Assembly (NCBI RefSeq): GCF_004010195.1
Contig: NC_057740.1
Location: 34,804,799 to 34,868,798 of the forward strand
Reading direction: 5' to 3'
DNA: 64,000 nt
From: Chiloscyllium plagiosum
Lineage: Eukaryota
Shown: in pieces, positions 1 through 64,000 of the stretch
Position numbering within the stretch: the stretch's first letter is position 1
How the letters are laid out: each line of letters opens with the position of its first letter
Notes under the pieces: model-generated
Told to the model about the DNA's origin: nothing
Database searches by the model: none
The model's input: the letters and a program-made list of their open reading frames with translations, nothing else
Position numbers and translations under genes: made by a program

Positions 1-379
1 TTCTAACTTTGAGCTTCCAACCTAGCTCCCTGAAAGCCTGTCTAACATCCTCGGCACTCCTCCTACCTATGTCGTTGTTGCCAATATGGACCACGACTTC
101 GGGCTGCTCCCCCTTCCCCTCCAGGACCCGGAAAACACGATCAGAGACATCACGTACCCTTGCACCTGGGAGGCAACATACCAATCGTGAGTCTCTCTCG
201 TTCCCACAAAACCGCCTATCTGTGCCCCTAACTATCGAGTCCCCAATTACTACTGCTCTGCTCTTCTTCACCCTTCCCTTCTGAGTAACGGGGACAGGCT
301 CCGTGCCAGAGACCTGAGCCCCATTACTTACCCCTGGTAAGTCGTCCCCCCCACAAGTATCCAAAACGGTATACTTGTT
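1..379 (-). mobile_element. CR1 LINE ORF1 fragment, SGNH/GDSL esterase domain (continues off the window edge)
   Basis: Manual minus-strand translation is open: NKYTVLDTCGGDDLPG...RAVVIGDSIVRGTDRRFCGNERDSRLVCCLPGARVRDVSDRV...EQPEVVVHIGNNDIG...; GDS, PGA and GxND blocks match CR1 ORF1 esterases. Confidence 0.9.
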
Positions 380-609
380 CTCTCCTTCGCGCTTTTAAAG
401 GGGGGAAAAAACTTACCCAGGTAAGCTTACACTAACTGCTTCTGGGTCTCGGCTGCCCCTCTGGTCGTCGTCACTTCCCCCTGGTGCTCCCGCTCTTTCT
501 GTGAAGAGAGAGTGAAAGAGAAAAAAAAACACCGCTGCCCGCTACCGGTAAGCACTTTTAAAACCAAACGGTCTTACCTTTGCTGCTGCTCGCACTGGAA
601 GTGGAGCAG
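380..609 (-). promoter_or_regulatory. CpG-rich CR1 5' leader / putative internal Pol II promoter (copy 1)
   Basis: Homologous to 21880-22106; GGAAGTGACG (ETS/CRE-like), TTTAAAAG, several GGTAAG 5' splice-site-like motifs on both strands. Confidence 0.65.
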
Positions 610-3600
610 TTTACAGGCATGTCCTGGACTGATCATTTGCAAGCACGTACTAGACTGATCATTTACAATCAGGTAACGGACGGATCGTTTACAAGCACAT
701 ACCGGACTTATCGTCAACAAGTATGTACCAGACGGATCATTTACAAGCATGTACCAGACTGATCAGTTACAAGCACATACCATACCAATCATTTACATGC
801 ACATACCGGACTGATCGTTAACATGTATGTACCGGACTGATAGTTTCCAAGTGTGTACCAGACTAATCATTTGCAAACGTGTACCGGACTGATCATTTCC
901 AAACACATATCAGACTGATCATGTACAAGCGCATACCAGACTGATAATTTCCAAACACATACCAGACTGATCGTTTACAAGCACGTACGGGACTGATCAT
1001 TTACAATCACATACCAGACTGATTATTTACAAGCACATATTGGCCTGATTGTTTACAAACAAGTACCAGACTGATCATGTACAAGCACGTACCAGACTGA
1101 TAATTTATAAACACGTACCAGACTGATCGTTTACAAGCGCGTACCAGACTGATTATTGAAAAGCACGTACCGGACTGATCATTTACAAGCACGTACGAGA
1201 CTGATCTTTTGCAAGGTCGTACGAGACTGATTGTTGACAAGCGCGTACCAGGCTGATTGTTTACAAGCACGTACCAGACTGATCATTTACAAGCGCGTAC
1301 CAGATTGATTGTTGACAAGCGCGTACCGGACTGATCATTTATAAGCACGTACCAGACTGATCATTTACAAGCACGTACGGGACTGATAATTTCCAAGCAC
1401 GTACCAGACTGATCATTTACAAGCACATAACGGTCTGATCACTTACACGCATGTACCAGACTGATTGTTTCCAAGCACGTACCAGACTGATCATTTCCAA
1501 GCGCGTACATACTGATCGTTTGCAAGCACGTACCGGACTGACCATTTACAATAACGCACCGGACTGATCGTTTACATGCACGCATGAGACTGATCATGGA
1601 CAAGCACGTACCAGATTCATCATTTACAAGCGCGTACCAGACTGATCGTTTACAAGCACGTATCAGACTGAACATTTACAAGCACGTACCAGATCGATTG
1701 TTGACAAGCACGTACCAGACTGATCATTTAATAGCACGTACCAGACTGATCATTTACAAGCACGTACCAGACTGATAGTTTACAAGCACGCACAGGACTG
1801 ATTATTTACAATCACGTACCAGACTGATTGTTTACAAGCACGCACAGGACTGATCATTTACAATCACATACCAGACTGATCGTTTACAAGCAAGCAGGGG
1901 AGTGATCATGTACAAGCACATACCGGACTGATCATTTACAAGCACGTACCAGTCTGATCATTTACAAGCATGTACCAGACTGATCATTTACAAGCACATA
2001 CCAGTCTGATCATTTACAAGCACGTACCAGACTGATCGTTTACAAGCACATACCGGACTGATCATTTACAAGCACATACCAGTCTGATCATTTACAAGCA
2101 CGTACCAGACTGATCATTTACAAGCACGTACCAGACTGATCATTTACAAGCACGTACCAGTCTGATCATTTACAAGCACGTACCAGACTGATCGTTTACA
2201 AGCACATACCGGACTGATCATTTACAAGCATGTACCAGACTGATCATTTACAAGCACGTACCAGACTGATCATTTACAAGCACGTACTGGACTGATCATT
2301 TACAAACATGTACTGGACTTACCGTTCACAAGCATGTACCAGAGTGATCATTTACAAGTTTGTACCAGACTGATCATTTACATGTACGTATCGGACTGAT
2401 CTTTTACAAGCGTGTACCAGACTGATCATTTATAAGCACATACCAGACTGATCATTTACAAGTGCGAACTAGACTGATCAGTTACAAGCACATACAGGAC
2501 TGATCATTTCCAAGCACGTGTCATACTGATCATTTACAAGCACATACCAGACTGATTGTTCACAAGCATGTACCAGTCTGATCATTTTCAAGCACGTACA
2601 TGACTGATCGTTAACAAGTACATACCACACTGATCGTTTACAAGCATGTACCGGACTGAACGTTAACAAGTACGTCCCGGATTGATAGTTTACAAGCATG
2701 TACTAGACTGATCATTTACAAGCACATACCGGATTGATCATTTACAAACATGTACCAGACTGATTGTTTCTAAGCATGTACCAGACTGATCAGTTACAAG
2801 CACATACCAGACCAAATCTTTACATGCATGTACCGGACTGAACGTTAACATGTACGCACCGGACTGATAGTTTCCAAGCGTGTACCAGACTAATCATTTG
2901 CAAACATGTACCGGACTGATCATTTACAAGCACGTACATACTGATCATTTACAAGCATGTACCGGACTGATCGATTCCAAGCGCGTACCAGACTGATCAT
3001 TTACAAGCATGTACCAGACTGATCATTTACAAGCACATATCAGACCGATCACTTAAAAACACGTATCAGACTGATCATTTACAAGCACGTACCAGACTCA
3101 TCATTTACAAGCACATACCAGGCCGATCACTTAAAAGCATGTACCGGACTGATCATTTACAAGCATGTACCAGATTGATCTTTTGCAAGGACGTATGAGA
3201 CTGATTATTGACAAGCACGTACATGACTGATCGTTAACAAGTACATACCACACTGATCGTTTACAAGCGTGTACCGGACTGAACGTTAACAAGTACGTAC
3301 CGGATTGATAGTTTCCAAGCACGTACCAGACCAATCATTTACAAACATGTACCGGAGTGATCGTTTACAAATGTGTACCAGACGGATAATTTTCAGGCAC
3401 GTGCGAGACTGATCATTTACAAGCATGTACCAGACTGATCATTTACAAGCACGTACACACTGATCATTTACAAGCATGTACTGGACTGATCGATTCCAAG
3501 CATGTACCAGACTGATCATTTACAAGCACGTACCAGCCTGATCATTTACAAGCATGTACCAGACTGATCATTTACAAGCACGTACCAGACCGATCACTTA

Positions 3601-4255
3601 AAAACACGTACCAGACTGATCATTTACAAGCACGTACCAGACTCATCATTTACAAGCACATACCAGGCCGATCACTAAAAGGCACGTACCGGACTGATCG
3701 TTTACAAGCATGTACCAGATTGATCTTTTGCAAGGACGTACGAGACTGATTATTGACAAGCACGTATCAGACTGATCATTTATAAGCACGTACCAGACTG
3801 ATCATTTCCAAGCACGTACCAGCCTGATCATTTACAAGCACGTACTGGACTGATCATTTACAAACACGTACTGGACTTACCGTTCACAAGCATGTACCAG
3901 AGTGATCATTTACAAGTTTGTACCAGACTGATCATTTACATGTACATACCGGACTGATCGTTTACAAGCATGTACCGGACTGATCTTTTACAAGCATGTA
4001 CCAGACTGATCATTTATAAGCACATACCAGACTGATCATTTACAAGTGCGTACTAGACTGATCAGTTACAAGCACGTACAGGACTGATCATTTCCAAGCA
4101 CGTACCGGACTGATCATTTACAAGCATGTACCAGACTGATCATTTACAAGCACGTACACACTGATCATTTACAAGCATGTACTGGACTAATCGATTCCAA
4201 GCATGTACCAGACTGATCATTTACAAGCACGTACCAGACCGATCACTTAAAAACA

Positions 4256-4583
4256 NNNNNNNNNNNNNNNNNNNNNNNNNNNNNNNNNNNNNNNNNNNNN
4301 NNNNNNNNNNNNNNNNNNNNNNNNNNNNNNNNNNNNNNNNNNNNNNNNNNNNNNNNNNNNNNNNNNNNNNNNNNNNNNNNNNNNNNNNNNNNNNNNNNNN
4401 NNNNNNNNNNNNNNNNNNNNNNNNNNNNNNNNNNNNNNNNNNNNNNNNNNNNNNNNNNNNNNNNNNNNNNNNNNNNNNNNNNNNNNNNNNNNNNNNNNNN
4501 NNNNNNNNNNNNNNNNNNNNNNNNNNNNNNNNNNNNNNNNNNNNNNNNNNNNNNNNNNNNNNNNNNNNNNNNNNNNNNNNNNN
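4256..4583. other. Assembly gap (N run) within the satellite
   Basis: N characters. Confidence 1.
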
Positions 4584-7500
4584 TACCGGACTGATCGTTT
4601 ACAAGCATGTACCAGATTGATCTTTTGCAAGGACGTACGAGACTGATTATTGACAAGCACGTATCAGACTGATCATTTATAAGCACATACCAGACTGATC
4701 ATTTCCAAGCACGTACCGGACTGTTCATTTACAAGCGTGTACCAGCCTGATCATTTACAAGCACGTACCAGACTGTTCATTTACAAGCACGTACCAGACT
4801 GATCATTTACAAGCATGTACTGGACTGATCATTTACAAACACGTACTGGACTTACCGTTCACAAGCATGTACCAGAGTGATCATTTACAAGTTTGTACCA
4901 GACTGATCATTTACATGTACGTACCGGACTGATCGTTTACAAGCACGTACCAGACTGATCATTTCCAAGCACGTACCGGACTGTTCATTTACAAGCACGT
5001 ACCAGACTGATCATTTACAAGCATGTACTGGACTGATCATTTACAAACACGTACTGGACTTACCGTTCACAAGCATGTACCAGAGTGATCATTTACAAGT
5101 TTGTACCAGACTGATCATTTACATGTACGTACCGGACTGATCGTTTACAAGCATGTACCAGACTGATCTTTTACAAGCATGTACCAGACTGATCATTGAT
5201 AAGCACATACCAGACTGATCATTTACAAGTGCGTACTAGACTGATCATTTCCAAGCACGTACCGGACTGATCATTTACAAGTGCGTACCAGACTGATTGT
5301 TTCCAAGCGCGTACCGGACTGATCGTTTACAAGCACGTACCGGACTTATCATCAACTAGTACATACCAGACTGATTGTTTACAAGCACATACCATACCGA
5401 TCATTTACATGCACGTACCGGACTGATCGTTAACATGTACGTACCGGACTGATAGTTTCCAAGCGTGTACCAGACTAATAATTTGCAAACAGGTACTGGA
5501 CTGATCATTTACAAACACATAACTGTCTGATTGTTTACAAGTTCATACCAGACTGATCTTTTCAAGCATGTCCCAGACTGATCATTTACAGGCACGCACC
5601 GAACTGATCGTTTACAAGCATGTACCGGACTGATCATTTCCAAGCGTGTACTATACTGATCATTTGCAAACACGTACCGGACTGACCATTTACAATCACG
5701 TATCAGACTGATCATTTACAAGCACGTACGAGACTGATCATTTACAAGCATGTTCCAGACTGTTCGTTTACAAGCGCATACATGACTGATCGTTAACAAG
5801 TACGTACCGGACTGATCGTTTCCAAGCACGTACCAGACTGATCATTTACAAACACGTACTGGAATGATCGTTTTCAAATGTGTACCAGATGGATCATTTA
5901 CAGGCACGTACCAGACTGATCATTTACAAGCGCGTACCAGACTGATTGTTGACGAACGCATACCGGACTGATTGTTTACAAACACGTGCCGGACTTATTG
6001 TCAACAAGTACGTACCAGATTGATCAGTTACAAGCACATACCACACCGATCATTTACATGCACATACTGGACTGATCATTAACATGTACGTACCGGACTG
6101 ATAGTTTCCAAGGCGTGTACCAGGCTAATCATTTGCAAACACGTACTGGACTGATCATTTAAAAACACATACCGGACTGATTGTTTACAAGCACATACCA
6201 GACTGATTGTGTACAAACACATACCAGACTGATCATTTACAAACACATACCAGACTGATCCTTAACAAGCGCATACCAGACTGATCAGTTACAACCACGT
6301 GCCAGACTGATCATTTACAATCACGTACGGGACTGATAATTTACAAGCACATATTGGACTGATCGTTTACAAACATGTACCAGACTGATCGTGTACAAGC
6401 ACATACCAGACTGATCATTTACAAACACGTACCAGACTGATCTCTTACAAGCGCATACCGACTGATTGTTGACAAGCACATACCAAACTGATCATTTCCA
6501 GACACGTACCGGACAGGTCATTTCCAGGCACGTACCAGACTGATCGTTTACAAACACGTACCGGACTGATCTCTTACAAGCGTGTACCAGACTGATCGTT
6601 TGAAAGCACATACCGGACTGACCATTTACAATCACGTACCAGACTGATCATTTACAAGCACGCACGGGACTAATCATGTACAAGCACGTACCAGACTGAT
6701 TGTTTACACGCATGTACTGGACTGATCATTTACAATCATGTACCAGACTGATTGTTTAAAAGTACGTACGGGACTGATCATTTACAATCATGTATCAGAC
6801 TGATCGTGTACAAGCACGTATGGGACTGATCATTTACAAGAACATACCAAACTGATCATTTACAAGCACGTAACGAACTGATCGTTTACAAACACACGCG
6901 GGAATGATAATTTACATGCGTGTACCAGACTGATAGTTTACAATCACGTACAGGACTGATCATTTACAATCACGTAACAGACTGATTGTTTACAAGCACG
7001 TATTGGACTGATCATTTACAAGCACATACTGGACTAATCATTTCCCGGCACGTGCCAGACTGATCATGCACAAGCACGTATGGGACTGATCATTTACAAG
7101 AATGTACCAGACTGATAATTTACAATCGTGTACTAGACTGATCGTTTACAAGCGTGTACCATACTGATCGTTTGGAAGCATGTACCGGACTGACCATTTA
7201 CAATCACGTACCAGACTGATCACTTACAAGCACGTACCAGACTGATTGGTTACAAGCATATACCGGACTGATCATTTATAAGCACGTACCAAACTGATCA
7301 TTTAAAAGCACGTATTGGACTGATCTTTTACAAGTACATACCGGACTAGTCATTTACCGGCATGTACCAGACTGATCGTTTACAATCACGTACGGGACTG
7401 ATCATTTACAAGCACGTACCAGACTGATCGTTTAAAAGCACGTATTGGATTGATCATTTACAAGCACATACCGGACTAATCATTTCCCGGCACGTGCCAG

Positions 7501-8197
7501 ACTGATCATGCACAAGCACGTATGGGACTGATCATTTACAATCACGTACCAGACTGATCGTTTGAAAGGATGTACCAGACTGATCGTGCACAAGCACTTA
7601 CCAGATTGATCATTTACAAGCACATGTGGGACTGATCGTTTACAAGCACGTACCAGACTGATCATTTACAAGCACGTACCAGACTGATCATTTTCAAGGA
7701 CGTACCAGACTGATCGTGCACAAGCGCGTACCGGACTTATCATTTACAATCATGTACCAAACAGATCATCTACAAGCACATACGGGACTGATCATTCACA
7801 AGCCTGTACCAGACTCATAGTTTATAAGCATGTACCAGACTGATCGTTTACAAGCGTGTACCAAACTCGTAGTTTACAAGCACGTACCTGACTGATCGTG
7901 CACAAGCGCATACCGGACTGATCATTTACAATCACGTAGCGGACGGATCATTTACAAGCACATACGGGACTGATCATTTACAGGCACGTACGGGCCTGAT
8001 CGTTTACAAGCACGTACCTGACTGATCGTGCACAAGCGTGTACCAGACTGATCATTTACAAGCACATACGGGACTGATCATTTACAAGCACGTACCAGAC
8101 TGATTATTTACATGCATGTACGGGACTGATCGTTTACAAGCACGTACCAGACTGATCATGCACAAGCGTGTACCAGACTGATCATTTACAAGCACGT

Positions 8198-8516
8198 GGG
8201 CGGCACGGTGGCACAGTGGTTAGCACTGCTGCCTCACAGCGCCAGAGATCCGGGTTCAATTCCCGCCTCAGGCGACTGACTGCATGGAGTTTGCACGTTC
8301 TCCCCGTGTCTGTGTGGGTTTACTCCGGGTGCTCCGGTTTCCTCCCACAGGCTAAAGATGTGCAGGTCAGGTGAATTGGCCATGCTAAATTGCCCATAGT
8401 GTTAGGTAAGGGCTAAATGTAGGGGTATGGGTGGATTGCGCTTCGGCGGGTCGGTGTGGACTTGTTGGGCCGAAGGATCTGTTTCCACACTGTAATGTAA
8501 TGTAATCTAATCTAAT
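8198..8516 (+). mobile_element. HE1-like (V-SINE) tRNA-derived SINE, young full-length copy inserted in the satellite
   Basis: A box TGGCACAGTGG, B box GGTTCAATTCC, V-domain-like GGAGTTTGCACGTTCTCCCCGTGTCTG, CR1-like tail, (TCTAA)n end; splits one monomer with GT duplicated. Confidence 0.9.
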
Positions 8517-9508
8517 GTACCGGACTGATCATTTACATGCACGTATGGGACTGATCATTTACATGCACGTACCAGACTGATCAGTTACAAACACGTACCA
8601 CACTGATCATTTACAAGCACATACCAGACTGAAAGGTTACAAACACGTACCGGACTGATCAGTTACAAACACGTACCACACTGATCATTTACAAGCACGT
8701 ACCAGACTGATTGGATACAAGCACATACCAGACTGATCGTTTCCAAGCATGTACCAGACTGATCATTTACAAGCATGTACTGGACTGATTGGTTACAAGC
8801 ACATACCAGACTGATCACTTACAATCACATACCAGACTGATTGGTTACAAGCACATACCAGACAGATCATTTGCAAGCGTGTACCGGACTGATCATTTAC
8901 AAGCTTGTACTGGACTGATCATTTACAAACACGTACCAGACTGATAATTTACAAACACGTCCTCGACTTATCGTTCACAAGCATGTACCAGACTGATCAT
9001 TTACAAGTGTGTACCAGACTGATCATTTATATGTATGTACCGGACTGATCGTTTACAAGCATGTAACGGACTGATCGTTTACAAGCGTGTACCAGACTGA
9101 TTATTTACAAACGCGTACCGGACTGATCGTTCACAAGCACATACCAGACTGATTATTTACAAACGCATATTAGACTGATCATGTCCAAGCACGTACCAGA
9201 CTGATCATTTACAAACGCGTACCGGACTGATAATTTACAAATATGTACCGGACTGGTAATTTACAAACGCTTACCGGACTGATTGTTTACAACTATGTAC
9301 CAGACTGATTGTTTACAAGCACATACCAGACTGATCCATACTAGCATGCACCTGACTGATTGTTTACAAGCATGTACCAGACTGGTACTGTTTACCTCAA
9401 GATTCAGGGGACATACATAGATCAATTGGAGAGTCTGATGTTCCTCTCCTTACAGCAGCGAACGCTATGCGCAACAAAAACAGAAATTGCAGGAGTATCT
9501 CTGTAATA

Positions 9509-9995
9509 AACTTGTAAACGTACTTGTTGTACTCCCTCCAAGGCCAATATATCCTTTCTAAGGCTTGGTGCTTCGATATGCTAGCAGTATTTCGCAAGGG
9601 CTCTAACCAGGATTTTGTAAAACTGCAGCTTAATTTCGGCTGTTTTGTACTTGGTCCTGTGGATATAAAAGCCAGCATTCCATTAGCATTCTGGTGGGAC
9701 TTGCTGAAAGAGCCAATGATAACTTGATGGGTCAAATAGCTGCCTCCTGTGTCAATCTTTTCTTCGACACTATAAGGCGATAAGGAGGAGGACAACAGTA
9801 CAAATCCATGTACTACAGACTTTAACTCAAATGAAGGTTGTAAATATTGCACAGATTTTTCTTGCAATAGAGATGTTGTGGGATTTCATTGAAATTTCCA
9901 AGATTGTGTGAGACATTAAGAAATCCAATCCAGGCGGATGTTCCCAGTGACAAAAGGTTGAAACATCAGGAGGTGCAAGTTTAAAATAAAGTACA
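9509..9995. mobile_element. Degraded CR1 ORF2 C-terminal fragments (minus then plus)
   Basis: Minus-strand ANGMLAFI-like motif; eroded 3'-end motifs. Confidence 0.55.
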
Positions 9996-10822
9996 CAGAG
10001 AAATTAGCAGAGATCTTTCAAAGAAAGAATCATTGACTTGTTGAAAAGAGACATGAGTGAATGCTATTGTAATAAAAGGGACACATGCATGAAAGAAATA
10101 GCAAGATGTGTTTGCCAAGGACGGGCCAATTGAAAGATACGACAATAAGGTGGACAGATAAAATTATCGCGTCATCCTGATTCGACTTGTGCTGATTATT
10201 CATCCTCAATATATAAATGGGAAACAGAAGGAGAACAGGAAACATAACATAGGAACAGACCATTTGCCTCAATCAGTCCATAAGTGTTTATGCTCCATTG
10301 CCTCTCATTTTATTTCTCAGCTAAATCTACCAATTCACTCAGTGTTCCCTTCTCCCTCAAATGCCTGTCTGGCTTCTACTTAAGTGCATTGTTACTATTC
10401 TCCTTAGAGACTCTCAATGGTAGCAGGTTCCACAGTCTCACCACTCTCCAAGTAAAATACGTTTCTTCTGAAATCCCTCTTAGGTTTCTTGGTCACTGCA
10501 TTGATGGCCTCCGAATATGTAAAATGACACTCTCTCTGTGTCCATTCTATCTAAATTTTAACCTTGCATAAATGTCAGTATGTTTATTAAGTCACCACTC
10601 CACTCAGCACCCCCTCCAAAGCAAAGAGACCCATCTTATCCTGATGTGTAAAACCCTGCATCTCTGTTATCTGCAAAGGGTCAACTCTTGAGCATGTATG
10701 TTGATGATGATAATGACAATATCTTAATCACTTGTGGATAAAGAGATGCCAAAGAAACAGCAACAGGTTAGGCCGTATGCTGAGTTGGAATGAATAATTC
10801 ACTTGGTGAAAGTAAGGCAAAA

Positions 10823-11332
10823 TCCCCATATCCAGCTAGCTCATTAGAGAGAGAGACAACTGGTGGTGGCTTAACCTGAAATCCTTACAGTGCGGAAGCA
10901 TGCTGACTGGCTGACCCTCTGAAGAGCATCCCACTCTGACACACCCGCCTATCCTCTCCCTGTAACTCTGTATTTCCCATGGTTAATCCACCTAGCCTGC
11001 ACATCCCTGGATGCTGTGGACAATTTAGCATGGTCAATCCCCCCTAACCTGCATACCTTTTGCTCTGTGGGATGAAACCAGAGCACCCGGAGGAAATCCA
11101 CGCAAACACGAAGAGAATGTGCAAACTCCATGCAGACAGTCACCCAAAGCTAGAATCGAGCCAAGATCCCTGGCACCATGAGGCAGCAGTGCTAACCACT
11201 GAGCCTCTATGCCTCAGGTGACAGGCAATGTTGAGAAGGTGGGATCTCCAAGGTAACCTCAATCAGCGTGGAAGTTGAACCCAAAGCAGTTGGTGTCACA
11301 AACCAGCCATCCAGCTAACTGAGATAACTGAA
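10823..11332 (-). mobile_element. tRNA-derived SINE family 2, interrupted by an HE1-like SINE
   Basis: Similar to 28988-29215 and 57535-57750; head AGCTCAGTT-like plus GGTTCAA B box. Confidence 0.6.
10879..11213 (-). mobile_element. HE1-like SINE (older subfamily)
   Basis: GCAGCAGTGCTAACCACTGAGCC head and GTGCAAACTCCA V-domain in antisense. Confidence 0.85.
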
Positions 11333-11689
11333 AACCTGACTGTTTAGTTTGACCTATTACTTTTAAAGACACTGAAGATTCTCACTATCTCCCCATTTTA
11401 GAGAAAGGAACCACAAACAGCATCTAGAACTCCCCCAGACAACAATAGAATATCATGCTTGGGAATACTCTCTGTTTCCTGTCCACTGTTTTCTACATTC
11501 AGATGAAGATATAATGAGCAGAACAAGTCAACGCATTCACTGTGAAAAATGGGTCACTTGAAGTACTATCTGTAAAAGGTCTTACCTGTAGGTGTCAATA
11601 TATAAGCTGTCCTTTGATCCTTTGACAAATTCCTCCAAAAATGCACACTCGAAGTATGCATCAAGTGTAAAAGGGAATTGCTAGGGCTT

Positions 11690-11785
11690 TTGTGGTGCAG
11701 TGATGTTATCCCAGCTTCTAATCCAGGAGACCAGGGTTCAAGCCCCTATCTGCCCCAGTGGAGTGTAATCACTTTGTGGGAACAT
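11690..11785 (+). mobile_element. Short tRNA-derived SINE (family 3), degraded
   Basis: TGGTGCAGTG...GGGTTCAAGCCC; related pieces near 27955-28050, 28183-28283 and 20625-20875 (-). Confidence 0.45.
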
Positions 11786-11831
11786 AAATAAAAGGAAGCT
11801 GCTGGGGTGGGTGGTCACCATTATAAAACTT

Positions 11832-12020
11832 GGAGAAAGTGAGCAGTGCAGATGCTGGAGATCAGAGTCATGAGTGTGGCGCTGGAAAGGCTCAGCAAGT
11901 CAGGCAGCATCCGAGGAGCAGGAAAATCAACTTTTTGGGCATCAGGATTGAGAAACGTCAATTCTCCTGCTCCTCGGATGCTGCCTGACGTGCTGTGCTT
12001 TTCCAGCACCACACTCGCGA
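11832..12020. mobile_element. Fold-back Penelope-derived short element
   Basis: GAGTGTGG..CTGGAAA..GTCAGGCAGCATCCGAGGAGCAGGA arm and its reverse complement. Confidence 0.8.
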
Positions 12021-13122
12021 CAATTATGAAATTACATTGGCATTCAAGTCAAAAAGTGGGCTTATCTCAAACTCCTATGCAGTGTTAACAGCTTGATCAC
12101 TTGTACCCAATTAAGGTACTGGTAAATATAACAAAAATACATGAGATTCATTACTAATATGAGTATACCCTGCCATGGCTACTAGTAACAGGCTGACTTA
12201 ACAATACAGAGACATGATTTATTAGGGGAGCTGGTAAAACGAGCCCATCTTGTATGCCGGGTTGGATTATACACCCTGATTTATGGTACAGTCCTACATA
12301 AACATACGTAATCTAAAATCTTGTATCTAGATCACTGCTGTGTCTGTTACACATCATTGCTTTTGAGCAAACGGAAGGAATAGATTTAAACTCCTACCTA
12401 CAGTGAACATGTGTATTGAATTCATCTCCAGATGTACGAGATGTCCCTCGATACAATTCATGGTCAGCTGCAGGATATTTAGTTTCGAAAAGACAAGAAG
12501 CATTCTAACCCATAATGTACAAAGTAATACCCAACAGGTGCCTGTAGCTTTAAAGCTACAAGGTGTAATTTTGCCATAACTTGGAGATCAATTAGATGCT
12601 GATTGCTCACAAGAAGTGCTGAGTGTAGTTCGAGGTCAGAGAGTCTTACTTTCCTTGTGTGACTTTGAAGTAAAAAGGAAGACGCTTTGAGTGTCTTTCT
12701 CACGTCAATTAAGGACTGATAGCGGTCTGTAGATTCTTGGGTCAGTTATAGGTCAGACTGCCTTTTTCTTCTAGAAATCTGCAGTTCTAACCACAAAGCT
12801 TGACATTTGAAGTGTGACAGCTGTGGGCTGTGGGTTACTTGGGTAAAATCAACCAGGATTTCAAACTTATCAAAACTAATGGCTTTATTAAAATTCAAAC
12901 ACAACAGGTTTACAGGCTGAGATGTGTGCAACTTTTAAATAACCCATAAAACCTGTTTATAACAAACTCATCCGCGTCTTCAACTCCCTCTTTGCCCTTC
13001 CCTATTTTTGTGGGTCAGAAGTGGTGGAACAATTCTTCCTTGTTAAAAACCAACTGGTTCATTAATGTCCTTAGGAAAGGAAATCACCCAACCTCAGCTG
13101 CTCTGGCTTACACATGAGACAA

Positions 13123-13460
13123 TGGCCTAGTGGTATTATTGCTGTTATTCCAGAGATGCAGATAATGCTCTGGGTGCCTGGGTTTGAATCCCACCATGGC
13201 AGATGGTGGAATTTGACTTCAATAAAAATATCTGGAATTAAGAATCTAATGTAGACTGCGAGCTCATTGTTGGGAAATACCCACATGGCTCACTAATCTT
13301 CTTTAGAGAAGGAAAATGCTGTCCTTACTGATCTGACCTACATGTGACTCAAGATCCACAGCAATGTGGTTGACTCTTAACTGCCCTCTGGGCAATTAGG
13401 GATGGGCAATAAATGCTGGCCCAGCCAGCGACGCTCTCATCCCGTGAATGAATAAAAAAA
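13123..13460 (+). mobile_element. tRNA-derived SINE family 4 nested in an older copy of the same family (13040-13560)
   Basis: TGGCCTAGTGG A box, GGTTTGAATCC B box, tail GGGCAATTAGGGATGGGCAATAAATGCTGG, A-rich end; tail repeated at 13475-13550. Confidence 0.75.
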
Positions 13461-13574
13461 ATTCACAATTTCTAGCTGCCCTCTGGGCAATAAGGAATGG
13501 GCTATCAAAGCCGGTCAAGCCAGTGATGGCCACATTCCATGAATGAATAATAGGATTTTTAAAAAATCACATAA

Positions 13575-14125
13575 CCCTCTGATATATCCGTGCTCCTCTA
13601 TTTCTAACCTCTTGTGCATTCCCACTTCACCATTAATGAATGTGGCTTCATTTGCTTAGTCTGAGAGTTCTGAAATTCCCCTTTTCCCCAAACCTCGCAG
13701 CTCTCCACTGTCCATTTCTACCTTGTTTTTAAGCAATAAGTTTAAGGTGAGAAGGGAAAAATTCAAAAGGGACATAAGAGACACTTTTTCATACAGAGGG
13801 TGGTACGTGTGTGGAATGAGCTGCCAGAGGAAGTGATGGAGGCTGGTACAATTGCAACATTTAAAAGGCATCTGGATGGGTATATGAATAGAAAGGGTTT
13901 AGAGGGATAACGGCCAAATGCTGGCAAATGGGACTAGATTAATTTACGACATCTGGTCAGCGTAGATGAATTGCTAAAGAGTCTGTTTCCATACTGTACA
14001 TCTCCAAGACTCTATGATAGTCTTTAAAAACCAACTTACCAAGTTTGGATCATCTGACCTCATTTCACTTTGTGTCATATAATGCTCCTAAGAAATGTCT
14101 TGGAACATTTCATGATGTTAAAGTT
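13575..14125 (+). mobile_element. L2-like LINE 3' remnant interrupted by a CR1 3' end (13735-14017)
   Basis: CR1: FKVRREKFKRD..FFIQRVVRVWNELP and GACTCTATGA tail; flanks resemble 30585-31180. Confidence 0.7.
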
Positions 14126-14134
14126 TGCTGTTAG

Positions 14135-14252
14135 GGTTTTCCTAGCTACCATCAGTTCTGAAGAACCTGAAATGTTAACTCCTTTTTCTCTCCACAGATT
14201 CTGAGATTTTCCAGCAATTTCTGTTTTGTTTTCACATTTCCAGCATGCACAG
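14135..14252 (+). mobile_element. Penelope/Neptune 3' remnant with eroded hammerhead
   Basis: TTTCCTAGCTACCATCAGTTCTGAAGAA...GAAATGTTAACT, similar to 58505-58625 and 61600-61750. Confidence 0.6.
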
Positions 14253-14849
14253 TTTTTTTTTCGGTTTCTTACAGTTGTTGTTGAAACTGAGAACAGCCAA
14301 TTCCTTTGTGAGTGCTGAAAGCTTAATAATCCATCGAAAATCCTTAATTGTGTTCTTTCCCTTGGTCTCATGCAGCATATCGTCATTTCACTGAGGGATG
14401 GCTGCTTGCTAACAAAACATCCCATGTTCAGTAACTTCCCATGGTACCACTTATTGGTTTTACAAAAAAACAACACCCTCTGGAGAGGACTTCATTCATA
14501 TAGAGCCATTAGGAGCAGTGATATACAGAGAACTTCAGTTCTACACGGGCCAGGTAGGGCCAAGGGCTGCTACACGTGTGACGGCAGGAAATTCTTCAAT
14601 GCTACATTCAGGGATAGTTCCATCCCGGTGTTTATTGAATTCTGAAAGCCTCCACATTTGTGGTCTTCCAGATGGTGTGCACTATGCCGTTACGGAACCA
14701 ATCAATCCTTGCAGCATGCCTTCTTGCAAAAACCGCATTCTCTTAACTGAATGCAGCTCCCTTTGCAGGTCCAGGGTTTCAATCAGCCCTCTGATTTTTT
14801 TAAATTGGTCTTGAAATGTCCTCTACCTACTCTCAATGTGAATGAGAAA

Positions 14850-15420
14850 AACTACAAATGTACACAATTGTGAAATCATCCAGTTTGGGACTGAAAAGGT
14901 TAGAACAGAGACTTTTCAAAAGGGACCGCATTCGAAAAAGTGGAGATACAAACTGGTTTGGTCTAAGTATGTATCTCAATAAAAAGTCTTCATCAGTTAC
15001 AGAAAATAATAAGAAAAAGGCTACTGGAGGATTAAGTGTAATGGAATTCGGAAGGTTAAGGATTGACTTGATCAAAGTCTTCAAGAGGATAATCGCTAGA
15101 GTATCTAACAAGAAATTGTTGCAGGCAGTTGGGGACTCTCACATTATGATACATCGTTGATCAATCAGATCCAGAGTTTTTAAGTGAGATACTAGGAAAC
15201 ATTTCGACTCACAGAAACCGACCACAGTTTTGAGATTTTCCTGTGCAAACAGAACGCAAGCTCAACGGCTAATGTTAAAAATGAGATTGTGAGGCTATTT
15301 TGCAATGTGGGGCAAATATAGGTATAAGGAGTTGGGCCAGAGATCAACCATGATCAATGTAATCGGGGAGAGGGTGGGGAAGGTTGTTGGCACAAAATGG
15401 CTTCCTCATCTGTTCCTGTG
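14850..15420 (+). mobile_element. Old CR1 3' fragment
   Basis: EFGRLRIDLIKVFK motif, eroded 3' UTR. Confidence 0.65.
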
Positions 15421-16274
15421 CCCCTACATACAAGCAGGACCACATATATACAGACCTAGAAGATCTGAGGAACAATGCACTTGATTGTGAGAATTACAGA
15501 GAAGGGCTTTGCTTCAACATTTAAACTCTGCTTCTGCTGAAGAACCCACAACATAAAGGACAGCAGCTGACTGGTCGAGCCAATCTGGGAAGGGGCAAAT
15601 CAAAAAGTCTAGAGAAGGTGTATTGTGGTGGCGAGGGTGAGCAAATCAAACCATGAAAGGCACAAGGTGTAGCACACTGCTGTGTGATTTAGCAGCACTG
15701 CAGCAACTGTTTAGCTACAACCAGTTACTCTGCTATATGAATGGATGTCATTGTAAGGTGAATGAAATAGATATATCTGAAAAAGTTGGACATCCTCCAT
15801 GATCTTAGAGTGAGCTGGGATGTGAAAGGAGAACAGAGCTTGGAATTGGCCAGTGTGCCAGCTAGCTTTCTCGAAACGACATTCCAGATTGTGTGCATGC
15901 TTTTGGAGTTTTTAAAAAATCATCTCAATCTGACAGCTACTATCTGAGCCAAAACAAACACATTCGAACATCTGTTTTGTTCAAGATGGTATCGAGAGAG
16001 GTCACTACTTCTGCAAAATAGAAAGTAAAGATGTCTGATTATTTTTGACCCGAAAGTCGAAAAGGTAAACAGTTGGAAATTTGTGAACATTGACAGTCAG
16101 ACTGTACATACCTCCAAGGAATAACAATCACTCAAACACAATGTAACAAGACAAAATAAGAAGAACCTTACAGAAAGTGGGGCAGGGAGCAGGGATGGAG
16201 ATATGCAAAAATAATGTGCAAATGTATAATAGTTATACAGTGAGAGTGAGAAAGACAGAGATGATTTCCAGCAG

Positions 16275-16675
16275 CTCTCCATTCATAGGACTGCTGCCCT
16301 GAAGTCAAAAAGTGATAAATTCAAGTCACAATCAAGAAGCTTTAGTGTAAAATCCACATTCCAGTCATGAGGGATTGCAGTACAGTCGGATGTGCTGTCT
16401 TTGTGGATGAGACCCTCACTGCTTTCTAAGCCAAATGTATAAGATCATATTGTACACTTTTGAAGATAAAGCATATCCCAGCCAACACCAATCCCTCGAT
16501 TAACATCATAAAAAAGGGATCACCTGGTACTTTTCATATTGTCATTTGTGGTACCATCCTATAAACAATGCCGCAATTCTGGCAGTAGCTACAGTTCAAG
16601 ACTACTTTATAGGCTAAAAGTAGTTTAGGACACCCTTTAGTCATGGAAGGCACCACAGAAATGCAAGTCTTCCTT
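16275..16675 (+). mobile_element. Deu-domain-type SINE (SacSINE1/AmnSINE1-like), degraded
   Basis: L2-like tail ...GAAGGCACCACAGAAATGCAAGTCTT; same family as 33790-34205, 46845-47260, 53085-53435, 60985-61585. Confidence 0.55.
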
Positions 16676-16679
16676 TAAC

Positions 16680-16966
16680 TGTCCCTACAGTATGGAAAAG
16701 GCTATTTGGCCCAGGAAGTCCACACTGACCCTCTTTAGAGCAACCCACCCAGATGCATTCCCCCACCATATACTTACTCCTAACTATTGCACCTGACCCT
16801 ATGGGCAATTCAACATGGCCAATTCACCTGGCTTGCACAAGGAAACCCACACAGACACAGGGAGAATGTGCAAACTCCACACAGACAGACACCCGAGGCA
16901 GGGATTAAACCCAGGTCCCTAGCGCTGTGAGGCAACAGTGCTAACTACTGAGCCACCACGCTGCCC
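16680..16966 (-). mobile_element. HE1-like SINE
   Basis: Antisense head and V domain. Confidence 0.85.
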
Positions 16967-16967
16967 T

Positions 16968-17902
16968 CTAAAGTAGGCAGGGTGGTTAAGAAGGCGTTTA
17001 GCACACTTGCCGTCATTGCTCAGATATTTGGGTGTACAAGTTGGGACGTCATGTTGAGGTTGTACAGAATGTTGGTGAGACCTGTTCTGGTGTACTGTGT
17101 GCAGTTATTGTCGCCCCATTGTAGGAAGAATATTATTAAACAGGGGTAGTTCAAAAAAGATTGGCCAGGATGTTGCCAAGAATCGACAGTTTGAGATATG
17201 AAGATAGATTAGAAAGACCGGAACGAAAATCATGAGGAGTATAGATAAAGTGAACAACAAGGTTTGTTACCCTACAATGAGGGAGTTCAAAACTAGGGGG
17301 CATACTTTTAAAGTGAGAGGCGAAACATTTAGAAAGGACATGGCGGCAACATGTTTTTATACAGAGAGTGGTTAAAGCGTGGAATGAACAGCCAGAGAAA
17401 GTGATGAGTGCAGGGGCAGGTACTGCTACAATGTTTGAAAGACATTTGGATGAGTTTGTGAAAAGGAAAGGTTTGGAAGGATATGGGTCAAGTGCAGGCA
17501 GGTGGGGCTAGTTTAGTTTGGAGACATAGAATCCCTATAGTGTGGAAGCAAGCCTTTCAGCCCACTGAGCCCATGCTGGCCCTCCAAAGACAATTCTACC
17601 CAGACCCACCCTATCCCTGCATTTCCCACGACTAATCCACCTTGCACATCCCTGGACACCATGAGCAAGTTAGCATGACCAGCCAACTTAACCTGCTCAT
17701 CTTTGGACTGTCGGAGAAAACCAGGGCACCAGAGGAATCCTACATAGACGTTGGGGAGAGCATCCAAACTCCACCCAAGGCTGGAATCGAACCCAGGTCC
17801 CCAGCACTGTCAAGTAGCAGTGCTAACCACTAGCTACAGAGCTGCCCTAATTGGTGTAGACTGGTTGCACTAGAGGGTTTGTTTCCATGCTATATGACTC
17901 TG
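16968..17902 (+). mobile_element. CR1 3' fragment with an HE1-like SINE (17524-17847, -) inserted in its 3' UTR
   Basis: MLRLYRMLVRPVLVYCVQL motif; tail GTTTCCATGCTATATGACTCT resumes after the SINE. Confidence 0.8.
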
Positions 17903-18757
17903 ACGCAATTTAACTATAAAATGAGAAGGCCAGCAAAAAGAGATGGGGGCGGGGGTGGGGGTGGTGGTAGAAGCAGAGAACGAGGGTGAGATGGTTGTAG
18001 GGAGAAAAAGTACTGGAGGAAATCAAACAGTAGAATTGAAATTGCCCTGAGGAGGAAATTGCTCTTAATAGGCTTGCATTTAAGCGAGGGAACCGGTAAT
18101 GGATACCCTTTCAGTTCAGATACATTATGCAGAGTTCTGAGTTGCAAAATACTGCTGCAGTCACGAGTGTTAAATACTGTGGCCCATTTGGGACAATTTC
18201 AGCTGATAGGCCTGTCCGCAACAAAGGAAGGCAAACACAAGCAGGATGTGGATCCTACCCACTGCTCAATCACCAGGCCGTTAGTCTGAAGTGAGGTCGG
18301 GGGAGGGGCGGGGGGGGGGGGAGTTGTGGTTCAGTTCTTAGTGAAGTGGCTGGAAAAGTTCTGTCAGTGTTGAAAACACGCACTGCTTATCATAAACAGA
18401 GATCCTCTGCCAGAAATTATTTTAATAAACTACTTGCAAGCCACAATTGTGACTGTAGACTTTACTTTGCCACTGAATTATATGTGCCATAGCAAATGAC
18501 CCACTCCCTAAACGTCCCAGGGGTATTCACCAAAGATCAAATAGAAGAAAGAAAGGACCAGGAAAACAAGAGGGAAGCGATAGCTGAAATCACCAAATAA
18601 AACAATAGATTTTGAGGAATGTCTTAAAGGTGAGGTAAGGTGTTGGGGGTTTAATCATAGAATCCCTACAGAATGGATTCAGGGTATTTAGCCCACACTG
18701 ACTCACCCTATCCCTATAACCTCACATTTCCCATGGCCACCCCACCTAGTCTGACAG

Positions 18758-19066
18758 TGGGTGGCACGGTGGCACAGTGGTTAGCACTGCTGCCTCACAG
18801 CGCCTGAGACCCGGGTTCAATTCCCGCCTCAGGCAACTGACTGTGTGGAGTTTGCACATTCTCCCCGTGTCTACATGGGTTTCCTCCGGGTGCTCCGGTT
18901 TTCTCCCACAATCCAAAGATGTGCAGGTCAGGTGAATTGGCCACGTTAAATTGCCCGTAGTGTTAGGTAAGGGGTAAATGTAGGGGTATGGGTGGGTTGC
19001 GCTTCGGCGGGTCGGTGTGGACTTGTTTGGCCGAAGGGCCTGTTTCCACACTGTAATGTAATCTAC
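18758..19066 (+). mobile_element. HE1-like SINE, young subfamily
   Basis: Near-identical to 8198-8516. Confidence 0.9.
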
Positions 19067-19069
19067 TCT

Positions 19070-19195
19070 AATTCCTGATGAAGGGCTTATGCCCAAAACA
19101 TTGACTCTTCTGCTTCTTGAATGCTACCTGACCTGCTGTGCTTTTCCAGCACCACACGTTTCGATTCTGACTCTCTAGCATCTGCAGTCCTCACC
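19070..19195 (+). mobile_element. Penelope-derived short element with mutated hammerhead
   Basis: CTGATGAAGGGCTTATGCCCAAAAC...CTGACCTGCTGTGCTTTTCCAGC...CTGCAGTCCTCAC. Confidence 0.8.
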
Positions 19196-20454
19196 AACAC
19201 CCTTGAGCTGTTCAGGGAGAGGTGGGCACCGCAGGGAGTGGAGTGTATTATTTACCTCTCCAACTCTATTTTGATTTAAACCCTGCCCTCCCCTTCACTT
19301 TTTGATCACACATCATTGCCCTCTAAGAAGGGCACTACTTGTCACTGGCCACTTGGGTGTTTCCTTTCTTCCTGGTGGTGAAAATTGTAGAAAGACTTGT
19401 ACATCTTGTATTTTTCACTGCGTCTCACACCTGCACACACACAACATAGGTGCTGGGGAAAATATAAGCAACTACAGTCCTCACCCACCTACTCTGTACA
19501 CAATGGGCAATTTAGCATGGCCAATCCATCAACCTGCACATCTTTGGACTGTGGGAGAAAACCCACATCAACAGAGGGAGAACGTGAAAACTCCACACAG
19601 ACAGCCACCCAAGGCTGGAATTGAACCCAGAACTCTAGTATTGTGAGATAACAGTGCTAACCACTGTGCCACCATTTAAGGAGTAGCTTCAGAGAGTAGG
19701 AACATTGAGATAATTATTTTCCTCTTGTTGTTGTTGTTGTTATGTGATTGTCCCCCAAATTAAACAGCCTAACAATCCATATCTATCACTTATAGAAAAG
19801 TACAGCACAGGAGACCATTCAATCCAGTAAGTCCATGTATCTAAAGCGCAATTGAGTTCATCCACTTCTCCACATCCCTGCATTCTTTCTTGTATTAAAA
19901 TATTTTGACTGGTGTACAAAATATGCCACATCCTAACCACTCTTCACTGAAATAAGATTTTCCTTATGAAGAAATGAAGCAAACAGCCTGCAGACAACGT
20001 CAACCAGCTACACATGTCAAAATAATCAGACCAGCTGCAAAGCAAACAGCTCAGACCACCGTAACTCACTAAAACTCCATCGATGGCATTTTCCAAACCT
20101 TGCAATCGCTACCTCCTGGACTCATAAGGGCCTCAGATGTACAGGAACACTGACTGCACCCATCGTTCCTTCAGCGTCACTGGGTCAAAATCCTTGAACT
20201 GGTTTGGGAAGTTAGCTCGCAACCATACTCTCAAAGGAAATTAGGGATGGACAATAAATCAGCCAGCAGCCTCCCAAAAAAGAACAAAGAGAGCCAATCC
20301 ATGCATATACATATAGATGTGATAAATTCAAACCGTCCTCCTGCTTTACCTCATCCTTCTTTCCTGTACCAAACCATAACACATCACTTTCTCTCCTCAG
20401 ATCCTTCCTGTGCCTTTATATTTCATTAATATGGCAACATGTAGACACTGGAGA

Positions 20455-20617
20455 TGCTGAGGACTGCAGATGCTGGAAAGTCGGAGTCAATAAAGTGTGG
20501 AGCTGGAAAAAGTGCCCCAGGTCAAGAAGCATCAGAGGAGCCGAAGAATCCTGACCTGAAACATCAACGCTCCTTGACCTACTGTGCTTTTTCCAGCTCC
20601 ACACTTTATCAACTCCG
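20455..20617. mobile_element. Fold-back Penelope-derived short element
   Basis: GATAAAGTGTGGAGCTGGAAAA-like arm and its inverted copy TTTTCCAGCTCCACACTTTATC. Confidence 0.7.
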
Positions 20618-20694
20618 CATGAAGATGTTGTCAGTCAACCTGCTCAGACATATTATGGAATATCTCTAGAGATGGTGGGATTCAAACTCACACT

Positions 20695-20824
20695 AGGCAA
20701 AAGTGAGGACTGCAGATGCTGGAAACCAGAGTTTAGATCAAAGTGGTGCTGGAAAAGCACAGCAGGTCAGGCAGCATCCAAAGAGCAGGAAAATCGATGT
20801 TTTGGGTAAAAGCCTTTCATCAGG
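20695..20824 (-). mobile_element. Penelope-derived short element
   Basis: Same family; flanked by AAACTCAC direct repeats (20684-20691, 20825-20832). Confidence 0.8.
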
Positions 20825-20875
20825 AAACTCACCCTGTCTATCATAAAGTGGGGACACTATTGCTGCTCCACAAGA

Positions 20876-21176
20876 TTAGATTAGATTAGATTAGATTACT
20901 TACAGTGTGGAAACAGGCCCTTCGGCCCAACAAGTCCACACCGACCCGCCGAAGCGTAACCCACCCATACCCCTACATTTACCCCTTTACCTAACACTAC
21001 GGGCAATTTAGCATGGCCAATTCACCTGACTTGCACATCTTTGGACTGTGGGAGGAAACCGGAGCCCCCGGAGGAAACCCACGCAGACACGGGGAGAACG
21101 TGCAAACTCCACACAGTCAGTCGCCTGAGTCGGGAATTGAACCCGGGTCTCTGGCGCTGCGAGGCTAACCACTGTG
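20876..21176 (-). mobile_element. HE1-like SINE, young subfamily
   Basis: Reverse complement of 8198-8516; (ATTAG)n tail. Confidence 0.9.
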
Positions 21177-21194
21177 CTTGCTGCTTTTCGTATT

Positions 21195-21518
21195 CCATAG
21201 AATCCCTACAGTGTGAAAGCAGGCCATTCAGCCCATCAAGTTCATTTTAGGTCACTCCATCCCACTCAGACCTACTTCATCCCTGTAAACCTGCATTTAC
21301 TATGATTAATCCCTATCCAATGGATACTGTGGCCAACTTCACATGGCCAATCCAGTTAGCCTGCACATCTTTGGACTGCAGGAGGAAATAAGAGCAAACC
21401 CACGCAGACACAGGGAGAATGTGCAAATTCCATGCAGACAGTCACCCAAAGCTGGAATCGAACCTCAGTGCCTGCTCCTGTGAGGCAGCAGTGTGAACCA
21501 CTGTGCCACCGTGCCAAC
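21195..21518 (-). mobile_element. HE1-like SINE, older subfamily
   Basis: Antisense head AACCACTGTGCCACCGTGCC. Confidence 0.85.
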
Positions 21519-21879
21519 CCAAGTAGTTTCCCACCCAAGTACTAACCAGTGGCCAAATCTGCTAGGTGTCCGAAATCAGATGAGATCAGATATTTTCAGG
21601 CCAGTCAGGCCATTTGTTTAATTCATTTCTTAGCTTGATAATCTGAAAGCTGAAATGTCTTTATGTTTCTGGTCCTAGAGGATTTCTTGAGCCCAGTTTC
21701 TGATGGCCCAATCAGGAATCACTCTCTTTGTACCAACCAGATGACAGCCTCCTGCAATTCAGGGCCAGGGACTTTGATGGGCTCAAGTTTTTTTTCAAAT
21801 TTGCAAGCGCAGAAGTATGGAATTTTCATGGCCCCCAGAGGAAAACTTATCCTGTTAATCAAGATTCCTCCTGATTTTG

Positions 21880-22106
21880 AGTGCGAGCAGCAGCTGAGTT
21901 TAAACGAACTCGGAAGGCTACAGCTAAGGTGAGACAGTTTGTTTTAAAATTACTTACCAGTAGCGGGCAGCGGTGTTTGTTTTCTCTTCACAGAAAGAGC
22001 GGGAGCAGCAGGGGGAAGTGACGACGACCAGAGGGGCAGTCGGAAGCTGGTGTAGCGCAAGCTTACCTGGGTAGGTTTTTTTTCCCTATAAAAGCGCGCA
22101 GGAGAG
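21880..22106 (+). promoter_or_regulatory. CpG-rich CR1 5' leader / putative internal Pol II promoter (copy 2)
   Basis: GGAAGTGACG 22014-22023, TATAAAA 22087-22093; homologous to 380-596. Confidence 0.65.
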
Positions 22107-23745
22107 CTGTTGCAGGTTCCAGGGTTTAAATGTTTTAGTAGGGTCAGGGGTGGGGATAAAAGAGAGAGAGGTGTGGCATTGCTTGTCAAAGATAGTATTA
22201 CAGGGTGGAAAGGACGATGGATGAAGACTCGCCATCTGAGGTAGTTTGGGCTGAGGTTAGGAATAGGAAAGGAGAAGTCACCCGGTTAGGAGTTTTCTAC
22301 AGGCCTCCTAATAGTCCTAGAGATNNNNNNNNNNNNNNNNNNNNNNNNNNNNNNNNNNNNNNNNNNNNNNNNNNNNNNNNNNNNNNNNNNNNNNNNNNNN
22401 NNNNNNNNNNNNNNNNNNNNNNNNNNNNNNNNNNNNNNNNNNNNNNNNNNNNNNNNNNNNNNNNNNNNNNNNNNNNNNNNNNNNNNNNNNNNNNNNNNNN
22501 NNNNNNNNNNNNNNNNNNNNNNNNNNNNNNNNNNNNNNNNNNNNNNNNNNNNNNNNNNNNNNNNNNNNNNNNNAGTGATGGAGAGGGATAAGTGTGCACT
22601 GCAGGGCAAGAGATATAGCTGGGGGCAGGGAAATTAAGATGTGGTGAGGCACGACTTAGGATGCGTGGCTTGGAAAAGTAGGCTTCAAGGCATGGGCACA
22701 ATTGATATGTGGAGCTTGTTCGAGGAGCAACTATTTAATGTCATTGATAAGTATGTACCTGTCAGGCAGGGAGGAAAGGGTCGTGTGAGGGAGCCGAGGT
22801 TTAATCAGGAATTGGAATCCCTTGTTAAATGGAAGAGGGCGGTCTATGTAAAGATGAGGCGTGAAGGTTCAATTGGGGCGATTGAGAGTTATAAGGTAGC
22901 CAGGAAGGATCTGAAGAGAGAACTAAGAGCAGCAAGGAGGGGACATGTGAGTGTGAGGTGATTCACTTTGGTAAGAGTAACAAAAAGATGGGGTACTGGG
23001 CTAATGGTCAGATACTTGGTAGTGCGGATGAGCAGAGGGATCTTGGTGTCCATGTACACAGATCTCTGAAAGTTGCCACCCAGGTAAATAGTGCGGTAAT
23101 GAAGGCATATGGCGTACTGGCTTTTATTGGTAGAGGAATTGAGTTCCGGAATCCTGAGATCATGTTGCAGTTGTATAAGACTCTGGTGCGGCCGCATCTG
23201 GAGTATTGTGTGCGGTTTTGGTCGCCATACTATAGGAAGGATGTGGTGGCACTGGAACGGGTGCAGAGGAGGTTTAGCAAGATGTTGCCTGGTATGGTAA
23301 GAAGATCGTATGAGGAAAGGCTGAGGTACTTGGGGCTGTTTTCATTGGAGAAAAGAAGGTTTAGGGGTGACTTGATAGAGGTGTACAAGATGATTAGGGG
23401 TTTAGATAGGGTTGACCATGAGAACCTTTTACCATGTATAGAGTCAGCGATTATGCGGGGCTGTCTCTACAGCACTCTGTGGCAAGGAGTGGGCATAGCT
23501 TTAAATTAAGGGGTGGTAGGTATAGGACAGATGTTAGGGGTAGATTCTTTACTCAGCGAGTCGTGAGTTCATGGAATGCCCTGCCAGTAGCAGTAGTGGA
23601 CTCTCCCTCTTTATGGGCATTTAAACGGGCATTGGATAGGCATATGGAGGATAGTGGGCTAGTGTAGGTTAGTTGGGCTTGGATCGGCGCAACATCGAGT
23701 GCCATAGGGCCTGTACTGCGCTGTATTTTTCTATGTTCTATGTTC
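22107..23745 (+). mobile_element. Internally deleted CR1 LINE: ORF2 endonuclease part, linker, ORF2 C-terminus, 3' UTR
   Basis: LLQVPGFKCFSRVRGGDKRERGVALLVKD, GVFYRPP (APE endonuclease); jump at ~22947 from AARRGH to CEVIHFGKSN skipping the RT core; LYKTLVRPHLEYC; (CTATGTT)n tail. Confidence 0.9.
22325..22573. other. Assembly gap
   Basis: N characters. Confidence 1.
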
Positions 23746-23849
23746 CCCTCCAACAGACAGAAACTCAGCGAAAAATTCACCTCAGAACTGTTCAGATACA
23801 CTACTCGGTCAAGTCTTAACCCAACCCATGATTTGCTTACTTTGATAAA

Positions 23850-24090
23850 TACTCTCTGCTTTTACACTATCACTGGAGTACTTCAGAGAGGCCATATATG
23901 AAATACATGCAAAATATATGGACCTCCAAGCCAATCTTTGTTACAACCTGGACTCAGTAACTTAGCAAGTTCAATATTGCAAAAAAACACTCTTCATACA
24001 TTCAAAGTATTGTTGATGTTTTGTCCATTGAATTAATATTCTTGTGAAATGTCCTGATGAGTACAAAATGAAAAGCTTCGACAAAATCTT
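23850..24090 (+). mobile_element. Degraded Penelope-like 3' end with hammerhead-like remnant
   Basis: GTCCTGATGAGTACAAAATGAAAAGCTTCGAC at 24051-24082 (GTC/GAC possible stem I, CTGATGA core). Confidence 0.45.
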
Positions 24091-24167
24091 TTACAGAAAT
24101 ACTCACATTCAGCCAAACAAAACAATATTTTTACACAGCAATTGCTAATTTAGAAAAGTCCACCTCA

Positions 24168-24810
24168 GAACATAGAACATAAAACATTCCAGCGCAGTTC
24201 AGGCCCTTCGGCCCTCGATGTTGCACCAACCTTTGGAACAATCTGAAGCCCATCTAACCTACACCATTCCATTTTTATCCATATATTTATCCAATGGCCA
24301 TTTAAATGCTCTTAAAGTTGACGAATCCACTACTGTTGCAGGGAGTGCATTCCATGTCCCTACTACTCTCTGAATAAAGAAACTCCCTCTGACATCTGTC
24401 CTATATCTATCATCACTCAATCTAAAGCTATGTCCTCTCATGCTAGCCAACGCCATCCGAGGAAAAAGGCTCTCACTGTCCTCTCTATCTAACTCTCTGA
24501 TTATCTTATATGTCTCAATTAAGTCACCTCTCAACCTTCTTCTCTCTAATGAAAACAGCCTCAAGTCCCTCACCCTTTCCTCGTAAGACCTTCCTTCCAT
24601 ACTGGCAACATCCTAGTAAATCTCCTCTGAACCCTTTCCAAAGCTTCCACATCCTTCCTATAATGTGGTGACCAGAACTGTAGACAATACTCCAAATGCA
24701 GCCGCACCAGAGTTTTGTATAGCTTCAGCATGACCTCATGGTTCCAAAACTCAACCCCACTCCCAATAAAAGCTAACACTCCATATGCCTTCTTAACAAC
24801 TCTATTAATC
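24168..24810 (-). mobile_element. CR1 3' fragment (same tail type as 22107-23745)
   Basis: VVKKAYGVLAFI, LYKTLVRLHLEYC, RRRLRGDLIETYK; (AGAACAT)n antisense tail. Confidence 0.9.
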
Positions 24811-24944
24811 ATGTTCATCTCCTACCAGAAGAGTAGTCACATAACTCAATAATACTGCAGCTGTTGACTATAATCATAACAATCAATCCTTATAAATTAG
24901 TTGACATCAACCTTAAATACGTTGTTTCATCTTTTAATTATTCA

Positions 24945-25850
24945 TTCATCAAATGTGTGAGTTGCTCGTTAGATGACATCCATTACCTATCCCTAACTGC
25001 CCTTGAAAAGGCATTGGTGAGCCATATTCTTGAACAGCTAAAGTTTATGTGATGTAGGTACATCCATGGTGCAGTTAGGAAAGCAGTTCCAGAATTTTGA
25101 CAAAGTGACACTGAACTAATAGCGATATATTTCCATGATGTGCAGGTGCTGGTGTTGGACTGGGGTGGACAAAGTTAAAAATCACACAACACCAGGTTAT
25201 AGTCCAACAGGTAAACCTGTTGAACTATAACTTGGTGTTGTGTGGTACATTTCTAAGTCAGGACGGTGAGAGGTTTGGAGTGAAACTTACAGATGGTGGT
25301 GTTCCTATTTATCAGCTGCTCTTGTCCTTCTGGCTGGTAGAGGTTACAGGTTAGAAAGCTGTTGATAATGGAGTCTTGGTGAATTACTTCAGCACATCTT
25401 GTACATGGTACATACTGTTGCCATAGTTCATGATGAAGAGAGTGATTGTCTTCAGTGATGAATGCTGTGCCAAGTGTACTGCTTTGTCCTTTATGGTGCT
25501 GAGCTCTTTGAGTGTTGTTAAAGCTGCAAACATTCCAATAAGTGGAGAGTATTCAAGACTAGTGACTTGTGGATGGTGAACAAGCTTTGAGGATACAGGA
25601 GGTGAGTTACTCATTACAGAATTTCTATCCTCTGACCTGTTCTTGTAGCCACAGTATTTGTACAGTTGGTTCAATTCAGTTTCTGGTCAATTATAACCCA
25701 CAGGATGTTGATGGTGGGTGATTCAGTGTTGGTAATGCTATTGAATCTTCAGGGGAGTTGGTTAGATTTTCGCTTGTTGGAGATGATCATTGCTTGGTAC
25801 TTTTGAGACATGAATGTTACTTGCCACTTATGAGCCTGAGCTGACAAATT
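24945..25850 (-). mobile_element. CR1/L2-group LINE 3' part, probable partner of SINE family 4
   Basis: LEYSPL..AALTTLKELSTIKDKA motif; tail matches SINE family 4; related pieces at 28880-29290, 32075-32215, 53885-54190. Confidence 0.65.
25135..25245. mobile_element. Fold-back Penelope-type terminal fragment
   Basis: CACACAACACCAGGTTATAGTCCAACAGGT followed by its inverted copy; same family at 30440-30580. Confidence 0.7.
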
Positions 25851-26109
25851 GAGGTAAGGAAACTTATGAATGGTGGAAAGACATGGGAATTATAGTTCAA
25901 AGGTTGCTTGTTCCTCGTAACCTTATAGCCAGTATCATTTTTCAAATTAACAGTATACCTTGTCTCAACACAGTGATACAGAGAGTTTCCAAGCAAAACG
26001 TTGACAAACATTGGACAGGGTGTGAAATAGGAAGTTGATTTGATTCAATCAGTTCTCTAGTGGATGGTTTATGCTAAGGTTAGGCCCCAAGTCCAGATTG
26101 CCCAAGTCC

Positions 26110-26780
26110 AGGGGTTCAGGTACATAATTCTATGAAGTTTACATCACATATGGACAGGGTGGTTAAAAAGGCATTTAGCACATTTGCCTTCATTACTCAG
26201 TTCTTTGAGTACAGGAGTTGGGAAATCATGTTGAAGTTGTACAGGACATTGGTGAGATCTCTTCTGGAATACTGTGTCAGCCAGGGGTACAAGAAGAATA
26301 TTATTAATGTTGAGAAGTTTCAAAAGAGATTTACCAGAATGTTTCTGGTTATGGAAGGTTTGAGTTAAAAGGAAAGGCCGGATAGGCTGGGACTACTATT
26401 TTACTGGAGTATAGAAGATTGAGAGATGACCTAACAAAGATTTATAAAATCATGAGGTGTATAGATAGGGTTCTTGGTCAGTGTCTTTTCCCTAGGATTG
26501 GGGCTATCAAGACGAGGATGCATATTTTTAAGGTCAGAGGAGAGAGATTTTTTTTAAAAAGGGGCAGACTTTTACACAAAGTGATTCACTGTGGAATGAA
26601 CTTCCTGACAAAATGGTGGATTCAATGTTTAAAAGGTACTTGGATAGGTTTGTGAATAAGAAACATTTGGAGGGATATAGGCCAGGAGCAGGGCAGATGG
26701 GACTGCTTTATTTTGGGATTAGTTTTGGTATGGACTGGTTAGACCGAAGGGTGTGTTTCCATGCTGTAAAACTCTATGAT
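26110..26780 (+). mobile_element. CR1 3' fragment
   Basis: VVKKAF..MLKLYRTLVRSLLEYC; tail ACCGAAGGG..GTTTCCATGCTGTA..CTCTATGA. Confidence 0.85.
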
Positions 26781-26971
26781 ATTGGGTGGCCGTTTGGACA
26801 GTACACCTGCAGGGATGGAGTGAGTGAATGGGACTGATTAGATTGCTCTTTCAAGAGCCAACAGAAACTCAATGGGCCAAGTGACCTAATTGTATGATGT
26901 AATGACACCATTACATTATTAATTTATCTAAAATAAGGTTCTGATCCTATTTAAAACATAGGGTTAATTAA

Positions 26972-27877
26972 AGTCATATAGTTATAGAGATGTACAGCAC
27001 GGAAACAGACCTTTCAGTCCAACCTGACCATGCCAACCAGATATCTCAACCTGATCTATGTCCCACCTGCCAGCACCTGGCCCATATCCCTTCAAACCCT
27101 TCCTATTCATACACCCATCCAAATGCCTCTTAAGTGTTGCAGTTGTACCAGCCTCCACCACTTCCTCTGGCAGCTCATTCCCTACACCATCTGTGTGAAA
27201 AAATTGCCCCTTAGGTCTCTTTTATATCTTTCCCCTCTCACTCTAAACCTATGCCCTCTAGTTCTGGATTCCCCCAACCTAGGGAAAAGATTTTGTCTAT
27301 TTATCCTATCCATGCCCCTCATAATTCTGTAAACCTCTATAAGGTCACCCCCTCAGCCTCCGACACTCCAGGGAAAACAGCCCCAGCCTGTTCAGCCTCA
27401 GCCACAGTTCAAATCCTCCAACCCAGGCAACATCCTTGTAAATCTTTTCTGAACCTGCTCAGATTTGCTTTCCCAAAATGCAGCATCTCGCATTTATCTG
27501 AATTAAACTCCATCCGCCACTTCTCAGCTCATTGGCCCGTCCGGTCAAGATCCTGTTGTAATCTGAGGTAACCCTCTTCACTGTCCACTACACCTCCAAT
27601 TTTGGTGCCATCTGCAAACTTACTAACTGTACCTCTTATGCTCGCGTCTAAATCATTTATGTAAATGACAAAAAGTAGAGGACGCAGCACCGATCCTTGT
27701 GGCACTCCACTGGTCACAGGCCTCCAGTCTGAAAAACAACCCTCCCCCACTACCTTTGAGCCAGATCTGTATCCAAATGGCTAGTTCTCCCTTTATTCCA
27801 TGAGATCTAACTTTGCTAACCAGTCTCCCACGGGGAACCTTGTCGAATGCCTTACTGAAGTCCATATAGATCACATC
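26972..27877 (-). mobile_element. CR1 RT and 3' fragment with internal deletions
   Basis: IYMDFSKAFDKVP, SGVPQGSVL, KFADGTK. Confidence 0.9.
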
Positions 27878-28987
27878 TTGTAATATAACTGCTAAGCATT
27901 GCTGTCCAATGTCTTCAAGGACAATAAAATCAGGAAGGACAGAACATCAGCATTTAGATGCAGCAGTAACGTCCCTACCTTCAGCCCAAAAGACCTGCAT
28001 TTAGGTCCTAACTGCTCCAGAGACGTGTCAGAACAGGCTGGTTAAAAATATTGTTCTTAATTCTTTAATATTAAAACTGGCCTAGCAGAAATAAAACAGA
28101 TTGCTTGGTAGACCAGTCCTTAGTGTTTAGCAATTTAACAATCTTGCTCATAGTTCCATCTCTGGGAATAAAGGGCTCTTCTAACTCAGTGGTAGGAACC
28201 CTACCTCTGACCCTAGGGGACCCAGATTCAAGTCAAGAGTCCTACTTGAGAGGTATCTCAGAACAGACTGACTGGACAATATCTGTTAAGCCTAGTATAA
28301 GCCTTGAACCTATGGTCAGCTGGGATAGGTCAGCATTATCCCCAGTGTTAGGCCTGGGTCAAACCTCCACACCTTCCTACTATTTGCTGTTTATGTCATG
28401 ATTGATTATCAAAATTCCATTTTAATAACCAATAGATGACAATATTTAATCAGTTCTGTGCTCAGATTTCCTGAGAGCACTTTCTGCTGCACTCAACTCA
28501 TTTTCCTGTCTGAAGGCCAAGAGGGGCCATTAATCGTGCTGAATATAGAGCAGATTTAATTATATCAAATGCACTTTTCTGAATCTGTTAAACCTATTCT
28601 AAATTACCTAAATGATCCAATCTTAATTGTGTTCATCTGCCTTTCAGAATCATCTTGGGAAAGTTCGAATTTGGTCCCCCAACTTAATTAAATTGTTCAA
28701 TCCCATTTGTAGCAACAATCACCAATCATCATTTCTTTTCATCTGCTCAGGCCTACTGCTACACACTTTTCTATAAATTATTTTCCTTTGACTGGATAGA
28801 ATTTAATGACCAGTTAATCTGTACTTCACTGATTTTCTTTTTAAAATTCAGCAAAGGATTTCTCACAAAACATCATTTTCTTTTATTCATTCATTGGAGG
28901 TGGGCGTCACTGGCTGGGTCAACATTTATTGTCCATCCCTGTAGGAGGTGGTAGTGAGCTGTCTTCTTGAACTGTGTTGTTTTGTGT

Positions 28988-29215
28988 CACCATAGTCTTA
29001 CCAGACCATAGGGCTACTCTATCATGAGAGAGAGAGACAGAGACAGAGACAGAGACAGAGAGACAGAACTCTCAGGCAGTGATTTAAGCTGAGGGCCACC
29101 ATACCTCAAAAGGAGGGGAAAGGTTGAAGAGGAGAGTCCTTCACGCAGTGATGGGAATTGAACCCATGCTGTTGGCATCACACTGCTTAGCAAACCAACC
29201 ACCCAACTGACTGAG
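28988..29215 (-). mobile_element. tRNA-derived SINE family 2 with internal (GA)/(GAGACA)n microsatellite at 29026-29066
   Basis: Reverse complement of 57535-57750. Confidence 0.7.
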
Positions 29216-30439
29216 GGTGTAAGGGCACCTACAGTGCTATTAGGAAAGAGTTCCAGAATTTTGACCTGGTGACATTAAAGAAATAGCTGGTATTGAAAAC
29301 TCCTTGATCTTTTGACAATGTTATTTGCAAGAAGCTGAGTCATTGAAAGATGTTTCACTTCGAGGCTGTGCGAAAGGCTGTGCGAAAGACATCTGATAAA
29401 GTGGTTACTCCCTCAGAATTACATTGTACAATCGGCTAGGTTTTTTCAAGTCCTGCATTGGAACTACCATGAATTGCAAATCTCTACACTCTGATGGTCA
29501 CCTCTCAACTGCTGCATGATCTCCAGATTGTCAGACTGCTCAGCAAGAGTCCAGTATCAAATATTTCAAGGCTCAAAGTCAACATTTTGGAACCATGTGC
29601 ACTCCCCCCCCCAACCAGCTTGTTGATTGAGAGGAGTGTTTAATTAGGTGGGAGGATGAAGAGGTTCCCCTTCCCACACCCAGTCTAGTAAAGCTGGCAG
29701 CAGGAAAGCTTGTGGAGGCCTGTATATCGATGTTACCAGAACACCCCAATGTGCCGCGACTGTATTAATCTTTCTTCAAGTCCTGAAGTGGTGGGCTGGT
29801 GCTTCAGAGGCACGCAGTGTTTGATCAAGGGGGTCAGGCATTGGTGGGGTGGGCTGGGTGCTGCTAGTGGTTGGGTTGATGCAGGGAGAGCTAAGACCTC
29901 AGGCCTTGCTGCTGACCTGACCTCCTTTCAGCCAGAATTCCCTTGCTGCCCCCACCCTCCCCCATCAAACCTTTCCTGCCCCTCACTCACATTTGCCCTG
30001 GGATCAGGCAACGATTCAAAGGTCCCAAGCTGGCACTAAACTGGCAGCCCTCACCCACCATGCCCCCAGGCCTCCCCAATGTAATGGTAGCTCTGATTAG
30101 CTGTTAGCTCTGAAGAGGGCTGCACTTCCTCCACTGAGTTCCTTGATCCCAAGAGGAAAGTCCATCGTCGGTCTCTCAGGTGCCTGTGTGGGTGGCACAA
30201 GAAATTGCAGGCCTTCGTGAAACAAGTGAAGGTGGGATATCTTCTCAACTGATGACCAAGACTCCGGTCACACCCACAATATTCCTCGCTTTGATGCCAG
30301 GCCCTACCCACAGACCCCATTTCTTGGTCACTCACTCTCCAGCTGATAATTGTCTGAGGATTGACAGATTGTTCACAGTCTTTTTGACATTGAGGTGAGC
30401 TTCTGAGGATGTATTTATGCCATCATCAAGATGTGATAA

Positions 30440-30580
30440 AGAGGTCCCGGTGCTGAAATGAGGTGGACAAAGTTAAAAATCACACAACACCAAGTTACAG
30501 TCCAACAGGATTATTTGGAAGTGCATGCTTTTGGAATGCTGCTCCTTTATCAGGTAACTGGTGGGGCAGGATCATAGGAC
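30440..30580 (-). mobile_element. Penelope-type terminal fragment with degenerate hammerhead
   Basis: Antisense CCTGATAAAGGAGCAGCATTCCAAAAGC; shares AAAGTTAAAAATCACACAACACC with 25135-25245. Confidence 0.65.
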
Positions 30581-30584
30581 AACC

Positions 30585-31180
30585 TGCTTCCATCTCCATA
30601 AAATCACCCTGACTACCTCCTTGCCTTCACTTACCGGCTCCTGAAACCCTCATTCTTGCCTTACGTTCTGTGAGATTTGACTATTCGAGCACTCTCCCGG
30701 CGCACACCCACTCTTCATAAAGTTGAGCTCATCCAAAAGCTTGCTGTCCACGTCTTAACTTGTGCAAAGTTGTTTTCATCCATCACTCGTACACTCACTG
30801 GTCTCCCTTATCTCCCAATCCTGCAGAATTCCCAACGTTGTGTTTGTATTCATGGCTCCATCCCTGCCTATCTCTGTAACTTCTATAAATCTCGGTGACA
30901 TCTTGTGCTCCTCCAATTGTGGCCTCTTGACCATTCCCAATTTTGAGTGCTCTACAATTAGTGGTTATTGTTTTGGTTACCTAGGCTCCAAGGTTTAGAA
31001 TCCTAAATCTATTTGCCTCTCTACTTCTCTTTCTTCCTTCAAAACATTCCTTGAAATCTACCCCTTTGACCAAGCTTTCGCAATATGTCTTTATGTGACA
31101 TATTGTTACACCTTGGTGTCCAGTGAAACACATCAGGATATTTTGCTACAATTTACACTCTACATAAATTCAAGTTGTTG
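30585..31180 (+). mobile_element. L2 LINE 3' fragment
   Basis: RFDYS..L / LHKVELIQKLAVHVLT / SITRTL motifs; tail TACATAAATTCAAGTTGTTGTTG. Confidence 0.7.
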
Positions 31181-32224
31181 TTGTTGAATGTGGATTCAAC
31201 TGAGCAAGACTATCATACCTGCCTCACAGTGAGGATGGTGAGCTATTGGGCCAGTATTTGATTGGACTGTAATCCACCTGATACTTCTGTTTATGATTAG
31301 ACTTTTGTGTAAGTAGAGTGCAGTGACAACTTTGCTGACACTACAAATAATCAGGTTTCTAAATTCCATGTGCTGATCCACTACTCTCCTGTTCTGCCCA
31401 AATACCCAAGAATTGGTCACAAACAGTTCTGCTCCTGGTGTATCACACTGGTCTCCCACTGTGGTCTACAAGAGGAGACTGGATGTGCCTCGGTGGTGTT
31501 TTCAGAGGCCTGGGTTTCACTAAGGCTTTGGAGTTATGCTGCAGTGACAAACAGTGTGAAGAAGCCTCACAATAGGATTTCACTCCCCTTCAATGCACTA
31601 AGGGGGTCAGCATCACTCTTGAGCTACATCTGAGCTTTGTATTGGCACCTAACAGCTTTAATGAAATAGTAATACAGCTGGCTCATTGGCTAAATACTGT
31701 CTGCGAGGGTTTATGGCTGTTATCTTTACACTAAGTTATGTTTCAGTGAATATTTATAAGCTAGACAACAGGGTGAAAATCACCAAATCATTTTTAAGGC
31801 TCAAGGAAGTGTAATTATGTAAGATAAGAATGAAAAATTCATGGTAATGTTAATTAAAGCAGCTCGAATATGAATCCATGCTCATGCATACAGATTGTCC
31901 ATGATAGGATCAAAGTCCCAGTGTTCTTCCAGAGTTAGTGTCAGGAATTGCATTTGGATTTCAAATTTGGTACTGGCCATGTCTGTCTTTCAATAAAGCA
32001 GTTAACTCCTCCGAATTTCATCCTAATAACTTCGATATGTAGTGTGGTGAAACCCTGAGTGGGCAATCAATTTTTTTCTGATTCTTTCACGGGATGTGAA
32101 CAGCACTGCCAAGGTCCAACACTGATTACCCATTTCTAAAAAGTAGTGGTGAGCTACCTTCCTGTACCACCTCAGCCCATGTGATGATGGTGTTTCACCT
32201 GCAGATCTGTCCTGCAAGAACTAT

Positions 32225-32630
32225 TAGAGCACAAGAGTTAAACCTGATTCTCTCTTATCATCTGGGGACAATCGCAAGGGACATAACTTACAGGCAGGAG
32301 ATTTAGAGGGGCTTTGAGGAAGACCTTTCGTCCAGAAGGTGGTGGGGGTCTAGAATGCACTGCCTCAATGAGATGGGTAATCTTGCAACCTTTAAAATTT
32401 ACTTGGATGGGCATGTGAAATGTCATAACATTCAAGGCTATGTGTCTAGTGCTGGAAAGTGGGACATGTGTACAATTAGTGCAAAGTTCTTTAGAGGGTT
32501 GGTGTGGACTGATTGGGGTGAATTACCTGTTTCCACATTGTAAGGATTCTATAGATTCTAGTGTAGCTTTGGCAGAACAGGCTCAATGGGCTGAAGGGCC
32601 TCTTCCCTTCAGTACAATTCTATGATTCGA
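32225..32630 (+). mobile_element. CR1 3' fragment
   Basis: ATFKIYLDGH motif; CR1 tail present twice. Confidence 0.7.
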
Positions 32631-33399
32631 ACTTCGATCAACTGCCCTCAGCAGTTTGTGGCAGAGATGGCAATGAGCATCGCAAAGGAATCACGGCTGA
32701 CTGCGTTCTCCCTCCTTTCATTCTCCCTGGTGTCTTGAGACCAGCACCTTAACCATGCAGTTGTATCAAACCTGCACAAATAGTGATTGTCCATAAATTC
32801 TCCGAATGAATTCCAAATAAAAAATACAGAAAATATAGAAAAGCGTTGAAGAAGCGGTCAGAGAACGAGTGACTTACAGGCTGAAAATGGAAACCAATCC
32901 ACAAAAGAATATTTCTTAAAACGACCAGAAATAGAATCAAGGACTGGGCAAATTGAATCTGTGGTCAAGAAATGGGATGTGGGGGACTGAAAAATGACTG
33001 AATCGAGAGAGAAATCTCTTTCCATTTATTAGATCCTTTGATCCAAACATACTGGCACTTCAACATGAATGGTGATGTTTGGTTTCATTAAATAAAAATA
33101 AAAATGTTATACAAATAATTTTTTTTGAAATTGGTCAAAGTGGTCTAATCTTGCTGTATAGAGAGCTCTTGAAAATACTTTGAGCAGGTGTAGCCCAATG
33201 ATCTATGAGCATATTGTACCTGGTTTGGTTAACTACAAAGTGTGCATTTTGTGTGATCGATTGGACTGACAGGAGATCCATCTCTAGGTTCAATTAATCA
33301 AACAATGATTCCCACATGTGCAGTTCCCACCGTTCATGTGAGACATTAATTATCTTCCCTTTCACTCAAAGAATCTTCAAAACATGTTTTTGTTTATCA

Positions 33400-33770
33400 T
33401 TACTCTTTCATGAGGTATGGGCATTATTGGTATCAATGAATGTTCCCCAATCTTGTTCACCCTGGAACTGACTAGCTTGCTAGGCCATTTGTGGCAGCAT
33501 GTTAGTATCTAGAGTTGTACGTAGGTCAGATCTGGTTAAGATGGCAGATTTCCTTCTTTAAGGACTATTTATTGATTAGTTTTTTGTTGTAACAACCAAT
33601 GATAGTTTAGTATCATGATTATTGAGACTAACTACATAATTCCAAACTTACTCATTTAATTTAAATTATATTTTACCTGCTGCTGCTGCAGGGGGTTAGG
33701 AGAGAGAGATTTAAACACACGTTCCCAGAGAATTTATCTAAGCTTCACAATGACTAGTCCAGTGATAGTT
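33400..33770 (-). mobile_element. SINE family 4 copy, degraded
   Basis: Antisense similarity to 13123-13460; other copies at 35755-36040, 59455-59580, 60110-60300. Confidence 0.55.
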
Positions 33771-33789
33771 CCCAAACATCCTCCTTAAA

Positions 33790-34205
33790 CAAAATGAAAG
33801 CTTTGCATTTATACCATTTCCTTCACTGGACAATCTAAAGCACATTACAGTTGATTCAGTCATGCCTTTGCTGTTGTCATGTGAGAAACATAGGAGCCAA
33901 TTTGTGCACAGGAAGCAGTGGTGTGATGACAGCAGGGTAATCTGCTCTGTGATATAGATTGAGAGATAAATATTGGTGAGGAACACCATGAACTCCCTGA
34001 CACTGTTTCACTCGACCTTTTACATCCTACTGAGAGGGCGGGTGGGAGCTCTGTTTCATGTCCCACTCAAAGATCAAAGTTTTGACAGTACAACTCTCTC
34101 AGTACTAGACGTGAGCCTGGGTTGTTCTGCTCATATCCTTGAGTGGAATGTGCAACTTTAACATTCTAAACTCAGAAGCATAATAATTGATGACTGAGCC
34201 ACATC
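33790..34205 (-). mobile_element. Deu-type SINE
   Basis: GCCAATTTGTGCACAGGAAGC core; TTTGCATTTATA antisense tail. Confidence 0.6.
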
Positions 34206-34360
34206 TCAACCAATATTAGATCTAGAAACATTTGAGAATGATTGCTCCACGTGGATTTCTGGGTGTTGTCACACCATGTGGGTTACTGTGTTGAAGGATA
34301 GCATTGCTGCTGAACTGAAAATACATTTTATTTGGTCTTCTGTGATTGGAAGTGTCCGTT

Positions 34361-34980
34361 TGTACAGGTGAAGATCTGGACCCCCTGGAAGTGGTAGGCT
34401 GGGGTCTCTCTGTTCTGTGATCAGTCAATAAACACTCAATCGGTCTGGTCCTTTAAGATTTCACACTTTATTTAATACGGCCGGACACAGATCATCCAGA
34501 AGCACAGAGGTTAAACACTTCCGTGTTCCTCAGAGGAACTGTGCATGTGGCTTAAAACAAAGACATTGTTATGATTTACTTAATGAGAAGTACAGGCCAT
34601 AATCGTACATAATTATCAATTAATTAACAGAATGGTTTTATTGGCAGCAATTCAACCCAATGATATTTCCTGGGATCCAACTTTGTTTTCCAAAACTTAA
34701 GCCATTCTTATCTCATCAACCTAGTCTCTGCACCTGCACTTGAAGGTCAGTTAGAATGGCTAGTAGTGTCTTATCTAGTCTAGTTATTTCTATGCTGTAA
34801 AGGAAGCATTGTCTGCTAATCTTTGTTGAGACAGACTGTGGTCAAGTCAGTGATGCAGCTTTAACCAGGGTTAAAAGCCATTTTATGCAGCTTTAGGCAG
34901 AATTGTCAATTTGCAGCCTAGAAGCCATTTTATTTTGACATAAGTCAGTATGAATATGTATTAAGTGGTTGTTCCTGACA
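34361..34980 (-). mobile_element. Candidate solo LTR (ERV-like)
   Basis: TG...CA ends; minus-strand AATAAA ~100 bp from the end; GGGGGTCCAGATCTTCA near the 3' end; repeated AAGCCATT(T/C)T and TGCAGCTTTA motifs in the U3-like part; no clean TSD. Confidence 0.4.
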
Positions 34981-36282
34981 ACAACTAGTTACCTCAGCCT
35001 GTATTCAGGTTTCAGATTGTCACAGATTGTTGCAATAATGATTCTTCTTCCCTAATTGAGTTGTCAGGGGTTAGTGCAGTGAAGTTGTTCCCACAGTTAG
35101 GTTGGGAATTCCAGAATTTTCACCCAGTACCCAAGAAGAAATGGTGGTATGTGACTTGGAGGGGCATTGCCTTGTGTTGGGTGCCATTGTCCTTCTGGAT
35201 GGGTGAAGTTACGATTTCAGAGTAGGTAGCTTGGCCCATCTCAGTGAGATCATGGCGGATCTGATTCCTCCACATTCCGACCTGCTCCCAATAACCTTTC
35301 ATCCCCTTTGCTTATGGGGGGGTGGGGGGTGCTGTTGAAGGAACTGGGCGGGTTATTGCAATGCTACTGATCTTCTGCTGTTATGTTGCCAAACAGAATG
35401 GTCGCCTTACAGCACAGCAAGATCCCGCAGTCTTCTGCTATGGGCACCGGAGACACATTTTCCTTCAGGTGGAGTGGAATTGGGGAAGGTGCAATCTGCA
35501 AACAGAGAATGACAGTGGCAGAGGAATAAATGTTTGCTGTGATGCATAGGCTTCTGAGAGAAGGAGAAAAAGACAGTTTTTCGGACAACCATAGAATTTC
35601 TGGAATAAGATTTCCCAAGGCCCTGTGTTGTCTGGCTTCTTTTATTATGCAGGGGGCAACAGGAAAGTACATTTCTGATGCCCTGCATATAACTTTGTGT
35701 TTACATATCTGTTGTGCACTCCTTTTTCACCTTTAAGTCTATTGAGCGTCTTTTTAAAAAAAAAATGTTCACAGCATGAAGACATCATTGACTAAGCTGG
35801 CATTTATTACCCATCTCGACTTGCCCAGAGGCCAGCTGTCAACAACATTGGTCTGGAGTCCCATGTAGGTCAGAACAGGTAAGAGTGACAGATTTTCTTT
35901 CCTCGAGGACACCAGTGAACTAGGTAGAATTTAGAAAAAAACCCCATTTGGCCAGCTCCCTATTTGAGATTATTTTTTTAACTGATCTCAGATTTCACTA
36001 TGCACTAAAGTGGGACTTGAGCCCATCATCCACAGACCATCACCAGCTCGTCACTGTCTTCCCATTTTGAGGAAGGTATTAGTAAAGGTGTCACAATAAA
36101 AACGATCCTGCATAAACTATCCTTTAGCCCCTTCTCACCCGTGGGAATTGTATGACGTTGCACCTTCCACAGATGACACTTACAGGGATAATAATTTATC
36201 TGACCATCCCACTGAGTCTCCTGAATTTCAAACTTCTCCCAGGAATGGAGTAATCTCCTGGACTTGCCTGTCATTGGAATTT

Positions 36283-36467
36283 AGCAGAAAGTGAGGACTG
36301 CAGATGCTGGAGATCAGAGCTGAAAAATGTGTTGCTGGAAAAGTGCAGCAGGTCAGGCAGCATCAAAGGAGCAGGAGAACCGACGTTTCGGGCATAGGCC
36401 CTTCTTCAGGAATCCTTTGATGCTGCCTGACCTGCTGCGCTTTTCCAGCAACACATTTTTCAGCTCT
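36283..36467. mobile_element. Fold-back Penelope-derived short element with 14-bp TSD
   Basis: TSD TGTCATTGGAATTT at 36269-36282 and 36468-36481. Confidence 0.88.
36378..36413 (-). ncRNA. Minimal type I hammerhead ribozyme motif
   Basis: CUGAAGA-A-GGGC(CUAU)GCCC-GAAAC-GUC; stem I weak. Confidence 0.65.
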
Positions 36468-37019
36468 TGTCATTGGAATTTCCTGAGTTCCACAACCAGC
36501 CACTCTTCTCTTTGCCAGTACTAAACTGGGATTTTAATGTGTTTTCATTTCTTTCAGAAGGTAATATGGGTTTACACAATACGGATTGTGTCTTTATGGT
36601 AATGCACAAGATATCGCCATTGTGTGGTCCAGGCTAGATTGGCTGAAGGATCTTTTCCTGTCTGTGATTGTTCTTCGGCTCTTAAAAAGCTGAATTGACT
36701 TGGACCAGATCAAACTGAGACTCCAGGCTTTGCAATTATCGAAATGCAGGGGAGAACTTAATTTACCTAATTGTAAATTAATATGCTCAGTTTCAGACTA
36801 CACAAAATCCAATTTGTGGTTGAACTGTGAAAGAAAGCAGTTTATGCTGAAGTTTCACTTGAGGCTGAGTGTGCTATCGTGGTGCATCAATTGTAACCAC
36901 ATTCATTCCTGCCCTGATTTCCAGGAACAAACCTCCTGGATTAAAAAAAACATATAGCCCTCATCTAGAATCAGTAACTTCAGTTGTGAATACAACAAAC
37001 TTGGTTTGAAACAGCACTT

Positions 37020-37530
37020 AGGGGTGGCTCAGTGCTTAGCACTCCTGCTTTGCAGCACCTAGGTTTGGTTCTACCCTCAAATGGCTGTCTGCGAGGAATT
37101 TGCATGTTCTTCCTGTATCTAAGTGGGTTTCCTCCAACGACGTGCAAATTTGGTGGATTGGCAATGCTAAATTGCCCATAGCCAAGAGTGTGGTGCTGGA
37201 AAAGCACAGCAGGTCAAGGAGCAGGAGAATCGATATTTCAGATGTAAGGAATGAAGGGTTTGTGCCTGAAATATCGATTCTCCTGCTCCCTGGATGCTGC
37301 CTGACCTGCTGTGCTTTTCCAGCAACACACTCTTGACTCTGATCTACAGTCCTCACTTTCTCCACATTGCCCATAGTGTCCAGGGATGCGCAGACAAGGT
37401 GGGTTAGCCATGGGACTCAGGAGTTATATTGTAGTGGTGGAACTGGGTGGGATGCTTTTTTGAAGGGTTAATGTGGATTCGAAGGGCTGAATGGCCTACT
37501 TCCACACTGTCGGAATTCTATGATTATGAA
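37020..37530 (+). mobile_element. HE1-like SINE interrupted by a fold-back Penelope-derived element (37182-37365)
   Basis: TSD ATTGCCCATAG at 37171-37181 and 37366-37376. Confidence 0.85.
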
Positions 37531-37559
37531 CTGGCAGTCACGGCCACAGATATGTACAT

Positions 37560-37810
37560 TCTTGATATTGTTGTGGTTCTGTTCGCCGAGCTGGGAATTT
37601 GTGTTGCAGACGTTTTGTCCCCTGTCTAGGTGACATCCTCAGTGCTTGGAAGCCTCCTGTGAAGCGCTTCTGTGATCTTTCCTCCGACATCATAAGCACA
37701 ATAAGCACATCGACCTTGACCCAATACACCGACCACTGCAGCAGACAGCTGGAACTGACAACTGGAAGCGGCAGATTCAAACCACTACAAATGCCGGAGG
37801 AAAGATCAAA
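37560..37810. mobile_element. Penelope/Poseidon-type fragment with inverted segments and hammerhead remnant
   Basis: Plus: NKHIDLDPIHRPLQ (GIY-YIG C-terminus); minus 37606-37645: GCA-CTGAGGA-TGTCACC..GGGGAC-AAAAC-GTC-TGC; 18-bp inverted overlap TGATCTTTCCTCCG/CGGAGGAAAGATCA. Confidence 0.75.
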
Positions 37811-38704
37811 GGAATTCAATGCAATACAATCGTTTCTAAGGACACATCACTAAAGGATATAATGAATGAAGTGCCACCAAATCATTGCTGGGTTTTCAAC
37901 TATTTATAATCTATATTAATGAGGGAGGGAGGACTGAACGCTTGCTAAACTTGTTGATGACACGAAGATATGTCGAATATTAAGTTGTGAAGAAACCACA
38001 GGGATAATGATAAATTAAGCGAATTGGAAAGCATTTGGACGGGAGTGAACTCTGAGGTGCAGAGGGATCTGGATGGCCTGGTACATGCATTAGAAGAAGT
38101 TCACAATCAGGTTAATTAGGAAGATGAATGTAATGCAACCATTCCAGGTGGAATGGAAATCAAAGTATGTATGGCTTGCTACAGTTATACAGGGCATTGA
38201 TGCGATCACCATAAGACCATGGGGTATAGGAGCAGAATTAGGACATTTGACCCATTGAGTCTGCTCCACCATTCAATCATGGCTGCTATGTTTCTCAATC
38301 TCATTGTCCCGCCTTCTACCCATAGGTAGAATGATCAGGAGCCTACCTATCTCTGTCTTAAATATACTCAATGATGGTGTCCATAGCCCTCTGCTGCAAT
38401 CGGTTCTACAGATTCATCAACCTCTGGCTGAAGGAATGACTCTTCATTTCAGTTCTAAAGGGATGTACCTTCACTTTGAGGCTGTGCACTCAGTCTCCTA
38501 CTGGTGGAGACATCTCCACGTCCACTCTATCCAGGCCTCTTGGTATTCTATAACTTTCAATCAGATGCCCCCCACTCTACTAAACTTCATCGAGTACAGA
38601 CCCAGGGTCCTCAACTGCTCCTTATATGACACGCCCTTCATCCCGGGTACATGCTGGTAAACCTCCTCAGGACATCCTCCAAGGCCAGCACACCCTTCTT
38701 TAGA

Positions 38705-39075
38705 GACAACATGGGCCGAGTCCTGCAGTGGAGTGAGCATGGGCCAGGACCTACGGTGGTGACAGAGTGAGTCCTGGACGAAGGTCAATGCGTGGAGGCA
38801 GTTCGGCCTCATGTTCTGGGGCCTGTGGGCCACAGACTCATGTTAGAAAGGGACTGGAACTTAAGTACATTCTTGTCACTTTTTTATTATCATTCTGGAC
38901 TTTTTAAACTCTGTTCCCATGATAACCTATATTTTTTATTACTCTTAGGCAACACTGGAAGTATCTGTACCGAGGTACTCTGTACCTAAGATGATGCCAA
39001 GAGGCGACATTACTAACTATTCACTGCATTCATTTGAGTGCATGTGACAATACAGGCTATTCTGTTTTTTTTTTT
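38705..39075 (+). mobile_element. 3' part of a non-autonomous retroposon related to 44972-46090
   Basis: Shared tail TAAGATG(A/G)TGCC...TTGAGT..(A/G)TGACAATA. Confidence 0.55.
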
Positions 39076-39862
39076 AATACAGGGCCTAAACTACTCATAA
39101 TGTTCCAAATGTCGTCTGACCAGAGCCTTGTACGTCGTCAGCAGTACATTTCTGTCTGCTCTTGTATTCTAGCCCTCTTGAAATGAATGCTAATATTGCA
39201 CTTTCCTTCCTAAATGCCATCTGAACCTACATGTTAACCTTAAGAGAATCTTGAACCATGACTTCTAAGTCCTTTTGTGCTTCAGATTTCTGAAGTCTTT
39301 CCCCATTTGGTAAATAGTCTATGCCTCTATTCTTCCTACCAAAGTGCAAAACCTCACACTTTCCCACATTGTATTCCATTTGCCACATCTTTGCCCTCAC
39401 TCATAGCCTGTCCAAGTCCTTCACAGCTTCCCCACCTCCTCACAATATCTGCCCCTCCACCAATCTTTGTGTCATCTCACAAACTTAGCAACAATGCCCT
39501 CAGTTCCTTCGTCCAGATCATTAATGTATAATGCGAATAATTATGGTTCCAACACTGATCTCTGTGAAACATAACTAGTCACCAGCTGTCATTCTAAAAA
39601 GGACCCCTTTATCTCCACTCTCTGTATTTTGTCAGTCAATCCTCTATCCAAGCCAGTACCTTCATCTTGACACTACAAGTTTATCTTATTTACTAGTCTC
39701 CTGTGCAGCACCTTGTCAAAGGCCTTCTGAAAATCTAAATAAATCACGTTCACTGGCTCTCCTTGTCAGACGTGCTCATTACCTCCTCAAAGAATTCTAT
39801 ATGATTTGTCAGGCATGACCTCTCCTTTGTCAATGCTGTGCTGACTCATCTATTTTACCATG

Positions 39863-40000
39863 GTTAAAAATGAGGACTGCAGATGCTGGAAATCAGAGTC
39901 TAGATTAGAGTGGTGCTGGAAAAGCACAGCCGGTCAGGCAGCATCCGAGGAGCGGGAAAATTGACGTTTCGAGCAAAAGCCCTTCATCAGGACTGAAGGA
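39863..40000 (-). mobile_element. Penelope-derived short element with hammerhead and 13-bp TSD
   Basis: TSD CTATTTTACCATG at 39850-39862 and 40001-40013; antisense CTGATGAAGGGCTTTTGCTCGAAACGTC. Confidence 0.88.
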
Positions 40001-40676
40001 CTATTTTACCATGCGCGTCCAAATATTCTGCAATCTCATCCTTAATAATGGGCTCTAAAATCTTACCAATAACTGAGGTCAGGCTAACTGGCTTATAAAT
40101 TCCTGTTTTCTGCCTTGGTCCCTTCTTAAACCAGGGTGTTACTTTGGCCATTTTCCAGTCCTCTGGAATTCTCCCTGAAATCCATTGATCCTCGAAGGTC
40201 ACCGCCAATGATTCCACAATTCCTTCAGCTGTCTCCATCAGTACCCTGGGTGTAGTCCATCTGGTCTGGGTGATTTACCCACCTTCAGACCTTTCAATGT
40301 CCCTGCACCTTCTTTGCAGTAAAACCACGACACTGACCTCTGCCTCCTCACTCTCACGAACGCGTGGTACGCTGCTTGTGTCTTTCTTTGTGAACACTGA
40401 TTTAAAGTACCTAATTCTGTTCCTATATCATTTCTTTGTTCCCCATTGCTACTTCTCCAGTCTCATTTTCCAATGGTCCAATGTCCACTCTTGCCTCTCT
40501 CTTACCTTTTATTTACCTAAAGAAAATCTCTTGCAATCTTCTTTTACATTATCTTCTAGCTTCCCCTCATATTTTATCTTCTCCATGCTGATTGCTTTTT
40601 TAGTTGTCCTCAGCTGATTTTTAAAATCTTTTCAATCGTCTAGCTTCCCACTAATCTTCATTACATTGTCTAATCT

Positions 40677-42140
40677 CATTTGATGAGGGCAGAGCAGTAA
40701 ATGTGATCAATATGGGCTTCAGTAAGGCGTTCGACAAGGTTCCCCATGGGAGACTGATTAGCAAAGTTAGATCTCATGGAATACAGAGAGAACTAGCCAT
40801 TTGGATACAGAACTGGCTCAAAGGTAGAAGACAGAGGGTGGTGGTGGAGGGTTGTTTTTCAGACTGGAGGCCTGTGACCAGTGGAGTGCCACAAGGACCG
40901 GTGCTGGGCCCTCTACTTTTTGTCATTTCCATAAATGAATTGGATGCGAGCATAAGAGGTACAATTAGTAAGTTTGCAGATGACACCAAAGTTGGAAGTG
41001 TAGTGGACAGCGAAGAGGGTTACCTCAGATTAAAACAGGATCTTGACCAGATGGGCCAATGAGCTGAGAAGTGGCAAATGGAGTTTAATTCAGATAAATG
41101 TGAGGTGGTGCATTTTGGGAAAGAATTTCTTAGCAGGACTTATACACTTAATGATAAGATCCTAGGAAGTGTTGCTGAATAAAGAGACCTTGGAGTGCAG
41201 GTTCATAGCTCCTTGAAAGTGGAGTCGCAGGTAGATAGGATAGTGAAGAAGGTGTTTGGTATGCTTTCCTTTATTGGTCAGAGNNNNNNNNNNNNNNNNN
41301 NNNNNNNNNNNNNNNNNNNNNNNNNNNNNNNNNNNNNNNNNNNNNNNNNNNNNNNNNNNNNNNNNNNNNNNNNNNNNNNNNNNNNNNNNNNNNNNNNNNN
41401 NNNNNNNNNNNNNNNNNNNNNNNNNNNNNNNNNNNNNNNNNNNNNNNNNNNNNNNNNNNNNNNNNNNNNNNNNNNNNNNNNNNNNNNNNNNNNNNNNNNN
41501 NNNNNNNNNNNNNNNNNNNNNNNNNNNNNNNNNNNNNNNNNNNNNNNNNNNNNNNNNNNNNNNNNNNNNNNNNNNNNNNNNNNNNNNNNNNNNNNNNNNN
41601 NNNNNNNNNNNNNNNNNNNNNNNNNNNNNNNNNNNNNNNNNNNNNNNNNNNNNNNNNNNNNNNNNNNNNNNNNNNNNNNNNNNNNNNNNNNNNNNNNNNN
41701 NNNNNNNNNNNNNNNNNNNNNNNNNNNNNNNNNNNNNNNNNNNNNNNNNNNNNNNNNNNNNACCTTATAGAGGTTTACAAAATTATGAGGGGCATGGATA
41801 GGATAAATAGACAAAGTCTTTTCCCTGGTGTCGGGGAGTCCAGAACTAGAGGGCATAGGTTTAGGGTGAGAAGGAAAAGATATAAAAGAGACCTAAGGGG
41901 CAACTTTTTCACGCAGAGGGTGTTACGTGTATGGAATGAACTGCCAGAGGATTTGCTGGAGGCTGGTACAATTGCAACATTTAAGAGGCATTTGGATGGG
42001 TTTATGAATAGGAAGGGTTTGGAGGGATATGGGCCGGGTGCTGGCAGGTGGGACTAGATTGGGTTGAGATATCTGGTCGACATGGACGGGTTGGAGCGAA
42101 GGGTCTGTTTCCATGCTGTACACCTCTATGACTCTATGAC
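40677..42140 (+). mobile_element. 5'-truncated CR1 (RT to 3' end), younger, inserted in the old CR1
   Basis: FSKAFDKVPHGRL, SGVPQGPVLGPLLF, KFADDTK; (GACTCTAT)n tail. Confidence 0.92.
41284..41761. other. Assembly gap
   Basis: N characters. Confidence 1.
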
Positions 42141-42689
42141 TCCTGATTTCCCTTGTCAACCATGATCCTCTCCATCTCGTTTGTATGTTTCTTCTTCTTT
42201 GGGAATGAATTTCTGTTGTGCCTCCTGAATTATCCCCCAAACACTCCTGCCATCACTGCTCCACTGATTTCCCTGCTCAGCTCCCCTTCCAATCAACTGA
42301 TTCCAGCTTCTCCTTCTCAAACTGCAGGGTGAATATGATCATATGGTGGGCAGTCTTCCCTAGGGGTTCCTTCACCTTAAACTCTCTAATCAAGTCTGTC
42401 TCATTACAAATCACCAGATCCAGAATTGAAGTTCACTAGTGGGCTCTGTCATAAGCTGATCCAAAATAAAATCTCATAGACATTCCGCAAACTCCTTTTC
42501 TTGAGCTTTGCCACCAACCTGATTTTTTCCATTCTACCTGCATATTGAAGTCCCCATAGTTATTGTAATTGTGGCTTTATTGTCTCATCATTTATTTTCT
42601 TACCCACATCCTGACTATTGCTCGGAGGTCTGTACATAACACCCACCAGGGTTTACTTTCTTTTGTGGTTCTTTAATTCAGGGGTGGAA

Positions 42690-42955
42690 TTCCTCCAGTG
42701 AAAAGAGGCCCATTGAGTCTGCACCAACCCTCCTAAGAGCAACCCCACTCATCCACCAGGTGTACATGCTTCAATGTAATGATGATCAATCACCAAACTT
42801 AGACATCTTTGAACTGTAGGAGGAAATCAGAGCACCCAGCAGGACCCCATGCTGACACAGTGAGAACGTGCAAATTCCACACAGTCCCCCAAGGCTGGAA
42901 TCGAACCTAGGTCCCGAAGGCTGTGAGGCAGCACAGCTAACCACTGAGCCACCCT
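42690..42955 (-). mobile_element. HE1-like SINE, degraded
   Basis: Antisense head GCTAACCACTGAGCCACC. Confidence 0.75.
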
Positions 42956-44544
42956 GGCATGGCAGTGCAAACCCATTTTGTCTTCCCTTGTAATCAACAA
43001 ACTACACTTATACAGTGCAGCAACTTACCTGAAACATGATCATTGCTCATTTAAAATCAAATCTTGAATCTGTCACTTTCCAAAAGGTCAGAATTAGATG
43101 AATGTAGATAACTGAGTGGGTTTGAGGGCTGAAGAATTGTACAGAAATAGGGAGGAGCAAGGTCCTGACAGAACTTTTAAAAAAAGATGAGAATTTTACC
43201 TGCAGTGTGTTCCTGGGAGAAATTAAAACTGGGCATGTACAAGAGGCCAAAAATTGGAGAAAAGCAGAGATCTCAGAGGGATGATGAATAGAGGAGGTTA
43301 TGGCGATAGGGAGGAGAGAGGCTGTGGAGAACAAGAGTACAACAGCACTATAACAGGACTATTGAGGATTATGTGCAACATTAACAGGTCGTTGACTCAT
43401 TACGATGCTTACAGGATGTCAGAGGTTCAGAATGGCTGCCGGCTCTGTCAACACTGCAGTCTAAAGATATTTCATTCCCTGAAATCCTTTGAGTTATTTT
43501 GATGATGTGATAAACGCAACATAAATGCAAGTGTTTGTTTTTGATTAGTGAGTGCGCTGCTTGTGATTCCAGATTGCTACCCAGTCTCTGCTGTGCTCAA
43601 TATGACACGTCTAGCAATAAAAGACTGACAACACTGTGATTTGGCTTTTTAAGCTGGTATCACGGTTGCCATCATAAATGTGACAGCGTTCAAATTTTCC
43701 ATTATCACTGCTTTGATGAATGGGAAGCCATTTCTAAAGGATAAAGGAAAGTTGCTTGACATTCCATTTTAATGCTTTGGCACTTTGCATATTTCCGTCT
43801 GGCTTGCGCACCGTCTGGAATAATACGCACTGGAAGCAATTGCTTGTGAGAGATACAGAGGCCTCTGGTTACCCAGACAGCTGGGAGAAGCACAAAAGTC
43901 AGTGACACAAGAACCAGTAAAGGTCATCAAGTGACACTTCTTTGTACAGAAAGGTGGCAGGATATGGCACTATCCCTGCGTCTAGAACATGGCAGGCTTG
44001 TAATTGCGGTTATGAGGCAACAAACCCATTCAGCCAACTTGCATAATGTGATGTGAGGTTATAATGTCCCCTTGCAACAGCTGACAACAAGTAGCTCAGT
44101 ATCAAATGTGCTCTTAGGAACCTGAAACCATGAGATTCTTACTGTGATTCAAATATGCAATTACACGTAACCCTTTCCAGGGTACATGTCCAGGGAGATC
44201 GATGTAATCTACCCCTTCAGGGTTATCAGCTCTGCTTTGACATCTCGGTGGAAGTTTCCTCTCAGGATCACCTATCTCCCACTGCTCTGTCTCCATCGGT
44301 TTTACCAACACAATGAAACCCAGAATGTACCTTCTTTCTTCAGTCAATCAAGCAACAAACAGACCTCTCATCACCTGATTGTATGATTTTCAACTTTTGT
44401 TCACTTCCAGCCTCTCTTATTTAATCAGATAAAGTATTCAAAGTGAAAACACACATCTTTTTAACAATTCCAATTAGTTTTCTCCTTTTTTTTAACTGGT
44501 TGCTGCACTGTCCCAGCATGTAAACTTCAGTTTCTGAAGAATCA

Positions 44545-44769
44545 TAGAACAGAGTCCCTACAGTGTGGAAAAAGGCCATTTAGCTCATCAAGCCCACACT
44601 GACCATCCCATCCAGACATTCCTGTAACCCCACAATTCCCCAAGGCTGATCCACCTAGCCTGCATATTCTTGGACTGCGGGAGGAAACCCACACAGACAG
44701 TCACACGAGGCTAGAATTGAACCCAGGTCCTTGGCACTGTGAGGCAGCACTGCTAACCACTGAGCCACC
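44545..44769 (-). mobile_element. HE1-like SINE with internal deletions
   Basis: Antisense head and tail present. Confidence 0.8.
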
Positions 44770-44971
44770 TTAAGATTCCAAGCCTTGGGTGATTAGCAAC
44801 ATTTCTGCACTCACTATTGTGAAGTGACTTTCACTGCCAGTCCCCATAGAGGCTCAAGTTAAAGAAAGAGTAAAGACTCATTGGTAATTTAGCTTTTCGC
44901 AAGAGGATCATTCGATGGCGGATGGCTGTCTGAGTTTAAGATTTTATGAACCTTTGATAATGATTGTGATA

Positions 44972-46090
44972 TTCTCCAAAATGGTGCTGAAAAAGGATAC
45001 TTCAGCTGGAGCTCATTTGCTCTATCCATTTCTTTCTCTTTTTATTGTCTCTTTTTATTTTCTCTTGGTGTTTGTTTTCTGCTTTTCTTCACTCACAGCC
45101 TTAGTGTGGACCCAGTGAGGCATCTTTTAGACCTGGCCTGGCCTGTGGCAGTCTCTTGGCCTGGTGTTGTGGTGTCCTGGCGTCTCAGCCCAGTGTGGTA
45201 GCATCTCAGCCCAGTGTGGTGGTGTCTCGGGATGGTGTGAGGTGTCTCAGCACAGTGTGGTAGTGTCTTGGCCCGGAGTGGTGGTTTCTCGGTTCTGTGT
45301 GATGGTGTCTTGGTTCGGTGTGGTGGTATCTTGGTTTAACGTGATGGTGTCTCAGTTCAGCCCTGAGTGGTGGTATCTCAGTTTGGCATGCTGGTGTCTT
45401 GGCCTGGCATGGTGGCATCTTGTCCCTGAGTGATGGTATCTCGGTTCAGCGCGGTGGTATCTTGGGCCGTGGTGATGGTATCTTGGATTGGTGTGGTGAT
45501 ATCTCAGTTTGGTGTGGTGGTATCTTGGCCTGACATGGTGATATCTCATATCAGCATGGTGGTATCTCGGTTTGGTGTGGTGGAATCTTGTATCAGCGTG
45601 GTGGTATCTTGGTTTGGTGAGGTAGTATCTCAGTGTGCAAATGGGTGCTGCCCGGACATGCTCTGAAGGTGACAGGGGGAGGTCAGGAAGGTGGCAGCAG
45701 GGGCGATATTGCGGCCCAGCATGGGAGGAGTGAGCGGTGAGGGAGCTTCTTGGTATTTGTGGCAACGGTATCGAGAACAAGTAGCTGAAGGTCTCCCGGA
45801 GAGCGAGCCAAGGGGGAGAACTCATCAAAGTCTGCTGAACTCTTAACTTTATTCCTTTATTTTTCTAGTTAATGTTAGGAAGGACTTTCATGTTAACTAC
45901 CACCCTATTTCTTTATTTTTCTACTTATTCTCTGAAGGTAATATTTAACTTTTGTTTCTGTTACTACTTTGTACGTAAGTTTTTGTATCTCAATATCATT
46001 GTAACTAAGATGGTGCCATGTTTGGTGACGTTAGACACTTTTCATTGAACTCCTGTACTTGAGTACACATGACAATAAAATCTAAATCTC
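44972..46090 (+). mobile_element. Putative non-autonomous retroposon with internal minisatellite
   Basis: Begins AAAATGGTGC, ends AAGATGGTGCC...GACAATAAAATCTAAATCT; tail shared with 38705-39075. Confidence 0.5.
45160..45635. repeat. 21-bp minisatellite TGGTGGTATCTCGGTTTGGTG, about 22 copies
   Basis: 21-bp periodicity; produces the RYHH/VVVS 7-aa pseudo-ORFs. Confidence 0.9.
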
Positions 46091-46844
46091 AAACACTTGA
46101 GACCTGTAAGTGATGGAGAGATAATCACACAAGCCATATAATAGCCATGTCCAAAGAGCACAACAGATCTAACCCATATCATTATCTGCTGACAGACTTG
46201 GCATCTGCAAAAGGCAAGATTGTATTACCAAAAAAAACTTCACATATTTCTTTGAGTAACTGACAGATGTAGACGTTGGTATTGATATTGTGCAATTCTA
46301 CTTGGATTTACAGGAATGCTTTTTCATAGAACCACACTGAACATGAGTTTTGGAGGATTGAAGGGTATCAAATTCGGGGAAGAGTAGAGATTGAGGCTGG
46401 AAGTATAAAGGTATCCCACGTGGTTGTGTTTAGGGAACACTTTTACTCATTTTATTATAACGTTAAACTTGGATGTAGGGTTTGGAGAAGAGAGTTCATA
46501 TTACACATATGTTTTTTGTTATCATTATTCAGGCATAATGGTATCTCATCATGGTACATAACACCCACCAGGGTTTACTTCCCTTTACGGTTCCTCAAGT
46601 TCCCCTGGATAAGGCGCTGGTGGTAGACATTCGACTTGAACTGAGGCAGCTGATGCTGAAGTACGAGGCATAATAAGTAATTCTGAAGAGTAGGGAATTG
46701 CAAGGGGCTCATAATAAGTTTGTTGGAGTAGGGAAGCAACAACAAAAGAAAATCAGTGCTGTTAAGGTGTGATGCAATCCGTTTGTTTACGAATACGCAA
46801 CTCTAAAGGAGATAACATTGATGCTGCGAAGGAGCACAGAATGA

Positions 46845-47260
46845 AAGATCTGTATTTATGTAGCATCGTTCTCAACCTTAGGATGTGCCAAAAAGCTTCC
46901 CAGATAATTAATGCCTTTGAAGTGTGATGTCGTAATGTAGTAAATGAGGCGGCTACATCACACACAACAAGCTCCCACCAGCAACATTGTGCTGATGATC
47001 AGAAAATGTGTTGCAGTCACATTGATTGTGTAGTAAATATTGGTTGCTTGGGATAACAGCCGTGCTGTTCTTCAAATAGAACCATGAGATCTTTTATGTC
47101 AATATTTGAGAGCAGACAGGGTCTCTATTAACAACTATAATGTAATCTGAGATCTGGCACCCCTGACAGTGTAGCACTACATGGGTACAGCATTACAAAA
47201 TCCCTTCTGGATCTTTAGATTCAAGGCTTGAAGTGGAAGTGGAACTCACAAAACCTTCTG
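46845..47260 (-). mobile_element. Deu-type SINE
   Basis: ACAACAAGCTCCCAC core; antisense L2-like tail. Confidence 0.6.
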
Positions 47261-47739
47261 ACTTGGTGGGTGGGTGGTGGAGGACTGCAGAGTGTTGAAG
47301 GTGAATAAGGACATTAAGATGCTGCTCTACTCAGACCTCAGTTAGTTACATTACATCCAGCTTTGATCTCCACGGTAAGGGTTTTTGATGTTCTGTAGAG
47401 GATTCACCTGGTAATGAAGAAATACAAGTATGAATCAAGATAAAAGAATGGGAGATGACAGGGTGGGTTGAAAGAGATGTTTACCATTTTGAAAGGAAGA
47501 GACAGAGTATAAAGAAACAGAATAGTTCCAGTGATAAGTAGTCCAGAATAAAAGGGCATCGAGATAAAATTAAATGTAAGAGATTTAGGATAAAAAGCAG
47601 AGACTTTTTCTATAGTGCATTGCAAAGCTGTGGAATTCATTTTCACAGTTAATAACTGATACAGAGAACATAAGTTAAAGCAGCAACAGATGATGGTAAC
47701 AAATGGATGTGTGAGACTAGAACTACCGCACACAAGCTA

Positions 47740-48555
47740 CACCAGTCCAGTTTTTTATAAACTATACCAGCATATTTAAAGATCTTCCCAAGTTAGCAAA
47801 GGTGTACAAAGCAGCCATTGTCACCCCACTGTGGTATTGACATGAGGCATGGGTTGTGAAACACATGAGAACACTTGAGAATGTCACCAGCCACTACCAA
47901 TGCCTCATCAATGCTTCCATTCTCCAGATTTGAGTACTGTATGCTAAACAAGCCACAGCATCCTTCCTGAAGCCAGCTCCATAGCCTGAAGAAGGGTTAC
48001 ACCCAAAAGGTTGACTTTTTTACCTCTTGATTCTGCCTGGCGTGCTGTGATTTTCCAGCCTCCTGCCTGTCAACACAGCCCATTCTGACAAAACTCATGC
48101 AACAGCAAGCCCGATGGACTGTGCTCTGTGTCTGGATGGACAAAACATGCCTCCTCTGCCCGGTCCTGCATTCTTAGCTCTCAAATGGCCAATGTTCCAG
48201 GAAAGGAGAAAGAAAACACTTCAAAAACACTGACACTCCCCCCACCCCACTCCACCACCCCTCCTATCTAGGAGCACAGAAGCACTAACAGGAATGACTG
48301 GGTGGAGACCGCTTCAAATCATTACAAATGGTGACAACTCACCCATCAAGTTGCTTCATGCTTTGAATTGCAATGTCTTAAAGATGAGGCGCAGAGGCAG
48401 AAGAAATGGAAAGGAAGTCAGATCCCAGTCCTCAGCAATACCATACCCCGTACGCCCAAAAACTCATGGTTGAGAATTAGCCTGTTCATTCACATAAAGA
48501 CCTGGGCAGAACTTCTGACCCTGACCAGAGATCATCTTTAAATCGAGGGACAACT
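47740..48555 (+). mobile_element. Highly degraded RTE/BovB-like LINE 3' part containing a Penelope-derived insert (47985-48072)
   Basis: Eroded RK(H/R)FK and RISLFIHIKT (RIGLFSH-like) motifs; insert CTGAAGAAGGGTTACACCCAAAAG. Confidence 0.45.
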
Positions 48556-48989
48556 CAGATTTACCTCTGACCTGTTTGGCTCAAGCAGTCTGTTTCAATG
48601 ACAGAATTTCTCTCTTTCGGCATAAACCTGCAATTGTGTATCGTTCTCTTGGGTTGAAGTTATGATTTGTAATGGGAGTGAGGAAAGTGTTAATGGATTA
48701 AATTAAATTTCCTTTGTGTACTGTTGTGGCAAAATATGAGCACAAAATCCTTTAATGGCTTGAGCGCCTTTGGTTAAACTAATGGGCATAATTAACATGC
48801 TCACCATTAGTGTTGCATAGTCTGATCTCAACTCATTTTAACTGCATTTATAGTCACTGATTATAAACGCCAACACAGCAGGTGCTCAGCATGCATGTAC
48901 TGACTCAACTTGATTATAGCTTATGGTGCAAAATGTGGAATGTGGTGGAAAGTTACTGAGGGTTAGCTTGATTCCGTTCCCAGCGCAGT

Positions 48990-49232
48990 GTTGATTGTTA
49001 AGAAATGTTAAGGGGTAAGCCATTTCAGGCTGAGATGAGGATGAATTGCTTCATTCAGAGGATAGTAAGTCCTCTGAATTCTCCATCCAAGAAAGCTGTT
49101 GATGGTTCTGTTTAAGACAGTGATTGAGAGTTTGGGAAGATGGTGTTGAGCTTGATGATGGGCCGTGATATGTAATGGCGGAGCAGGATCGAGAGACCGA
49201 ATGGCTTACCCTTTGATCCTATGTTTCTTGGT
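48990..49232 (+). mobile_element. Old CR1 3' fragment
   Basis: FQAEMRMNCFIQR motif, eroded tail. Confidence 0.6.
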
Positions 49233-49403
49233 TTCTCACTGAACAATGTGGTTAAAACCTTTAGCAGAGGCTGACACTCTCTGGCAATATTGAGGAGGTT
49301 TGTCCTTCTTCCAAACAAGGTGTCAAACCAGGTCGTGTCTGCCTGTTCTGGGCTCAGTTGGATGATGTGTAAGATCCAATTTTCCTGGAGACTTGGCCAA
49401 CTT

Positions 49404-49492
49404 TGGGTGGGTTGCGCTTCGGCGGGTCGGTGTGGACTTGTTGGGCCGAAGGGCCTGTTTCCACACTGTAATGTAATCTAATCTAATCTAAT
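49404..49492 (+). mobile_element. 5'-truncated young HE1-like SINE tail
   Basis: Matches the 3' ~90 bp of 18758-19066; (TCTAA)n. Confidence 0.85.
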
Positions 49493-49626
49493 CTTTCCGA
49501 CTTCAACAAATCCCATTAAAAACAGATTAATTAGCCAAAAACAACATCACATTCCACTTTGTGCAAATTGATAACTGCGATTGTCTCTGTGATAGTCATG
49601 ACTGCAGTTTCGAAGGATTGTTAGGG

Positions 49627-49805
49627 TCAAAAGGTGTGGTGCTGGAAAAGCACAGCAGGTCAGGCAGCATCCAAGAAGCAGGAGAGTCCAGGACAATCAT
49701 CGACTCTCCTGCTCCTCGGATGCTATCTGACTTGCTGTGCTTTTCCTGCACCACACTTTTCAACTCTGATCTCCAGCATCTTCAGTCCTCACTTTCTCCT
49801 AAGGC
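49627..49805. mobile_element. Fold-back Penelope-derived element inside a Deu-type SINE tail
   Basis: Direct repeat TTGTTAGGG at 49618-49626 and 49806-49814. Confidence 0.8.
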
Positions 49806-49882
49806 TTGTTAGGGACCTGAGCTGCAATCCTGACAAGTGATAGGATGTTTTATTAAGGCAAGTTCTTTCTCCATGGTCAGGA

Positions 49883-49972
49883 TTACACAATGGCAGTGAG
49901 AAACATTACACACTGGCAGTGAGAATACTACATACTGACTGTGAATCCTTACACACTGATAGTGAGAAACAT
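49883..49972. repeat. ~22-bp tandem repeat TACACACTGGCAGTGAGAAACAT, about 4 copies
   Basis: Direct inspection. Confidence 0.7.
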
Positions 49973-49984
49973 TCAAACATGTGA

Positions 49985-50605
49985 ATTATGAACAGGAGTA
50001 GGCCATTCAGCCCCTCTTGCCTAATCTGCATTGTGGTTAATCTGACTAAAACTTCCACTCCTCTGCCTATATCCTATGGGGTAAAAACAATGACTGCAGA
50101 TGCTGGAAACCAGATTCTGGATCAGTGGTGCTGGAAGAGTACAGCAATTCAGGCAGCATCCGACGAGCAGCAAACTTATATCCTGTACCTTGTCATTCCC
50201 TTGTCAGTCAAGAATGTCCATAATTCAACCTTCAAAATAATCAATGATCCGAGCTTCACCACTCTCTGCAAAAGGGAATTTCACAGACTCATGACCCTCT
50301 TGGAGAAAAATAACTCCCCCTCCACTCCTCAATGGGAGGCACCTCGTTGTTAAACCTTGTTCCATTGTTTTAATCTCTCCCACAGAGGAAATGCCATTTC
50401 ATTGTTCACCCTGTTACGTCCCCTCAGGATCGTACATGTTTTAATGAGATTGTCTGTCATTCTTTTACATAGGCCCATCCTGCCCAACCTTTCCTCATGA
50501 GTTAATGCTTTCCTCCCAAGATTCAGTCGAGTGAACCCTCTCTGAACTGTTTCTAACGTAAGACTGTCCTTTTTTAAATAAGGAGACCAAAACTGTACAC
50601 AGTCG
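49985..50605 (-). mobile_element. Old CR1 3' fragment with a Penelope-derived insert (50076-50176)
   Basis: CVQFWSPYLKKD..LETVQRGFTRL; TATATCCT direct repeats around the insert. Confidence 0.75.
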
Positions 50606-51364
50606 TCTGGAATAATCCACACTGTTCAGTGAGAATGAGGAATGCCACATGCTGGTGATGTCTGCTGGGAATTCACTGATAGGTGCCCACATATTCTCAG
50701 CCTCTGTAGGCACTGGGCAATGTCCTTACTGCCAGCACCTACATGGAGAATCGGCATCTTTTGTGTTCATTGACTGTAGGGGATAAACCAACCAGGAAGT
50801 TTCACAGATTTGCTCATTTTGAAGGAATAAATCATTTTTTTAAAAAAAAATTGCTTGTATGAATTAAACATTTCCACTTTTGCAAGCTACTGTGTATTGT
50901 TGTGTTAGTAGAGATAAATTAACAAGATTATTTGATCGGGAAGCAATTATACAAGGTAATAGATCAGAAAATCAGGAGCGATTTACATTTAAATTTACCC
51001 TGTAGAAATGGCAAGAAATGAATAAATGACAATACATGCTTAATTCAAAGTAAGGTGCTCTCTTTCTTTATTATGGTTGTTCACATGAGTGGCTTGTAAT
51101 TTGTCACCACAAATATCTTTTCATTTCTGCTTTAGTTCACCTCACAGCAGTGTAGTAGACTAGAGCGCCTGGTCAAAAGGTTTAGTGTCAAGTCGAATTC
51201 TTTTCCCTATCACAGACTCTATTTTGTTAACAGAATCCATAACCTGGGCCCAGGCTATAGTGCAGGCCCCTGGGAGTGCTGCATCTTTAGAGGTGCAATC
51301 AGCTCAGTTGAGGCCAGCATCCCTGTCTGCCAATGACACTATACAGCTATGAATTCAGTACTGC

Positions 51365-51640
51365 TTGTGGCACAGTGGTTAGCACTGCTGTCTCACTGCA
51401 TCCAAGGACCTAGGTTTGATTCCAGCCTTGGGTGACTGTCTCTGTGGAGTTTGCACGTTCTCCCTGTGTATGTGTGGGTTTCCTTCCACAGTATTATGAT
51501 GTGCACATTAGGTGGGTTGGCCAAGTGAAAGAGTCCAGGGATATACAGGCTCAGTGGGTTACCCCATGCTAAATGTGGGGATAGGGTGATATGCAGACTC
51601 AATGTGCTTAATGGCCCTTTTCTGCACTTTTGGGATTCTG
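51365..51640 (+). mobile_element. HE1-like SINE
   Basis: GTGGCACAGTGGTTAGCACTGCTG head. Confidence 0.8.
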
Positions 51641-51667
51641 TGCTGAATGAACAGCAAAATATTCTTA

Positions 51668-52098
51668 TTGATATATAGAGCTGTGCAGCACAGAAACAGA
51701 CCCTTCGGTCCAAGTCGTCCATGCTGACCAGATATCCTAAATTAATCTAGTCCCATTTGCCAGCACTTTGCCCAAATCCCTCTAAAGCCTTCCTGTTTAT
51801 ATACCTATCCAGATGCCTTTTAAATGCTGTCTCCACCACTTCCTCTAGCAGCTCATTCCATACACACACCACCCTCTGCATGAAAAAGTTACCCTTAAGT
51901 CTCTTTTATATCTTTCCCCTCTCACCCTAAACCTATGTCCTCTGGTTCTGGACTCTCCCACCCCAGGGAAAAGACCTTGCCCATTTACCTTATCCATGCC
52001 CCTGATGATTTTGTAAACCTCTATAAGGTCGCCCCTCAGCCTCTGTCGCTCCAGGGAAAACAGCCCCAGCCTTTTCAGCCACTCCCTATAACTCAAAT
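51668..52098 (-). mobile_element. CR1 3' fragment
   Basis: LGLFSLERQRLRGDLIEVYKII. Confidence 0.9.
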
Positions 52099-52784
52099 AC
52101 ATTTGTCAGAGCCAATATTTTTTATACCCTTCTCCACACAAGCCCTATACCATCAGAGCCAATTAAACTGGTCCTTGACATGGATGAGATCTTGCTGTGT
52201 AAGAAAAAAGCCATTTATGCCACTTTAAAATAACTCATTTGTCTGTGATGATTTTGGTATGCTGTTATACAAAAGATAAATCTTTCTTTCTATTTATGAC
52301 AGCCCCCTTCCTTAACTTCTACAGGCAAATGGCAAAGGTTAAAGGACCTAAGGCTGGAAAGGAGTTAAAACTGCCAACAGGCTGAGGACTGTCAGGTGGT
52401 GGGATCTTAGCTTGCAGCCAGCGAGAGTGCATGTTACCAGACAGCGATGAGTTCATTACTAATTAGCAGGCACCATTATGGCCAGTCCGCCTGTCAGAGG
52501 TCACCAGGCTAATGACTAAATGGAGCTCCTGCTGCAGGGAGAGGGCTTGGCTTGTCTTTGTTTACAAACGTCTTGTCTTGAATGCCTCTCAATTACTATA
52601 CTCTAAATATGTCGGGAAATTAGCTGCTAAATAGCAAGAAAAATTGAATGGCGGCTCTGACCAGTCGCCCTTTGGCCTATACCTGAATCCTCCCTGGCTC
52701 AACTGCCCCTTCCTCAACTCTGCTGACAGGCAAGTGTTATCTTAGGCCCTGGTTTGTCTTATTGCTGCTAACCAGATGAAGCCT

Positions 52785-52917
52785 GATGGGAAGGGTTTAA
52801 GGGGATATGGACCAAATGCTGGCAAATCAGACTAGATTAATTTAAGATATCTGGTTGGCATGGACAAGTTGGAACGAAGGGTCTGTTTCCTTGCTGTACA
52901 TCTCTATGACTCTATGT
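52785..52917 (+). mobile_element. CR1 3' UTR tail
   Basis: CGAAGGGTCTGTTTCC..CTCTATGACTCTATG. Confidence 0.8.
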
Positions 52918-53084
52918 CTGTACCTGAGCCACACACCTTCATTTCTCATCTCTTGTGCAACTCCATTTTAATCCCTTCACCATTGGATGGCCAATATCTT
53001 CATCTCCCTGGGGCCAATGATCTCCCTAAACCTTTCTCTTCCCTTGTAGGGTAGCTTGTGAGTCATTGATATGTGCCATTTCTC

Positions 53085-53435
53085 TGTGGGTTTAACTTCA
53101 TCTCCAGGATTGAAGGCACTAAATTCAAATTGATGCCCCAGTCGGATACGGAGGGGGTGCTACACTATCAGAGGTGCTGTCTTTTGATTGAGGTGTTAAA
53201 CAATCCAGCCTTGCATTCCCTCTCAGATGGATGTCTAAGATCAAAGTGCAGTGGGAGAGTTATCTCCAGTGCTCTGACCAATCCTTATTCCCCAGTCAAC
53301 ATCACAAATACAGATTATCTTGTCGTCATTGCATTTCTCCTTGTGGGAGCTTGCTGTGCACAAATCAGCTACTGAATTTCCTGCAATAAACAGTGGCTAC
53401 ACTTGAAAGGTATTTCATTGGTCGTAAAGAGCTTT
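53085..53435 (+). mobile_element. Deu-type SINE
   Basis: TGTGGGAGCTTGCTGTGCACAAAT core. Confidence 0.6.
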
Positions 53436-55004
53436 CTCACCCCACCAAGCCAATTGCTTATTTGGACTTGATACAGATTATAATGGCCAATCCATGAACG
53501 GGGACTAGAGTCAAGACAAGATTGGGGAAAGTAGGCTACAGCAGTATGCGCAGGGACAGAGTAAGGATATCCAGCTCACTGGGTCATTTGTGCTACACTT
53601 TATTGCAATTGCTGATCATGGGGACATGTGCATGCAGTGTGGCTTCAAAGCTGTGTTTGATTCGTGACCATGGCAGAATTTTATATCCCAGCAGGTGGCG
53701 CATTTGGAGGAGGGAAGGGCACATGGTGATGTGGGATATGGTGTAGCCAAGGCCTGTAGTCTTCTTGCCTCTGTCAGAATGAGGCTCTGGGCAGGAAAGT
53801 CCATGGTCAACCTTGCTGCCCCATCATCATTCACCAATTATAGACAACCTAAGGCCCTCAGCCTACTGCCACTGGGAATTTTTAGAAAATCACTCATAAG
53901 ATGTGGGCACCACTGGCTGGATCGTCATTTATTGCCCATCCCTAGTTACCCTTGAGAGGGTGGTGAGCTGCCTTCTTGAACCACTACAATCCACGTGCTA
54001 TAGGTTGACCTACAGTGCTGTTAGGAAGGGAGTTCCAGGATTTTAACCCAGCGGCATCAAGGGAATGGTGGTATATTTGTAAGTCTGGCTGGTGAGTGGT
54101 GTAGCGGAGAGTTTGCAGGTGGTGTTTTTCCATGTATCTACCGTACATTTCCTTCCAGACGGTCTTGTGTTTGGAAGACGCTGCCTAAAGAGTCACAATG
54201 AATTAACCAGCTGAAAGAGGAACTATCGCCATGTAGCATGTCCACCAGCTCAACCTGTGCAGGCAGATTGTTGCCTGGGGTGGGGTCATGGTCCATCGAT
54301 CAATAGCATTCAGTATCTGATTGAGAGACTGGACTTGATACAAGGGTGACTGCTCAGAGCCAGTCCCTGTGCTTGCCTTTGAAGCTCATACCCTCTTTCC
54401 CCATGACTCCAGAAATCTCACCTCCCACACAGCTTCCATGAGTCCTGTGGCCTCTCCCATTCTGGGACTCAAGATGAAATGCCATCCTGCCACCAGTCAC
54501 AGCCTATTCCTTGACACTACTGAGGCCAAAACCCAATGGCCTCTGATTAACCAACAACTCTAGCTGGGGTGAGACAGCGGCCTTCAGGTCTTGATGCATG
54601 GTGAGGACTCATTGTTGGCTACATCATTGCCTGAATTGGCCTGTGATTGGATGGGCCTTTCCTATATCCAGCTCTCTTGGTGTCCAGATGGCAGGTGAGA
54701 CCCCTGCTGGCTCAACAAGATTCCGCACCCATTCGGCGGATTGTCATTTAAAGATGCCCCTTCGTTCCCTGCATACTCTCAATCTTTGACTCTCCACACA
54801 ACTCCTCCAACCACCACCACCACTATCCCCCCCTTCACCCTTGTTCCCCACTGCAGAGAACACAAAGTCACTTAACCACTGACAACCAGGGCTGAAGCTG
54901 CCTTAGAAACCACGCCTCACCCTCTGGAGGTTCCAGCACTCTATCAGGCATCACCAAAATCATGGTTGCCATTACCAACAGTATGGTCAGGGTAAAAATG
55001 TCAC

Positions 55005-55867
55005 TTGGGGAAGAAAAACACCTTTGACCACAAGTCCATCAGGAAGTGGTCAGCACGTAGTGTCCTTGAGACCCTTCGGGAAAAGGAGAGGGCGGATCCT
55101 ATCGAGCGGTTCCCTGAGCAGACTGTCAAAGCCATTTGGCAGAAAGCCTCATCGCCAGAACTTTCCAACAAGCACCAAGACATGGCTTGGCTGGTGGTGA
55201 GAAGGGCACTGCCTGTGAGATCCTTTATGCACGCCCGGACTCTCTGCCGCACCGCACGCTGCCCTCGAAGCGGCTGCGGGGGGGGGACGAGACTGTCACC
55301 CACCTCCTTCTGGAATGTGCCTACGCAGAAGAATTCTGGAGAGGAATGCAGTGGTGTTTGTCGAGGTTCGTCCCGAGCAGCTCCATGACGCGGGACTCTG
55401 TGCTCTACGGCCTGTTCCCTGGGAGGCACACCGAGACGAACATCAACTGTGCCTGGAGGATCATCAACTCAGTGAAGGACGCTCTCTGGGCGGTCCGAAA
55501 ATTGCTGATCTTCCAGCTGAAGGAGTTGACCCCGACTGAATGTTGCAGACTGGCACATTCCAAGGTTTAGGACTATGTGTTGAGGGATACGCTGAAGCTT
55601 GGGGCAGCTGCCACCAAGGCGCGGTGGGGAAAGACCACTGTGTAAAGTCTGCCTGCCTAATGAAGAACAGGGGACCCATGCAGTCATTTGGGCTCTGCTG
55701 ACGCCTCAGCGAATTATATGGGCATATGATTGAAAAATGTACATACCTGTATAAAAATGATAAATTCTGATCTCTGTATGTACATGTTTACATATGTATG
55801 GCATGACCAACTGTACAGACCATCAAATTATTTTATGAATAAAGTATATTTTTGAAATAAAAAAAAA
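55005..55867 (+). mobile_element. 5'-truncated Tx1/L1-clade LINE: ORF2 C-terminal zinc knuckle, 3' UTR, poly(A)
   Basis: WLVVRRALPVR..CPRSGCGG/DETVTHLLLEC (CCHC); frameshift in G run 55278-55286; premature TAG at 55568; AATAAA and A tail. Confidence 0.88.
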
Positions 55868-55984
55868 GTAAGAGACTTTACTCGTCAGCCATTTGTTTCA
55901 GATCCTCCTTTACTCATCAAGCAGAATGTTAAATGAGCTCCCATTGTGCCATTGCTTATTTTCGATTACAGCCAAGATGAATTT

Positions 55985-56194
55985 TACCTTCATCCACCTA
56001 TCGCTTTCTCAGCTAACTAACCCATCCTCTTCCCATTTATCTCTCAGCCCCCCAGCCCACAAGTCTCATTCCTGAAGAAGGGCTTATGCCCGAAACATAG
56101 ATTCTCCTGCTCCTCGGATGCTGCCTGACCTGCTGTGCTTTCCCAGCAACACACTCTCGACTCTGGTCTCCATCGTCTGCAGTTGTCACTTTCT
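55985..56194 (+). mobile_element. Penelope-derived element with hammerhead remnant
   Basis: CTGAAGAAGGGCTTATGCCCGAAAC; TSD CCAAG(A/T)TGAATTT at 55972-55984 and 56195-56207. Confidence 0.85.
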
Positions 56195-57124
56195 CCAAGT
56201 TGAATTTCATCCCCAATATACTCGCACAAAGCAGCTAACATTAAAATGGAAAGGCTAAGCCATTTGAAGAATTGTATCATATGCTACTGCACAGAAAAAA
56301 GGGATTTGGCCTCTGGCAGTGTTCAAGCTCCGTACAAGCATTTTCCCATTTTGCTCCATCAAACACCATCAGCAAATCCTTCGATTCCTTTACCTCTCAT
56401 GCAATCAACAGGTTTCACTCAAATTCATCTCAGCCATTCCCCACTTTCATGCCTTCCACATTTTCATTACTGTCTGAGGAAAGAAATATCTCCTGAATTC
56501 CTTACTGGATTTATGAGTGGCTATCTTCATTCAGGACAGTGTAATCTTGTTGGAATGTATTAAGTATTCATGTGTCATAATTGCTCAGTAATATTATGAG
56601 CTATATAAAGTGCACATTTTCTTTAAAGCTCTGGGCAGCTCTTTCCACCCGGCTGGTTGCTAATGTGTAGACAATGATCTATTTTGTCTATCCATGACAA
56701 TGGGAAACGATCACTGGGTCAGTCACAGAAGCTGAATTAAAGCCATATGACTCTGTGGCTCTAATTGCAGGTTTTGGGCTCGAGTTAATCAGGAGTAATA
56801 TGAGTGTATCAATATTTTCCAGTGAAGCACTTAATTCATCTCTGCAATTAACAGAGGAGGGTTACAGTAACATCATATTCAAATCCATCTCCAGGCCACA
56901 TTAAGTGTACTCCAGCAACGGTGAAGTATCAGCTTTCCTTTCATCATTCTGAACCTGCTCAGGTTATTAAATGCCACCTATCAAATTCTTGGTGCAACAT
57001 GTTAAAACAATGTTCCAGCAATAGTCTAGTATTGCCTTCTCATGCAGATTCATTGGCTGGTAGAGCAGAGAAGGAGGCCATTCAGTATGTCCTGTCTTTG
57101 TCAATACTTCGTCAAAAAGGGGCT

Positions 57125-57533
57125 TAGAGTCATAGAGATATACAGTATGGAAACAAACCTTTCGGTCCAACCCATCCATGCCAACCAGATATCCCAACCC
57201 AATCTCGTCCACCCTGTCAGCACCCGGCCCATATCCCTCCAAACCCTTCCTATTCATATACCTTATCAGATGCCTTTTAAATGTGGCAATTGTACCAGCC
57301 TCCACCACTTCCTCTGGCAGCTCACGTACCACCCTCTGTGTGAAAAAGCTGCCCCTTAGGTCTCTTTTATATCTTTCCCCTCTCACCCTAAACCTATGCC
57401 TTCTAGTTCTGGACTCCCCCACCCCAGGGAAAAGACTTTGTCTATTTATCTTATCCATGCCCCTCATAATTTTATAAACCTCTATAAGGTCACCCCTCAG
57501 CCTCCGACGCTCCGGGGAAACCAGCCCTAGCCT
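57125..57533 (-). mobile_element. CR1 3' fragment
   Basis: MRGMDKINRQSLFPGVGESRTR. Confidence 0.9.
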
Positions 57534-57534
57534 T

Positions 57535-57750
57535 GGTATAACTCAGTGGGCTGGACAGCTGGTTTGCAAAGCAGTATGTTGACAACAGCCTGGTGCAAAC
57601 CCCACACCAACTGAGGATACCATGCAGGATTCTCCTTCAAAATCTCTCCCCTTGCCTAAGTATGGTGTCCCTCAGGTTAAAGCATCAGTAGTCATCTTGC
57701 TAATGAGAGAGTAGCCCTATGATTTATTAAGACTATGGTGACTTGACTTT
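57535..57750 (+). mobile_element. tRNA-derived SINE family 2
   Basis: Head TAACTCAGTGGGCTGG; tail GACTATGGTGACTT. Confidence 0.65.
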
Positions 57751-57819
57751 GTGAAATGTACCTCTGTTCCTGTATACTTTGAATTGTTTCATTATCCCAG
57801 AGAAGTGTAAGGCGATGCA

Positions 57820-58625
57820 CTTTGCGTTCCTCCTCCACTCCCAACACCTCCCTGCAGCCATTCCTGATGAAGGACTTATGTCTGAAATGTGACTCTCCTG
57901 CTCCTCGGATGCTGCCTGACCTGCTGTGCTTTTCCAGTACCACTCTTTTTGACTCCACCTCCCTGCTGCCCCAAAGCACCTACCTATGCAGTCACAGAAG
58001 GTATAACACCTGCCCATTTACTTCCTCCCTCCTCACTATCCAAGCGTCCAGGTACACCTTCCAGATGAAGCAGTGGTTTACCTGCACTTCACTTAATGTA
58101 ATCTACTGTATTAGCTGCTCACAATGTGATCTACTCTACACTGGGGAGACAAAATGTCGACTAGGTGACCGCTTTGCAGAACACCTACCTTTTGTTGACA
58201 AAAATGACTCTGAGCTTCCTGTCACTTTAACACACCATCCAATGTTCCCTGGCCAACATCTCCGTCATAGTGCCCCAGTGAAGTTCAGTACAAGCTGGAA
58301 GAAGAGTATCTCATTTTCTACTTGGGGACTCTGCAGTCCTCGGAACTCAATATCACGTTCAACAATTTCGGGGCCTCAGCACCTTCTCCCACGTCCTTTC
58401 TCCAAATTAGCAGCTGTTGATTCCTCCAGGCTGACCGTTACCAATTCCTTTGTCTATCCAACTGTTATTCTCTCTCTAGGCTACACACACACACCCCAAT
58501 CCTAGCTTTTCCTAGCTATAATCAGTTCTGAACAAGGGTCACTGGATTCAAAATGTGAACTCAGTTTTTGCTCCGTAAATGCTGCCAGACCTGCGAAGTA
58601 CTCCCAGCAATCTCAGTTTTTGTTC
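57820..58625 (+). mobile_element. Neptune-type Penelope element: GIY-YIG endonuclease fragment and 3' end, with a nested short element (57860-57955)
   Basis: FTCTSLNVIYCISCSQCDLLYTGETKCRLGDRFAEHL; nested insert has TSD CACCTCCCTGC(A/T)GCC; eroded hammerhead at 58524-58561. Confidence 0.85.
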
Positions 58626-59942
58626 ATTATTTGTAGAATGCTTGGGGTGCACAGTGAACGGTGCTATATCAATGTAATTGTCTTTCCATTTGTGTCTTGT
58701 GCAATGACACATGTTGACACTTAACCTCATTCTTCACGATTCATATTCAAAATCCAACACTGTGTCAATTATCTCGGGCTGTGCCCCAAGATGATTGAGA
58801 GGTCAGCCTAGAGGGTCAATCAGTGCATGACAACAGGAAATCTAAAAAAGACCAAGGAAGAATTAAATATAAAGTGTGCATTAAAATGGCTATTAAAACC
58901 ATGTCCCTGACATTACTCCAATGTTTGTAGCCATGCATATTTCAGTGTGTACCAAAAAATGTAGCCTTTAGTTCAAAAAGTCAATCTGATCACTCATTCC
59001 TTTTGGGTAATGTTGTCAACTTACCAGTTCCCAATTGCAACCCTCTCATGGTTATTGGTGCTGTAATGTCTGCAGCTGTGGAGACTTGAATGCATTTGGC
59101 TGCCCTTTTTTCTACCCTCCTCTGGCCGACCCAGAAGATTGCTTTTGAGAGCTAAGAGGCTTCCAGTTCAGACCCTATCTCCTGCAAATGATAAATTTGG
59201 TTCCTTTGGCACAGGCTGCTGAATCCTGGATACCGAACTGCTGTTGTATATTAAACAGTTGGCTTAAATTAACAGAATCGTTTAAATGATTTTAAGTTGA
59301 TTGCTGCAGTCATTGGACATAGATGTTTCCTATTACTTGGCATACTATACAACATACACTGAGCACGAAAGAATGAGTTCTGAGTGACTTATGCAGGTTG
59401 GGTGACAATAAACTTTACCAGAATTTTTAAAATCTGCATGTGTCAATAAATCTAGATGTAGGCATTAATGGTAAGGCCAGCAATTGTTGCTCATCCCTCT
59501 AATTGCCTTTGAACTTAGTGCCATTTGAAAGGGTAGTTACATGTCAATCATGTTTCTGAGGGGTTGGAGTCACATGTAGGTCCTGACCTAAAACCCCTAC
59601 AACCTGAGATTCACTCAGCCATCTTTACCTTGTGCTGGATCCAGCTATTATTCTGTTATTTTCAGAGGGCCTAAAATGACTGCAACGTGGCTGCTTTTAG
59701 CAAAAATAGTCCCCTGCCTCATTTCTTAAAATGCTGACTGATTCATCATTTTATGAACAGTGATTCTCTGCAGGTTAACAGCCTGGAGTAGGTTTATTAC
59801 AGAGGACAGCTTGAGGACTTGATTCAGCTCCCTGTTTCCAGAAAAGGGAGCTTGGCACTGACTGAAGATTATCAGAGTATTTCCCTTCAGAGAGAGCCAT
59901 GAACAGGGATCGATTCCCTTAGAACAGGTGCAACCACACATG

Positions 59943-60074
59943 TGCCCATTTCTGATGAATGGCTTTTGCCTGAAACGTTGATTTTCCTGCTCCTCAGATG
60001 CTGCCTGACGTGCTGAGTATTTTCAGCACCACACTCTCGACTTTAATCTCCAGCAACTGCAGTCCTCACTTCCA
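59943..60074 (+). mobile_element. Penelope-derived short element with 12-bp TSD
   Basis: TSD CAACCACACATG at 59931-59942 and 60075-60086; CTGATGAA..GAAACGTT. Confidence 0.85.
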
Positions 60075-60534
60075 CAACCACACATGGGTTCACAGCAGCC
60101 ATTTTTTTGCATTGAGAACAAACATTCTATGTTATAACAATTGGTAATAGCTTCATGGTTGCTACTACTGTGACTAGCTATCAATTGCAGATTTTATTAA
60201 ATGAATTTAAATTCCACCAGCTGCCTCAGTGGGATTTTGGACCTATGTTCCCAACTCATTAGGCTGGATCTCCTGATTACTGATCCAGTCACTTCACCAT
60301 CATCTCCCCAGCTTGCTGGTCCCTGATTGAGAAGCCCAGTGATAACTAACTTCCAGACTTGGATTGCTTCAATGACAAGCTTTCTGACTATATGTAGGCA
60401 GCCATCTCAATGCTGAGGTCTTGGTAAAACAAACCATTCAGGACAACAGCTCATGCAACTTAGCATCTTTAATTTTCTTTATTTAGCCAATGGAAGTCTC
60501 CAAAGCAGAGTGTATGGCCATCATGTTTGCTGAG

Positions 60535-60727
60535 GTCAAGCTGGTGGAGGCTAGTAAAATTGTAACATTCAAAAGGCACCTGGATGGGCATGTGAATAGG
60601 AAGGGTTTGGAGGGATATGGGCCGAGTGCTGGCAGGTGAGACTAGATTTGGTTAGGATATCTGGTCAACATAGACAAGTTTGACCGAAGGGTCTGTTTCT
60701 GTGCTGTACATCTCTATGACTCTATGA
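60535..60727 (+). mobile_element. CR1 3' end
   Basis: TFKRHLDGH; CTCTATGACTCTATGA tail. Confidence 0.85.
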
Positions 60728-60984
60728 TGAGTCCACCACTTATTCTGTTATGGAGATGGTCTTCAGTAATGTGCAGCATTGTATGTCTCTCCCAATCTCC
60801 TTTGGGCGATCAGAAATAGTGAAGGGTGCTGTACGAATGGAATGTTTTTACTAACACCCCTTGGTTTTCTATAGGACACAGCAGTCGGCCGCCCAACCTT
60901 CTTTTATGGAAATTTTTCCTGCTAATGAATGCGTTCTTTACCCTAGCACCTGGAAGGAAACAGAGAAAAGAATTGTGCCTGAGA

Positions 60985-61585
60985 AAAGAAAAACTTGCAT
61001 TTGTACGGTACCTTTTGCAAGAATGTCACAAAACATATTGGAGCCAATGACGTACTTTGAAGTATGCTCACTGTTGTTACATATAAAATGAGGCAGTCAA
61101 TTTGTACACAGCAAGCTCCCACAAACAGCAAAATGGACTTATGGCCAGAGAATCTGGTTGCTTTTAGTGATGTTGAGTGAGGGATAAATGTTAACTGGAA
61201 CACTGGGATAACTCACTGCTGTTCTTCAAAATGATGATTCTGGGTCTTTTACATTCACCCAGGGCACTTCATTTTATCATATAAGCCCTGAAGAAGGGCT
61301 TATGCCTGAAACGCCGATTCTCCTGCTCCTTGGATGCTGCCTGACCTGCTGCGCTTTTCCAGCAACACATTTTCAACTCTGATCTCCAGCATCTGCAGTC
61401 CTCACTTTCTCCACTTCATTTTATCAATTCATCCAAAATTGGCATCTCCAACAGTGCAGCATTCTCTCAGTAATTCTACTGGTGTATCAGCTGAAGTGCT
61501 GCTCTTGTCCCTGGAGTGAGGCTTGAACCCATAACCTTCTGACTCTGAATCAAGAGTGCTACTAACCAAGCAATCGCTCACTGAA
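60985..61585 (-). mobile_element. Deu-type SINE interrupted by a Penelope-derived element (61280-61411)
   Basis: TSD CACTTCATTTTATCA at 61265-61279 and 61412-61426. Confidence 0.8.
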
Positions 61586-61594
61586 CCAAAAAAC

Positions 61595-61950
61595 AATGGA
61601 AGAACTGCAGGTGCTGGAAATGAGAAATTAAGGCAGAAATTGGTGGAAAAATTCAGCAGGTCCGGGAGAACCTGTGGCGAGAAAGTAGAGTTGACATTTT
61701 AGGTCCAGTGATTCTTCTTCAGAACTAATGGTAGCTAGGAAAAGGATAGTTTTTATGCAGAAGGTGGGCTGGGGGGAGGGGAGGGGAGGGGAGGGTGAAC
61801 AATAGATAGAGGGAGAGCCCAAAGAGAAAGAACAACAGTTGGACAGACAAAGGAGCGGGTAAAGTCAGCCTGGGAGAATGAATAAACTGATAGGGACTAT
61901 TAGTAGGTGACAATGGGTTGTGTGTGGTAGCATGTGATGATAAGGCCCGA
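61595..61950 (-). mobile_element. Neptune-type Penelope 3' end
   Basis: Antisense AGTTCTGAAGAAGAATCACTGGACCTAAAATGTCAACT; matches 58440-58625. Confidence 0.7.
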
Positions 61951-62909
61951 AAGTCTACCTAAAATGGCTCCTTAAAGTCTCGAATGACACTTGTGGGTTA
62001 CTTGAAAGGGACCCATTTGAGACCACTGTGCCTTCTCAGTTTGAGAAGGAAAGTTACAGATAGAAGGGGTGTTTGGCTTAGGGATGGGTGGAAGTGTAGA
62101 GGAGAGTGAGAGTGAAATCTTACCTTTAAAACCAGTAATAATAGTAATTGTGGAAAGATTTACTCAATGGATTAACACATCATTAGCTGGACAGGTGAAT
62201 ATGAATTCTGAGGGCAAGAAAATAATTAAAATTTAGAACAATAATTTCACTGTTTGACTTTAGTGTATGGTTACCTCTTTAACTAATTTGATGCTTTATC
62301 GTTCTGCAGTGGGAATGAGAGCTTACAACATCCAATCATATGTCAAGCAACACCTCTTGAGACAAGTGGAACTCAGTACCACAGGGATGGCTTGAATTAA
62401 ATTGTATTGATTAATTTAACGGGTATTTTGGTTTGTTGTATGTTTTAAATTTACCTCTGAGAAATGCAGAGATGATATTAGTTCCAAGTATTAAGTTTAG
62501 ATTGAATTGCTGTTTCTCTTATTTATCTGATTTACCTCAGAGGAGGAAACAGTTTATTTCCAAAACGTCAAACATTTTTAAATGTGACAGAAATTTTTAT
62601 CAGATGCATCTTTTCAGTATCCTGTCGTCTCAGCTTTCTGTGGAGTTAAGCATATGACTCACTGGCTCCATCCATAAGCTTAAGCAATCGAGCAGTGTAC
62701 AAGGATCAATGATCAGACTGGAGTAAACCAAACACGGGTTAAAAACAGACCATTAAAAGTGACATTTGTTTTTTCCTTTTTGGAACCAAAAACTTCATTT
62801 TCACTTAAATTACAAAGATTGTTTCTGTACATTGATGAAATAGACAAGTTGAACTCTTAAGAAATAATTTGACATGTATGTTTGTTGTTTAGAATAGATT
62901 CTATGGTTT

Positions 62910-63564
62910 TTGCAAGGTTTGTGAAGGTTTGTAGCTCAGGTTGAGATTTAGGGTGTAGGTTTGCTCGCTGAGCTGTAGGTTTGATATCCAGATGTTTCAT
63001 TACCTGGCTAGGTGACATCATCAGTGGCGACCTCCAAGTGAAGCGAAGCTGTTGTCTCCTGCTTTCTATTTCGATCTTTCTCCTGGATGGGGTTCCTGGG
63101 GTTTGTGGTGATGTCATTTCCTGTTCGTTTTCTGAGGGGTTGATAGATGGCATCTAGATCTATGTGCTTGTTTGTGGCGCTGTGGTTGGAGTGCCAGGCC
63201 TCTAGGAATTCTCTGGCATGTCTTTGCTTAGCCTGTCCCAGGATAAATGTGGGACTGGGACAACATATCTATCCTGGGACAGGCTAAGCAAAGACATGCT
63301 AGAGAATTCCTAGAGGCCTGGCACTCCAACCACAACGCCATAAACAAACACATAGATCTAGATGCCATCTATCAACCCCTCAGAAAATGAACAGGAAATG
63401 ACATCACCACAAACCCCAGGAACCCCATCCAGGAGAAAGATATAAAGAGAAAGCAGGAGACAACAGCTTCGCTTCACTTGGAGGTCACCACTGATGATGT
63501 TACCTAGCCAGGTAATGAAACGTCTGGATATCAAACCTACAGCTCAGCGAGCAAACCTACACCC
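62910..63564. mobile_element. Penelope/Poseidon-type insertion forming a ~300-bp-arm inverted repeat with 15-bp TSD
   Basis: Plus arm encodes WDWDNISILGQAKQRHAREFLEAWHSNHNAINKHIDLDAIYQPL (GIY-YIG C-terminus); TSD TAGATTCTATGGTTT at 62895-62909 and 63565-63579. Confidence 0.92.
63488..63527 (+). ncRNA. Minimal type I hammerhead ribozyme motif
   Basis: CCA-CUGAUGA-U-GUUACC(UAGCCA)GGUAAU-GAAAC-GUC-UGG; stems I and II pair. Confidence 0.75.
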
Positions 63565-63621
63565 TAGATTCTATGGTTTCTGATTAGATCAACAAACTGT
63601 GATCAACTCGATGAGGTGGAC

Positions 63622-63990
63622 AAAAGCAAATTACGGCGGATGCTAGAATCTGAAACCAAAAGAGAAAAAGCTGGAAAATCTCAGCAGGTCTGGTAGCATC
63701 TGTAAGGAGAGAAAAGGGCTAACGTTTCAAGTCTAACTGACCCTTTTGTCAAAGCTCCTGAGAGAGAAAAGGAAAGCAGTGAAGGTGGACAGGGGGAGAG
63801 AAACAAACCGGAAATCCTGTCGGAGAGAAGAGCTGTACTTCTTCAGGGTAGGTATTCCTGGAAGAGAGGTGGCAGTGGGTTAAACACTGGGTACAAGCTT
63901 TGACAAAGGGTCAGTTAGACTCGAAACGTCAGCTCTTTTCTCTCCTTACAGATGCTGCCAGACCTGCTGAGATTTTCCAGCATTTTCTCT
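63622..63990. mobile_element. Penelope-derived element with ~95-bp inverted arms (63661-63755 / 63896-63990)
   Basis: Arms are reverse complements; ~140-bp spacer. Confidence 0.85.
63896..63934 (+). ncRNA. Hammerhead ribozyme motif with U3-A8 core variant
   Basis: AGCU-UUGACAA-A-GGGUC(AGUUA)GACUC-GAAAC-GUC-AGCU. Confidence 0.65.
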
Positions 63991-64000
63991 CATACAAAAG

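Follow-up and report, generated by a model that had tools for sequence, protein, structure and literature searches.

CR1-group elements make up 22–34% of shark and ray genomes (PMC13343379). The canonical chondrichthyan CR1 described in the same source (Stuart et al. 2026; RhiTyp_CR1-8, -11, -7 and -2a, SquAca_CR1-7 and ScyCan_CR1-11a) feature, like the elements analysed here, an SGNH ORF1, an APE-RT ORF2 and a 5′ UTR in which donor, T-run, TTTAAAA and CTTACC units are followed by a TATA-like box. Unlike them, the two leader-bearing copies found in the window (the whole 64,000-nt stretch of DNA under analysis) lack a hairpin module and the start of ORF1, and copy 2 also lacks the RT. The words "deletion" and "non-autonomous" have no matches in the main text of that paper.

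Internal deletion linked to microhomology is known for non-LTR elements (PMC2861651, PMC6740152). SIDEs and bipartite LINEs, such as Persaeus derived from the CR1 element Zenon (PMC6740152), the SIDEs of R2 (PMC3414825), RIME and Bov-A (PMC5786205), keep both ends, have lost the middle and show short repeats at the breakpoints; Persaeus has been proposed to arise repeatedly at a structural hot spot (PMC6740152). However, these are amplified and nearly ORF-free families, whereas in the window each junction is single-copy, long pieces of ORF are preserved and about 0.9 kb separates the two right ends. Hebe of Adineta vaga also has 5′-complete copies inactivated by microhomology-linked internal deletions, but those are 12–200 bp long and scattered (PMC2861651), while the deletions of the window span 0.4–1.3 kb and two of them have a common left end. 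L1 SpIREs (PMC5860796) are similar in their fixed 5′ UTR break, differing downstream joins and removal of promoter sequence; they use GT-AG, whereas junction 2 in the window has no acceptor and the introns upstream of it are retained. In U6/L1 chimeras, a 5′ partner with a fixed 3′ end is attached to a variably truncated LINE body (PMC6789731; fixed-left chimeras of this kind also in PMC11838501), but that partner is a small RNA, and here it is the element's own UTR, without an Rfam match. No report of a fixed deletion point or of the module in shark CR1 was found in the literature searched, with most subscription journals and Repbase lying outside the search. Against the known cases of internal deletion in non-LTR elements, the shared left end is a modest twist.

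Both copies in the window are headed by the same leader (Table 1). The alignment of the copy 2 leader to the copy 1 leader with blastn extended over 208 columns with an E-value of 2e-49, and the global alignment contains 177 matches and 18 mismatches (90.8% identity in ungapped columns) with indels of 30, 13, 7, 2, 1 and 1 nt, in agreement with the first-pass annotation of this DNA, which had described the two as homologous yet diverged. It had also placed the leader starts within some 15 bp of each other. Instead, an identical 15-mer is present at both starts, and the apparent offset is due to the 30-nt indel between CAG repeats. The CpG observed/expected ratio is 0.78 for the copy 1 leader and 0.88 for the copy 2 leader, against 0.27 in the window beyond position 9400, and 9 of the 12 aligned CpGs are common to both. 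Most CpGs are kept in both leaders, which are therefore young. No third copy of the leader was found within the 64-kb window (nhmmer --max), and no leader stands in front of the remaining CR1 ORF2 pieces of the window.

Table 1. Coordinates of the two leader-bearing CR1 copies, their junctions and a control fragment in the window.
Feature	Position	Strand	Remarks
Copy 1 leader	380..596	-	217 nt; 12 nt from the 26-bp satellite array
GT...AG intron-like unit, retained, copy 1 leader	577-499	-	79 nt
Second donor-like site, copy 1	416	-	37 nt before junction
TATA-like box, copy 1	399-392	-	Starts 20 nt before junction
Junction 1	380/379	-	Estimated loss ~420-450 nt
Copy 1 body, SGNH-esterase ORF1 from codon 100 on	1..379	-	Reaches window edge, open
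Copy 2 leader, CR1 5′ UTR front	21880..22106	+	227 nt, CpG obs/exp 0.88
GT...AG intron-like unit, retained, copy 2 leader	21929..21993	+	65 nt
Second donor-like site, unused, copy 2	22071..22076	+	36 nt before junction
TATA-like box, copy 2	22087..22094	+	Starts 20 nt before junction
Junction 2, leader to ORF2 endonuclease	22106..22107	+	Deleted side ends with Q-E-W codons
ORF2 endonuclease and linker, P0055 aa 64-359	22107..22946	+	One frameshift, one stop
249-N assembly gap in copy 2	22325-22573		297 nt expected there
Junction 3, second deletion in copy 2	22946..22949	+	355 codons (1065 nt), imprecise join
ORF2 C-terminus, 3′ UTR, short CTATGTT tail	22949..23744	+	
Control: unrelated CR1 3′ fragment	27081..27877	-	Own internal deletion of ~91 codons at 27460-27463

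The leaders were compared with the shark CR1 consensuses of supplementary table 2 of PMC13343379, using the first 400 letters of each row; 16 whale shark and 23 catshark CR1 rows were read by eye, and other species were covered through motif searches. The exact leader does not occur in these parts of the rows. By eye, a donor and a T-run are followed by TATAAAAGTCTTACTGG in RhiTyp_CR1-11 and by TTTAAAAGTGCTTACCGG in copy 1, GACCAGGGGGCTGCCG in RhiTyp_CR1-7 corresponds to GACCAGAGGGGCAGCCG in the leader, and the order of CTGGGTAGGT, T-run and TATA-like box is the same in SquAca_CR1-7 and copy 2. Protein relatives point in the same direction: P0002, 81% identical to the copy 1 ORF1, agrees with the ORF1 start of RhiTyp_CR1-8 at 41 of 41 residues, and P0001 with that of SquAca_CR1-7 at 14 of 20 (both by eye). 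Judged by these similarities, the leader represents the front part of the 5′ UTR of a CR1 from cartilaginous fish. An independent element or a SINE head was considered and rejected, as the leader occurs only before CR1 bodies (two of two) and resembles the UTRs of CR1 consensuses.

Searches elsewhere were negative. A pattern scan of GTDB for the leader DNA gave 0 matches and one for ORF1 gave 78, none of which was confirmed; neither the leader nor its continuation was found in plasmid and phage collections, and six motifs gave only two unrelated papers in the full-text literature. The antisense frame of the leader, compared with predicted proteins to recover the continuation, had a single spurious repeat match. 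Rfam yielded no match to the leader at the gathering score and chance-level matches in E-value mode.

GGAGAG is the 3′ end of both leaders, and in each copy the CR1 body, as delimited by homology, directly abuts it, although overlap between the two sides blurs the exact position of the break at both junctions. The pairing of a constant left end with a right end that varies, reported in the first-pass annotation, is borne out: GGAGAG leads to ORF1 in copy 1 and to the ORF2 endonuclease in copy 2. Re-entry in copy 1 is in the middle of ORF1, as had been stated, at N100 of P0001 and 45 codons before G-D-S, and the reading frame is open for 126 codons after the junction; the 3′ end of this copy lies beyond the window. 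P0001 is the closest relative of the ORF1 fragment (87% identity). The fragment by itself has no Pfam match, and its assignment to the esterase (SGNH/GDSL) type of ORF1, typical of canonical CR1, comes via P0001, which carries PF13472 above the cut-off. In total, 40 relatives were identified among 429 candidates, and the named ones belong to sharks and rays, save one record labelled bacterial. Three proteins, P0011, P0045 and P0060, are shark- or ray-type CR1 proteins on short contigs under bacterial NCBI names (Pseudomonas, Aeromonas, Carnobacterium) and are probably the result of host DNA contamination.

The entry of copy 2 into the ORF2 endonuclease was also located correctly; it corresponds to L64 of P0055, a relative of 942 aa with Pfam domains PF03372 (endonuclease) and PF00078 (RT). 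The loss at junction 2 would amount to about 1.3 kb and comprise the rest of the UTR, ORF1 and the start of ORF2. Copy 2 covers residues 64–136 of P0055, the N gap, residues 236–359 and residues 715–942. The pieces are collinear with P0055 and 65–80% identical to it, which places them in an ORF2 of the APE endonuclease plus RT type, with the RT part itself deleted. A second large deletion, overlooked before, takes most of the RT domain at junction 3, including the catalytic FADD motif. The CTATGTT repeats at the 3′ end, common to the neighbouring copy at 24168, form a microsatellite tail of the CR1 type. With the 5′ and 3′ ends kept and the middle deleted, copy 2 has the structure of a SIDE or bipartite element.

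Copy 2 also contains a 29-nt insertion at 23462–23490, between GGGC repeats, for which no source was found within the window. No convincing target-site duplication of this copy was detected: the only match, of 5 nt and 8 nt off the 5′ end, is at the chance level. The search with the ORF2 linker gave 0 of 274 candidates, and the Atlas search gave unnamed clusters only. A related 5′-truncated CR1 (24168–24815, minus strand, about 73% identical) stands tail to tail with copy 2 at a distance of about 420 bp.

A module of about 50 nt is present in eight of the consensus rows (RhiTyp_CR1-2a, -7, -8 and -11, ScyCan_CR1-7a, -11a and -16 and SquAca_CR1-7), again in the first 400 letters (PMC13343379). 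Read by eye, it consists of CCC(G/T)A, a hairpin of 6–10 bp and a C/T-rich tract ending with CT(A/G)ACC. The loop of the hairpin is variable, and in two catshark rows the stem is changed on both sides. The module is kept across dogfish, catshark and whale shark CR1 5′ UTRs while the flanks vary. It is followed by a donor, and the ORF1 ATG is located about 115–135 nt past the module start (by count or estimate in three rows); on the upstream side, the nearest donor precedes the module by 25–47 nt (five rows counted by eye). In six of the eight rows the module starts 21–24 nt after the TATA-like box by eye, and in the other two the box is absent. For comparison, the junctions of both window copies are situated 20 nt after the TATA-like box and 36–37 nt after the donor.

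The window does not contain the module, whose presence and position in the window's own family are deduced from the relatives. The end of the module, CT(A/G)AC, is similar to a branch-point consensus. Going by the relatives, both deletions probably start a few nucleotides before the module, at its foot. A structure-defined break, one of several routes suggested in the first-pass annotation, fits this arrangement in so far as the conserved hairpin module of related shark CR1 begins where the junction falls. The accompanying idea that an intact promoter is restored to truncated copies is not supported. Of the UTR beyond the leader, the deletion takes an estimated 120–150 nt, among them the best-conserved stretch, and the loss of the module from both copies argues against such a restoration. 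In L1, 5′ UTR deletions produced by splicing reduce promoter activity (PMC5860796).

Microhomology at the joins was assessed against a background of 1398 positions drawn from CR1 coding DNA of the window itself. The exact overlap at junction 1 is 0–2 nt; the value of 2 nt needs an AAG codon and is reached at 11% of the background positions. At junction 2 the overlap is 1 nt if exact and up to about 9 nt if imperfect. The exact overlaps at these two junctions are unremarkable. With G-Q-E-W upstream of junction 2 and an offset of up to 3 nt allowed, a near-match of at least 6 nt to the leader end has a probability of 0.59, against 0.003 in the background, a value deduced from the residues of relatives and not from the codons of the deleted side. 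One stingray consensus row has G CAG GAA TGG at this place. Leader letters, not body letters, survive across the junction 2 overlap, as would be expected for a nascent plus strand re-annealed on cDNA. The surroundings of junction 3 read H|E-K and A-E-K|C in P0055, with E-K on both sides, and the chance of identical E-K codons at both flanks is about 0.33. The control CR1 fragment shows a short overlap at its own join at 27460. Microhomology and extra bases are routine at LINE 5′ joins (PMC4245944).

As the left end is fixed and the right ends are about 0.44 and 1.3 kb off, a fixed 3′ end seems to have been rejoined downstream. Our preferred reading, to which we assign a probability of roughly 0.45, is that these are 5′-complete, internally deleted CR1 copies which arose from a plus-strand stall at the hairpin and downstream rejoining. 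In the intact element, to judge from the relatives, the leader would be followed within a few nucleotides by the conserved hairpin module. The plus strand would be made on single-stranded cDNA during integration, or in later repair or replication, and the polymerase would stall at the foot of the hairpin, with both the stall and its timing being presumed. The nascent 3′ end ...GGAGAG would then re-anneal far downstream via 1–2 nt of microhomology or an imperfect 6–7 nt one. The expected outcome is a single left break with differing right re-entry points, the module and the beginning of ORF1 being lost; copy 2 would have slipped once more, across the RT.

The plus-strand stall is favoured because it also covers junction 3 and the leader letters kept at junction 2. 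Further arguments for it are the distance between the TATA-like box and the module start in most rows, which is close to that between the box and the window junctions, and the internal deletion with a short overlap in an unrelated third CR1 copy. On the other side, the number of copies is two, the overlap at junction 1 is at most 2 nt, the 12-nt stretch from the TATA-like box to the junction is unlike the relatives, and two of the eight rows have no such box. A hairpin of 7–10 bp is a modest obstacle to a strand-displacing enzyme, which also counts against a stall.

An RNA end is an unlikely source of the fixed break. Here the leader RNA would be cut or ended at the module boundary (by self-cleavage, a nuclease or termination) and then ligated to truncated CR1 RNA, or the RT would jump onto it end to end, in the manner of U6/L1 chimeras or R2 jumps. 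The sharp left end, the 0–2 nt of exact overlap and the variable right ends repeat the U6/L1 pattern (PMC6789731), and the module is situated wholly 3′ of the break, like the R2 5′ ribozymes (PMC3414825). The RhiTyp_CR1-2b row begins at the module, although this is a weak point given the low-confidence letters of the row (PMC13343379). Ligation, however, requires no homology, yet a 6–7 nt near-match is likely at junction 2; junction 3 is left unexplained, and copies starting at the module are absent within the window. By eye, the module could not be fitted to HDV-like, hammerhead or twister layouts, which counts against an RNA end as well. The more specific version, where the module itself acts as an RNA element for self-cleavage or processing and divides the CR1 RNA into a leader of about 225 nt and a body, the leader being re-attached, sometimes to truncated bodies, is considerably more doubtful. 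If it is true, vertebrate CR1 would have an RNA element not described so far, and the process would parallel in cis the way in which U6/L1 chimeras form.

Slightly less likely than an RNA end is a coincidence, in which two ordinary microhomology deletions arose independently and happen to start close together in a purine-rich tract, with no special route. In its favour, internal deletions are frequent in this DNA (junction 3 and the copy at 27460), overlap at junction 2 spreads the possible break over about 9 nt, and the match was singled out post hoc. Against it, a uniform model, also post hoc and varying with the range and the size of interval chosen, gives two independent left breaks a chance of about 0.3–3% of landing within 2–9 nt of each other. 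Two of the two leader-bearing copies of the window break at GGAGAG, and the spot corresponds to a structural boundary in the relatives.

Shared ancestry is improbable. It supposes that one deletion gave rise to a non-autonomous master, and that copy 2 was formed via a further deletion to about the same point. The leaders are only 9% apart and keep the CpGs noted above, copy 2 retains the 3′ end that mobilisation in trans requires, and bipartite CR1 derivatives do exist (PMC6740152). Nevertheless, the second deletion must still hit the first junction, neither junction is seen twice in the window, and indels of 30, 13 and 7 nt separate the leaders.

A short-read assembly artefact, with contigs joined over a collapsed repeat, is very improbable. 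There are three N gaps in the window, one of them 218 nt from junction 2, but none of the junctions contains Ns, and differences between the leaders occur as close as 8 nt ahead of the junction. Besides, the length of the 249-N gap is near the 297 nt missing, so the scaffold distance would conceal no further 2.4 kb.

The splice-donor route proposed in the first-pass annotation could not be upheld. No AG is found before the junction 2 entry. Of 26 endonuclease relatives with a matchable motif, 24 have Trp at this place (other matches, without the pattern, were left out), and Q-E-W is read there in all three closest relatives; as TGG is the only Trp codon, there is no AG acceptor ahead of junction 2. 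A better CAG acceptor 9 nt downstream of the junction is unused. The residue preceding junction 1 is Lys in the closest relative, in which case AAG is possible (about 68% by the codon usage of the window), and Ser or Asn in most others. The deleted part at junction 3 opens with Glu in all five relatives aligned that far, i.e., with GA and not GT. No consensus donor was seen by eye at the place matching the GGAGAG junction in six anchorable rows, which are relatives and not the window's own family. Splicing is unlikely on this evidence, and spliced retrocopies similar to L1 SpIREs, in which a donor following GGAGAG would have been spliced to acceptors within ORF1 and ORF2, are hardly credible: the possible AAG acceptor at junction 1 and the abundance of donors in shark CR1 UTRs are outweighed by TGG before junction 2 and the ignored CAG, the prevalence of Ser or Asn before junction 1, the mini-intron and second donor kept in both copies and the GA start at junction 3.

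Donor-like sites are located on both strands of the leaders (21929, 21957, 22066 and 22071; 577, 548, 421 and 416). The copy 1 leader has four and the copy 2 leader three sites scoring at least 7 of 9, versus 1.1 expected per 227 bp, and a complementary CTTACC is found near each sense donor. Donors on both strands could reflect an antisense promoter or masking in cis. Masking of donors in cis was not adopted as a reading, as the leaders fold differently and donor 1 is paired with the complementary CTTACC in copy 2 only.

Promoterless bipartite derivatives are described as arising from very few LINE clades, for unknown reasons (PMC5786205). If true, a deletion hot spot fixed in position at a conserved 5′ UTR structure would provide such derivatives with a concrete and countable route, and the hot spot would point to a module common to dogfish, catshark and whale shark CR1. 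If the common break is a coincidence, the two copies are ordinary dead ones.

The window contains several other repeats. A 26-bp satellite array with copies about 77–80% alike occupies positions 609–9395, begins 12 nt upstream of the copy 1 5′ end and is interrupted near 8200–8515 by a dispersed repeat. At the opposite end, a near-perfect 624-bp palindrome (62946–63569) features 306-nt arms, 95% identical, and a 12-nt spacer. It is followed at a distance of 90 bp by an element with 86-nt inverted ends (63661–63990), and the two are possibly of a foldback or MITE-like nature.
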